Below are positions 1 to 64,000 of a stretch of 64,000 nt of DNA, piece after piece. Position 1 is the first letter of the stretch; every line of letters starts with the position of its first letter. The notes beneath the pieces are model-generated. The model saw nothing but the letters and a program-made list of their open reading frames with translations. It made no database searches and had not been told where the DNA came from. The DNA comes from Sphagnum compactum. Its lineage: Eukaryota. The position numbers and the translations under genes are program-made. The DNA is taken from positions 12,514,213 through 12,578,212 of the forward strand of contig OZ234493.1 in NCBI GenBank assembly GCA_965153455.1, in the 5' to 3' direction.

Positions 1-126
1 TCTCAAGATGCGGTGGAGAAGAAAGTCACTTTGTGTATATGCAGATCGCGAAAAGGATCCCGACCGACAGACAGACGCACAGAAGAAAGACGCCTAATCT
101 CGTTTGCTGATGTTGTTTTACCGTAA

Positions 127-2610
127 GATGTCGCAATGCAAGTGGTTGCTGAGGGCCTGAAACCTGAAGAGACAGACCTATCGAAGGTGATGACAAGAAA
201 CCCTGCTTTAGTGGCCGGTGACACGCTAGCTATGGAAGCTCTGGCCAAGATGGTGGAAGCTCTGGCATTTTCTTTTGCCCACATGACTTCAGCAGTGTTG
301 TTACTTGAGTGCTGGTTTGTCTTGGGGTCTTTTGAAGAAGGTGGCAGCTAGGTGAGGATAGGAAGGTTGATGGGGCAGGCAAATTCAGGCACTTGCCAGT
401 GGTGCGGAATGGGGAGGTGGTGCCATTGTTAGACATTACAAAGTGTCTGTATGATGCCATTGCACGCATGGAGTGTGCAGCCAACAAGGGCAGTGCTATT
501 GCTGCTTGCTGCTGTTGTCCAGGGTGTTGAGCAGTCAGTTCAGAATGATGTGGGTAAGTGTAGACTCTACAGTAGATATGGGCCTTCTTCTTCCCATCTT
601 CTTCTTCAGCTTCTGAGGTTTCTTTATGCAACTGATCTTTCGTCACTTTCAGATTCGGGTTTTCTCTCCCAGGCTGAAGCCATTTGTGTTTGGTTGCATT
701 TGTTATAGAGAAATCCAACTGTATTGATACCTATTGGGAGCAAATGTTTAGACCAACTTTAGGGTCTTTAATAACAGAGGCCACAGGGTGAGTTCCTGCA
801 TCTGGTCTTTTCTCTTCTTGAGTGACTGTCTACTGATCATAGACCCAGCTGGCACAGGTGATCAGTGCTTGATTTTCTTCTGTTAACAAAGCCAAAAATC
901 TTTATAGAAGGTGGAGTAGTGGAGAATTGCATTGAGAGAGTGATAGTTGTGGTGGTGATGATGCAGAGCTGCAACAGTTGCACTGTCTGATACTGTCCTG
1001 ACTGCCACAAATAAGTTGAAGGAACAACGAATGAAGGGTTGGACATCACACTGTTTGATGCATTGCACACCATGTACAATGGCAAATTCCTTCGTCTTCC
1101 TATTGTGGATCAAGGTAACACAATAGATCTTCACTTTGTTACCTGTGATTGTATAATAGCGTGTGGTCTCTGACTGCCATGTTATTTGCATTGACATGTT
1201 ACAGCTCATGCATTGGGCAGTTTCAACAGTGAGTGCATTTCTGTTTGTTTAAGCTCTTTTTGCACTTGAATAGGGCATGATGATTAATGTGTGTGTACTT
1301 GAAAAAACTCAGACACATTGGGTGTGATACTGATGTTCTTCTACAGCAGCACAAAAATTTTGCCATGAGTATCTTGCAACCAGATTTCTGTGGAAAGAGT
1401 ATGAATAGAGTCTGACTGGTGGTGTTGCACTTGAAAGGTTGGATCTAGTGAAAGTGGGGAAATGGCAGGCGTTATGTTTCAGAAGTTTTGGGATTCAGCT
1501 TTGGCTTTGGAAGCACCTGAAACTGACGATGATTCTCACTGGTTGCTATATCTTCTGTCTGATGCTACCTTCTGGCATTCCTAGTGGGATATGATTGCAT
1601 TCAATTTACATTGCAGTTGTGTCAGATGCAGCTCCGTGGCTGTTGGTTATATCCTTCACTGTGTGGTGAAAGGGATATTGTTCCCTAGAAATGAGCCTGC
1701 ACCCCATAGGTTAGGTTCTTACATGGTAGTTCTCAATACAGAGTCCTACTTGAGAGGATTGCATATTTGAGTGCAGTGACATATCATTATCACATGTATC
1801 TGAGATAGGAGGGCAGCAGCATCATTCTTCAGGACAGGCTAACACTCATCTCTTCAAGCTGAAGCTGAAGAGTCATGTACCATCATGACTATACATATCC
1901 TTGTGTTCTCTGTAGTGGGTAGTGGTTTTGGTAAAGCCATGTTTGGATAGTTGATAAGGACAGGTGCAATATGAAACTGTGCAGGCACATGGAGCATGAA
2001 GGAGCTTATGTCTGCAATAATACAGTGTGTTGGTGATGATATTGAGTCTTCGAAACCTCTGCATATTCTGGTCTGTTCCTGGCATGACCCTCTTGCTTAA
2101 TCCACCATTGCCTGCACTTGTCAGATCCTAGGTTGTCAGGTTCTGGATGGATGTGTTATGAGATGCCACATCTAAGGCTTAAGTGGTGACTGACACAAGT
2201 GGTATGATGGCTTCATAGTATGTTGATGATAAAGGGGATCGAGTGCTCCTCGCCACGGACAATGATCTAATGGCTACTGTCAACTTTGCTCTCATGTGTG
2301 GCACAAAGGTTAGTCTGCATATCGATTCATGTGCTCAGTCAGGAGTTTTAAGATGTATTCTGAACACAACAAAGCTGTGTGTTCTTGTTACTGAGCTAGA
2401 CAGTTTTGGTGGGATCCAGCCATTTACATTGCATATAGAAGAATCAACTGGGACACAACAAGAAACAAGCATAAATCTCCTCCACCTACAAATTCTCAGG
2501 CAGCAACTTATCTGGATGGATGTGCACTCAGGCATTCACTTCTGGTGGTTGGTGGAGTCACTGCCATCACAATTGGTGTGGTCATGGTACTCCACCATAC
2601 TAAGGCTTAA
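127..2610 (+). pseudogene. CBS-CBS-PB1 domain protein (plant CBSCBSPB family) with C-terminal TM helix, probably pseudogenised
   Basis: Exon fragments translate to DVAMQVVAEGLKPEETDLSKVMTRNP, GKFRHLPVV..LLDITKCLYDAIARME, DALHTMYNGKFLRLPIVD, FQKFWDSALALE, PB1-like YVDDKGDRVLLATDNDL and a hydrophobic tail LLVVGGVTAITIGVVMV ending at TAA 2608-2610. Lesions: +1 frameshift near 507, no GT donor after KMVE (~260), apparent internal deletion in the second CBS pair (~1035), frame break in the last exon. Confidence 0.8.
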
Positions 2611-5606
2611 AATCCAGAATCTCTTTTTTGTCAGTGTCCTAGTTGGAGCATTGGAGCATTGTTGGAACCTTGTGCAAGTTTCCAATCATGTATATCAACA
2701 GTGTCTACAGTATGCTTGTCAATATTAGGCTGGAGGTAACTTACCTCGGTTTGTAACATTTCTGAAACATAAGTCAGGTTTTGTATAGTCACATACCTCT
2801 GACAGTTGAATCTATAATTCACATAATATGTTGGCCACAGTTTAACCTGCAAAGAAAATGGGTGGGATTCACTTACTGCTTTGTGATGAGTGAATAAATT
2901 AAGATTTTTTTCTTTCTCTGTCTTTTTCTGCTTGTTTTAACCTACTCTGCATTCTAGATATCTTGATTGTTCAGCTCTATTGCCTGCTATCTATGACCAC
3001 ATGTACACGCTAATCTGAACTTGCAGATGAGAGCTCTGGAAGTTTCCACATGTCCATCCTCGAAATGGAAAGCACTAGTTGGTGAATTGGTGATCTCAGG
3101 TATTGCACTCTGGGCTTATTTCCCTTCCAATGGTCTTCTTACCTGTTAAGCTGTCTTTAACCTCTATGAACACATGATGTTATCAAACTTCTGCATTGAA
3201 CTTTATTCTTGAGGGGATGTAGTCCGAGTCCATTTCTGTAAATTCTGCATAGTCTACCAGCTCACGACTGAACCTGTAATCATAATGAGAACACATGGTT
3301 TGAGTTTGACATGTAATGTGTATTGATCAGTGAGGTGACCTTACACTGACTATATGAGTGTCGGTGCATTCACTGTTTGCCTAATTTGCCATCATGATCT
3401 TTCATACATTTGGGTTGGTAGAGAGATAATATATGAAACTGTATCAGTCTGCATTGTAAGGTAGTATTTTGTGCCATTATCTTCAGGGTTGTGAAGGAAT
3501 AACCAAGGCCACTGACATTGTCCTATGTTGTCATCTTGGTGTATGTTGTGTAAACAGGGGTTCCAGGATCAAGAAGTGTGATTAAACCAGATGACAATGG
3601 ATGAGAATTATAGTGGAAAACCCTAAGTCCTCAGGTTTGTTAACTAGCCCAGAGTAGGATTTTGTGGGTTCTGGCAAAGATAAATACAGAATAATGAAAA
3701 CCCCGTCCCTTTCTAAATGGGCCTTTTCTCATTTGCATCAATTCTTGAGAAGATTTGACTGCAAGTTGTGTTCTCAACTCTCTCAGATATGTATGGAGAC
3801 CAAGATCAATCAAGTTGGTTCGAATCTGGAAAAAATTGCCATGTGGTGTTTTGGTTTTAGTGTTGTCAAGATGGAGTTGTTTAAGTGGAGCAAAACTTTT
3901 TGATTGTGATGAAGTTTAGTTTTTTTGGGGTTATGAACTTTTGCTCAATGGGAACAATACTTTTGAAGTAGAAGTGAAAGAGAGTTTGGTGATTATGCAT
4001 GAAGTAATCAAGTGACAATGAATTTATGATCTTTTTGTTTTTCGTTAGTTATGAAACCACATGAAGGAATCAAGTGACAATGATTTGAACATCAACATCT
4101 TTTGATGAACATGGACTCTGCACTTGTCACCAAGTAGTCAAAAGGTCAGGAATGCTCATGAGAAACTTAAAAACATCTTCATCTTCAATGTTTATCTTAA
4201 TGAAGCAATTATGGATCTGCAAGCTAGGCCTTCATTACGTTGATATGCATAAACATGTTAACCTGTCCTTGTATCTCGATGGTGAAAAACCTTTATTGAA
4301 AGAACATTTTTATTTTTACTGATCTTTTCTTTGTGCACATTGCAGAATGCTTCCCAAACATTTTTTCACATTTGTCACAAGAGTGGATGTTTGCAAGTTG
4401 CACATTCATGAATTCTTCACAAACAAAATGCAAATGCTTTCATTGCTTTTTCAGTTTGGATATGGCACAACTCACATTGAATACCAAATTCTAAAGTCCA
4501 GCAATTAAAAAATAAATATGAAAGGTCTCCCATATGTTTTAACTATATTGTACTAACCCAATGGAGAGGACTATTCCATGTACTTCAAAGGTGCAAGGTT
4601 AAATTTCTGAAAAAATCAAAAGGGGGTCAAAATTTAAAATTTTCCCAACTTAGTTCCTTTAGAATTATTTAACAGCAAACATTAATTGTAGGTTATGAGG
4701 TAAAAATATATTACGTTCATTAACATTTTAAAATCATTTTTTAATCATATATATAGATACATTTCATGTTTTAGAATGACTCATGAAGACCCAGTTGATG
4801 TTAGCTAGCATTCAAGACAGCACCGCATCTGGCCTCAGATAAATTTAGCTTGACCCAATAGAAAGACATCTATGCCAACTGTGCTTTGGAAATGAACCTT
4901 ATACTAGAACCATCACCACCGTCTACATCACACATGTTTTAGTTCATGGTGTACCATACCAGGAAGTAGGAAGTGTATGGAGGATTCTGAAGGCAATAGG
5001 TATGTTCCAAAGATGATAAACTTAGCAAGTACCTCAGGGACCTTCATGCAAGAACATCCATAGTACTAGTTACTATTGTCTATGACTACTTCTGCTATTG
5101 AATACTCCACGAGGAGTAAAGCTGACAGACAAAAGACGAACTGCAACTGACCGTATTTATTTCTATTACCCACAATGACATTGGATTCACAGCAGTTTGA
5201 ATAATCTGTTCCTCTACAGCTGGCCTCTGAATCATCACTACACTTTCTGAATGTCTGCAAAGGCAACAGATTGCAGGGTAAACAAACACCCCTGACTCTT
5301 GCATTCTGAGAAAATGCAACTGACTGGCTTCTGGACTTCCCTACATTCCTGCATGTCCAAATTTTGACACATCTTGACTACCTTGATCAAGTTCCTGAAC
5401 TTTTTTGTGATCTCATTTGCACTCTCTTACCTGGGTCATATGGCCTCTTCTATATCAGGTACCCTTGATCTACCCTCTTGGTTACCTACAAAAAAAGTTT
5501 CAATCCTGTCTCTATACAGTTTATTCCTAAGCTGAAGGGGAGAAATCCCCTGAACAATCTGCTCTGCTCATGACTCAAAGACCAGTTCAAGCAGAAAGAT
5601 TGAACT

Positions 5607-7811
5607 CTATCGTGCCTTGACTACTCCAACCTCAGCAGGCCGAATTACTCGATCATGAAGCTTGTAGCCCACCTGGAACCCATCATCATAGCAGCAGATT
5701 TTAAATATAGCAAACCCCATCAGGATAACGCACAGAAAAAAAATAATCCATCTGATTTTGACCCACTTGAACCTAAACAAGAGCTGAACCTTACAGCTTT
5801 TGGAGTTACAATGGGCCTCTTGTTGCATGTCTACCGATTGGGCCATTATTGTTTGAACAGTGGAAACAGCTAAGCTGGACAGGTAGAAAAGCCAACCTTC
5901 AAAACAACAGCAACAGTGCCTGGTGGTTTTGATGGATCTTCCACTTCAAATACGGCAGAATGCAGGTTTGGGTCAAATGCCTCCCCAAGAGATTCAAATC
6001 TTTCTAACCCATTCGCTTTGAATACCTGTGGGTTCAACCCTTGTCAGCAAAACTATTCTCACAGCCAATCAATAACCATGACACAAGATGCCCATGCTTC
6101 CTTATGAAGTAAAACATCCAGCATGATGTTCAGCAACCAATGCACTATGCCAAATTGCCCTAAAAGGTGCCTATGTATTATAATCATTCATCCTGCACAA
6201 AGTTTCCAAATAAACCACAGGACATAGATACATCACCTAGCTATGAGAAGAATTATAAGGGTGGCCTCTGACTATGTCCCTCACCTTGACTTGCAGAGCA
6301 TTCCTTCACACAACTATCCCTGGCTCTTCCTCAAATGTTGAGGAGAATCCTGGATAGATGTGCAAAGGACTTCAGATGTATTACTGTATACTGCAGTGAC
6401 AGACAGCCTAGTCTACAAATCAGAAGGGTTGATTCTGTACAAAAAATAGGATTTCATGATTATACCAGGCTGAAAGTTTGAGGGAAAAAAAATTCTCTAT
6501 GTGGTGAAGGGTTGTAAAGCATAGACCTGGATGAGTTGCTTTTCTGTCATTTCCACCCCCAGAAGCAATGAGATGAGAATCTTTGCAGCACCAGAGGGCT
6601 CTTCTCCTGAACCATCTGACTTGCGGAACTCTTCAGGCACCGCTGCTGCTGCTCGACCCAAATTATCAGCAACATCAAGCAACCCTTTTGCAAAATTCTG
6701 CACCAAGCAAACAGCTCATCTTGATTAGCCTCAATCAAGCACTCAATCCTGGTGGTATATATCTGCCTTACTGAAGGATCTTGGAACCTGCTGTTCTTGA
6801 CATGAAGATGGTCCTGATTTACAGATCATAGATTGTTTGCAAACAAGCTCTAGTCACTTTATAGGAACAGAGAAGAAAGAGCCTGGTAACATAGCCATAA
6901 AAACAAGCCAGTTTGGAGTCTGTATAAGCAGATAGAAAGAAAGATGAAAAGTAAACTACCTGGACAGCATACTTGCGGGAATTTTCAGCTTCACGCCGTC
7001 CTCTGTCTAGTATGTTCTGGACCTCTGCATAACTCCTCATTACTTTGTCCTTCAGATCTTCAATTGTCTTCTCTTTTTCTTCCAAGAGAGCCTCCCTCTC
7101 TCCCAGCAGTGCTAAGAGCTCTGCTTCACTCTCCTCAAGAGATTTTCCTCCAACCTCAATCTCTGGATTAACAGATTTGCCTCCTGCTGGAGAACTCTTG
7201 TCCTTGTCCTTCACACTAAATAGATCCTCCTCTCCTTTTTTCTCCTCATCACTGGCTGTCTCAACAGCTCCTTTGACAGGGTCCGATTTCTCTTCTGTTG
7301 TTGTCTCCTGACCTTGCTCTGATGCAGCAGCTGCCACTCCTGGGCTACCTGACTTGCTCGAAAGATTTGGAGATGCAGCTGAAGAGAGGAAACTATGTGT
7401 GACAAATCCTGCCCATGATGACACCTGCGGCAACCCATGCCGAAGATTGGAGGAACCTGCTGCCACCCATCTCTGCAAAACACTGAAGTTAGAATTTTCC
7501 CAATGTTTTCAGAATCCATTTTCATTGCAGCTTCTTCTTCACCAGATAAAACTGTGGAAGCAGCATGACGTCAACACATAAAGTTACAGGGCAGCCTTTG
7601 AGTTTCCAACTCCCCAAACTTCTTAAGGTACCTTGAGAAGAGGGGACAAGAAATTTGAATCACTTGGCTGCTTCTTCTTCCACAGATGTGATGTCGATGT
7701 GTGACTTTGAACAGACATTAATGGTGGAGCTTGATAATATTGTATTGGTGAAGAAGAAGGCCTTCGGAATGCTTGAAGCAGTGATCGTGCATGCTTCACG
7801 TTGTTGCTCAT
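5607..7811 (-). CDS. GrpE: GrpE nucleotide exchange factor, mitochondrial type (5 coding exons)
   Basis: Exons 7811-7632, 7472-6960, 6697-6527, 6025-5897, 5672-5607, all GT-AG and phase 0. Motifs RSYAEVQNILDRGRREAENSRKYAVQNFAKGLLDVADNL, FDPNLHSAVF, GYKLHDRVIRPAEVGV. Ser/Arg-rich N-terminus suggests a transit peptide. Confidence 0.95.
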
Positions 7812-8792
7812 AGCTTCTGAAAACCAAAAGACTTCTGTTCCCCCAGAAACACAAAAAAAGAAGAGGTAAGAAAACGTAAACCCTAATTATTATGTTCTGG
7901 ATCCATCACCATCAAACTTAGAAATTTTTGATATCTACTTGTTATGATTTGCGTGATGATTTTAAAGGGGGGTCCAGAGGAAAAAGGAAGACAAGACATG
8001 ATCAAATCATGCAAAGAAGAAGAAACCTTAATTTCTTCCTAAATGAATCACAACCTTTCTAAGAAAGCTACTAATGGTTTTTTTTTTGTTTTTATTCCCC
8101 CCCTCCTCTGGTGCTCCAGGTGCTGCTCAGCGATGATTGCAAAATAGAATACAAAAAAGAAGAAATCCCCATTGATTTCCTTCCCGATCAGCCCCACTGA
8201 TTTCTTTTCCCATGTGTCACCACAAAATCAGACCCAACTGCTATAAAACCCTAAATCAAAAGCTCCAACTGAAATGAACCCCCCTTTCTCTCATCGTTGC
8301 AAAACCTTTTCACTTGAATGAGGAGGGGGGGGGATATGAGAAAAGAAACAAAACCTGTTGATGAAAGACAGAAGCTCAACTTTGTGTTGTGAGATCGGAA
8401 AATTAACTCCGCAGCAAAAATAAATAAATGCAGTGAATAATCGCCTCAATACTCCTCCAAACCACAGACAAGCGATTTTCTCCACTAAATGAAGAAGAAG
8501 AAACTTGTCGACCAACTTCCCTTGTAACCTTCTCCACTCAGAAAAAAGTTAAGGCACTAAAACTGTATTAGGCTGGTAGTTGGGTGCAATGCAGAAGAGA
8601 GACGAATAGGACCGAAAGAAGAAGGAAATTCTTTTACGTGTCAGTCAAACAACGAATCTCTCTGGAAGCAACAGAAAGTGCCGGGGGTGGGCGAGGGGGT
8701 ACTGGGCGATGGAGAAAAGAAGCTCAACGTGCGCGCGGACACAGACACACAAATGCTATGCGGCGGAGTAAGCGGAAATCTCCAGTCCCCTA

Positions 8793-8808
8793 AAACCCTA
8801 AACCCTAA
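8793..8808. promoter_or_regulatory. Tandem telo-box (AAACCCTA) upstream of GrpE
   Basis: AAAACCCTAAACCCTAAT at the GC-to-AT transition 5' of the GrpE leader; telo-boxes are known plant promoter elements. Function here is inferred. Confidence 0.4.
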
Positions 8809-9009
8809 TCCTCTGCCTTTCTTTGTGAAAATAAATAAATAAAGGAAAAATAAAGAAGAGTTGTTCCCTTCAGTAGTCAATTATAAGTTATGCCTAAATT
8901 CGAGTTTTTTTGAAAATTTCAAATTCAAAACAAAAATCAAATATTTGAAAAAGAACTGATTTTGTAAAAAGGCGGCATTTTTTTTAAAAATAAATAAATA
9001 AAGGGTAAA

Positions 9010-9145
9010 GATTGCCAGATTCACGTATTTTAGTTTTCATTGTGATGTCACCAGACATATAAAAAGATTTGCATGTTATTTCTGATTTAATAGCCAGATT
9101 TGGCTAAATCTTCCTAGGGATTGATCACCAATTTGGCTACAAACA
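9010..9145 (+). repeat. Dispersed repeat family A (MITE-like), copy 1
   Basis: TAGCCAGATTTGGCTAAATCTTCC...GATCACCAATTTGGCTAC core also seen at ~11455-11570(-), ~33090-33370, ~53620-53875, ~56735-56810(-), ~57440-57780. Confidence 0.7.
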
Positions 9146-10046
9146 AACAAGAATTTGTACAAGCCTTAACCACTGTTATCAGTTATTGGTCATTTATGTT
9201 CATTCAGAAAAAAACCTACATCCATTCAATAATTAATTAAATTTAATCAATTAATTCAAAAACCATTAGTAACTGAAAACTAAATGAAAAAATGAAAAAA
9301 TTGAACTTAAAATATTTAGAAATAAATAAGAGGAGACAAAATTGATTTTTTATGCTTCCTACATTCCACACAGATCATTACTAATTAATTTCCAAAAATC
9401 TCTTACCTAGTTTATTTCCTTGTTCAATCTTTTGCTTTAGTTCCAATAATGTGGTTTTGTCAAGTAATATAAAAATTGTTCCCCATATTAAGAATGATGT
9501 AATCTTTTGGTGTAATTGTAATCTAAAATTAAATAAATAATAAAAACAATGTAAATATATTATAGTACTTTTACTATAATACTATAACCCTAAACCCTAA
9601 ACCCTTCAATGTATTTTATACCTCTATTAGTTCTACATATCATTTTTCAAGTACCCAATCTATGCATCATTCAGTCTTTTAAATCAAGGTTGGAAATTTT
9701 TGATTGGTTTTTTACATGGTTGTTACAAGTTGCGTTTCCGAATGTGGCAAGAGTGAGAGAGAGAGCCAACAGCCATCAGCAGCACACCATCGATCAGAAG
9801 CCTCTCATCATTCGGTTGGGGTTTGTTGATGAACCCGCAATTGAGTTCAAATCAGGTTACATAAGGAACTGGTTCTCAATGGGAAAAGTGTTTCCTGTGT
9901 CCACCCACCCAGCAATGCAACATAAACCCTCACACCAAGAACAGATTAAACACATCCAATTCATTCTGCCAAATTTTCATGGAACTGTTTCCACAGACAG
10001 AGGAAGACAGAAAAGTGGCAGAGGGTTTTAAAAATTACATACACAC

Positions 10047-10434
10047 CAGCCAAATGCACAACACACGCAGTCTGGTGGGCTGGCGTGTGGCGAGGACTGA
10101 GCATCCGCACCCGGGCGGTGTGGCTCTCACAAGGCAAAACTTCCCGAAGCATTGCATCACAGGGGGTGAGGAATGTGCCCTCTCGGAGACAGGCATTTCT
10201 GGACTCCCACAAAGTCTTCCAAGCTGGTCGGATGCTGGGAGGGGGCCAATGCTGGGAGGAGACCTGGACCAGACCCTGTGAGATGTTCTGCCGGATTAGC
10301 TGCTCCAGCAGCTCCAACTGAGGCCCCCCCCACCCCTTAGAGAAGAAGGGTGGTGCCAGTCTCAACCGGTGCATGAGAGCACCATACACGTGGTCTAGCC
10401 AGTAATGTGCAAAACCTAGATTGACCGTCACCAT
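10047..10434 (-). pseudogene. ABHD18: Orphan first coding exon of an ABHD18 / DUF2048-like alpha/beta hydrolase
   Basis: MVTVNLGFAHYWLDHVYGALMHRLRLAPPFFSKGWGG...CVVHLAG matches the N-terminus of plant ABHD18 homologues as I recall it. A GT donor follows at 10046, but no downstream exon (expected TGDH..., GxSMGG) is visible before GrpE. Confidence 0.75.
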
Positions 10435-10871
10435 CTGTGGAGATGGGTACCTCCAAAATGATGAAATCTCAACTACCACGCTTTTCCTAAACCTTCAACA
10501 CCAAATGTAAAGCCTTGTAATCCACTGTCAACCTTAACAACATCTTTGAAAGATGGCTTCTCCAAATAAGAAAAATCTCAAAAACTACTCCCTTTGCAAA
10601 ACCTTCTTAACACAAAAACACCAAACCTCAAAGCTTCTATTGCATTACTTGCTGTTAAGGCATTATCCCAAGGAATGTCAATCTTGAAAGCTCTCGCTCT
10701 TGATAACCCCGGTTGAAACATCGACCTTGCAGCAGCGGCAGCAGCTCCATTTGCGTGACACTCTATTCTCTCTTACACCGTTCTTGAATCGTGCGCCATA
10801 GATTACGTCTCCGCGGACATCCTGAAAAAAAATCCGACCCTGCAAAGAAACCGCATAGCTATCTATGGCAC

Positions 10872-11024
10872 TTTCAATCACCCAAATGTAGAGAAATCCC
10901 CAAAGACACAGACATGGGTCAACACCAAAAATGGTGCAAAACTGTGTTTCAATCCCCGAAATGGAGAGAAATCCCTAAAGACACAGAGAGATGGGTCAAA
11001 ACCAAAAAATGGTGCACAACTGTG
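10872..11024. repeat. Tandem duplication of ~76 bp upstream of the ABHD18 exon
   Basis: TTTCAATC.CC.AAATG.AGAGAAATCCC.AAAGACACAGA...TGGGTCAA.ACCAAAAA(A)TGGTGCA.AACTGTG occurs twice head-to-tail. Confidence 0.8.
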
Positions 11025-12104
11025 AACAAGAAGACGAAGAAAAATATATCCACTTAGGCCACAAACGGATGTGCATTGATCTTAACAAGAAGTACCCACA
11101 CAAGGGAAGAGTGGGATATAAGCTGATCATCATCAGATGAACAAACACGTTTGTCTTCTATCAATCTTCACCTAACCTAGTCATGGCAGTGGATGAGAAT
11201 GATGAACAATCAATCACTGCTCCTTGCTGCTTTCGTCACTTCAGCGCTGCCTAGTCATCAGCTGGATTGACTGCAGGGCCAGAGTGAATCAGCACCCAAC
11301 CAGCATAGCATTAAGGATGAATGATTAATGGTCAGGAAAACAGTTTTCTGTTGGGCCGCAGTTCACTAGCTAACCATGGTAGTTAGCTCAGTTGCTTTTT
11401 TCTTTTTCTTTTTACTACCTACCAGTAGGGATTTTTCTTTAAATTTCTTGTTTTCATTTGTGATGTCGCCATACTTGGTATTATCCACCAGAGGAATTAG
11501 CCAAATTTGGCTATAGGTCATAAATCAAAGTAGAAAACTTTGAAAATCCTGCTATATTTTGGCAACCTGATGGAAGAACCTATTGTCTAAATATGACAAT
11601 AGCTATTTAGAATAGAGATCCACCTCCTCACAAAATTTCACCAAAAAAAAAAGGGTGCTACCTACCTACTAATAATCACCCTACATACTAACAACATGGA
11701 GGTTGTTAGTAGGTAGGTAGTAAGGTAGGTTGTATGGGCTGGAGTGAACCAGCAGCCACCAATGCACCAGTTGAGGATGAGCCCGTTGGAGCCATTTTGG
11801 GGATGAACCAAAAACCCATCCTCCCTGCTCGTATGTATTGTTTTTTCCCGCCTCTCATCTGCCCCAGAATTTTCCCCTCCTACCTACCTCCCCCCTCCTA
11901 CCTCCCACCTCCTACCTCTCACTCCATCGCCAGAGCTCGGGAGTCGTCGATCGAGAGCGCGAGGGGAGGCTGGAGAGCGAGAGCATGAGGGGAGGCTGGA
12001 GAGCAGGAGGGGAGGCTGGAGTTGGAACTCGGAGCACCTGAAGTGGGACCCAGAGCTGGAAAGGTAAGCTCCCTTTTTTTTTCCTTTTTTTTTGTTCCAG
12101 CGTA

Positions 12105-13690
12105 GTGAAGAAGGCGACAGCTGCCGTCGCCTTCTTTTTTCGTTTTGTTGCAATGCAGAAAGCGATGGCAGCAATGCTTGTTTTGTTTTCTTGTGACGCA
12201 ACAAAGAAGGCGACGGCAGTCTGTCGTCCCCTTCTTCTTTTTTCTTCTTTTCTTCTAGCTTAGCGAAGAAGGCGACGGCAGCATTGATGCCGTCGCCTTC
12301 TTGTTATTTTGTTATAACACAGTGGAGAAGGCAATGGTAGCTTTGCTGCCATCGCCTTCTCTTTTTTTTTTGCAGTGCAACAAAGAAGGCGAATGTAGCA
12401 ACGCTGTCGCTTTCTTTTTTTTGTTGCAGTGCAGCAAAGAAGGCGAATGTAGCAACGCTGCCGTCGCCTTCTTGTTTTCGTTTTGTTGCAATGCAACAAA
12501 GAAGGCGACGATATCATTTTGTTGCAACGCCACAAAGAAGGCGATGGCATCGTTTTGTTGCAGCGCAACATAGAAGGCGCCGTCGCCTTCTTGTTTTTGT
12601 TTTGTTTAACTGCAACAAAGAAGGTGACGGTAGTCTGTCGTCTCCTTCTTTTTTTTTTTCTTTTCTTCTAGCTTAGCGAAGAAGGCAACGACAGCGTTGC
12701 TGCCGTCGCCTTTTTTTTCTTTTACTATGCAATAAAGAAGGCAATGGCAGCAACCCTGCCGTCACCTTCTTGTTTTTGTTTTGTTGCAGCACAACAAAGA
12801 AGGTGACGGCAACGTTCCTGCCGTCACCTTCTTGTTTTTGTTTTGGTGCAGCACAACAAAGAAGGCGACGGCAGCATTGCTATCGTCGCCCTCTTTTTTT
12901 TTCTTCTTTTGTTCCAGCGTAGCGAAGAAGGCGACGGTAGCGTTGCTGCGACGCTGCTATCGCCTTCTTTTTCGTTTTGCTGCAACGCGTTGCTGCCATC
13001 GTCTTTTTTTTTTTTTTTCTTCCAACGTAGCGAAGAAGGTGACGACATCGTTGCTGCCATCGCCTTTTTTTTTTTTTCCTTTTCTTCCAACGTAGCGAAG
13101 AAGGCGATGGCAATGTTGCTGCCGTCGCCTTCTTTTTTCGTTTTGCTGCAACGCAAAAGGTGATGGCAGCGTTGCTGCCATCGCCTTCTTTTTTCTTCCA
13201 ACGTAACAAAGAAGGCGACGGCAGCATTGCTATCGTCACCTTCTTCTTTTTAATTTGTTGGAGCGCATTGAAGAGGGCGACGACAGCAACTACTGTTGCC
13301 TTCTTTTTTCTTTGTGTTGTAGCAAAGCAAAGAAGGTGACAGCAGCCCAGCGTAGAAGGCTGTCGTCGCCTTCTTGTTTTTGTTTTGTTGTAGCGCAGTG
13401 AAGAATGAGACGGCAGCGTTGCTGCCGTCGCCTTCTTTTTTACCTTTTGTTGCAGAGCAGCCTAGAAGGCGACTGCTGCTTTGTTGCCTTTTTTTTTTAA
13501 AGGTGCACTGTGTAACACTTTTTGCACACCTTCAACCTATTCTTATGTGGTTTCATTGTATTGAAGAAGAAGACGACAGCTTCCGTCACCTTCTTCGATG
13601 GCTTTGCTATAAGGAAATGGCGACCTCCGCCTTTTCTTGGTGGTTTTGTTGCGAAGAAGGTGACGGCAACAATGTCGTCACCTTCTTCTA
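12105..13690. repeat. Array of ~25-28 imperfect palindromic units, consensus AAGAAGGCGACGGCAGC(A/G)TTGCTGCCGTCGCCTTCTT, separated by T-rich linkers (~60 bp period)
   Basis: Examples: ~12265 GAAGAAGGCGACGGCAGCATTGATGCCGTCGCCTTCTT; ~13097 GAAGAAGGCGATGGCAATGTTGCTGCCGTCGCCTTCTT; some half units. Confidence 0.92.
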
Positions 13691-13796
13691 TGGTGACGGT
13701 TTCATTTTAGTTTTTTTGTTGGTGCTTATGGTTTAGTTTATTAAAATTGACAATTAACAATGAAATGGTGGTTTTTTGTTTAGGGTTGAAGGTGTA

Positions 13797-15282
13797 ATGG
13801 CTAGGGGAAGGAGATTGAAGAAAAGTGGTGGTGGTGAGTTGAAAATGCATAAGCAAAATGTTGCTGCGTCAGATGAAAGAATTGTTGAGCCAAATGTTGC
13901 TGCAACAGAGGAGGCAATTGCCGAACCAAATGTTGTTGCATCAGATGCGACAATTGCCGAGCAAAATGTTGTTGCATCAGATGTGGTAATTGCTCAGCAA
14001 AATGTTGCTACATCAGATGAGGCAATTGGTAACGAAAATGTTATTGCATCAAATGAACCAATCGGTGAACAAAATGGTGCTCAATCATAATTGAGACATA
14101 AGGATGACAGTTTGTAATATAGATTGTTCTAGAATTTATGGACATTAGATTTAATACATATTAAAGAAATTGTACAAGTTTTATGAAGTTTAATTATATC
14201 CGCACCTTCCATCATCTGTTGGAAGGTGCGGGATTTTTTTTGTCAATTTTTTTTATTGCAATACTTGAAAACAGTTAATGTTTACAGGAGTAATATGTGA
14301 TTGTGTGATTTTATGTTTTGTAATACCTACATTCTATTTTTTGAACTCTCATTTTTTGGTTAGGTCTGAAACTTGAAACTGACCAGGCTTTTTAGCCACC
14401 GGCACCCCCTTGTCCACCTAATTTGGCTCGGAAGGACAAAGAATGGACGAGAGTTGGGTCGAAATGGAAGTGCAAAGTTGGCACTTGCATTGTCGCATAT
14501 TGTGCCAAATGGTTGTTAACCAAGCATTTAAAGGAGGTGCATGACTTGGTGGCAGAAAATGCCCAACCTGGGAGGCCTTCAACTTCTGCAGGAGGTCCTC
14601 GACATCAAGACCATGCCAAAATGAATGCTCGCATCTTGGGAAATGCCATGGCTATGCAAAGGCAGAATGATCAAAAGGTTACTAGTCGCACTCGTGCCAA
14701 AGCACAACGCGAGTGGAATAACCTAGTAGTTGTTGCAAAACAGTGTCCACCATTCCCAAAACCTGCTTTGGTCAAATTAGCTTCAGAGCAATTATTGAAG
14801 GTGTTGGGCCTCAATGCCTAGGGCGTGGAGTGTGCCTCGAGATGCAACATCACGAATGGAGAAGGATGAAAATTTACAAGGGATGATTCGATCCACCCGT
14901 TGTGTATATGCACGACAATTGAAGATGGCATGGGATGTGAAAAATTGGGATCGAGAGTCCAGTAAAACAAGTCGGACAAAACAGTTGGCAGATGTTTTGG
15001 ATTTTCATGAATCTAGAATGATTCATGGAAGGTAAGAAACAATAATAATCAATGTTGATTGTTTTTTATTGTATTTCATCCAAGGTGTGTTAAGGTTTAA
15101 TTTGGTGGTTTTTAGGTGTTTATAGGGTTCAGGACAAAACAAAGGAAAAGTTTGTTGCAAATGCAGTTCAGGTTGAGATGCAACGCCACCATTTTTACAC
15201 TTATCGTCATGCAGCAAAGGCTGTAAATGCAACAACTGCATACCGAGTTAAACACGGGATTGTAAATACTGATATGGGTTAG
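13797..15282 (+). pseudogene. Degenerate multi-exon gene inside the element: 12-aa repeat segment (QNVVASDEAIAE-like x6), C2H2 zinc finger, helical C-terminal region
   Basis: ORF 13797-14090 with 36-bp repeats. Segment ~14364-15030 has WKCKVGTCIVAYCAKWLLTKHLKEVH (C-x4-C-x12-H-x4-H), an in-frame TAG at 14393 and a frame break near 14818. A GT-AG intron ~15032-15125 leads to an open last exon VQDKTKEKFVANAV...DMG*. Confidence 0.6.
14200..14240 (+). other. Perfect 12-bp stem hairpin followed by a T run
   Basis: CCGCACCTTCCA-TCATCTGT-TGGAAGGTGCGG then GATTTTTTTT, GC-rich within very AT-rich context. Confidence 0.8.
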
Positions 15283-15744
15283 GGTTTCACTTTATATAAT
15301 TAGTTAGGATTTTTAGCCCATTATTTTTTGGACTACTCAATTTTTGAACTTCGATCCTTTGATATGTTATAGAGAACCAACGGTTTTTTTTCATTGGGTT
15401 CTTTAGTAATTTTTTATGCACCCATTTTTGTGCATCTTTTATCAATATAATAATATCTTCTATTCACACTTGTTTGATGGGTATATGGTTAATCATATAT
15501 GTCTTCTTTATAATAATTTTCTTAGTACTTGAAATGTAAAAATCAAACCTTAAATAGGCCCATATGAATAGGTAACATTAATTTGTTTAGGGTCTACAAA
15601 GATCAAAATGAACATTGTGTAATATTTTCATCTAATATAATAGGACTCACATCACCTGAAGACTTTTAAAACAATACACACATTTTAAACATATAATACT
15701 TACATCATTTTCTATTATAAATTCCATAAGGCCATTTGCAAATA

Positions 15745-16156
15745 TGCAATACCCGCATATAAGTCCTAAAATAGCCGCAAGCATTTTGCATTCATTACAA
15801 TACCCGCATATAAATCCCATAATAGCCGCTGGCATTTTGCATTCATTGCAATACCTGTATATAAGTCCCATAATAGTCGTTGGCATTTTGCATTCCTTGC
15901 AATACTCGCATATGGGCCACAAATAGTCGTTGGCATTCTACATTCGTTGCAATACCCACATATGGGTCCCATAATAGTCGCTGGCATTTTTCATTCGTGG
16001 TAATACCCGCATATGGGCCCGATAGTAGACCCTGTCATTTTACAGTTGTTGCAATACCCGCATATAGGTTCCATATTAACTGCTGGTTTTTTACATCGCT
16101 TGCAATACCCGCATATAGGTCCCATAATAGTTGCTGGTTTTTTACATTCATTGCAA
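15745..16156. repeat. 51-bp minisatellite, ~8 copies
   Basis: Unit ~TGCAATACCCGCATATRRGTCCCATAATAGYCGCTGGCATTTTRCATTCRT; yields spurious 17-aa periodic ORFs on both strands. Confidence 0.92.
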
Positions 16157-16254
16157 AACTTACATTTTGTCATAAAATTAATTCAGAATAACAATTAATT
16201 TAGGTATATAAAAAGACATATTTTGGGTACCTAGACCACTTATTAATTATTTTG

Positions 16255-16560
16255 AAATGACGTTACATGCGGGTATTGCATTTAGGGTTTAAGGTCTTCA
16301 CATAAGGTTTACCTCAACCACCTATGGATTATTTCAGTATGAACTTGCATGTAGGTATTGCATCTAGGCTTTGGTCTTCATTCAAAGGTGCACCCAAACT
16401 ACATATTGGGTATTTCAAAGTGACTTTACATGTGGGTATTACATTTAAGGTTGCCCTTTCATTATAAGTTTTACCTTATTCACGTATGGGTTATTTTGAA
16501 ATGAACTTGAATATGGCTATTGCATTTAGGGTTAAGGTTTCATATAATTTTGCAATATCC
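16255..16560. repeat. Degenerate ~80-bp minisatellite, ~4 copies (related to the 17948-18460 array)
   Basis: Repeated ...CATGYRGGTATTGCATTTAGGG...GGTCTTCA... units. Confidence 0.7.
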
Positions 16561-16768
16561 ACACACGTACTTACTTTCACCATTTATAAATTTAGCCTTA
16601 ATTTTTTTAATAATTAAGTATAATTTGTAACAAAACACAAAAGAAGGTATGTCTCTTACCATTTTTTAATCTCCAAGCTGATCTCTTTCAATTTCTTTAA
16701 AAATGTGTATTGCATTGCTTTGCATATAAAATTCCCCCTATAATGCATCGTAGATTTATTTTATTATA

Positions 16769-16772
<4 letters not shown>

Positions 16773-16811
<39 letters not shown>
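16773..16811. repeat. (TA)n microsatellite
   Basis: About 19 TA units. Confidence 0.95.
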
Positions 16812-16813
<2 letters not shown>

Positions 16814-17947
16814 CTATAAATAAATATGAAAATATTATATGTATTGAAATGGATCAACAATATAATTCCATAATATCATTATTTATATATTATTTGTTAT
16901 AAATAACAATATATTTGGACCAATATTTAAACCAATATTATACACCATAAAAAATAAAGTTTACATAAGGACTTGTGTTATATATGTATAAAATATAAAA
17001 TATTTTTGACTCATTACATGATTATTTTAACCAATAACTTAATTACTATATATCAGAAAAATATAAAATAAATTTCAATCAAACATAGGAATATGTGGGA
17101 GAGATCATTTTTATTATTATGTGAAACAGAAAACAAAAGTAGAAAATTGTGTGCTTTGAGTTTTTTTTAAACATAGTCTAAAATCTTATTAAATTAGAGA
17201 CTTTATATTTATGTTTTTTGAAATGAGTATACAACTTTAAAAGGGGGAAAAAATAATATGAACATCTTTGAAGAAATTTTAAGCTTGAACTTTTTTCTTT
17301 TTGATCTCAACAAACTTTGTATTACATTCAGGTTGGGTTTTCACATAAGGTTTGCTTCTTACCTTTGTGTGATAACTCCAACCTAATTTTCCCAATATCT
17401 TTGAAGAAGATATAGAATGAGATTGTATTGTTTCACATATGTCTAAACCCTAAAAATTCCCCCCCAATTTAATATAAAATATTTCTGATAATTAATGAAT
17501 TATCAAAAAAAATTGTCATGTAATTAAAATTAATAGACCATTATTTCAGATAATTTAAATGATTAATTATGAAGAATTAGATAATCATTTATTTATTTAA
17601 AGTAATTAACTAATCATTTGGTTTAACTTTATTTACTTGGATAATAAAAAGTTGGATCTAAAATCAGATTGAATAATTTGATATTTGATTGATTAACTTA
17701 AGTATATTTTTATTTTAATAAGTTATTGAAATCACTATTTAAGATAATTATTCCATGTTATAGATTGCAAGTTCAGCTTTTTCATGAAAAATTCCTACAC
17801 CAAGATAAACTTGATCACAATTGTCATTGTATTATTTGTTCCACAAATAATACAACAAAGTAAGAATCATGGAACTCTTAATCAACAACCCCAACCTCTA
17901 TACACACCTTTGTTAGCATATGATTTTGAAATTAACTAATTATTTTA

Positions 17948-18460
17948 GAGTGACCCAAAATGTAGGTATTGCATTTAGGATAGGACTTCATATAAAGAGG
18001 CTTAAACCCCACATGCGTACTTTCGGAGTGACCCAAAATGCAGGTATTACATTTAGGGTAGGATCTTCATATAAAGAAAGGTTTAAACCCTACATGCGTA
18101 CTTTCGAAATGACCCAAAATGCAAGTATTGCACTTAGGGTAGGATCTTCATATAAAGAGGATTAAACCCCACATGCGTACTTTCGGAGTGACCCAAAATG
18201 CAGGTATTGCATTTAGGGTAGGATCTTCATATAAAGAAAGGTTTAAACCCTACATGCGTACTTTCGGAATGACCCAAAATGCAGGTATTGCACTTAGGGT
18301 AGGATCTTCATATAAAGAGGCTTAAACCCCACATGCGTACTTTCGGAGTGACCCAAAATGCAGGTATTGCATTTAGGGTAGGATCTTCATATAAAGAGGC
18401 TTAAACCCCACATGCGTATTTTCGGAGTGACCCAAATTGCAGGTATTGCATTTAGGGTTG
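17948..18460. repeat. 79/81-bp minisatellite, ~6.5 well-conserved copies
   Basis: Unit GAGTGACCCAAAATGCAGGTATTGCATTTAGGGTAGGATCTTCATATAAAGAGGCTTAAACCCCACATGCGTACTTTCG with an 81-bp variant (GAAAGGTTTAAACCCTAC). Confidence 0.95.
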
Positions 18461-19466
18461 GGTTATTTCAAAGTGACTTTGCATGTGCATATTGTGTTTA
18501 GGGTTAGGTCTTCACTTAAAGGTATCCAAACCATTTAGTTGGGTTTTTTTGAAATGTGGGTATTGCATTTAGGCTTGTTTTTTCATTTCAACTTGTAATA
18601 CCTAGACTTATACTTACGTCGACCAATTGGAATTTTGGGGTTTCATTGCAATACTTACACCCGTATTTACTTTTAGCAACTGGAATTTTGGGGCATAATT
18701 GCAATACTTGCACTTGTACTTACTTTTACCAACTTGGATTTTGGGGCCTAGTTATAATACCTGCATTTAACACTAATATTATCATTATCCTTGTGTTTTT
18801 GCATTTCACACTTTTTGTGCTTATTACTTGGAAACAATAATAACCTTTGTGCCATAGTAGACTTCATGTGTGTGTTGAATCCATGATGTTCAAAGAATTT
18901 GGGCTATGGTTTCCTCCATACAAAATTGATTCTAAAACAAAATTCTTAATGCCAATGGCAACAATCTTGATTAGTAATCGAGACATTTATTAGGGTAAAA
19001 TATTAGTTCTGAAATATATGAACCAAATTCCTATACACTAAAGCATAAAGCATAACCCTACAAATCCAAATGATATTTTGCCATAAGCCTTATTACAACC
19101 CTAACTATACAAACCATAACAAAAAACAAATAGTGATATATGCCCTAAACCCAAAAAACTATACAAACTATACAAATTATATAATGCAAAATAAACAAAT
19201 TTAAAAGAACATAGGAAAAAAATTAGAAACCAAAATTCAAAGGTTTTAAACTATAAATATTTATTAACTGAAAGAAAATACGTTAATCTTTAAAAATAAT
19301 CAAATAAATTTTGTACAAAACCAAAAGAAAAGATATGTCTTTTACTTTTGTGTGATCTTTCCAACCTAATTTTTCCACTTTTTTTGAAAAAGATATAAAA
19401 TGCAATTGTAATACTTCACATATGTGTAAACCCTAAAATTTCCCCCCCAAATTAAGCCTATTTTAT

Positions 19467-20117
19467 CAGCGAGGAATTAATGCACGAAGATGCCATTCCT
19501 TGTGGGCGCATGACGCGTATCTTTTCCACTGTTGCTGGTGTAGGTGGAGTGTTCCTCTCGTGACCCTTGTGCTCGATCCACTACCGTTGGTTTCGAACTT
19601 TGCATTGTGATTGCATTTTGCAGAATTGCTTCCAGCGGTATTGAAGTTAGCTATACCAACCTTGCTTGCGCTGGTGATTACAATTCCAGCAGACTTGAGT
19701 ACTGTGAATTGTCTATGATTCCAAAGAATGTTTTGGAAACCTTCTTCAGCTTCTGTTGCAGTTTGACTCTAGTCCTTAGAGAATGTGGATTATAGTACAA
19801 TTGTTGTATGTGAATTCTTGTGGATTTCTTCATGCACTGGTTGTTCAGAGTTTCTGATTTGGCTGTGCATGTGTTCAGGGCCTCGAATCACATGGCCAAG
19901 AGTCTTTAGGTGGCAGATATGCGGGGCTGTAGGTGCAGCTGCTGCCATGGCCACATTCGCTCGGCTATGGGAACCTACATGTGAGCCTCAAAACATAGCT
20001 GCATATGATTCTTAGCCTATCTAAGCCCCCACTTTCTGCCCCATTGATTATCCATTATCTCAGTAGCCCCTTGATGATGTATCCAGTGCCCGAACACTCT
20101 CCATCTCCTAACCTGGA
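19467..20117 (+). pseudogene. 5'-truncated inverted duplicate of the 94-aa gene at 21940-22517
   Basis: 651 bp, reverse complement of 21838-22488 with ~14 substitutions counted by eye. Lacks the ATG and first ~10 codons; TGG>TGA stop at 19561-19563; intron retained. Confidence 0.93.
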
Positions 20118-20334
20118 TTTTAAAAAAAACTCCCTATAGCCAACCGGTTAACCAATGATTATCAATCGGGTGATTGAAACCCTACTCTTATGCATAATTG
20201 ATGGTTATTATCAAACCAATTTTGATACCCTAATAAAAGCATTCAATATTTTCTTGATATTGATAACCTGATTGACTCAACCACACACTATTTTGCTTGA
20301 GCTGGTAGGTGAACTTTCCCAAGAAGGGAAAGTG

Positions 20335-20480
20335 CTATGATAGGGCCACAGTGAACCAACACCCACCAGCTCGCACCATACTCAGTTGTGGATGAACCTC
20401 AACTGAGTTGAACATTTGGTTTCATCTTGGTAACAAATTCTGTAAGAAATAGGTCCCATAAATAGGCAGACAGGTAGTTG
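20335..20480 (+). repeat. Dispersed repeat family B
   Basis: GGGCCACAGTGAACCAACACCCACCA...AGTTGTGGATGAAC...AACATTTGGTTTCA.CTTGGTAAC; similar sequence at ~48130-48280, shorter matches at ~11275-11330 and ~11733-11800. Confidence 0.65.
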
Positions 20481-21939
20481 TCAGATTGGCTATGTATCAA
20501 CTTTCACCCCTTATGGACCTCTCAATAGCTCGGCCCCAGGGGTTATTAACAAAATCAAAATACCCACACAACACTGATGAATGCAATCATGGGTAGTCGC
20601 TACCTCTTAGGATTGTTGCATAATTTAGATTGTAAGTTCAATCATGTTGTAATTGATCCAGCTCTCGCTCCATGATCTTGCAACAACAGGCCACTTGAAG
20701 GAGAGGCACCCAAGCACTTGGGTTATCATCAAAGGACTTGTTTTGGCACTGGTACGAATGTTAATATAACTTCGATCAGTATGCTCCATGTTGGGTGGGT
20801 ACCAGGCAGGAGGAGCCCTGCTATATATATAGACTGATACTGGTCCTCATATCAAAGAACTCACCAGACTGGTATGACTTGATCCAATACTGACCACATA
20901 CCAATACCTGCCTGGTAGGGAAATGAGGTCATACCAGCCTCTTAGCATGTTCAGAGAGTGCCATTCCTGTGTTTTTGATTCCGGAATCCTGAAGTGGTTT
21001 GAAATTATTCTGGCATCTGAGCTAGAATCGTATGGCTGCTGGAGGTACAAAGCTGGAAGCATGTCAGGCAAAGATCTGAGCTTGAACATTGTATGCAGTT
21101 CAAGTCAGATCTTTGCTTGAATTTACAGAATCAGGTGTCCATGGTATTGTGATCAGTATTGCAAATTCTGGCAGCTCCAGGAACTTGATCAAGAATACCA
21201 ATACATCTACAATACATAATGCTTCTAGCTGTGTAACCCAGAATCACATGCTCTAAAGGCCAGGAATACAACTATACCATACTATGTCTCTATGTGATTG
21301 TCCAGAGAAATTTCCACCACAACACTTTGAGGATACAATGAGAAATGAGTACAGTCATCACCTTGTGAAAGTTGCTCACAAATTGTCAGACCATCACCTT
21401 CATCACAAATAGCAGTGAAAAGATACCATGACTACCCTGTGACTTCATCAACTCCCAACAGTCACGAATGTTGATGTCAGTACATGACAACCAGCCTAAA
21501 ATTCAGGTAAATACATCCTGCACAATCTGCATCCTGACTTTCTGTCACATTTCCAGAACCAACAGGAGACTCAGTCATGACTCATGATGTTGGCTAGCAA
21601 TCAAGACACATAACTAATAAAAAATAGGTCAATAGTATCCTGATGCAAGCTGCAACAAGTTTGTGAGTTTAAGCTTCATTTCATTTTAATTTTTCAATGC
21701 CAGGAGCATAGCCATAGTTGTAGTTCCAATGTCATTCTATCAGCAATACTTTCTTAGCCAGTGTGGTGTTTGCTATGAAAATTTCTTAATTGTTACACTT
21801 ATACCAAAGACCACTGCTGGCTTTAAACCCTAACAAGTCCAGGTTAGGAGATGGAGAGTGTTCGAGCACTGGATACATCATCAAGGGGCTACTGAGATAA
21901 TGGATAATCAATGGGGCAGAAAGTGGGGGCTTAGATAGG

Positions 21940-22517
21940 CTAAGAATCATATGCAGCTATGTTTTGAGGCTCACATGTAGGTTCCCATAGCCGAGCGAAT
22001 GTGGCCATGGCAGCAGCTGCACCTACAGCCCCGCATATCTGCCACCTGAAGACTCTTGGCCATGTGATTCGAGGCCCTGAACACATGCACAGCCAAATCA
22101 GAAACTCTGAACAACCAGTGCATGAAGAAATCCACAAGAATTCACATACAACAATTGTACTATAATCCACATTCTCTAAGGACTAGAGTCAAACTGCAAC
22201 AGAAGCTGATGAAGGTTTCCAAAACATTATTTGAAATCATAGACAATTCACAGTACTCAAGTCTGCTGGAATTGTAATCATCAGCGCAAGCAAGGCTGGT
22301 ATAGCTAACTTCAATACCGCCGGAAGCAATTCTGCAAAATGCAATCACAATGCAAAGTTCGAAACCAACCGTAGTGGATCGAGCACAAGGGCCACGAGAG
22401 GAACACTCCACCTACACCAGCAACAGTGGAAGAGATACGCGTCATGCGCCCACAAGGAATGGCATCTTCGCGCATCAATTCCCCGCTGGATGCTCCTAGT
22501 GCCTGTCGCAGGGCCAT
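21940..22517 (-). CDS. Small conserved plant protein of unknown function, 94 aa, two exons (resembles Arabidopsis At1g05205 from memory)
   Basis: Exon 1 22517-22370, GT-AG phase-1 intron, exon 2 22076-21940: MALRQALGASSGELMREDAIPCGRMTRISSTVAGVGGVFLSWPLCSIHYGPRITWPRVFRWQICGAVGAAAAMATFARLWEPTCEPQNIAAYDS*. HYGPRIT.PR..RW..CGAV and CEPQNIAAYD are motifs I recall from that family. Confidence 0.88.
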
Positions 22518-22554
22518 CGCCAACTAGCTCTTGCACTCCACACAAGGAAATACG

Positions 22555-22690
22555 CAGCAGGATTAGGGTTTTGGACATCAGGACATTTGAGTTCTTCACG
22601 AAGAGAGCAGGATTAGGGTTTTGGATTTCAGGACATTTGAGTTCACACAGAGAGCAGGATTAGGGTTTCGGGTTTCAGGACATTTCAGTT
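22555..22690 (-). promoter_or_regulatory. ~50-bp tandem repeat (~2.7 copies), each with a telo-box, in the leader/promoter of the 94-aa gene
   Basis: GCAGGATTAGGGTTT...TCAGGACATTT occurs three times (AAACCCTAAT on the coding strand). Confidence 0.65.
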
Positions 22691-22741
22691 CGAATGGGTT
22701 CAATTATGACCATGTCTTCATACCGAAAAAGGGCCATAATA

Positions 22742-23110
22742 GAGTTATCTGTAAAGTCACCCTGTCTTTGGGCCTGCTTTCACCCCCTATCCCCTCTTTC
22801 AGTGGTATTGCAAAGTAATGAAATTTTATTAAATCTCAGTACGAAACACAGCATTTAATGCACAAGGTTCGAGAGTAATTATAGAAGTTGTACAGGTAGG
22901 AGCAGTCAAAACATATGTAGCAGCAGTGGAGGCCCTGCAATAAACAAAAGTCAGGATGAAACTCAGTTTACCACCAAAATTGACGGAAAAACTAGTTTGG
23001 GTCCCAGTTATTTTGCTTTGTATAATTCTCATTCCAGATACATGTTTGTGCTCTATTATGCCAAAACTAATCGTTCTCGCCCCCTAATTGCAAGACTTTA
23101 CAGATAACTC
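22742..23110. mobile_element. MITE, 369 bp, 17-bp perfect TIR, TA flanks (Tc1/mariner-Stowaway-like)
   Basis: GAGTTATCTGTAAAGTC (22742-22758) and GACTTTACAGATAACTC (23094-23110), each flanked by TA. A diverged inverted copy lies at ~55790-56205. Confidence 0.8.
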
Positions 23111-25524
23111 TAAAGTTAGTGTAGAAGACTTTATGTGTAGGGTAAAGCCTGAGGCCACGGGCTTTAACCCCCCATAAGGGCATGTGTAAAAGAGAGCTCA
23201 GTTTAGTCTTTACATACGAGTGTCCTTGCCACTGGAATAGGTGTGCTTGTTAGGTGTGAACAAAACCTTTGTCACCAATGAGATTGTTGAAATGGGAAGC
23301 TGGCACCTTTGAATGTTGTGACATGCTTTCATAAGGCTTGAAAACAAAATAGGTGTAGAGAAAAAAATTGTAACAAAATGATATTGTTCAAATTGAATGG
23401 TACCTTGAACTATCATATCATGCATGAAGCGAAAATGATTTTGCCTTCACATTTTGTACAATATTCAGAAATATGAAATATTTTGCATACATAATACTTG
23501 CATTCTTCATTATTTCATATAGAATGTTACGTACAACATTATGAAAAATAATCTCTATGTTTCATACACACAAGTTACATACAATATTTTTTGGTATTAT
23601 ATTGGCACACATATAGTGTTAACACTTTATAATTAAGTTGTAATGTAAAATGTATGGTGAAGATTTGGTTTTATGTGTGTGTGTTTGATGGGGGAATGAA
23701 AAGGTTGGGTGATTATATCACACTATGTGTGTATTATGTGTGTGGTCTTGTGTGCATGTGTATATGCTTGAGAAAATCAAGGGGATGTGCATGAATGTGA
23801 TGTTAATTGTGATTGGAATAAGATGTAATCGAAGTATCCCTCTTTGGTGTGTACTGGTGGTGGCTGTCGGGTTCACTCTGGCCATGTGTGAACCAGCTCG
23901 GGGATCATCATTCTCCTCAATGAACGAAACAAGCAGTTGCAGGTTTTCTGCAGGTGGGAGAGCTCAGCTTTCTCCTGAATGACCAAATGGGTTGTTCCTG
24001 GGTAAACTGGGTTTTTCTGTGGAGGCAGAAGAGGCTCAGCTTCGAATATCACACTCGAATGCTGTGAAGACTGCAATGAAGGAAGTTTGTGACAATGTAC
24101 AAAGTAGCATGACTGCCAAGCAGAAGAACCTAAAAGGCCACCAAAACTTTGTCTGAGAAGCTGAGAAAGCACTTCATGCAAGCAGTCTAGACAAGATCCC
24201 AAGTGTGCAAGCAATTCTGAACCTTGATCTTGAAATGGAGAACAAACTTCCTGCCCCTAGATGCAAAACCATCAAGCTGGCTAACTTCTTCAAAGACTGT
24301 AGAGGCCAGAACAGTCATCCCTGCACTCACCAGAGTAGATACTGGAGTCCAAGTGCGTCGCAATTGGCTACCATGGCAATGCCTATTCTAAGTGCCATCT
24401 CAGCTTTCTGAAAGTGCACTTGGAAACCTATACAACTGCTTGAAATGACAGTCATAATTCAAATACAGGAAAGATGTGAAAAGACATACCGGTTTCTGCA
24501 GTTGAGCAGAGACTAACTCCATAGCCTTCATTTTGTATGAAGAGACTTTGTGTGTTTCATCAGCACCTTCAAACTGAACAAAGTTGATCGGCTTTTGTAT
24601 GCATGAAGATAAAAAAAGACCCAAGTGTTTTACAATTAATGGAGATGATCCACATCTCAGCTGACCAGAACTAAAAATCCGTTTTCATTTCAATTGGGCT
24701 CACCAGTCTCACCCTGCATGTCACACAGGCTTTAAACTCCACCTGAACATTTTCTACATGTTAAACGTGTGTTTTGTCCTAGAGGCAGCTCCAAACTAAC
24801 TGGTTCCAATTCCCCCCCATGTGAATTAAATTGTTGATGCCAAAATATCACTCAAATGTCTCCCCAGATTCACTGGAGGGCCCCTTTTACATGGGCTTCC
24901 TCCCTTGACACAATACATTTGTGTACCACAAGGATGTACTGTAAGGCATAGAAGTGTTATTTGACTCAACAGGTGTTGAGAGAGAAGACACAAAGATCTG
25001 ATGTTGTCAACACTGGCTTTCGTCTGCAGAAGAGCTTGACTTTTGTAAGGAGTGTGATGTCAGTGGAGCTGCCCGCCTCTGTCAAACATCCCATCAATTC
25101 ACTTCATTGTCAGATTCTCCTTCTACAATACAGAAATACCCACAGAACAACAATTGAAGACATCCTGACTCCCCCAGATTTTCTGAAACATGGGACATAT
25201 TACCTCAAATGCGACTAACACATTCACAGCTAGATTATCTCCAGCTCAGTGTAACACTAACAAAAATTTAATGATTCAAAATGTGACATCTTCCTTCTGG
25301 GTTGGATTGTAAATCAACCCATCTCTATGATATAACAACACTTTGACAGGTATCTCTTGCATCTGTTCCAGAAAAACCAAAACTAACATAACAAGAATGA
25401 ATGCAGTCATAGCCCAATGGGCATCACTCACCAAGTAATTTGCAATTGAGGTAAGGCGCCAGGTAGAATGAGGTACCCTTCAGTGAATGAATGGGTGAAG
25501 GAAAACACAGAGAGGGTATGATAA

Positions 25525-28500
25525 TTACAAGAGCAAATCAGCGCGTAATCCAGAAGCTGATGCAGCAGCTGCAAATGTGGGGAGTGCATGAGCCACAAAG
25601 GGATGCTCCAACAGTTCTCTTGCAGACGGCCGTTCCTCTGGCTTCACCCGCAAACACCTTCGAATGAAATCCTTTGTCTCACTATTGAGATGAGGAGGTA
25701 TTGGAGGCAGTTCCCCTTTTGTCACCTTGAAAAAGAAACCACACTGCATGGTGGCACATTGTCAATCTTCCATCTTCAACATTGATCCAAATCTCAACTT
25801 TGTGAAATTCTTCAAATCTGCCAAAGTACTCATGCAGCCAATAGAATGCTCAGGATTGTATATCACTCAAGACCCACAAAAGACAGAATGCCAGAGAGAC
25901 TACTCACCACACCCAACTCACTCCAAGGTGGCCTGCCCTGTGCCATTTCAATAACTGTGCAGCCTAAGCTCCAGATATCTACTGCAACACCATAAGCCCT
26001 ATTGTTCTTGACTGGTACCATTACCTGTCACATATAGAACTGCTTACAAGTTTAGAGTCTGGAGTAATAAATGTCATATAGAACATATCAGCATTGGGTC
26101 AAGAGGAAAGAGGTCTAGTGTCACTGGACTTCAGCACACCCAAAATAACTAATTGTCTCATCCACCATGCACAACAAACACTGACCTCAGGTGCCATGTA
26201 GAATGGGGTACCCTTAAATGATGTAGCTAGAGCTTTATTCATCTGCAACATAAGAAATGACAACCAATATCAGATATCAGCTTCTCAACAGGCTACCTTC
26301 CAAACAATGAGTCTCAGAGTCCTGCTAAATCTTTGTCTTTGAATCAGAACACATTGACAGGAATCACTGAAGGGGAGTAACAAAAATTCTTCTTTGGGCT
26401 TTAGAATTTAAGTTCCATATATTTGGTCACATGAAGTCCAGGCGCACACTTTTACAAGAACATGAATGTGGAACAGTGTAGGTTGCCCTTGTGAGGGCTA
26501 ACAGTTATAGAGCAGTGAGGTTCCAAAAGTGCATATCACAATCTGCAACAAGAGCAAGGGAGCAGATAGGGTCACCTGTTTTGCCAATCCAAAATCCGCA
26601 AGCTTCACTTGACCATTTGAATCCACCAGAATGTTGCCACACTTGATATCTCTGCATACATAAACAGGAAACCCATGGTATCAATCTCCCCACTCTGTCT
26701 ACCTGCCAATGTAGTATTATCTCATTTCACTTCAGCAGAAAAGAATGCTTAGTATCCTCAGAGACTACAACTCTTTATCATACTCTGCAAACAGGATCAT
26801 TGAGAACCATCCCTTTTCCAGGTAGACTTGAACTGCATCACACAAGCAGATTGCCTTCACACAATGATGAACAACAAACACCAACCAATGTTTGTTTGAA
26901 AGGTGTGGGAAAATTTGTACCTGTGAATCGTGTTTTTGCTATGCAAGTATTCCAATCCTTCAAGAATTTGGCGAGTGTATGTGCTGATTATCACCTCATC
27001 AAAAACTTGGAACTTCTTCAGGATGGACTGAAGCGATCCCATTTTCACTAGCTCTAGGAATATATAGAGACATCCATTCTCCTAAGAAACATGTCAAAAA
27101 ACAGAGATTCAGCCCATATTCTTGTACTTGCCAAACCATCTGGCACCCTTGTAATCAATGACCATCCATTCAACTGACAAAAACTTACCTCAGCATCTCT
27201 AACTCTAGTTTGCCAACAAGCATGTGGGCAATAAAAAGGCAAGCAAACATACTATGGTAGAGCCATAATATTGGACAATGTTGGGATGTCTGAGCCTGCT
27301 TAACATTGTAACTTCCTGCCATATATACCAGAAAGAACCACGAGAGATGTGTTAGATGCCTACATGAGCACAGTACTCAAGTGCAAAGTCATATTGAACC
27401 ATCTCGATCTGGGATCAGAGTATCTAGGTGATATGCATGGTGTGTACAGATCATAACCATAGTGGGATACAAAGTTCATGCAGGAGTCCAGTGGCGTTGG
27501 GAGATTTGGTAACAGTGGATTCTAGACCAAGCTAAAAAACTGAATCACCTCCAGTCCAACCTTCAGAACCTGACTGACTCATACCTGCTGGATCTCTGGT
27601 GCTATAGATTCACTGTCAATCACTTTTACAGCAAAAAAACTCCCGTCGTCCCTGTATACACATGCACAAACTACCAAAGTTAGAAGCCTAGATGTGCTTG
27701 ATTTTCCACCAAAAATTGAAAGAGGGAAGAATGTCTATGACATTCTGCAATGGGGAACCATCATTATGGAAGGTGAAGAGGAAGAGAAGATGTAGGAGGA
27801 AGAGGAAGAGGAAGAACTCACAGATTCCAGCCTTCGTAAACTGTTCCAAATGAGCCTTTGCCAAGTTCTTGACCCTTTCGCCACCTCTTTGGGGGTCTTG
27901 CAACTGGAGAATGGCAAGGAGATCGGAGGGGTGACAGATGGGGTGATCTACAGGGTGACCGTTGAGGAGAAGAGTAACGGGTAGAATGGTAAGGAGAGTG
28001 GGACAGTGAGTGTGGGGAAGAAGAGACGTGAGAAGGAACACGAGGCAGTTCTAGCCCACGATTGCTTCGCATCCAGTCTGCGTCAACCCTCAGTCCCATC
28101 CCAGCTGTGATTCCATGGGAGGGGGACTGGGCATGAGGCTCCGGAGGAGGTGACCGGGGTGGTGTCGGGAGTTTATGAGGTTGATACACACGCTCATGGA
28201 GGGAAGTGGACGGTAAAACTGGTGATGATAGTCCCTTTGGGCTTCGCTGTGGGGTGGATGCCCCTGACATCTCCCATGGGGTTCCTTTCCCAGTACCCGT
28301 TGAATCTTCTGATTCTATGCGAGGACTGAGGAGTACCGTAGGTGTGGAAGACCTCCTCTCATACAGATTCCGAACAACATTCTGGCTCAGTATTGGCTCT
28401 GACTTAAAGCGTGCCAGTGGCTGAATTCCTGTTGCAATATGGTCACACCTTCAGAAACAGAGAACCATAAAAAAAGCAAAAGAGCATTAATACTGACAGA

Positions 28501-29625
28501 CAGACACAAAAGTCTTCCAACCCTAATCATGCTACAATTGCTCATGAACCAAAAATAGACTTTTCCATGTTCACAGGTCATTCCCAGATTTTATTTTGTG
28601 GTGAGCAGTAGCCCATGTTGCTAGCTCCAGTAACAAGTTCAATAGAATAAATTATAGCAACAATCTATCCTGAGCACTTGTTGACTGTGCAGTGGGATGC
28701 TTCTTCTAGGGCTGTGAGTGACAAGTTTTTTTTTTTCTATCTCCAGAACCACTCCACTGTCATGCAATCAATGTTTCACAGTATATATCAAGAGGCACAG
28801 AGTAGGACTCACCATTTGAGCAAAGATGGGTTGACTGATTGCCAATTGCAATCCCTCCAATCTGTGAGCAAGAATCACGACCTTCAGGCATAACAGCTGT
28901 CCCTAGGAATGCCTGGGGTGCGGCTGACTTACTGTAGAACAGCGGTTGCTCTGTGGCCAACCTTTCGCCTCTAGGAGATCCACTTGTGCTGCGCTCTGAT
29001 ATTTCTGAATCTGAAGAAGAAGACCACCTCTCATTTGCCCCATGCTCTTTAATGTAGGTCAATATTTTTCCTCCTTCATTTTCATCAGCACCCAACACCT
29101 GCCTCCACACCACTCTCCATGCATGTCAACATGAAATGCACCTTAGAGAAAAGGACGAATGAAAACAAACACAAGAAAGTAGCTGCCATAGCACTCACAA
29201 GAAAATACAAGGACAAAAGGGGACACCCTACTCTACTCTCCTCTCTCAAATTACTACTGCTTGTCCCACAAAGTGCTTACCTTCAATACTTTTTGGCTGC
29301 AACACACTTGGTTGTGGTGGGAGATTCCATTTGATGCTGCACGTGGGGTTCCATTTGAAGAATGTTCAGATCCTTCATTGGATGCATGCTCTCGGCGTGT
29401 ACCTGGACCATGATCTAAGCTCCCATTCCGACAAGGGCGAGGGCTGGATGATGTCCCATGCACCACCCTAGCCGGCTGTGTCATTGCATCCCACACCGGA
29501 GGCTCTACCCCAACTTTGAAGCCCTTGAATTCACGATCTTGTGCCTCGCACGATGACAACACTGAATCTGCATGCCCATTGCTCCTCACCACCTTCTTCT
29601 TCTTCAGCATGTCAAAAATCTTCAT
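25525..29625 (-). CDS. MEKK-type mitogen-activated protein kinase kinase kinase (10 coding exons)
   Basis: Exons ~29625-29281, 29098-28882, 28428-27822, 27651-27585, 27315-27253, 27081-26921, 26651-26576, 26242-26186, 26024-25908, 25743-25525. Motifs [69 protein letters not shown]; long Ser/Pro-rich N-terminus. Confidence 0.95.
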
Positions 29626-30630
29626 CCTCCTTTAGAATGGCATGGGACCCTTGTGAAGAATTTTCATGTAACAACAACTTTCCTATACTGCTTGCTCATT
29701 GCCCCAACTCTCAAAACTCAAATTCTCAACAGAAAAGTGCCCCAGTAAAGGAAAGCCTACAATCCCTCCAAATATCACAACCCTACAATCCCTTCAAAGA
29801 CCAAAACCCTAAACTCCCTCCGCCAAAGATCCGAAGCCTACAATCCCTTCCAAAAATCTATCTGATCAGCTCGTTTTCGTCACCAATAAAACCCTAATCT
29901 GCTCTCAACGTGTGTAGCATTGCTGCAAAGAAAAAAAAAAACTCTCTCAAAAACAGACAGGCTTTGCAAAATGCGCTACTCAACCACCCAACAGTCCTCT
30001 ACCCAAGAACCAACCCACAGTCTCCTTGGAAGCCATATGCAACCACGGAAATGGAAGCCAGAAATCCCTCGAAAACTCGTCGATCACGAAACCCTAATAC
30101 GCAACGCAGACCCCAAAACCACCGCAGTCACAAAGAAGATCAACAACAATAAGAAAAATAAAATCCCCCAACACCCAAAACCCACACGTCCCAATACTAC
30201 ACTACTTCTTGAGAGTAACATGAAGAAGCTCCGCAGCAACACTCTCCACAAAACCAAAACCCAACACAAAGCTCTTCTTGCACCACCCTCCTTGAACCCA
30301 TCTCTCTTGCACACCTCTCTCTCTCTCTCTCGGTGGCTCTAAACGCAAAAATGTAAAATTATTTATCTATACCCCAGTGAGTGCCACAAAACTGCAAGCA
30401 AGCAATACAAAACAAAAGGAAGTGACGAGAGGATGGATGTGTACCAGGATGTGTGCAAGGAAAAGAACCCATCAAAAACCAAAAAAACGCACATACACAC
30501 AACCACCCACCCACCCACCCACCTTGGGCTGGCTTTGGAGTGAGTGGGTTGGGTTGGGTTGGGTGGGGTTCCAGAAAAGAGAAGCAACAAACACCTTCAT
30601 AGACACCAGAAGACAAAAGTTTTACTTATT

Positions 30631-30657
30631 ACAACAACAACAACAACAACAACAACA
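30631..30657. repeat. (ACA)n microsatellite
   Basis: About 9 ACA units upstream of the MAPKKK. Confidence 0.9.
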
Positions 30658-31089
30658 GAACAAACTCTTCAACCATTTCGCGTAAGTAAGTACACACTGC
30701 CGCTACACAAGAGCATAATGCTTTTTCCTTCCCCCATGCCGCGTAATCTCGTGGCTTGATGATCAATCACCAACAGTTAGAAAAATTCTTGAGCATATTC
30801 GCAACAAAAATTGGACACCCAGAAAAGGGGGAAAAAAGGGGAAAAAAAAGAAAAAAAAAAGGGAGGGTGGAAGGGGGGGGGTTGTGAAAAATCAGAGAGT
30901 AAAACAAAGAGAAATTTCTCTCTCGCTCAACCTTCTTTTCTTTCTTCTTTCTTGTGTTTCTTGTTGGTGGTGGCGGTGTTTGTAAACGGCGGTGCATTCC
31001 GACAACGGAGATGCGTGAATGCATTTGCTGCTGCTGCGTCTGTCGCTGCCCAGCGAGCGAGCGAGCGAGCGAGAAGGGGGGCGGGGAGC

Positions 31090-31372
31090 TGCTGCTTGGA
31101 TGAACAGAAAGCACAATCGAGAGCAATTTGGATGAATAGAGAGCGGGGAGTCAGTGGACCAGTTTGGATGAACAGAGAGAAGCGAAACCGAAGAGGGAGT
31201 GAAGCAGTTTGGATGAATAGTTTAAAGAGAATTCCAAAGAGGGGCAATTTGCATGGATAGAAAACGAAATTGGAAGCGGGCGCAGCAGTTTGGATGAATA
31301 GTTTAAGAGAATTCCAAAGAAGGCAATTTGCATGGATAGAAAACGAGATCAAAAGGCGGCAATTTGGATGGA
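31090..31372. repeat. Iterated TTTGGATGAA / TTTGCATGGA motifs with an ~80-bp duplication upstream of the MAPKKK
   Basis: GCAGTTTGGATGAATAGTTTAA(A)GAGAATTCCAAAGA.G.GCAATTTGCATGGATAGAAAACGA at ~31204 and ~31285, plus several shorter copies. Confidence 0.7.
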
Positions 31373-31963
31373 GTTGTTTGTCTGTGCATTTGACTGCTTG
31401 GATCAAAAACTTTTCATTCATCCATTCATTCATTTTCTTTTATTCATTACCCTGACTTAGTGGCCTTACAGTTTTTCATTCATCACATGGGAATTGCTTG
31501 CTTTTGAAGGTACCATAGATATACATATTGGCCTCTTTTTTCTTTTTCTTTTTCTTTTTTTTGGGCTGCATTTTTTTTTTTATTAAAAAATTTTATTTCA
31601 CCCATTTTGGAGTGGGGTTTTTCTATGTACAAAGGTGGTGTAAAAGTTTTTTTTTAATGTAAAAGTAAATAAAATAATATGAAATACAAGTATGTTTAAA
31701 ACTAAGTATAAATAAATGTAAATATTGTGGAATGAACCTTGTCTATTTACACCGTTATTCAGATTTAATTAAATGGCTTAATAATCAAAATCAACCTTTG
31801 AAACAATCCTAATTAAATTTAATCAACCTTGGTTTTTTTAACAAAAAATTTAATATAATTTTAAACATATAATATATAACTTTATACTAATCAACATACT
31901 TAAACTTGTGTATGATTAAAAAAAGTGGAATGGGTATCAAAAAATAGTAAATTATAATTAAGA

Positions 31964-32510
31964 CTAGTGTGAACCCGGTGCATAATGCACCCGTCGAGCT
32001 CCCCCCTCGCTCGATCCTTCCCATTGCTCAGTCCGGTTCTTTATCCCGTCAACCGCCCCCCTCCTTCGCATTTTCCACTCCGATTTTTTAACTCGTTGAT
32101 CCCCCCCCCCCCGTTCCCCTGTTATATATTAACTTCTCACCCCGTGTTGGCCCCCCCCCCTTGCCCGTGAAGAAAAAACACACTTGTTAGGTGCCCACCC
32201 CTTTTTGAGACAGAAAGTCTAATGAGGGTAAGGAAGGCACCCAATGCACCCTCCAAAATACACTTCACATAAGCATATGGTACCTCAAGCTCTACCATGG
32301 GTAAGGTCCAGGAGTCTGGGGGAGCCCCAAAATGCAGGGCCGGATTTCAATACCTACTGGCTCGTGCCCGTGCTGGCCCCCTCCGCCCGTGCTAGCCCCC
32401 CCTTTGCTGGTCCCCCCCCGCCTCGTCACTCGCTGCTTCACCAGGCATCTCCCTTCCCCACCCCCCAAAACCTCCGTCACAGACACAGAGAAGATAAGAT
32501 ATTAAGATAA
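31964..32510 (-). mobile_element. Helitron-type 3' terminus (5' end not located)
   Basis: Minus strand reads GGTGCA-TTA-TGCACC hairpin, 9 nt, then CTAG followed by T, at an abrupt GC/AT boundary. This is the canonical Helitron 3' signature. Confidence 0.65.
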
Positions 32511-33877
32511 GGTGGCTTAAATATGTTTGTATTTAAAAAATTAAACGATAATAGGGTGAAAAATAGGTTGGACAATTATCTAATACCCCCCAAAAGATAC
32601 CTTGTTTGACACTTAAAATTCGACACTATTGATGTGGTTACACTTGTTTTTAAAAAAATATAATATAATGTAAACAATTAAAAATGATGTTGAATTGTGA
32701 ATGGTTTTCACAATGTGTTAAATGTATGCATGACTTGGAACTAGCCAATTTTTTTTTTAAATTTATAAATGATATACAACCTTTCAACTAAACTATAATA
32801 AATCGTTTTCCTACCACTTGGGCTCACAATTCAAAACCAAAAGAAAAGAACAACAAAATCATTAAATTATTGACATAACACCGAATTTTCAATGGTCCTT
32901 GATTCACAATCCAACCTTGTGTGTGTATGCACGTGCATGTGTGTTTGCTTGTGCATGTGCATATATGTTAGATATTTTCATTTGAGCCATAAATTCAATT
33001 TTATTTATTATTTTGGGTCACGTGTATAAAATATTTAGTTAGATTTTATTTTTTTGTTTTATTTTTGAATTCCAAATTAATTTTTTTGTGCCAAAATTTT
33101 GCCACTTAGCAACAAAAATAAAAAGGCTGAAATATGACTTGTAAAAAGGATTTTTTTGAGGAAAAAATCTCCCAAAGTTGCCATATTAGAAGGGGGAAAA
33201 AGTTAAAATCACAATATTTTATACCATAAGTTTTTGCATGTCACTAATACATATAATACATAGAAGGGTTTCAATTTTTTTTTTACTTTTCTTTTAGAAA
33301 TGTAGCCAAATTTAGTTAAGTCTTCTTGTGGACAATCACCACCAATCCACCCACCTCACAAAATTGAAATAATAATAAAATCCCCTATTTCCAATTTCTC
33401 GTTTTGATCATACTTTTGTAAACATTTATTTATTTGATCCATGTAATTTGCTTCTATGAAGGTTTCAATTGTTATTTTATATTTTTTAGAATTCCTTTTC
33501 TATTATATTCTTGTTTTTCTTTCTAATCATTTTCATATGAACATTTTACTCACATTTTATTTGATATTCTAATTGCATTATCTATTTTTTTATCTTTTTT
33601 GGATGAAGGTTTTGATTGCAACATACACAGTCATATGTATTAAGGTTTAAGTCGCACCTTCTTTTTACCCTTTTTTTGGGGTTTTGTTTATAATGCTTAC
33701 ATTTATATCATCTATATAGTGCATTTGCATGTTATGTATCAAAATTATTTTAAAAAAAGGACATGTTCAACATTATGAAGATTATTTGATCATAAATGAA
33801 ATATGTATTATTACATTTAATATCACATTTTATGAATTCATAAACATGCATGACATGTCTAAATTGATCAACACATC

Positions 33878-33958
33878 AATTGTTGAGCAAAATGTTGTTG
33901 CATCAGATGCGATAATTGCTCATCAAAATGTTGTTGCATCAGATGAGACAATTGGTAT
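33878..33958 (+). repeat. Fragment of the 36-bp QNVVASD repeat also found at 13850-14075
   Basis: CAATTGTTGAGCAAAATGTTGTTGCATCAGATGCGATAATTGCTCATCAAAATGTTGTTGCATCAGATGAGACAATTGGTA. Confidence 0.85.
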
Positions 33959-34001
33959 TTCAACATAATTATTACATTTTTCCACTTGATTCCACCTATT
34001 C

Positions 34002-34225
34002 CTCAATAAATTATATCCATTTAAGTTTTCTTTCATTATTGTTTCTTCTACACACTCAATAAGATTATATCCATTTAAGTTTTCTTTCATTATTGTTTCT
34101 TCTACACACTCAATAAAATTATATCCATTTAAGTTTTCTTTCATTATTGTTTCCTCTACACACTCAATAAGATTATATCCATTTAAGTTTTCTTTCATTA
34201 TTGTTTCCTCTACACACTCAATAAG
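34002..34225. repeat. 54-bp minisatellite, ~4.1 near-identical copies
   Basis: CTCAATAARATTATATCCATTTAAGTTTTCTTTCATTATTGTTTCYTCTACACA starting at 34002, 34055, 34109, 34163, 34217. Confidence 0.95.
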
Positions 34226-35105
34226 AGTTTAGACAAGGGGGTGTGTCACACTATGGCCTTGCCATTTACATTAAAAAGTATCTTAAATCAAAAGAAGAAT
34301 TATAATAGAAACTCAAATATTTCACCATACAAAAATACAATTTTAAAAAAATCCTCTAAAAGAAACCAAAATCCTTCAAGATATCATAACTCTATAACTA
34401 ATCCCAAGTTTCAACACAAGCCAAAATATTATCTTTCAAAAATCCTCATATAAAAATAAATAGACCTATTATTATTTGTTATTACCTTGGGGCCTATAAA
34501 AATCCCTTAAGTTACTATAGTCTATAATGAATCATGTGCAAAGGATCTTTACAACTTGTCAAAGGCATGCATGTGCAAGGACCCCCCCATTTTTCTCCCT
34601 ATTTTTCTTCTTCACACATTCTAAGGTCCCATGCCATGCTAATTCCAAGGTATAATGGTTGGTTGCCAAGGGTAATAATGTCTTTCTTTTGTGTCCTACC
34701 ATTTTTACACACACCAATTCCAACAACAAATTCCACTCCTTTTAAATCATAAATGTTCTCTTCACATATTACAAATAATAATAAAAAATGCACAACACAT
34801 GTAAGTGTACAACACACATAACATTACACTTCATAATGGTTGCTATTAGAGGCCGATTACGCCGTGTCATAATGTCTTTCTCTCTCCTTCCGGTCCTCTC
34901 GCCCCTCCCCTCCCTCTTTCCCAAGGACCCATTCCCTCTCGCTCGTTGCTCGCCTCTTTGCGTCGGTGGAAGTCGGTTTGGGCGCAGCAAATCCGCATCA
35001 ATTTCGACGAATTGAATGCCGTTACGAGTCCCATCGCATGTGCACATTCGCCAGATTCCCGTTGCCATGCGGTGAAGGACGACGGTATGCGAATTTCTCT
35101 TGGTT

Positions 35106-35107
<2 letters not shown>

Positions 35108-35143
<36 letters not shown>
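35108..35143 (+). repeat. Poly-G tract (36 G) in the 5' region of the WD40 gene
   Basis: Uninterrupted G run. Confidence 0.9.
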
Positions 35144-35144
<1 letters not shown>

Positions 35145-36228
35145 GTTCTTTTGTGAAAGTGTTCTTCATCTCGGTGTGTGCTGGTCTAGCGGTAGCACTT
35201 ATTTTCTATTCCTCCCTTTCATTCTGTGAAAGGCTTGTTGTTGCTTGAGGCACGGTTTATGTTTGCTGGACTGTGTAGTTTTGATGAAGAGGCGAATTGT
35301 TTGTATGTGTTTGATCAACTTTTTTTCTTCTTCTTCTTCTTAAGGTCTAGGTTGCGATTGCTGCATTGCAGACTTGTAAACCTTTTGTTCTTGTGCAAAA
35401 AGTTTTTGTGAGATTCAGTTCAGGGTGTTATAAGTAAGGCGATGGCGCGTCTTCTTCTTCTTCCTTTTTGCACTTGTGTTTGGCCTTGAGCGTGTGTTGA
35501 TAGATAGATTGTGTTAGTGGCGAGGTAGCCAGGTTTTTTTGTTATATCTTGCTTCTTGTTATCTGACGATCACCTATACCTGGTGTTTTCTTTCTGCTCC
35601 TTCTGTTGCTGCTAGAGAGACGCCGCGGCGGGGGGGATGTTTTTTTCTGCACTGATGAGAGTTTGTTGAAACTGTAGGGTCTTTGTGTCAAGTGGAATTG
35701 CGTGATGCAATGGCAACGTGATACATCTCAGGAAGGCAGGAATTTGGATTTGATTGCTTTGGTGGCAGCAGCAAGGATGTGAAATTTGCAGTACATGCAT
35801 GTTTTCCTCGTCACCTGACCAGAATATATGGCTTCTTCTTGCTCTGGTAGACACGGGTAACGTGTCATTGATGAGGTGGAAGAGCAAACAAGGATCAGAC
35901 ATGAGTTGGGATTCTTGGTGAGACGGCAAGGAAGGCACTGTCTTGAATCAGGTCGCCGCATCTTTTGTATACATCTCACATCTCACATGTGAGAAAAGTG
36001 ATGCAGCCACCAAGAAAGAGTTAGAAATGTGGAAGAGGCTGTCAGGAGAATGTTCAGGGAGCTACTGTGATGTGGTTTGGTCCATCTCAGTAAATGGAGT
36101 TTGAAGTGTGTCTGGCTGTGCCTTTAGAAAATTAATCAGCGGTTCTCTAGAGCAGTTGGTTCACAGCAACTTTTCTTTGCAAAGTGGCGGGTCAAAGAGC
36201 CCTAGAAAATTCATAGATCACAGCAGAA

Positions 36229-39200
36229 ATGAGTGCTTTGCCAAGTTGCCACACAAATCAAATGGGATTGCATCAGCAGCAGCAGCAGTTGTATCGGTGC
36301 CCATTCAGTGAGCACTGGCGACGCCAGATAGGGCAGCTTTCTCCCTGTGCATTTATGCGCACAATCGGAGGATGTGAGGTCTGTGGTGATTCCATTTTTC
36401 CCTTGTCCTCGAGTTAAACTTGGGGATGATCTGTAATTATTATTACTTGTCCAAGTGCAAAGTTGGGAAGTTCATGATGCATCTTATTGTAGGCACAATG
36501 CGCATCATGCTCAGTTGCTTCCAAGTGAGTAGCATCCAATCACATCAAACAATCACACCAGTGGATGTGGGTCTATGCCAACTTAATTGTCTCCTTTTGA
36601 GCATAAAAGTTCAAAAGTAGCATTTCTGCTTAAGCTCAGAGAATTAAAACCAGTAGAGTAATAATTGTGTTTTCAGGTTACAAATCTTCCCTTCTGGATG
36701 CTGCTTGACATTTTAGTGGCCTATAATGAATTGTTTCTCTGCATCCTTTCATTAACAAGTTCCCACCTTTTTTGCCTTTTAAGATGCTGGTGCTCTTTAG
36801 AGCATGTACAGTCTCTGTGTCGTTAATGACTTAGGTTATGTTAAGGATAGCTTGGACTTGGTCCTTTTTACCATTCAGCTTCAATCTTCTGAAAACCTGA
36901 AAGTACTTGGTGAAAGATTTGCACAGTGAGGAGTGTAATTTAATGTAGCCATTGCATATGTTTTTATCGATTTGACCATATATGACCTTTTAGATGGAAA
37001 CATGTTTTCAATCACATTGGAGCTGTTTATTTGAGAAATCATGGTCTAATGGATGTGTATGAGTTTCTGTTTGGAAATTGAGATATTATTCATTTTGTGC
37101 TATTATATCCATGATGGTGCTGCATTGTGTCTGCAGGACCTTATTCAGCGCTTGTTTTTGGATGCAAATTTGGATGGACATGATGGTTGTGTCAATACTG
37201 TGCATTTTAATCCAAGTGGCGAGCTGTTGGTCTCAGGATCAGATGACCGCAAAATTGTGTTTTGGGATTGGTCTGCACAAGTACAAAAGCTCTCGTACAA
37301 TTCTGGTCATGATAACAATGTTTTCCAGGCCAAAATCATGCCATTTTCAAATGACCACAGTGTTGTCAGCTGTGCTGCTGATGGTCAGGTTTGTCAAATT
37401 TGTTTTTTAATCTCCACAGAAGAAGATTGAATCATTTACAGACCCAATCTATGTGCTTAAAAATGGTCATCCTCATGTGTTCACCCTTTGATGGAATGAT
37501 CAGGCTTCCTGAAAGGTGGTGTTCACTTTTACCCACTATCGCTGCTGATGTGCTGTCTTTGGACAATGATGAATGAACTTAAAAGAGAAACTGTTATTGC
37601 TTTTGCTTTCATCACTGCATTTCTTCTTTATTTTATTTTTCTTAGCAGGATCTCATTTTCACCTAGAATCTGCTTTGCGTCCTAAACCAGGGAGTATTGT
37701 TGTCTTAGGTTAAAAGGACCAGATGGATGCCATCTAAAGTAGCAACTTGCTCAGAAGATTGTCAGTGCACCAAATTTGTATTTGGATGGGCTGTTGACAG
37801 ATTCGACATGGTCAAGTGTTGGGGAGTGGAAGGGTTGAAACAAGGAGGCTTGGCAAGCACAAGGGACGTGCTCACAAGCTCTCGATTGAGCCTACTAGTC
37901 CACACAGGTTCTTGAGTTGTGGTGAAGATGGTGTCGTCAACCAAGTAAGATACCAACTTCTTTCATGTACAACTCATAACTGCAAATCTTCACACAGTAG
38001 CTTCTGAGTCACATGAGGTCTAAAGATTCCAATCTGCTTCACCAGTCACAGGAACGTATCTATGAGGTCTCTGCAGTTTTACTTTGCTGTAGCCCAGATG
38101 CATGGGCTTCCCCTGATCTGTATGTTTGGAGCATGTCCTGATGCACTACTTATGCCAGTATTGGTTGGCAATTGGACAAGCAGGGTAACTTAAAAAGGCT
38201 ATTGGGAAAATAGGACTTCACTTGTTAATTATCCTGCACTGCTGTACAGCCTTTTCAACACAAATGTCCTCCAGAAAGCATGACAATTGTTGAAGAGATG
38301 AAGGTGTTGTTGATCCTATCTCTTGATGGGATGTGCATCACTTTAGAGCTTTCACATAGGACCAACTTTTGGACAGGTTTCTTGATGTGGTATTGTGCAC
38401 ACATATAGATTGTTCCCAGCAATTAGAGAGTTGTGAAGCAGGTGTATAATGTAGAATTGTTTGAATATGACCGCCTTTAGCTATATTCTTTAAAAAATTC
38501 AGCATTGATTCCCCCATATGGAAATCTGGTAAGCATAGTTCTCTTGATTTGCAAATGGTTCATAAGAGAACTGATGGTTCATGATCTGTATCTCTTGTTC
38601 ACTTCTAGTTGTTGCTGAATAGATAACAGATGGTTCACCAGTTTTGCAGCTATGTCAAGCAACTTCATGTCCCCTGTTTATTTCAATAGTTATCCCTGTT
38701 CACTTGGATCACTCTAACACTTGGGGTTTGAGGACTTTGTTCTTGTCTTACTCACTGTCTGACATACTGTGACCCAGTTTGATCTAAGGGAGGACAAGGG
38801 TACAAGGCTCTTTGTGTGCCATGGCTTTCACCTTGGCAGTAGCAAGCCCAGCCATGGGAGTGTGGTTCGTCTCAATTCCATTGTTATCAACCCTCGGAAC
38901 ACCAACTACTTTTCAGTGGGAGGGTCTGATGAGTTTGCCCGTGTCTATGACATACGCCGTGTCAATGTGAATGCTTCAAGCAGCGAGGATCAGCCTGTTG
39001 ACTCCTTCACTCCAAAGCACTTGTTGGGTACAAGCAAGGACCCTCACCAGTATTTTGGTATGAACCTCATTTGATATTCTTTTTGTAGCATAGTTTCTTG
39101 GAAAGGATTGCTAGATGTGGGATTTCCATGGATGTGGGACAAAGTGATGATCTTGTGTGATGAGATATCTTACTATTTAGGTTTCTTTGCAATGATGTGG

Positions 39201-40597
39201 AGTGTTTCATGGTTTTGGTGCTTTGATTCAGTGCTTTGATTGGGAGGCTTGATGTATGAAGGAATCAGCAACTAGAGGACAGAAAATGTAGTCACAGAAT
39301 TCACAGTTCCAGCTTCCAAATGAGTTCATGGGCTCCAACATGTTTACCCAAATTAGAGATCTGGATACTGAAGTTTGCCTCCTTGTCAGAAACCTTACCT
39401 CCTTGTCCCTGTGGTTTGTCGGCCTCACATTGTCAAGACACACCCTCTAGACTGTTGAAAGTGATTTAACAGCTGCTTTGAAGGATTGCTCCATATCTGG
39501 TGTCTCTCAACTGCTCATTTGGAGGCATGAGGCTAACATCCATCTGATCTCTCCAGTTGTAATTGCTCAACTTTTGGAGGGTTGCTCTGTGTTTCTCTTG
39601 CTAAAGCAGATATTTCTTGGGGGGGTGGTGAGCAGGTCAAGTCCACATAACATGTGTTGCATACTCACATCAAGAGGAGCTCCTCGTTTCATACAATGAT
39701 GAGCTTATCTACTCTTTTGACAAGGATATGGGCTTGGGCCCAAATCCCAAGGAAAGACAACACACAGATGACATGAAGGGAAATGATATTGACTCACAGC
39801 AAGACTGTCCAGGACCACAAGTGTTTGAAGGACATCGGAATGCTCAAACAGTGAAGGGTGTTAATTATTTTGGTCCCAACACAGAGTATGTAGTAAGTGG
39901 GTCAGATTGTGGTCGAATCTTCATCTGGAAGAAGAAGGGAGGAAAACTTTTGGCTCTATTGAAAGGGGACAGCCAAGTAGTGAACTGCTTGGAACCACAC
40001 CCTTATGCCACTATTCTTGCCACAAGTGGTATAGACAGAACCATCAAAGTGTGGGCTCCTACAGCTCCTGAGTTACTTCCACTTCCATGCGATGTTAATA
40101 TGGTAGCCTCAAACCTTTTTCAGCTGAGATGTGCATTTTCATGCTGGATTCTTTACTGCTTGTTTTGCATTTGGCCATTCATGCCCTTTGCATTCAATAC
40201 AGGGCAGTTTCTTGCTGCTGGCCACAGTTGTGAAGATAGATGCAACTAGTTGGTGGCTACAGATTCTGCAAACCTGCACTCATCATCTGTAGCTCATGTG
40301 AGTGGAAGGAAGCAAAACATGGACTATTGATTTTCTTTTGCTTAATGTACCTCATTGCAGATCATGGAGGAAAACAATCGGAGAAGACAAGATCGGTCTC
40401 ATAATATACCATTGACGCCAGATCTCATAATGCATGTGTTACGCTTCCAGCGGCGGCACACACGTACAGATTCTGAGAATCAGTACACACAGATGTCTGA
40501 TGACAATGATGATGATGACATGGAGTGTGATTCAGCAGATGAGGAGTCAGTGGATGATGTGGATACTGCTAACTCACGGGAGTGTACTATCAGCTAG
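36229..40597 (+). CDS. DCAF8: DDB1- and CUL4-associated factor 8-like WD40 protein (6 coding exons, ~509 aa)
   Basis: Exons 36229-36378, 37137-37388, 37801-37944, 38778-39057, 39636-40102, 40361-40597 with GT-AG and consistent phase. Motifs [12 protein letters not shown]...[62 protein letters not shown]. Confidence 0.95.
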
Positions 40598-43500
40598 CAG
40601 CTCCCCCATAGTAATGTAAACACTAACTGAAACCGGCGTGCAAATGTTTTGCTACAAGTGTTGTTCACATGGTAGTGTCAGACTCAATAATGCCTTTTTT
40701 ATGTTTCCTGTGTCACCACATGGTCACTGTTGTGACAGACAAAGAGGAAGGAACAGCAGCAATAAATACAAACAGAGTGTTGTACACAAACGTGGGCGAA
40801 CAGTGGGGGAACGAGGGCCTCACAGGTGGTTGGGCACCTGTGACGTTCTAAAGAGCGACAAAGAGTCACAAGGCATCATCATATGTTGAGTGGATTGAGC
40901 TTGCTATGTTAAGGATTTTGTGAACTTTATGTACAGAGTACCACTATGGAGACAGAAAGGACTTTTGTATGCTACTTTTGCAGTGTTGAAAGGCTGATGA
41001 GTGATGCAAGAATGTGTCTGGGAATATTTTATGTTTGGTTCTTCTATATTTGCTCGTCTTATTTCATCCACTTGTTGGTAAAAACTGTGTGTACTGGGAG
41101 TAGTAGTAATCTGATGTTTCTGATGATTAATTGGTTTGTCTGTAACACAAGTTTTTTCTTTTGGTTAAAGAGGAGAGAAGATGCAATCTTGTAGGCCAGG
41201 GAGAGTGCATGTGATATTTGAGGCTAATAATGATAGTTGTGTGACATTTTTCTGGTGGTGGTGTGTTGTGAAATGCCTTGACAATGCTAAGGTGGAGGAT
41301 GCAGCTGCGCACAAGGATGGTGGTGCTCACAATGCTACTCTCATAAAGAACTACCAAGGAGGTTTAGGGTTTAAACCCTTAAACCCTAAACCTGTGTTCA
41401 AGGATGGTGCACACAACTGGCCCAAAATATCCAGGTACTATGTACAGAACTGGTGAAATTCATTGTATCTATTATTGAAGCTTGGAGTGTTCTTACAGGC
41501 GAAGAAGAAAAATTGCAGTGTTGTCTTGCAAGTTAGATTTCTTATGTTGTAAAGTGAAAATGAAGAATCTTTAATAACCATGGTTACTTACCTATAATAT
41601 TAGACAACCTGTTCTTTGATTCTTTATTTCTTCATGTTTATGACAAATCCCAATAGTTGTGGGGGATCTACTCCTATTGGGTTTGTTCCGTTTTTATAAT
41701 TGCCTTGGTAATAGTTGCAAAGTTTCAATTATAACCAAAAGAGAGGGTATTGATGTAAACATAAGACTATCAACAACAATATGGCTAAAGAAAGTACATG
41801 TATATATATTCGTAATAAGAACAATTTATACCAGTTCATTATCCTTAAACATCAATACTTTCTCAAAACCTACCTTACATTCCTATGATTTTTATATAAT
41901 AATTCATTCTACAATACTTGAGACTAAATTAAAAAAAACCTATAGGCATGAAGTGGATATGATCTCTCTATATATCCTTTCATAAGCTATTTTATTTCTT
42001 ATATGATATCAAAGTTGAACCCAAAATGTAAACCCTTCATAGAACATTTAGAATTTCCCACGAGATGGCCCAAAAACCTATGATTTGAACAATCAACCTT
42101 TTTCCTTCCCAACATTCAATAATAGATAGTGTTAATTATTGTTTTAGAAATCTCAAACATTTATCATTGGAAAATGTTGACAAGTATAACCCCAACCTTC
42201 CAAGGAGCATCAAAGTTACACTCGGAGTACCCACATCAACAACATATATTCATTTTCCTTATCCATGTATCACATTCTAAACCTCTAATATTAAATTTTT
42301 TTTAAGTATACAAAACTTTAAATCTTGATGCCATGAAGATATCAACCTCTTATAATCCCCTAAAGCCTATCATCAATTCCAATCATGCCATTAATATTTT
42401 ACATGACCTATTTGGATCCAATCCTCCAACTAAAAAATCTCCTATGCAAAGGACATTCTTGAACATCTATAAATAGACAAACTAGGAACTTAACTTCATG
42501 AACATTCTTCCCTTCAAATCATGTACTTAGTTAATTATAGACTTTTGAAAAGTCCACAATTAACATATGACCATTTGGAGATTGGAAATTTGTAGAGAAA
42601 GTTTGATTTGAGGGCCACCCTGTAACAACATGGATCAATAGTGTTTTGCTTCATTAGATGATCCAACAAATAGATGTTTTCAGTGTTTTGCTTCAAATTC
42701 ATTAGAGAACTTGTATTTAACCACCAAGTTTTAAAAGTCAAAAATTAACGATTTAATCCAAATTAACTAAATACATGTTCCAATCCTATTTTGTTACAAT
42801 GACTCCACCAATCAAAGAAAAAAAACAAGGCTAAGATACATAGCTTGTGGAAGGTTACTCCATTTATCCCAAACCTTTACAACAAAACTCCATCCAATCC
42901 TCCAATAGCATCCACATTCAATGAGAAAACAACAAAAAAAACAATAGCACATCATAACACATCCAAAAATCTTGCACCGCCGTAAACAAACACCATCTCC
43001 ATTGTTCCACCAGAAATCAACAAACATCCCATTAAATGATGAAAAAGAAAAAAAATAGTGGTTTTCGACACTTATATAAAAACATGGATTTCCATGTTCA
43101 CATCTTAAACCCTAACATTAATAGATTGTTCATACATGACACAACCCTAGGTTATATGTAACCACTCCCTAATAATTTTGATTGAGACCCGGGTGTAAAC
43201 ACACTACTATGGTCAAAGATTGTTGTCACAAATATTATTTTATTAAACTACATGTTTTTGAACTTTTACCAAGTTAATATTGAAACGGTTTTTTACAAAT
43301 AATACTTGGAATAAGATAGTCCAAAACCCAAATAATAAGATTGTAAAAACAAATCCCACTTGGAAATTGATATTAAATGATTGAAAATTATGTTAGTGAA
43401 AATTTTATAATTGTATTGATATATTGCAGAATGCAAATATACTTCAAAAACCATTCAAATGATTACCAACCTTGATGAAGTATTCAATCATATATTACAT

Positions 43501-43899
43501 ATGAGTTAATTGTCCCATTTCAATTCTATTTGAAGAGTTACACTCATATGATTTCACAAAAAACATTTGGATGAGGTTTTTCATTCAAACAAGCGTAAGT
43601 GTGTGAATAAATAATTTATTTTTTTGAAAAAACATCATCATTTGAAAGATAACAAGAATTATGGGTGAGGATTTGTGTCAAAAGTCCATTTTCATTCTTT
43701 TTCAAAGTGTTATATGAAATATGCCCCCAAAATAATACAAAATGTACTAAAAAGTGAGTACATTTTCTTGCCCAAAATGTACTGCCGTAGCGGGCTTTCA
43801 CCCACCCTTACTTTTCACCATTCAAGGTGCATAATGGCAAAGTTGGAGATCCCTCCTTGTCAACCCCAAAGTTGTTCATCTTTGTCTTTGTTCACACAA

Positions 43900-46800
43900 A
43901 TTCTTTCACCCTCATCTTACTCTAAAAATTCATTCCCATCCAAATACTTCATTAAAAAAATGGGATTTCCCAACTAGAAGTCAACGATCTTTCCTTTCTT
44001 CATCTTAACATAATATCAATTACTTCTCCATGCATCCTTGCAATAATTTGCATCTTTTCAATAAGTTGTTCAACTATCATTATTGAATCATGGTCATCAT
44101 TAAAAGCTTTAACTAAAGACTTAATCAATTGTCTGAACATTTGTATGACTAATTAAAATCATGCACATGGTGAAAACATGGTGGTAGCTTGGATACCACA
44201 TCAATATCCAAAAAATAATAATAGCAAATGATTATCCCAATCTTGAGCCTGTTCAATAGTAACAAAAAGAATAATCATCCCATGTTTCAAGGTTTTGGCC
44301 AACCTTTCAACAATACCATTGCATTTAGGCCATTAAGGAATAATGTATTGATGTACAATTCCATAATTCTTACACAATTGGACAAACTCTAGCACCATTC
44401 ACCTCCATTATTAATTTAAAACATGCTTAGAAACCCCAAATTTATAGATAATTTTATCTTCAAAAAGTTTGACAACAATTTTCACTAGATGATTTCTATT
44501 TTTTTTACCTCAACCCACTTAGAATAATGATCAATGGCCACCAAAATGTATTGATTTCCTTTGCGTGTTTTTGGTATCATACCTATTATATCAAGAACAA
44601 CCTTGTAGAAATGATCCCACATTGGTATACTCTCAAAAATTTCTGCATCAAATTTAATACTTATAGTTTTCTTCACAAGTTGACACTACTTACATGCATG
44701 AATAACAATATTTTGTTCTTTAATTCTATTATGCCAAAAGTAACACGTGTTCACCTCCATAAGCATTCATCCTTCACCAAAGTGTTTAATCTCATTGTGT
44801 AAATCCAAATGATCTATTTGTGTTCCTTAGGTTTTGAAATCACTAGTCCTTTAAACATCAATTTATCATGGTTTTGGTGATGATATAAAATCCATTTTTT
44901 ATTCCAGCATTTCCCACACTACACTTGACAAGACTTATCTTCCATTTAGTACCATCATGGTTTGCTCATCATTCTAATTATCCATGTGCCTAAAACAATC
45001 CCATTCACAATCTTTTTCACCTTCTAAACAACTACCATCCACCTCATCTTCATCAACTAATGTTTGTATTTTTTCAATCAGTGTAGATGCATTTAAATAT
45101 CCCATAGCTTTTGCCATCTCTTCTTCAAAGTTTGCTTCAATTGTTTTTCATTTATCTTATCTGCCAAACCCCCGATTCTTTTTGATCAACCATTATTTCT
45201 ATAGTCATCATCTTTACCTCTTATGTTTCAATGACGTCAACGATAAACAATTGATTGAACATCATTTTGTTATCCATATGTTACAAAATCAACCCCATTT
45301 CCTACCCAACAAGTTTCTTCCACTTCTTGAATTTGTTGCATCAATTCATAATCTTGCATTTCCTTATGGAAATCTTCCTCCTCTTGCACAATTCCACTAG
45401 ATTTATACTCAATTCATCAACATTGGTATGTTTGGATTTTGCATGATGCATTATTTAAAAGTTGAAGTCCTATAACATGTTGATCCACCTTCCTATTCTT
45501 CCATACACATCAAAGACAATAGTTAACCACTCAAAAGGTTTGTGATTAATATGTAGGAAATGATTTCAATACAGGTAATGTCAAAAATGCATGATGCTCC
45601 ATATCAATGCATAACATTCACCTTCCATTGAATGGAACTTCCTTTAAATTATTGTCCTTTGTTTGCATAAAACTACAACTCATTCATTTCTTCCTTCTTT
45701 TGTGACAAATTGGTTCCCACACCTTAGGTTGACCAATCTACATACAAAATAATTTAGGCTTAGGGAATTTTGGGTTCAAAAGAATAGGTGACTTAACTAG
45801 TGCATCTTTTAACATGTTAAAGACATTTTGATAATTAAGGTTCCATAAAAACATTGCATCCTTCGTTGTTAGTTCAAATAGAAATACAACCATGTGAGAA
45901 TATCCATTTAAATAATTCTTGTAGTAACCAATATTACTTAAAAATGCATGAACATTCGTGGAATATGTAGGTATTGAAAAATTAGCTTTACTTTTTTGAG
46001 TTGGTTGGGTTTCCTTCCTTACTCACAACATGACCCAATAAACCAATGCTAGTCTTGGCAAATTCACATTTGTTGAAATTGAGTTTCAATTTAACTCCAA
46101 TTTTTTTTCCCATGACATGCTATGAATGTTGATATCATCAACAAACACCACCAAGAACTTGTCCATGTATAAATATTTTAGTCATAGTCTTGAAAATTGT
46201 GTTAGTTGCAAATTACCACAAACTGCCCTCTCCATGTATATATGTTTTTACGACACTTTAACAATGTGTTCAAAGTTAAGTGTTAACACAGTGTTGACAC
46301 AATCATTAATATGATGTTGTGATGACATTGGGGTGTAAGCAAGGTAAAGTAGACAAGAAAAGTAGTCTTTTCAAAATCCAATTAAAGAATGAAACAATTT
46401 TTGATATGGACACAAGAAAGTAGATTCAAAATATTTTGAAGTAGAAATATAAAATCATAGGGCTTTGCATTTAATTTATAAGAAGTTGAATACAGAGTTT
46501 GAACAACTTTGACATCATAAGAGTAGGTTGAAAGTGTGTTTGAAACTAAATAGGTCAAAATGGTGTTCAAACCTACTTCATATAATTTGATATATTATGA
46601 TTATAACATCCATAATTGATAATACATGAGTATATTTTAGAGCCCCACTAAATTGAAATTTAAAAAAAATTAATATTTCATCTACATGTAGCCCATTTTG
46701 TAAAATGAGACATTTTGTGCAAGTATAAACATTTTTTGAAATTATATTAATCCTACTTTCAAGATGGGGCTTGTCAAAATTTTAAATATAAAATGAAAGA

Positions 46801-47990
46801 TTATCATTGTGTTAATTATTAGACCAAAAAAAAAAATCTACTTTTGAGACATTAAAAAAAAATCATGGCTACAAGTAATGTTATTCTACAAGCATATTCA
46901 GACATGCTAGGTTTCATTTTTCCCAATGTTAATAAAGCATCAATTTGCCTTCTAACTTCTACTTCTTACCAAAAAGATAACATATTTAAAGTAGTCCAAC
47001 ACAATAGAAACCCTTGTGGATCCATAGTATGTTCTCCAAGCTTGCAACATTCAAGCTTGGTTTGAAACCTAGTAAAGACATTTGGAAATTGATCCAACAA
47101 TTGCCATATATTTGTTCAACCTTCACTTGATCCAAGGTTGGGTCAATCTTGATTTTGAACTTAATCTCATCCCACCTATCCTTTTTCTTATCATCAAATA
47201 TGTTATTTGTAGCTACAAAATCCTATTTCTCCTTGTCACCTCTCATCTCCAATTAAAACACCACTAAACATTTTCCAAATTTATTGCCACTAAACATTTC
47301 ATTCCTTCTATTATCATCCTTAACAACACACTTCATCCAATTTTCAAAATCATTAGAGTTTGAAAGTTCTTCGAATATTATGTTGTATGTTTGTTCCTCA
47401 AATAACATGTTCATGATTTTATTTGGCCCCTCTTGCATCACAAAGGTATCTAGTCCATTGTCTTACATTTTCAATCATTGTATGATTTTCATGTAGAATC
47501 AAATTTGGTGTCTTATCTCCTTTAACAAATTCTAGTTTTCTATTTTCATCTACAAATGAAACAAGGCTAGATCACCCATTAATCGAATTGTTTTCTACAA
47601 TATCACCCATAAATTGTATATCACATATAATATTATTCAGATTCTTAAAGCCTATTTCCATTGATTTCATTGCATATTTTTTATTTACATCATACTTGGG
47701 TTGTAATTACTCTTTGACCTCTTATAATATGTTAACCATATTTAATGGTAGGATTTAGATGTTGTTCATTGGGCTTTATTTAACCTAAATTATCCTTTTT
47801 TCCACATCCACAACAATTTCTATCTCGATTAGGAAATCCAACCTTAACAACAAATTGTCACTGTTTATATCAAAAATCATAAATGTCTTGAGATATTATG
47901 TCTTTCCAACTTTCATAAGCATTTCATCTATCCTTTTCAGTGCTTGAGTTACCACCCCTATCACGTGTTTTCTTGAAAATGACACCTTGT
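43900..47990 (-). mobile_element. Highly degenerate Ty3/Gypsy LTR retrotransposon pol remnant
   Basis: Minus-strand order RT (MDKFLVVFVDDINIH ~46165-46120; LKLNFNKCEF), RNase H-like region, then integrase (KVVLDIIGMIPKTRKGNQYILVAIDHYSKWVEV; WPKCNGIVERLAKTLK ~44335-44285). Many stops and frameshifts; no LTRs identified. Confidence 0.85.
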
Positions 47991-48879
47991 CATAAAACAA
48001 TATTTGGCAAAAAAAATTATTTTTTAAGCCTATTTTACAAGGTTATAAGCAACCAACCTTTTTAAAGGTAGGGATTTGGCTAAAATTTGCCAACAAAAGA
48101 AATATTGCTTGGGTGAGGCTTCCCATTTTATATAGCCAAAGTGAATTAACACCCACCAATGCATCATCCATTAGATGGCCCTTGTGATTTAGTTGTGGAT
48201 GAACTTTAATTAAGTTAACATTTGGTTTCACCTTGGTAACCCATTATGTAAGAAGTAGATCATACATATTGGTAGGAAAATTGGTGATTACTAAATAAGG
48301 AGATTGGATTATACATAGTAATAAAGTCTATTTTTACTAGTGTTGGCTAGATATTGACTTTTAGACCTACCTTATGGATATCAATAAAAATAAAATTTCA
48401 AGGAAACATATAATACATGTTTTATACATATATATTTTTGGAATGTATTTGTAAGGATATATATATATAATTTATTACACCAACAATTAATTACACATTC
48501 CTTTTTTGAAAATTTATTTTGTTAATTAATAATACATTGGTTTTCAATTTCAAAACATGACAATATGCACAAATGATATGCAATTATGTTGTTTACAAAA
48601 ACAACTTACAAGAATACAACCTAGTTTCCCAAAACAAAACTAACATGAAAAAATTACAAAACAAAATAACTTGTAAGGGAATCAAACCCCCATTTTATGA
48701 AAAACTATGCTTAATTGTAGTGCAAGTTCTTTGCCCCAACCACACCCCACATAAACCCTCCCTAGCCCCACAATATTAATCATTATCAACTTCTAACTTT
48801 CAAAAAAATTTTGTTCTTGTAATTCTCCTTTGCCAAAAATTCTTTCTTTTTCAAGTATTTTTTCAAGTCTAAAATTGGC

Positions 48880-51800
48880 TTACAATTGGCATGCGACTCA
48901 TTAGTCCAATTCTTCATCACAACAATAAATCAATCCACGTTCTCTACTTGTACATAAGCGGTAGTTCCTTAAGATTGTCAACATCTTAATAGGACTAAAC
49001 AATTCTTCAATTTCTATTTGTGAACCTAGGATTTCAAGATTTGTTTTTGCAAAGAAACCCACTTCAAAAAGTGGCCCTCATGGATGCACCACCAAGCTAT
49101 GGATTTGCACATATAAATGAAGGAATAAAAAACTCACAAACAAAAATAAATTTTCAAGTGACTAGTGCTTCAAAAGGTTCTTAAATCAAAGCCCCCACGC
49201 CAAACATATTTTCTTCAAGATTTGGTCTTGCAACATCAATTGTTGCTTGCAGTAGACACATTGGTAGTAGGGTTCAATTAATCAAAACACGTAATCAAAA
49301 GAGGAATGAAAACCTCAACTTCATATTCAGATGCCAAGTAGATTACATTCCCACATCCCACCAAGTTATCCACAAGGCACAAAACCTTGAACTATGGATT
49401 CAACATGATAACCATCATGTTGTGAACTTGTCATGCATCAAAAGAATTCAAAAAATTCTCAAAATTGTTTGATCACCTTTATAACCTCTAATAACATATT
49501 TTTGTGGAGAAGGAAAATTTCAATTTCAAAGATGTTAAAAAAATTAGGCTTGTTAAAAAGCTACAATAACTCAATTTCCATGTTCATAATAAGTGTAATA
49601 GTTGTTCATGTTGAATCATGTTGTGAAGAAATTAATCAAAGGGCTTTAGGTATTTTTTGTTGTAAAACCACAAATTTCTACCTACCATAACAAATTATCA
49701 TGACATTTTTAAACTCAAAAGTTTCTTCAAATAGAAAGACCTTGTTGGTGAATTTGGTCTTCATGGGAGTTTTTAATTTTTGATGTTATATTCCACTCTT
49801 GCTTTTTTTCCCCCAAAATCTTGGGTCTAGGCAATGGTTTTTCATAAACCAATATAAGTTTCTTTTATACTTACATTTTTCAACTGAATAAAGACATTGT
49901 CATCATTTGTAGCATATTGACAAGCCTTAGACATCACATGTTCAAAACATATATATTCATAAACCTTAAGAATTTTCAAAGGTCCATAGTTAATGATGGA
50001 ATGTATCGTTGTTGCCATAATTGTCAAATTGGGTGCAAATGGGATACAATGAGCCAATGGGATTACTGGAAAAAATAATTGCATGTATTTTTTACTCAAA
50101 AAAACTTTTTCATATGAATGAATTTTGGAATAAGTTTTTTTGCAACTTGTTATAATAAATGCTTAAGGTTGTCCAAATACATGACATGATTTTTTTCATC
50201 ATTTTTTAATAAATATAAATTTTCGAAAGTTTCATGATTCCTTGTAAATTCATTTTTTTGTCTTTAAAAATGATAATAATTTCAAATCATAATTTTTTTT
50301 CTTTTTTTATTTACATTTTTATTTTTTTTTGTATGGTAAATTATAGTTTTTCTTAACACATCATGTACATTTTACCCCATTTGTGTGGAAAAGGACTTTT
50401 GAAGTTTTAAAATTCTGGATCAATTTTGGAAAGTTCTTTGAATTTTTATAGTTTTGACAGTTCCACATATCTTTAGGTACGAGTGTTTTTTTAATGTGGT
50501 TAATAGGTCTTTATCCTTTTAAGTTTTTCCCCATCAAATGTGATTTATTATATGGATCCTTTTGATAATCTTTTGCAAAATTGACTACTATCCGACACAA
50601 TCCTGTTCAAATTTAGAGGTCCTAAATCAAAACTTAAAACTTAAAATTTCATCAAATGGATTTTTGGTTTGAATTCTTTAACATTCATATAAATGGACAA
50701 AAATAACTTGCCATGATTGCCATGGCTTTAAATGGCAAAACATAAATATTTATCAAATTTTGACTGTTTTTCTTTGCAGTCCAACGCCCTTTTTTGGCTC
50801 GTTGGATTGTAACTACACCAAATTAGTGACTTCATCCTTTACAAATACAAGTACTCAGTGCAACAAACTAAACTTCTCTAACAAAGATTAACATTATAAG
50901 GCCATGGATTGTTTAGTTGTTTTGTTCACTTCAAGTAACCCCATTAATTAATGTATGGGCACCCAAATTTCACTCAAATAAAATCAATAAGAAAAGCAAA
51001 GTGTATCAGCACCACCATGAAACATTTAAAAATCAAAATTAATAAAAACTATTGTTGTAGATGTAAGATTTGATAAAATATGTGATTCCATTGTTTTCTT
51101 GACCATGGCATGCAACATTTTTTCCATAAAAGAAGATTTAAAAAAATATTTAACATGAAGGTATTGGCATAAAACTAACTTTTGGAGTTAATTGTTATCA
51201 CAAATGGACAAAGACATTTAACCCTTGGAATTATAGAACATTAAATCCTCATAAACTATTACTAAATATCATCATTTTTGGGGTAAGGGTTTGTGCCACT
51301 AAAAAATGTAGTAATTGCATAGCAAGATGGACTTGTCCTTTTATTTTTTAATTGCTAAATATCTGTAGCAAGATTTACCACCTGTTCCTTGAATTGTTGT
51401 TTTCTTCGAGCAAACAACTTTGGATGTGCAATTTGCACATAAGTATTCATAAGAGTTATACCATTAACTTTGTTTTATTTAATTAAACCCTTGCAAAAAT
51501 TATATATGGGTACATTAAAAAATCACCAAATGTTTGTTCAAATTTACAAATTATTCACCAAATCCACATGTTGCTTGTCATTAATGATAAAAAAATCCCT
51601 AACAGATAAACATATGATTATGAGGTATCCAAACTGTAGTTTATTCTCATCACAAGTTTTGAAAACATCAATGTTTGTCATGTTGCCAAATTGTAGATGC
51701 ACATTCTCAACATTTGAAACTAATGGGGACCACATTTGAATGAGGGCAAGTGATGGAATATTTTCATCAACTCCACCCACATTTTCAATAAAACAACAAT
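48880..51800 (-). mobile_element. Degenerate hAT-family DNA transposase remnant
   Basis: Fragments VFVKDEVTNL (~50850), CFEHVMSKACQYATNDD (~49950) and C-terminal dimerisation-like IAWWCIHEG (~49100) ... QVENVD*FIVVMKNW (~48950); riddled with stops. Confidence 0.7.
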
Positions 51801-54800
51801 TTTCCTCTTTAACCATTGAACACAAAAAAAAAGACACAAGAAAATAAAACAAACATTCAAGGAACCTTTCAAACTCCCAAAAACAAAAAAAAATACAAAA
51901 TGATAAAGAGCTTACTTTTGTTGCAAAATTTTGTTGATTTGCCAAACAATGATGCTATAAAATGTTTTCAATTCATTAAGCAACAAAACCAACCCAATGC
52001 CTCCTGATTTGTTGAACAACAAAACAACGATGATGCTTTTTGATTCATCGAACAATGATGTTATTTGTGGATTTGTTGAAAAATGAAATCAAACTAGTGC
52101 TTCTCGATTGTCAAGCACTGAAACAAAGAAAATGCCTCTTGATTCATTATATAACAAAACCAAACCAATACCTTCCAATTGGTTGAACAATAAACCCAAA
52201 TCTGACAATTGAATTTTCATAATTTGATAAGTAACATAATCCAAAGCCAAAGCAAAACCCTCCCAATTCGTTAAACAACGAAACCAAGACAACAAGTATA
52301 CCCAAAAAAAAAAGAATACAAAACACAATTAAAAAAAAAACCAAAGTGTTTTTGGATTCTAGACCAAAAACTTACATGATTAGAAACACAAAACCCATTG
52401 CAAAAACAATACTTTTGTTGTGAAACTTCAAACAAACAAGAAATGAAGCACTACAATAAGAAATGAAATGATTGATTCTTGCAAAGTTCACCCCAAAAAA
52501 CAAAAAAAACCCATTGTTGCAAAAAAGTTCAAAAGCAAGAACATATCAAATATGAAACACCCAGTGCTATGAGAAGTTCAATGCAAAGTTTTGAAATTGA
52601 CTTAAAAATAATCTTATCGAAAGTGCAAAATGCAAAGTGCAAAGGTGCAAAACAAAGTGCCAAAAAGGATATTGCGATGGGTTTTCCTTCAACCCTAAAT
52701 GACCCAAACCCTAAATAAAATGCATATTTGGTTTTTTCAAAACCCTAATGAGTTGGATATCAATTTTTAAAAACATAATGGCCAAATATGACTACATATA
52801 AGTTTCATACATATAAGGACAACTAATGGTTGTATATAGAGCCAATATTGATAAGTTAAAATCCAAATATGGATGAATACTCATTTGGCTACAATCTGGA
52901 TGCATAAACAAAAACTTATATATAATAGCCAAACATTGGTTTTTACTACCTACTAACCCTAAGTTGTCAAAGATAAATAGTAAAAAAAGCAATTGGGCTA
53001 AACAATTATCATCCATCCTTCATGGTGCGCTGGTGGGCACTCATTATGGTTGTAAGCTCCTGATACTTAGGGTTACCACAATGGGGAGCTTTAACTACAC
53101 AAGTTACCAAACCAAGGTACATGGCTTTATGTTTTTATCATCCCTCATGATTTTGTTCAAAGTTTAAACTTACATACGAGGTAGAGGTTATTATTGGATG
53201 AGTCCTTAGTTGGCTATGTGCCCATAGGGAAGAGACTACACATTAGTGCAAGATTTGGGAATAATACAATTTTGGGTCAATTCAGAACAAAGGTGCCAAT
53301 GACAACTATGCATCTAATGGCATGGGCATTTAGAAGTGCCCCATAAAAGTGCATGCATGCATAAGAGGAATTCTAAATCCATTCAAATGGATGTTTTAGT
53401 TTGAACCTCTCCCTTGGGTAAATGGGCAAAGCCATTATGCGCCAAGCTTGCTTGTTATTTCCTATACAGGAACACATGTTTGTTATTACTTTGCAATATA
53501 TCCATGCAAGTAAGTAGCAGTGCTGCAATAGCTATGACCTTAGTGCTAATGAGGAGAGAGACACATCAAATAGCAACTTTATGATTGGTGATGGTCAGCC
53601 CCCACTTTTTTTTGCTGGCCATGTATAGCCGAAAAGAGAAATTAACAATTAAAAGTGCTAAAATCAAGTGCTTTTTTGAGAATTTCAATAGCCAGAATTC
53701 AACCTTAATTCAAGAAAAAACCATCAATTTTTCTTTACATAGTTCAAGAAGGGTAGCCAAATATATATAGAAGGATGTTTTAAAATGATTACTTTCATAT
53801 TTAGCTTGTAGCGAAAAATGGCTAAATCTTCCGATGGATGATTACCAATTTGGCTACATCACAAAAATTGACCCCAAAAATTTAAAATAAAAAAACATTG
53901 TTGATGATGCCCTTTCACGATAAGGTTTAAAGGGTGAATTGATCACAAACTTCCACAACAATCTGGTCAAGAATGAGAATGAATGTGAGTGGAGTGCTGT
54001 TGTTTGCTGTGTAGATTTGTAGATACTGACTTTCTCTGCAATTGTCTTCGTCTTCTTCTTCTTCTTCTTGTGTGTTGCTTGAACAAATGAAAAAAATGTA
54101 GCCTATTGCCAGGGGTTTTTGAACCATCATCTCTTTTGTCTTTTGGGAAATTAATTTTAGGGCTGGAGTGCAGTGTAGAGAACTTCATTCTAGGTGTCTC
54201 TGTGACAGTTTTTCTACCGTGTGAAAATGCAGCAAATGTTTATGAGAAATGTTTGTTTGTTTTTTGTTTTCCTTCAAGAATTTGACAAATGTTTTCTATA
54301 GAAGCAGCGAGTGAGTTTGTGGCTGAATATTCCTTTTATTATTAAATTTTGAGGTTGAAAATTTGCAAAAAAATTATACTCTTTCTTTGCAATGAAATTT
54401 TCCATTTGTTTCCCAAAAAAAAGAAAAGTTGCCAAAAATCATGGCCAAAAAAAATCACTTTACAAAGGAACTTCCTCCATCACCCAATAATGTCAAGTGT
54501 TTCATTCAATCAGAATGAACAATTTCTGTTGATTAGGAGCTGCTTCCAGAGTGGGAATATATGTCACAGCCCAGTTGCAAACGTATGTATATAGTGGGAA
54601 AAGGATCGATACCTGCTTGCCCTTGCATAAAACACTTGTAATTATTTTTGTTTACCTATTTGGGTGTACAAATCAAAGATTCTGTATTTATTTAAAATAC
54701 AGCTCAATGAAAATAGTTCTTGTGTATTTTCTAGTACAATAAACTTACCACTACCCTCCAAAGAACAAGTGTTGCCATTGTCGGGTATAAACAAATTAGC

Positions 54801-55789
54801 CTATGTGTGCTCAAGAATTGAATCATTGTGTGAAAACTTGCGCATTAGTTAGTGTGTTTTATTTTTCATTCTAGTACATGCTTAATTGTAGCTTTACACA
54901 TACAACAATGATGATAGCATTTGAATATTTGTATATCTTTGCAAAGTCTCTTATATGTGTAATGGCAATTCTACCATCCACCTTGTTATGGGGGGTTCTT
55001 TTTTTTTGGTTTGGATTTTCCTTGTGATACGCCACAACTAGAGTTGATTGTGAGAAATTTTTTACATTAAAAAAAGTTTAAAAAATTGACAATTAGGATT
55101 TATCAAGTGACTCTAAACTCTAAAAGCTCCCATGCTCGAGCACCCATGTAGTAGGCCTAATACACACTTTTAGATTTGGCCACCTTCTAGCTAGCCTTTG
55201 TCGACGAGTAGTCTCTTTGTTGGCTCTACCAATTGGGGAAGAAGGGAGTACGCATTCATTCGTGTAGGATTTGGGCATAAATGTGGGCTTGAACTTCACC
55301 CAATGTGTGAACAACAACATCTGGAGTACTATGTATGCATTCATCCATGTTCCATAGTCTTTTGTTTGAACATGAGCTGCTCGTTTGTCTTCCCCGGCCC
55401 CCATCCTCTCCTTTATTTTTTGGTCCCCTTAAATCCTCAAAAGGATACTACAAAGTTTTTAAAAAATAAAATAAAATAATTATTGTTTTAAAAAAAACTG
55501 CAAAGTTCATAGGTACATAGGTACACATGCCATCATCTTATATTAAATAACTAGTTGGTGGGCATCATCCTTCATGTTCCCCACATTTGTTGTGATGGGC
55601 CAATTTTAAGAAATCCCCTCATAGTGTGGATGGAAAACTTACACATCCCTTTCAAAAACAATTGTGAATCAATTTCAATTTGTGCTGCAAAGATGGTGTA
55701 ATTTATTATTGTCCATCGTTGAAATTGAGTGACACATTAAGACTTGTGGGTACAATAATATGACCATTTTATAATACCATGACATATTA

Positions 55790-56205
55790 GAGTATTCCGT
55801 AAAAAAGTCTGGAAAACACAGCACCAGAACCCTGAGTTTGGTCCAAAACCGGGTGAGATTAAAAAACAACCTGCAAAAAAGTACAGTAGTCTTCAACAGG
55901 GGGTGAAACTCCGAAATGCACCATTTTCTTGTGCTAAACTGAGTTTCATTTCATCCTGGTTTGACCCCCTCTTTCCTTTTTCTTGAGCACCTCCACTGCT
56001 GGCTGCTTCATATATTTTCACTGATCCTCCTGTACAACTACTATAATTACCTCGAACCTTGCATTAAATGCTGAGTTTCAACATTTCATACCCAGATTTA
56101 ATAAAACTTCCTTATGTACTTGGCGGACCTCACTCAAAAGAGGGGATAGGGGGTGAAAGGAGGCCCAAAGACAGGGTGAAGACAAGATGACTTCAAGGAA
56201 AACTC
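55790..56205. mobile_element. Diverged inverted copy of the 22742-23110 MITE family
   Basis: AAGAGGGGATAGGGGGTGAAAGGAGGCCCAAAGACAGGGTGA and CCTGTACAACT.CTATAATTAC..CGAACCTTG are reverse complements of internal blocks of the first copy; degenerate GAGT...ACTC ends. Confidence 0.75.
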
Positions 56206-56370
56206 TGTTAGTACTACCTATTCAAGACAAGAAACATTTTGTTTGTTTTGTCTGTTTTGTCAGGGCCAGATCTCCCAAACTACAGGCCTTCCCTGCTGCT
56301 TTTTGGTTTTATTGAAAAGCCCTCACTGAGTAGAGTAAGGGCGCACTGAGGTGACTCCATAATGCCTTAA

Positions 56371-56706
56371 GACCACTTTAGATTGGGGGTCCCGGGTCTA
56401 AATTCCTAGGAACCAATTTGGACTAATTTGGAGCAAATTGAATTCTTGAGTTGAACCATGCCTTGGATCCTAGCTTGCATGTGGGTTTCCCAAATCATGA
56501 GCTCTTCTTTTTAGCTCTTTATTTTTTTTGGTCTGAACCAATTGAACTTCCCTCCAAAATTGTGCCATGTAGGTTTAGCCTCGAATTGAAATATTTTGGT
56601 CTTTGGACCCCATCTAAAGGCCCATGGGTCCAATTTCTGGCTCTCAACCAATAGGGTTGCTCTATTTCAATGGACCCATGGTGGCTCATCTCATCTAAAG
56701 TGGCTC
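56371..56706. mobile_element. MITE, ~336 bp, Tourist/PIF-Harbinger-like
   Basis: Ends GACCACTTTAGAT ... ATCTAAAGTGGCTC (inverted, one indel) flanked by TAA and TTA. Confidence 0.6.
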
Positions 56707-59370
56707 TTAGACTTGCAATCAGAGATTTTCTTCTTTATTTTGTGAGGTAGGCTAGATGGACTGGTGACCATCCATAAGAGTAATTATATTAAATTTGGCC
56801 ACAAGTAAGAGAGGAAAGGAAAATAAATTTGGAACCCTACTTCCAACTACTTCCCCCATCCTAGTAGTAAGGAAGGTAATTTGTTTGTTTCAATTTGTCA
56901 CATTAAAATTCTCTCCCAAACCATGCACCCCACCCCTCCTCCCCCTCTCCCTCACTCTTGGTATTTTTGATAAGCCCTGAATTAGTTCAAGGTGATTGTG
57001 TTTAAACCTTGGGTGTAAAAGGTATGGAATTTTGAGAATAATTTTGTCATTGAAAATCCAATACAACTAAATTTAAGCATAAATTTTAAGGGGGCACACA
57101 CTCTTGTTGATATTGTTGGGAAACCGCTCAATGAGTAGGGGTTGCATGGAGATGATTTTGTAACTTCTCCGACTTGTGATGCAAGGGATATTGAATTTTG
57201 AGTAATTTGGTCTTTGAAAATTCAGGAAATATCAAAAATGACATTGGATTTCCAACATAGGGTTAATGAAGGTGTAACATTTTGCCATTTCAAAACTCAA
57301 TTCAATAATAGGATCTGTGGTCAACATATGTAAATGTCATGCTAGTTATGTGTAATGTAGTTTTTCATTTGAATTTGAAAACAACCTTTCAAGGAAAAGA
57401 AAAAAAAGAATTTGAAAACTAAAAAAAAAATTGAAAAAACAAATTTTGGGGTGAAATTTTGTCACTTGGTAACGGCAAAAATGGACATGCAAAGGGGCTA
57501 AAAGATTGTTTTTGGACAAAATTGCACAAATTTTACCAAATTTCAACCTGAAAAATATTAATTTAACCTGCACAAAGGATCTTTCATGAAAAAAAAGGCT
57601 CAAAATTCACCAGATTTTCTAAGAATTTTTTTTTCCAAATTGCCAGATTTGTACGATAAGTTCCAGTACGTAGCCAAGATTATACAAGCATTTTTTGTCT
57701 ACTTTCATATCTAGTATGTAGCCAAATCTGGCTAAATCATCTTATGGATGAATGGCCATTCAGCTGCATCACAAAATTGAAAAAAAAACAAAAAATAAAA
57801 AAACCCTGGAACATTTACATATGAATGATGATCATAATGACTAATCATCATAATTAATGTGTGTTGGAATTTAGTGTGTGCTTCAAAATTACATGTGCAA
57901 TCAAACATATATTCCATGCAATTGTTCAATGGATTCTGTCCATTTGTGTCAAATAAAGTAAAATAAAATAAAATAGTTTTGACCCACATTGATATACGTG
58001 CAAACGACTCAAAAACAAAGATCATAAAATGGTTCAAAATGGAGGTTCATTAGGGTAGGTGGGTAGAGCAAGCAAATAGGAAGAAGCACACATGGGAAAA
58101 AAGGAGGGGATTAGAACCCACTGAAATCAGCAAGTAGGTAGGTATGTATGTGTTTACCAGTCAGTGTATGAGAAAGACCAAAACAAATCTTTGATTCCCT
58201 AGCTCTTCAACAGCAGCATTTGATTTCCTTCTTCCTACCACAACAAACAAAAAACCAAGAATTTAAAAGAAAACTTTACCTTTCTCTCCTCCCCATCTAG
58301 CCTACCTCTATCTTTGTTCTGAAGTGGGCTGTGAAAACAAAAGATTTGTTGTGAAGTGGGTTGTGCAAACAATTAAAACTGACTTACTATTTTTGCAATC
58401 TGGGCCCACTCTCCTCCCCTTTACCCATCTGATCAACTGCTGCAGTCCATGTGCAGTGCCACAGTCTCCACTTACTGATGTGAGAGAAGAGCCAGCTAAT
58501 TATCAGCTACTTAGTACTAGCTCCTCCTCATCCTACTCTTTCTCTCCTGGCAAAGTACCAGGTACTACTCCCCTTCCCCACAAGCTTTGCTCTTGTCAGG
58601 AGTAAAAGCATATACTGTGTGAGACACATCCATTCAACTCAGTTACTAGGGTACCCTAGGTACTCTACCCCACAAACTCTGCTCTTTTCAGGAGTAAAAA
58701 GCATATACTCCTTCGACTCAGTTGCTACTACTACTGCTACTACTACTACTCCATTGCATGGCAAGGCAAAGAGCTCAGTATGTTTCCTATATGTATAGGA
58801 TAGAAAGACGGTAGAGTTTGCAGTCTACCAGCTGATGGATTGTGTACCCATTTTGCAATTTCCTTTTCTTTATGGTTTGTTGTTGTGTTATCTGATTAGT
58901 TTTTTTGTACCCAGCTGCATGGACAAGAAGAAAGAGAATGTTTCTCATTTGGAGATATAATGAAAAGAGCTGTGTTTGTTTATTAGGTCTTATTTTAGTG
59001 GAGCTTCACAATGAGTAGTGCCATTTTGCAAGCATTTTGTAAGCATGACATCATTGGGTGCTTCCAAGCTCGTGTGATAAGCTTACCAATGTGGAGAGCT
59101 TGGCTTGTCAAATGTGAGACCCCTGTGAAAGATCAGCTGGGTGTTGTAGAGAGAGAGCGACTCATGATCAGCTGTCAAGCGGTCCAGGACACCTGCAAAA
59201 AGATCTGAAGAAGGACAGAATACAGGAAATAAGTAAGTGAGTACCCACTTTACCCCAGAGAAGAAGATTGGCCCAGGATCTTACAGTGAAGCTGGAGGAA
59301 GAAGGTTGAAGGAACTGCACCAAGGAATTGGTGTACCCATTTGCAAAGAATAGGAAAGGAAAGGGAACAC

Positions 59371-64000
<4,630 letters not shown>

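Follow-up and report, generated by a model that had tools for sequence, protein, structure and literature searches.

Positions 11737-19465 of the window are probably a single copy, decayed and cut short on the right, of a dispersed family of mobile elements in peat mosses (Sphagnum). The window is the whole 64,000-nucleotide stretch of Sphagnum compactum DNA that was analysed. The family comprises tens to low hundreds of copies, and its modules follow a fixed order: a terminal leader, a palindromic array, a three-exon C2H2 gene, and a macro-repeat in which motif arrays and T modules follow. One end of the family is sharply defined and lies at many unrelated insertion sites, and this dispersal suggests that the family transposes. 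The copy in the window itself appears to be dead. The original prediction of a multi-copy, lineage-specific family was borne out; among the relatives only a Sphagnum balticum protein is named, and the family looks lineage-specific from the sequences compared. The modules then listed (leader, palindromes, gene, hairpin and four arrays) were all found in their places. The span had been given as 11730..19455, and its modules are real, but the left end lies at 11737, and 19455-19465 is a truncation point rather than an element end.

The element is repeated, and its copies share one arrangement. Raw DNA read depth on 11.3-19.46 kb is 30-160 times that of neighbouring genes, with 53-290 reads per bin on 11.3-19.4 kb versus 0.3-4 in the flanking bins (run X21; both mate orientations summed, flanking bins without overlap with other repeats). 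The leader and the gene have the same read depth, about 165 each, and tail bins are about 1.6 times deeper than gene bins. Moss metagenome contigs gave at least 600 pattern matches, and 518 were confirmed by tblastn among the matches listed. Eighty moss-metagenome loci containing the main exon of the gene were fetched, 74 of them independent, and across the 80 the leader, hairpin array, gene and first two arrays keep one order. The modules therefore co-occur in the same order elsewhere, and are not the unordered pieces that the original prediction had said would speak against it. Counting only loci long enough to contain the module, the leader is found in 16 of 19, the palindromic array upstream of the gene in 39 of 47, the exon 1 module in 65 of 69, the exon3_4 module in 62 of 62, array A in 24 of 29, and array B in 16 of 22. 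Support is weaker for the distal modules under a strict length rule (mid 5/11, T2 3/10, array C 1/6). Three independent loci (L038, L032, L068) are collinear with the window to 18.8, 18.6 and 19.26 kb, and array C is collinear in them at 84-90%.

All features given below are on the + strand except arrays A and D (- strand) and the palindromic array and GC hairpin, which have no strand. The left terminus and leader (11737..11960), placed by junction alignment, start with GGCTGGAGTGAACC. When 21 junction sequences from 20 independent loci are aligned, column identity is 0.35 in the flank and climbs to 0.96 at 11747-11766, and the flanks are unrelated at every left junction (20 independent, the window's own among them). 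Loose ends of raw DNA reads at 11737 and 11742 show low agreement (0.36-0.49). The best-conserved part of the leader is its first ~70 nt, and the start of the family terminus recurs in three short elements of the window. The end reads GGCTGG in 15 of the 21 junction sequences and GCCTGG, GCCTAG, GGCTAG or GATTGG in the rest. At the L003, L043 and L061 junctions there are tandem flank duplications of 50, 39 and 53 nt, which end 0 or 4 nt inside the element and suggest DNA breakage at the left end. One locus, L033, has two inverted left ends (82 on the + and 4504 on the - strand) around a complete gene; its outer flanks share no 8-11-nt duplication and no target site duplication (TSD). No inverted repeat was found between 10.5-12.1 kb and 19.0-19.7 kb of the window, and no tRNA or Rfam family at the element head. 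Tandem Repeats Finder (TRF) detects a C-rich leader repeat of 7/14-nt units (11873-11918) and a G-rich one of 20/26-nt units (11952-12021). Read joints mark a 298-nt foreign insertion at 11402-11699, just outside the element.

The palindromic array (12108..13670) consists of about 20 units of the form AAGAAGGCGACGGCAGC nnn GCTGCCGTCGCCTTCTT, recognized by half-site count, repeat family and fold. There are 43 half-sites matching AAGAAGGCGACGGCAGC with at most three mismatches, all within 12108-13670, and none are expected in shuffles. Repeat family D1 has 24 units there, and 12600-13300 folds as single-stranded DNA with z = -20 against 20 shuffles. The array lies in a putative 5'UTR intron (12064..13783; donor GGAAAG/GTAAGC, acceptor ttag/G) proposed from sequence. 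In 13 of 21 leaders, a GTAAGC or GTAAAC donor occurs at a distance of 289-380 nt from the left end. The intron is only putative because RNA depth on the leader is under 1.

The gene was modelled from the window sequence and intact copies, and its protein would be 368 aa if intact. A spliced but decayed gene with a 12-aa repeat and a C2H2 finger had been predicted, and this is what was found, with two stop codons and a 2-nt deletion. Coding exon 1 (13797..14076), read from its translation, encodes a basic N-terminus and an acidic 12-aa tandem repeat. At the DNA level this is a 36-nt repeat of 6.4 units (13852-14081, TRF period 36), and the number of peptide units varies from 2.5 to 14.2 between copies (38 loci with a TRF-matched period-36 array). 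Coding exon 2 (14364..15031) encodes the finger, a C-x4-C-x12-H-x4-H pattern in the translation at 14471-14542, and a helical region. It is broken in the window copy by TAG for CAA at 14393, TAG for TGG at 14819 and a 2-nt deletion near 14828, and it is entirely open in 4 of the 80 loci. Coding exon 3 with the stop codon (15126..15282) rests on sequence reading and by-eye comparison with L068. The introns are retained in all copies. The GC hairpin, followed by a T-run (14200..14231; direct inspection and copy comparison), had been placed after the gene but is inside the intron between exons 1 and 2. Each of its 12 stem pairs is kept in 56-69 of 69 copies, and its conservation is no higher than that of its surroundings.

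The sole protein of the element has one predicted C2H2 finger, long helices and the variable 12-aa repeat. AlphaFold2 predicts a beta-beta-alpha finger at pLDDT about 94, then long helices; the best Foldseek matches include C2H2 and other zinc-finger folds, all with E above 0.5. Pfam zf-C2H2 fingers are defined by a C-x2-4-C-x12-H-x3-5-H spacing with a beta-beta-alpha fold. The histidines H55 and H60 are conserved in at least 90% of 44 sequences. The finger of the window copy is not called by Pfam, and only in two distant relatives is there a match, below the cut-off (E 0.006-0.012). Exon 2 has 168 relatives among 50%-identity representatives, and a profile search with its protein reached 1115 clusters. 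The Sphagnum balticum relative is an 'unnamed protein product' (P0153, 281 aa), 85% identical across the exon-2 query. It shares the N-terminal repeat-then-finger layout, and is an automatic gene model with no function assigned.

The coding sequence shows a mild excess of silent changes. The dN/dS ratio is 0.39 (2145 pairs, 66 copies) versus 0.55 and 0.72 in shifted frames, and differences from the consensus number 1154, 959 and 1497 at the three codon positions. The shifted-frame controls are also below 1. Introns and non-coding parts match the exons in conservation between copies (0.88-0.96), so most divergence is neutral decay and the selection signal is modest. Over 14.46-15.36 kb, polyA RNA reads whose first mate lies on the - strand reach a depth of 8-10. 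Each of them has paralog-type differences, and paralogous copies are transcribed on the gene strand.

Downstream of the gene are four arrays that share the core GGTATTGCA, as had been predicted, in the orientations -, +, +, -. Array A has 8.1 units of 51 nt (15745..16156), array B 4 units of 81 nt (16228..16547), and array C 6.4 units of 79 nt with a 160-nt higher order (17948..18458), all from TRF. Array D has 3 units of 53 nt (18593..18765; TRF 18606-18765). The core, with at most one mismatch, has 48 matches in the window, 25 of them inside 15745-18708; 18.5 are expected in the whole window. The 51-nt array varies from 2.3 to 8.1 units between copies. Module T occurs three times: at 16600..16760, from sequence comparison; at 17347..17472, 82-84% identical to 19330-19455; and at 19330..19465, which includes the truncation point and was delimited by read continuation. 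The first T copy is followed by (TA)n at 16773-16827, where seven other copies have about 720 nt more. Four loci (L019, L021, L046, L032) lack 16553-16999, a sub-family difference.

Position 19465 is a truncation of the window copy and not a family end. The copy stops exactly where an inverted duplication of a neighbouring gene begins, the arm starting at 19467. Beyond 19465, 177 reads, coming from other copies, go on with a common continuation (agreement 0.92), and 118 nt of it are present in L053/L056.

Mobility enzymes were sought in three sets of open reading frames. The 150 window ORFs (of at least 78 aa, without 16 from the array region) gave no transposase, Rep, helicase or integrase match, and their sole RT-like trace is a sub-threshold RT_RNaseH_2 at 45.7 kb, outside the element. 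The 28 ORFs of long loci gave no mobility-enzyme match. Among 53 ORFs of divergent downstream parts, the only matches are the protease, RT, RNase H and integrase of a gypsy element nested in L058/L059. No MULE, hAT, PIF or CACTA transposase domain was found in these three sets. As in the original prediction, the window copy and the other copies showed no sign of a TIR, LTR, DDE, RT or Rep.

The family was compared with several described classes of element. Helitrons have a 5' TC, a 3' CTRR with a nearby hairpin, insertion between A and T, and a RepHel protein. At the left end, to which this comparison is confined, the family has GGCTGG and not TC, and the reverse complement ends CCAGCC and not CTRR; no Rep or helicase match was found in the 150 + 28 + 53 ORFs, although non-autonomous copies would lack RepHel anyway. 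CACTA (En/Spm) elements have CACTA termini, a 3-nt TSD and a TnpD transposase. The left terminus is not CACTA, and there was no Transposase_21/24 match in the window ORFs or those of long loci. Helitron and CACTA leads, both raised by the original prediction, fail the end-sequence tests applicable to the left end. MULE and VANDAL elements have a 9-11-nt TSD and a MURA-type transposase. Nine family proteins, searched at E up to 1, and the ORF scans gave no MULE or VANC-type Pfam domain, and the outer flanks of L033 have no 9-nt repeat. LTR retrotransposons have TG...CA ends, a partner LTR, PBS/PPT and an internal gag-pol. The moss unit starts GGCTGG, and at the left junctions the flanks of different loci share no internal sequence. 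SVA-like retroposons and SINEs have a poly(A) or LINE tail, variable TSDs, 5' truncation and no introns; the moss copies retain introns, and the presence of the leader in 16 of the 19 loci of sufficient length indicates little 5' truncation. For Helentron/HLE2 elements, short TIRs and a T/T insertion site are described (PMC11417382). Of the 21 junction sequences, two have A as the final base of the flank and none has T, so neither the Helitron nor the Helentron site fits.

A non-autonomous rolling-circle (HUH) element, a Replitron or Helitron relative mobilised by a Rep encoded elsewhere, is possible at a fairly low probability. The conserved left end and the hairpins would then be recognition sites of the enzyme. 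Replitrons are described as high-copy in non-seed plants including mosses (PMC10288648). Their hallmarks are a Y1 Rep HUH endonuclease and short direct terminal repeats. The conserved first ~70 nt, the recurrence of the terminus start in short elements, the lack of a TIR in the window copy and of a TSD at the two L033 ends are compatible with such an origin, and nicking would fit the end-anchored flank duplications. However, no Rep or helicase was found in any copy, in searches whose libraries are not known to include a Replitron Rep model, and the terminal and flank bases do not fit a Helitron or Helentron.

A cut-and-paste derivative (MULE/VANDAL-like, hAT or other) whose transposase gene was lost or never present is unlikely. 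Its right terminal repeat would be missing in the window because of the truncation. The inverted left ends around a complete gene in L033 resemble a long-TIR derivative, an accessory protein with arrays is a VANDAL-like architecture, and the flank duplications fit double-strand-break repair. Against this, L033 is the sole inverted terminus among the 80 fetched loci and lacks the common outer duplication, leader depth equals gene depth rather than being twice as high, and no transposase domain of these groups was found anywhere searched. The protein also lacks DUF1985 and DUF287, the domains given for VANC (PMC5735166).

It is very improbable that the unit is a long LTR, mostly as solo LTRs, of a moss Ty3/gypsy retrotransposon with the gene inside the LTR. 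Solo LTRs would be consistent with many copies that lack an enzyme gene, and the gypsy genes of L058/L059 lie downstream of family sequence on the same strand. However, family sequence in L059 breaks inside module T, and the new sequence opens with its own TGT... and a TATA box, which indicates a nested insertion and not the family interior. The junction flanks have neither an internal region nor a polypurine tract in common, direct copies on both sides of a gag-pol occur in no locus, TG precedes the GGCTGG start in only 8 of 21 junctions, and introns are retained. A chance nest of unrelated repeats, or a host gene family spread by segmental duplication plus satellite, is largely refuted: foreign pieces such as the 11402-11699 insertion, the sub-family differences (16553-16999, and about 720 nt missing after the first T copy) and the deeper tail bins are in its favour, but module order is constant in dozens of independent loci, and one identical boundary meets unrelated flanks where segmental duplicates would be ragged-ended.

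A dispersed family of mobile elements thus remains the preferred reading. Introns are retained and RT was found in no copy examined except within one nested gypsy element, so the family would move as DNA. The mobilising enzyme would be supplied in trans, or encoded in a part of the family outside the recovered sequence. The C2H2 protein would be a putative element-encoded DNA-binding accessory factor that recognises the dense GGTATTGCA-type arrays, the palindromic units or both. It would label copies for the mobilising enzyme, in the manner of TnpA in En/Spm, or alternatively protect copies from silencing, as VANC does in VANDAL elements. A bolder proposal, to which we give little credence, is that this is a new kind of plant mobile element, with a single-finger C2H2 factor as its sole protein, recognising its own fast-changing arrays and palindromic units: an independently arisen moss counterpart of VANC anti-silencing or recruitment, with transposition machinery not yet described. 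A possible nick by such machinery at the GGCT end would account for the flank duplications that are anchored to it.

The VANC protein and target arrays of Arabidopsis VANDAL elements may serve as the closest working analogy. VANDAL21 (Hiun) is described as a non-TIR Mutator-like element with VANC21 (Hosaka et al. 2017, PMC5735166; Sasaki et al. 2023, PMC10398659), and tandem repeats are described in VANC proteins and in their targets (PMC5735166). Going by these descriptions, both systems have a transposon-encoded protein with tandem peptide repeats (DNA binding being putative for the moss protein), short motifs densely arrayed in introns and non-coding parts of the element itself, and array units that are gained and lost fast between copies. 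They differ in that VANC has DUF1985 and DUF287, whereas the moss protein has one predicted C2H2 finger and is assigned to no Pfam family. VANDALs also encode the transposase VANA, and none was found in the moss family. Replitrons are likewise described as having non-autonomous forms whose two ends each match the autonomous element over about 50 nt, and most of their families are without a TSD (Craig 2023, PMC10288648). The likeness, as far as that account goes, lies in abundance in non-seed plants, a conserved terminus also in short elements, and no TIR seen; the moss element differs in being far longer, in showing no Rep gene and in carrying a C2H2 gene.

En/Spm TnpA binds subterminal clusters of a 12-nt motif in both orientations within its own element. 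The moss element too has its own protein and repeated motifs in both orientations, with binding putative, but its left end is GGCTGG and not CACTA, its arrays extend over 3.7 kb and also lie away from the ends, and no TnpD-type transposase was found. Helitrons and CACTA elements can hold internal minisatellites and accessory genes. The moss element shares internal tandem arrays and an accessory gene with them, but its left end shows neither the end sequences nor the insertion sites that define those groups.

Much of the carbon in the world's soils is stored by peat mosses, whose genomes have only recently come to repeat annotation. A family this large without an assignable superfamily will stay an 'unknown repeat' or be mis-annotated as hundreds of hypothetical genes, and 1115 protein clusters in public data already carry this one. 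The sharp left end and the duplications anchored there are a concrete handle for tracing the enzyme that moves the family. To our knowledge, sequence-specific self-recognition encoded by a transposable element has so far been documented in Arabidopsis VANDALs. If the finger protein binds its own arrays, this would be such self-recognition outside flowering plants, with a different protein fold.

The predicted modules occur together in independent loci as one family, supporting the original prediction of a mobile element. JGI metagenome contigs gave at least 600 pattern matches; among the matches listed 518 were confirmed, and 80 loci carrying the main exon of the element's gene were kept. Six loci are represented twice, by contigs of different samples, which leaves 74 independent ones. 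Among loci long enough to tell, the leader is found in 16 of 19, the palindromic array in 39 of 47, exon 1 in 65 of 69, exons 3-4 (a counting label) in 62 of 62, array A (15745-16156) in 24 of 29, and array B (16228-16547) in 16 of 22. The distal modules are sparser under a strict length rule: the module labeled mid is in 5 of 11 loci, the second copy of module T in 3 of 10, and array C (17948-18458) in 1 of 6. Collinearity with the window, at an identity of 84-90%, extends to 18.8 kb in L038, 18.6 kb in L032, and 19.26 kb in L068. The exceptions to module order are a locus with nothing but a piece of the gene (L066/L069), a rearranged locus (L033), three that drop out of the family early (L044, L077, and L073), and the interrupted locus L058/L059. 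Sub-families are distinguished by a 447-nt block (16553-16999) and by ~720 nt after the first copy of module T, which the window copy does not have. Across copies the peptide repeat ranges from 2.5 to 14.2 units and a 51-nt array from 2.3 to 8.1 units. The rearranged locus (L033 82-4504) has two inverted left termini around a leader, hairpin array, complete gene, and inverted hairpin array, with no target site duplication outside the two termini; it represents a head-to-head rearrangement or, alternatively, a derivative with long TIRs. Another locus (L066 9566-11206, the same as L069) has only an 873-nt gene piece, equivalent to window 14346-15213 and 89.6% identical to it. Direct repeats of 384 nt stand on either side of the piece, the surrounding region is unique and close to a fructose-bisphosphate aldolase gene, and the piece looks like a gene fragment picked up by a different element.

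Raw DNA reads with the same species label (run X21, at least 85% likeness, both mate orientations summed per bin) reach a depth of 53-290 on 11.3-19.4 kb, against 0.3-4 on flanking bins free of other repeats. Depth on the palindromic array is lower, at 19-29. All that is claimed is a copy number of tens to low hundreds, given a thin baseline and a Hi-C library.

The element has one sharply defined end. The left end was aligned in 21 junction sequences from 20 independent loci, the window's own included. Sequence upstream of GGCTGGAGTGAACCAGCAGCCACC is unrelated and sequence downstream is conserved, with column identity rising from 0.35 to 0.96. Reads have loose ends before 11737 (306 reads) and 11742 (173 reads) and agree there at only 0.36-0.49. 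Of the 21 sequences, 13 have G as the flank base next to the element, 6 have C, 2 have A, and none has T. Tandem duplications of the flank are present at 3 of the 20 independent junctions (L003 7609-7712, 50 nt plus GGCT; L043 2251-2336, 39 nt plus GGCT; L061 17-122, 53 nt), and each terminates 0 or 4 nt (GGCT) inside the element. The simplest reading, though not a firm one, is repeated breakage or nicking at the left end, possibly with repair after nicking. Three short elements of ~100-125 nt (11277-11401, 20344-20465, and 48134-48262) begin with the left-terminus start, matching the family in the first ~25 nt (GGCYNNAGTGAAYYARCANCCAMC) and in a GGATGA box. They may represent small, non-autonomous relatives that share the family's machinery.

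The right border first taken as the end of the element is a truncation of the window copy at 19465. There 177 reads continue into common sequence with an agreement of 0.92. An inverted duplication of 654 nt (19467-20120 versus 22488-21835, 97.7% identical) begins two bases past this point, and therefore that rearrangement truncated the window copy. The window does not contain the 30-nt read continuation, and none of the 80 loci has an exact copy of its first 22 nt. A looser search (blastn-short) places it in L053/L056, at L053 3363-3478, where 118 nt of family sequence are followed by sequence unique to the locus. These 118 nt resemble the block after the first copy of module T in other copies, and the 3' region is therefore a macro-repeat. 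L068 departs from the family at window 19260, and no recognizable right terminus was reached in any fetched locus.

The repeat modules of the window copy were recovered largely as described. Tandem Repeats Finder and a repeat finder recover the C-rich/G-rich leader, the palindromic run, the four arrays, including array D (18606-18765), and the 36-nt repeat in the coding sequence, all at the coordinates first given. The palindromic run has ~24 units by the repeat finder. Its half-site has 43 matches, every one inside 12108-13670, while shuffles give 0, and the predicted fold of the array is much stronger than that of shuffled sequence (z = -20). At 11-21 kb a tRNA scan found no tRNA, and an Rfam scan found only sub-threshold miRNA-like matches, on the hairpin units. 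The core common to the four arrays (GGTATTGCA; in context, GGTATTGCATTTAGGGT) is real, with 25 of 48 window matches in 15745-18708, and its orientation flips between successive arrays (-, +, +, -). The arrays are embedded in a larger repeat: module T has three copies (16600-16760, 17347-17472, and 19330-19465), and 16228-16700 resembles 17940-18640. The predicted GC hairpin is also real (14200-14231), but it sits inside the first coding intron rather than after the gene. It was dropped as a specially conserved signal, its conservation being no higher than that of neighboring sequence.

The gene encodes a protein that probably carries a zinc finger. Its coding sequence is split into three exons (13797-14076, 14364-15031, and 15126-15282), and the window copy is decayed, as first described; relative to an intact copy it has TAG stops at 14393 and 14819 and, near 14828, a deletion of 2 nt. 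Among representatives at 50% identity, 168 are related to the exon-2 peptide, and a profile of the peptide matches 1115 clusters (90% identity); a Sphagnum balticum gene model, the best named relative, is the only one of these with a name. For longer or fused forms, a single-sequence query gave two proteins of 250-281 aa, and a profile search for forms of 493-2000 aa found none; this is weak evidence that the protein stands alone. Pfam has no family for it, and two distant relatives reach zf-C2H2 below the cut-off. AlphaFold2 (44-sequence alignment, mean pLDDT 70) predicts with confidence a beta-beta-alpha finger and, after it, long helices. Foldseek against PDB gave nothing at E <= 0.001, the best matches, all weak, including C2H2 and other zinc-finger folds. 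In the ESM Atlas the best score is 0.81, with zinc-finger clusters only, which is a lead at most. A homodimer prediction for the exon-2 protein, made with the alignment not used, scored 0.00 and is uninformative either way. Among 66 copies dN/dS is 0.39 (0.55 and 0.72 in shifted frames), and third codon positions are richest in differences; 4 of 80 loci (L004, L008, L031, and L072) have an open exon 2. These sequence comparisons only suggest selection on the protein, because the introns are conserved to the same degree as the exons. Over 9500-23000, C>T and G>A are the commonest differences between window and reads, at 359 and 360 places, respectively, in X21 (other types 63-250). Deamination of methylated cytosines in silenced repeats would be expected to give such an excess, which also fits the copies' many stop codons and few indels.

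PolyA RNA reads (run X22) cover 14.46-15.36 kb at a depth of 8-10, their first mates lying on the - strand, as is usual for RNA of the + strand. Every one of these reads has paralog-type differences, and therefore other copies are expressed and not the window copy. A putative 5'UTR intron (12064-13783) is proposed from splice signals and from the donor of GTAAGC type that 13 of 21 leaders carry; RNA depth on the leader, at <1, does not prove it.

The window is plant-like and gene-rich. Its ORFs include GrpE and ABHD18 exons at 5.6-10.5 kb on the - strand, WD40 and kinase exons further along, and DUF7875 exons at 19.8-22.2 kb. The DUF7875 exons are present in both arms of the inverted duplication, of which the right-hand (- strand) copy has strong RNA (depth 35-195) and the left arm nearly none. 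Just left of the element is a 298-nt insertion (11402-11699, ends CTACCTACC.../...GGTAGGTAG), a high-copy MITE-like repeat. It is missing, with 11401 joined straight to 11700, in contigs of two other species and in some reads, and a related repeat also adjoins the left end in L038/L051. A lone two-unit piece of the gene's 36-nt repeat exon lies at 33877-33957 (80-90% identical, GT donor after it), next to a 60-nt tandem repeat at ~33990-34220. The window also has a very C-rich stretch with several C-runs at 32000-32470 and a run of ~40 G at 35107-35144.

The features recovered do not place the element in a known superfamily. The left end does not fit CACTA termini, the Helentron TT site, or the Helitron pattern (TC, CTRR, A|T site), and the original Helitron/CACTA comparison is not supported at this end. 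It does not fit LTR ends (TG) either, and the LTR reading fails on a second count: no internal region is common to any two flanks of different loci. L059 2950-11278 (the same locus as L058) has Ty3/gypsy protease, RT, RNase H, and integrase in order inside module T. This pol was rejected as support for an LTR element; it is a nested insertion, because the family breaks inside module T and the new sequence has its own TGT... and TATA box. As first noted, no inverted repeat links the two borders of the window copy, which have only chance matches of 9-17 nt in common, and no transposase, Rep, or helicase domain was found in 150 window ORFs. Among those ORFs only one match is RT-related, to RNase H; it falls below threshold and lies at 45.7 kb, beyond the element. 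The same three enzymes are missing from 28 ORFs of long loci and from 53 ORFs of divergent downstream parts, where the gypsy pol is the exception. Replitron-type transposition machinery, as described in one report (PMC10288648), is a live lead.

The family is dispersed, with a single fixed end; its gene is transcribed and its arrays change fast. According to one study, VANC21 of Arabidopsis VANDAL21 binds a 9-nt motif packed in tandem repeats of the element's own introns and upstream regions, and tandem peptide motifs are frequent in VANC proteins (PMC5735166). VANC21/VANDAL21 is the nearest working model for the family's protein and arrays. The likeness is one of architecture only, and membership in VANDAL is excluded because the protein domains differ. 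The element would move as DNA by means of an enzyme supplied in trans, and its finger protein would be a putative binder of the arrays, the palindromic units, or both.
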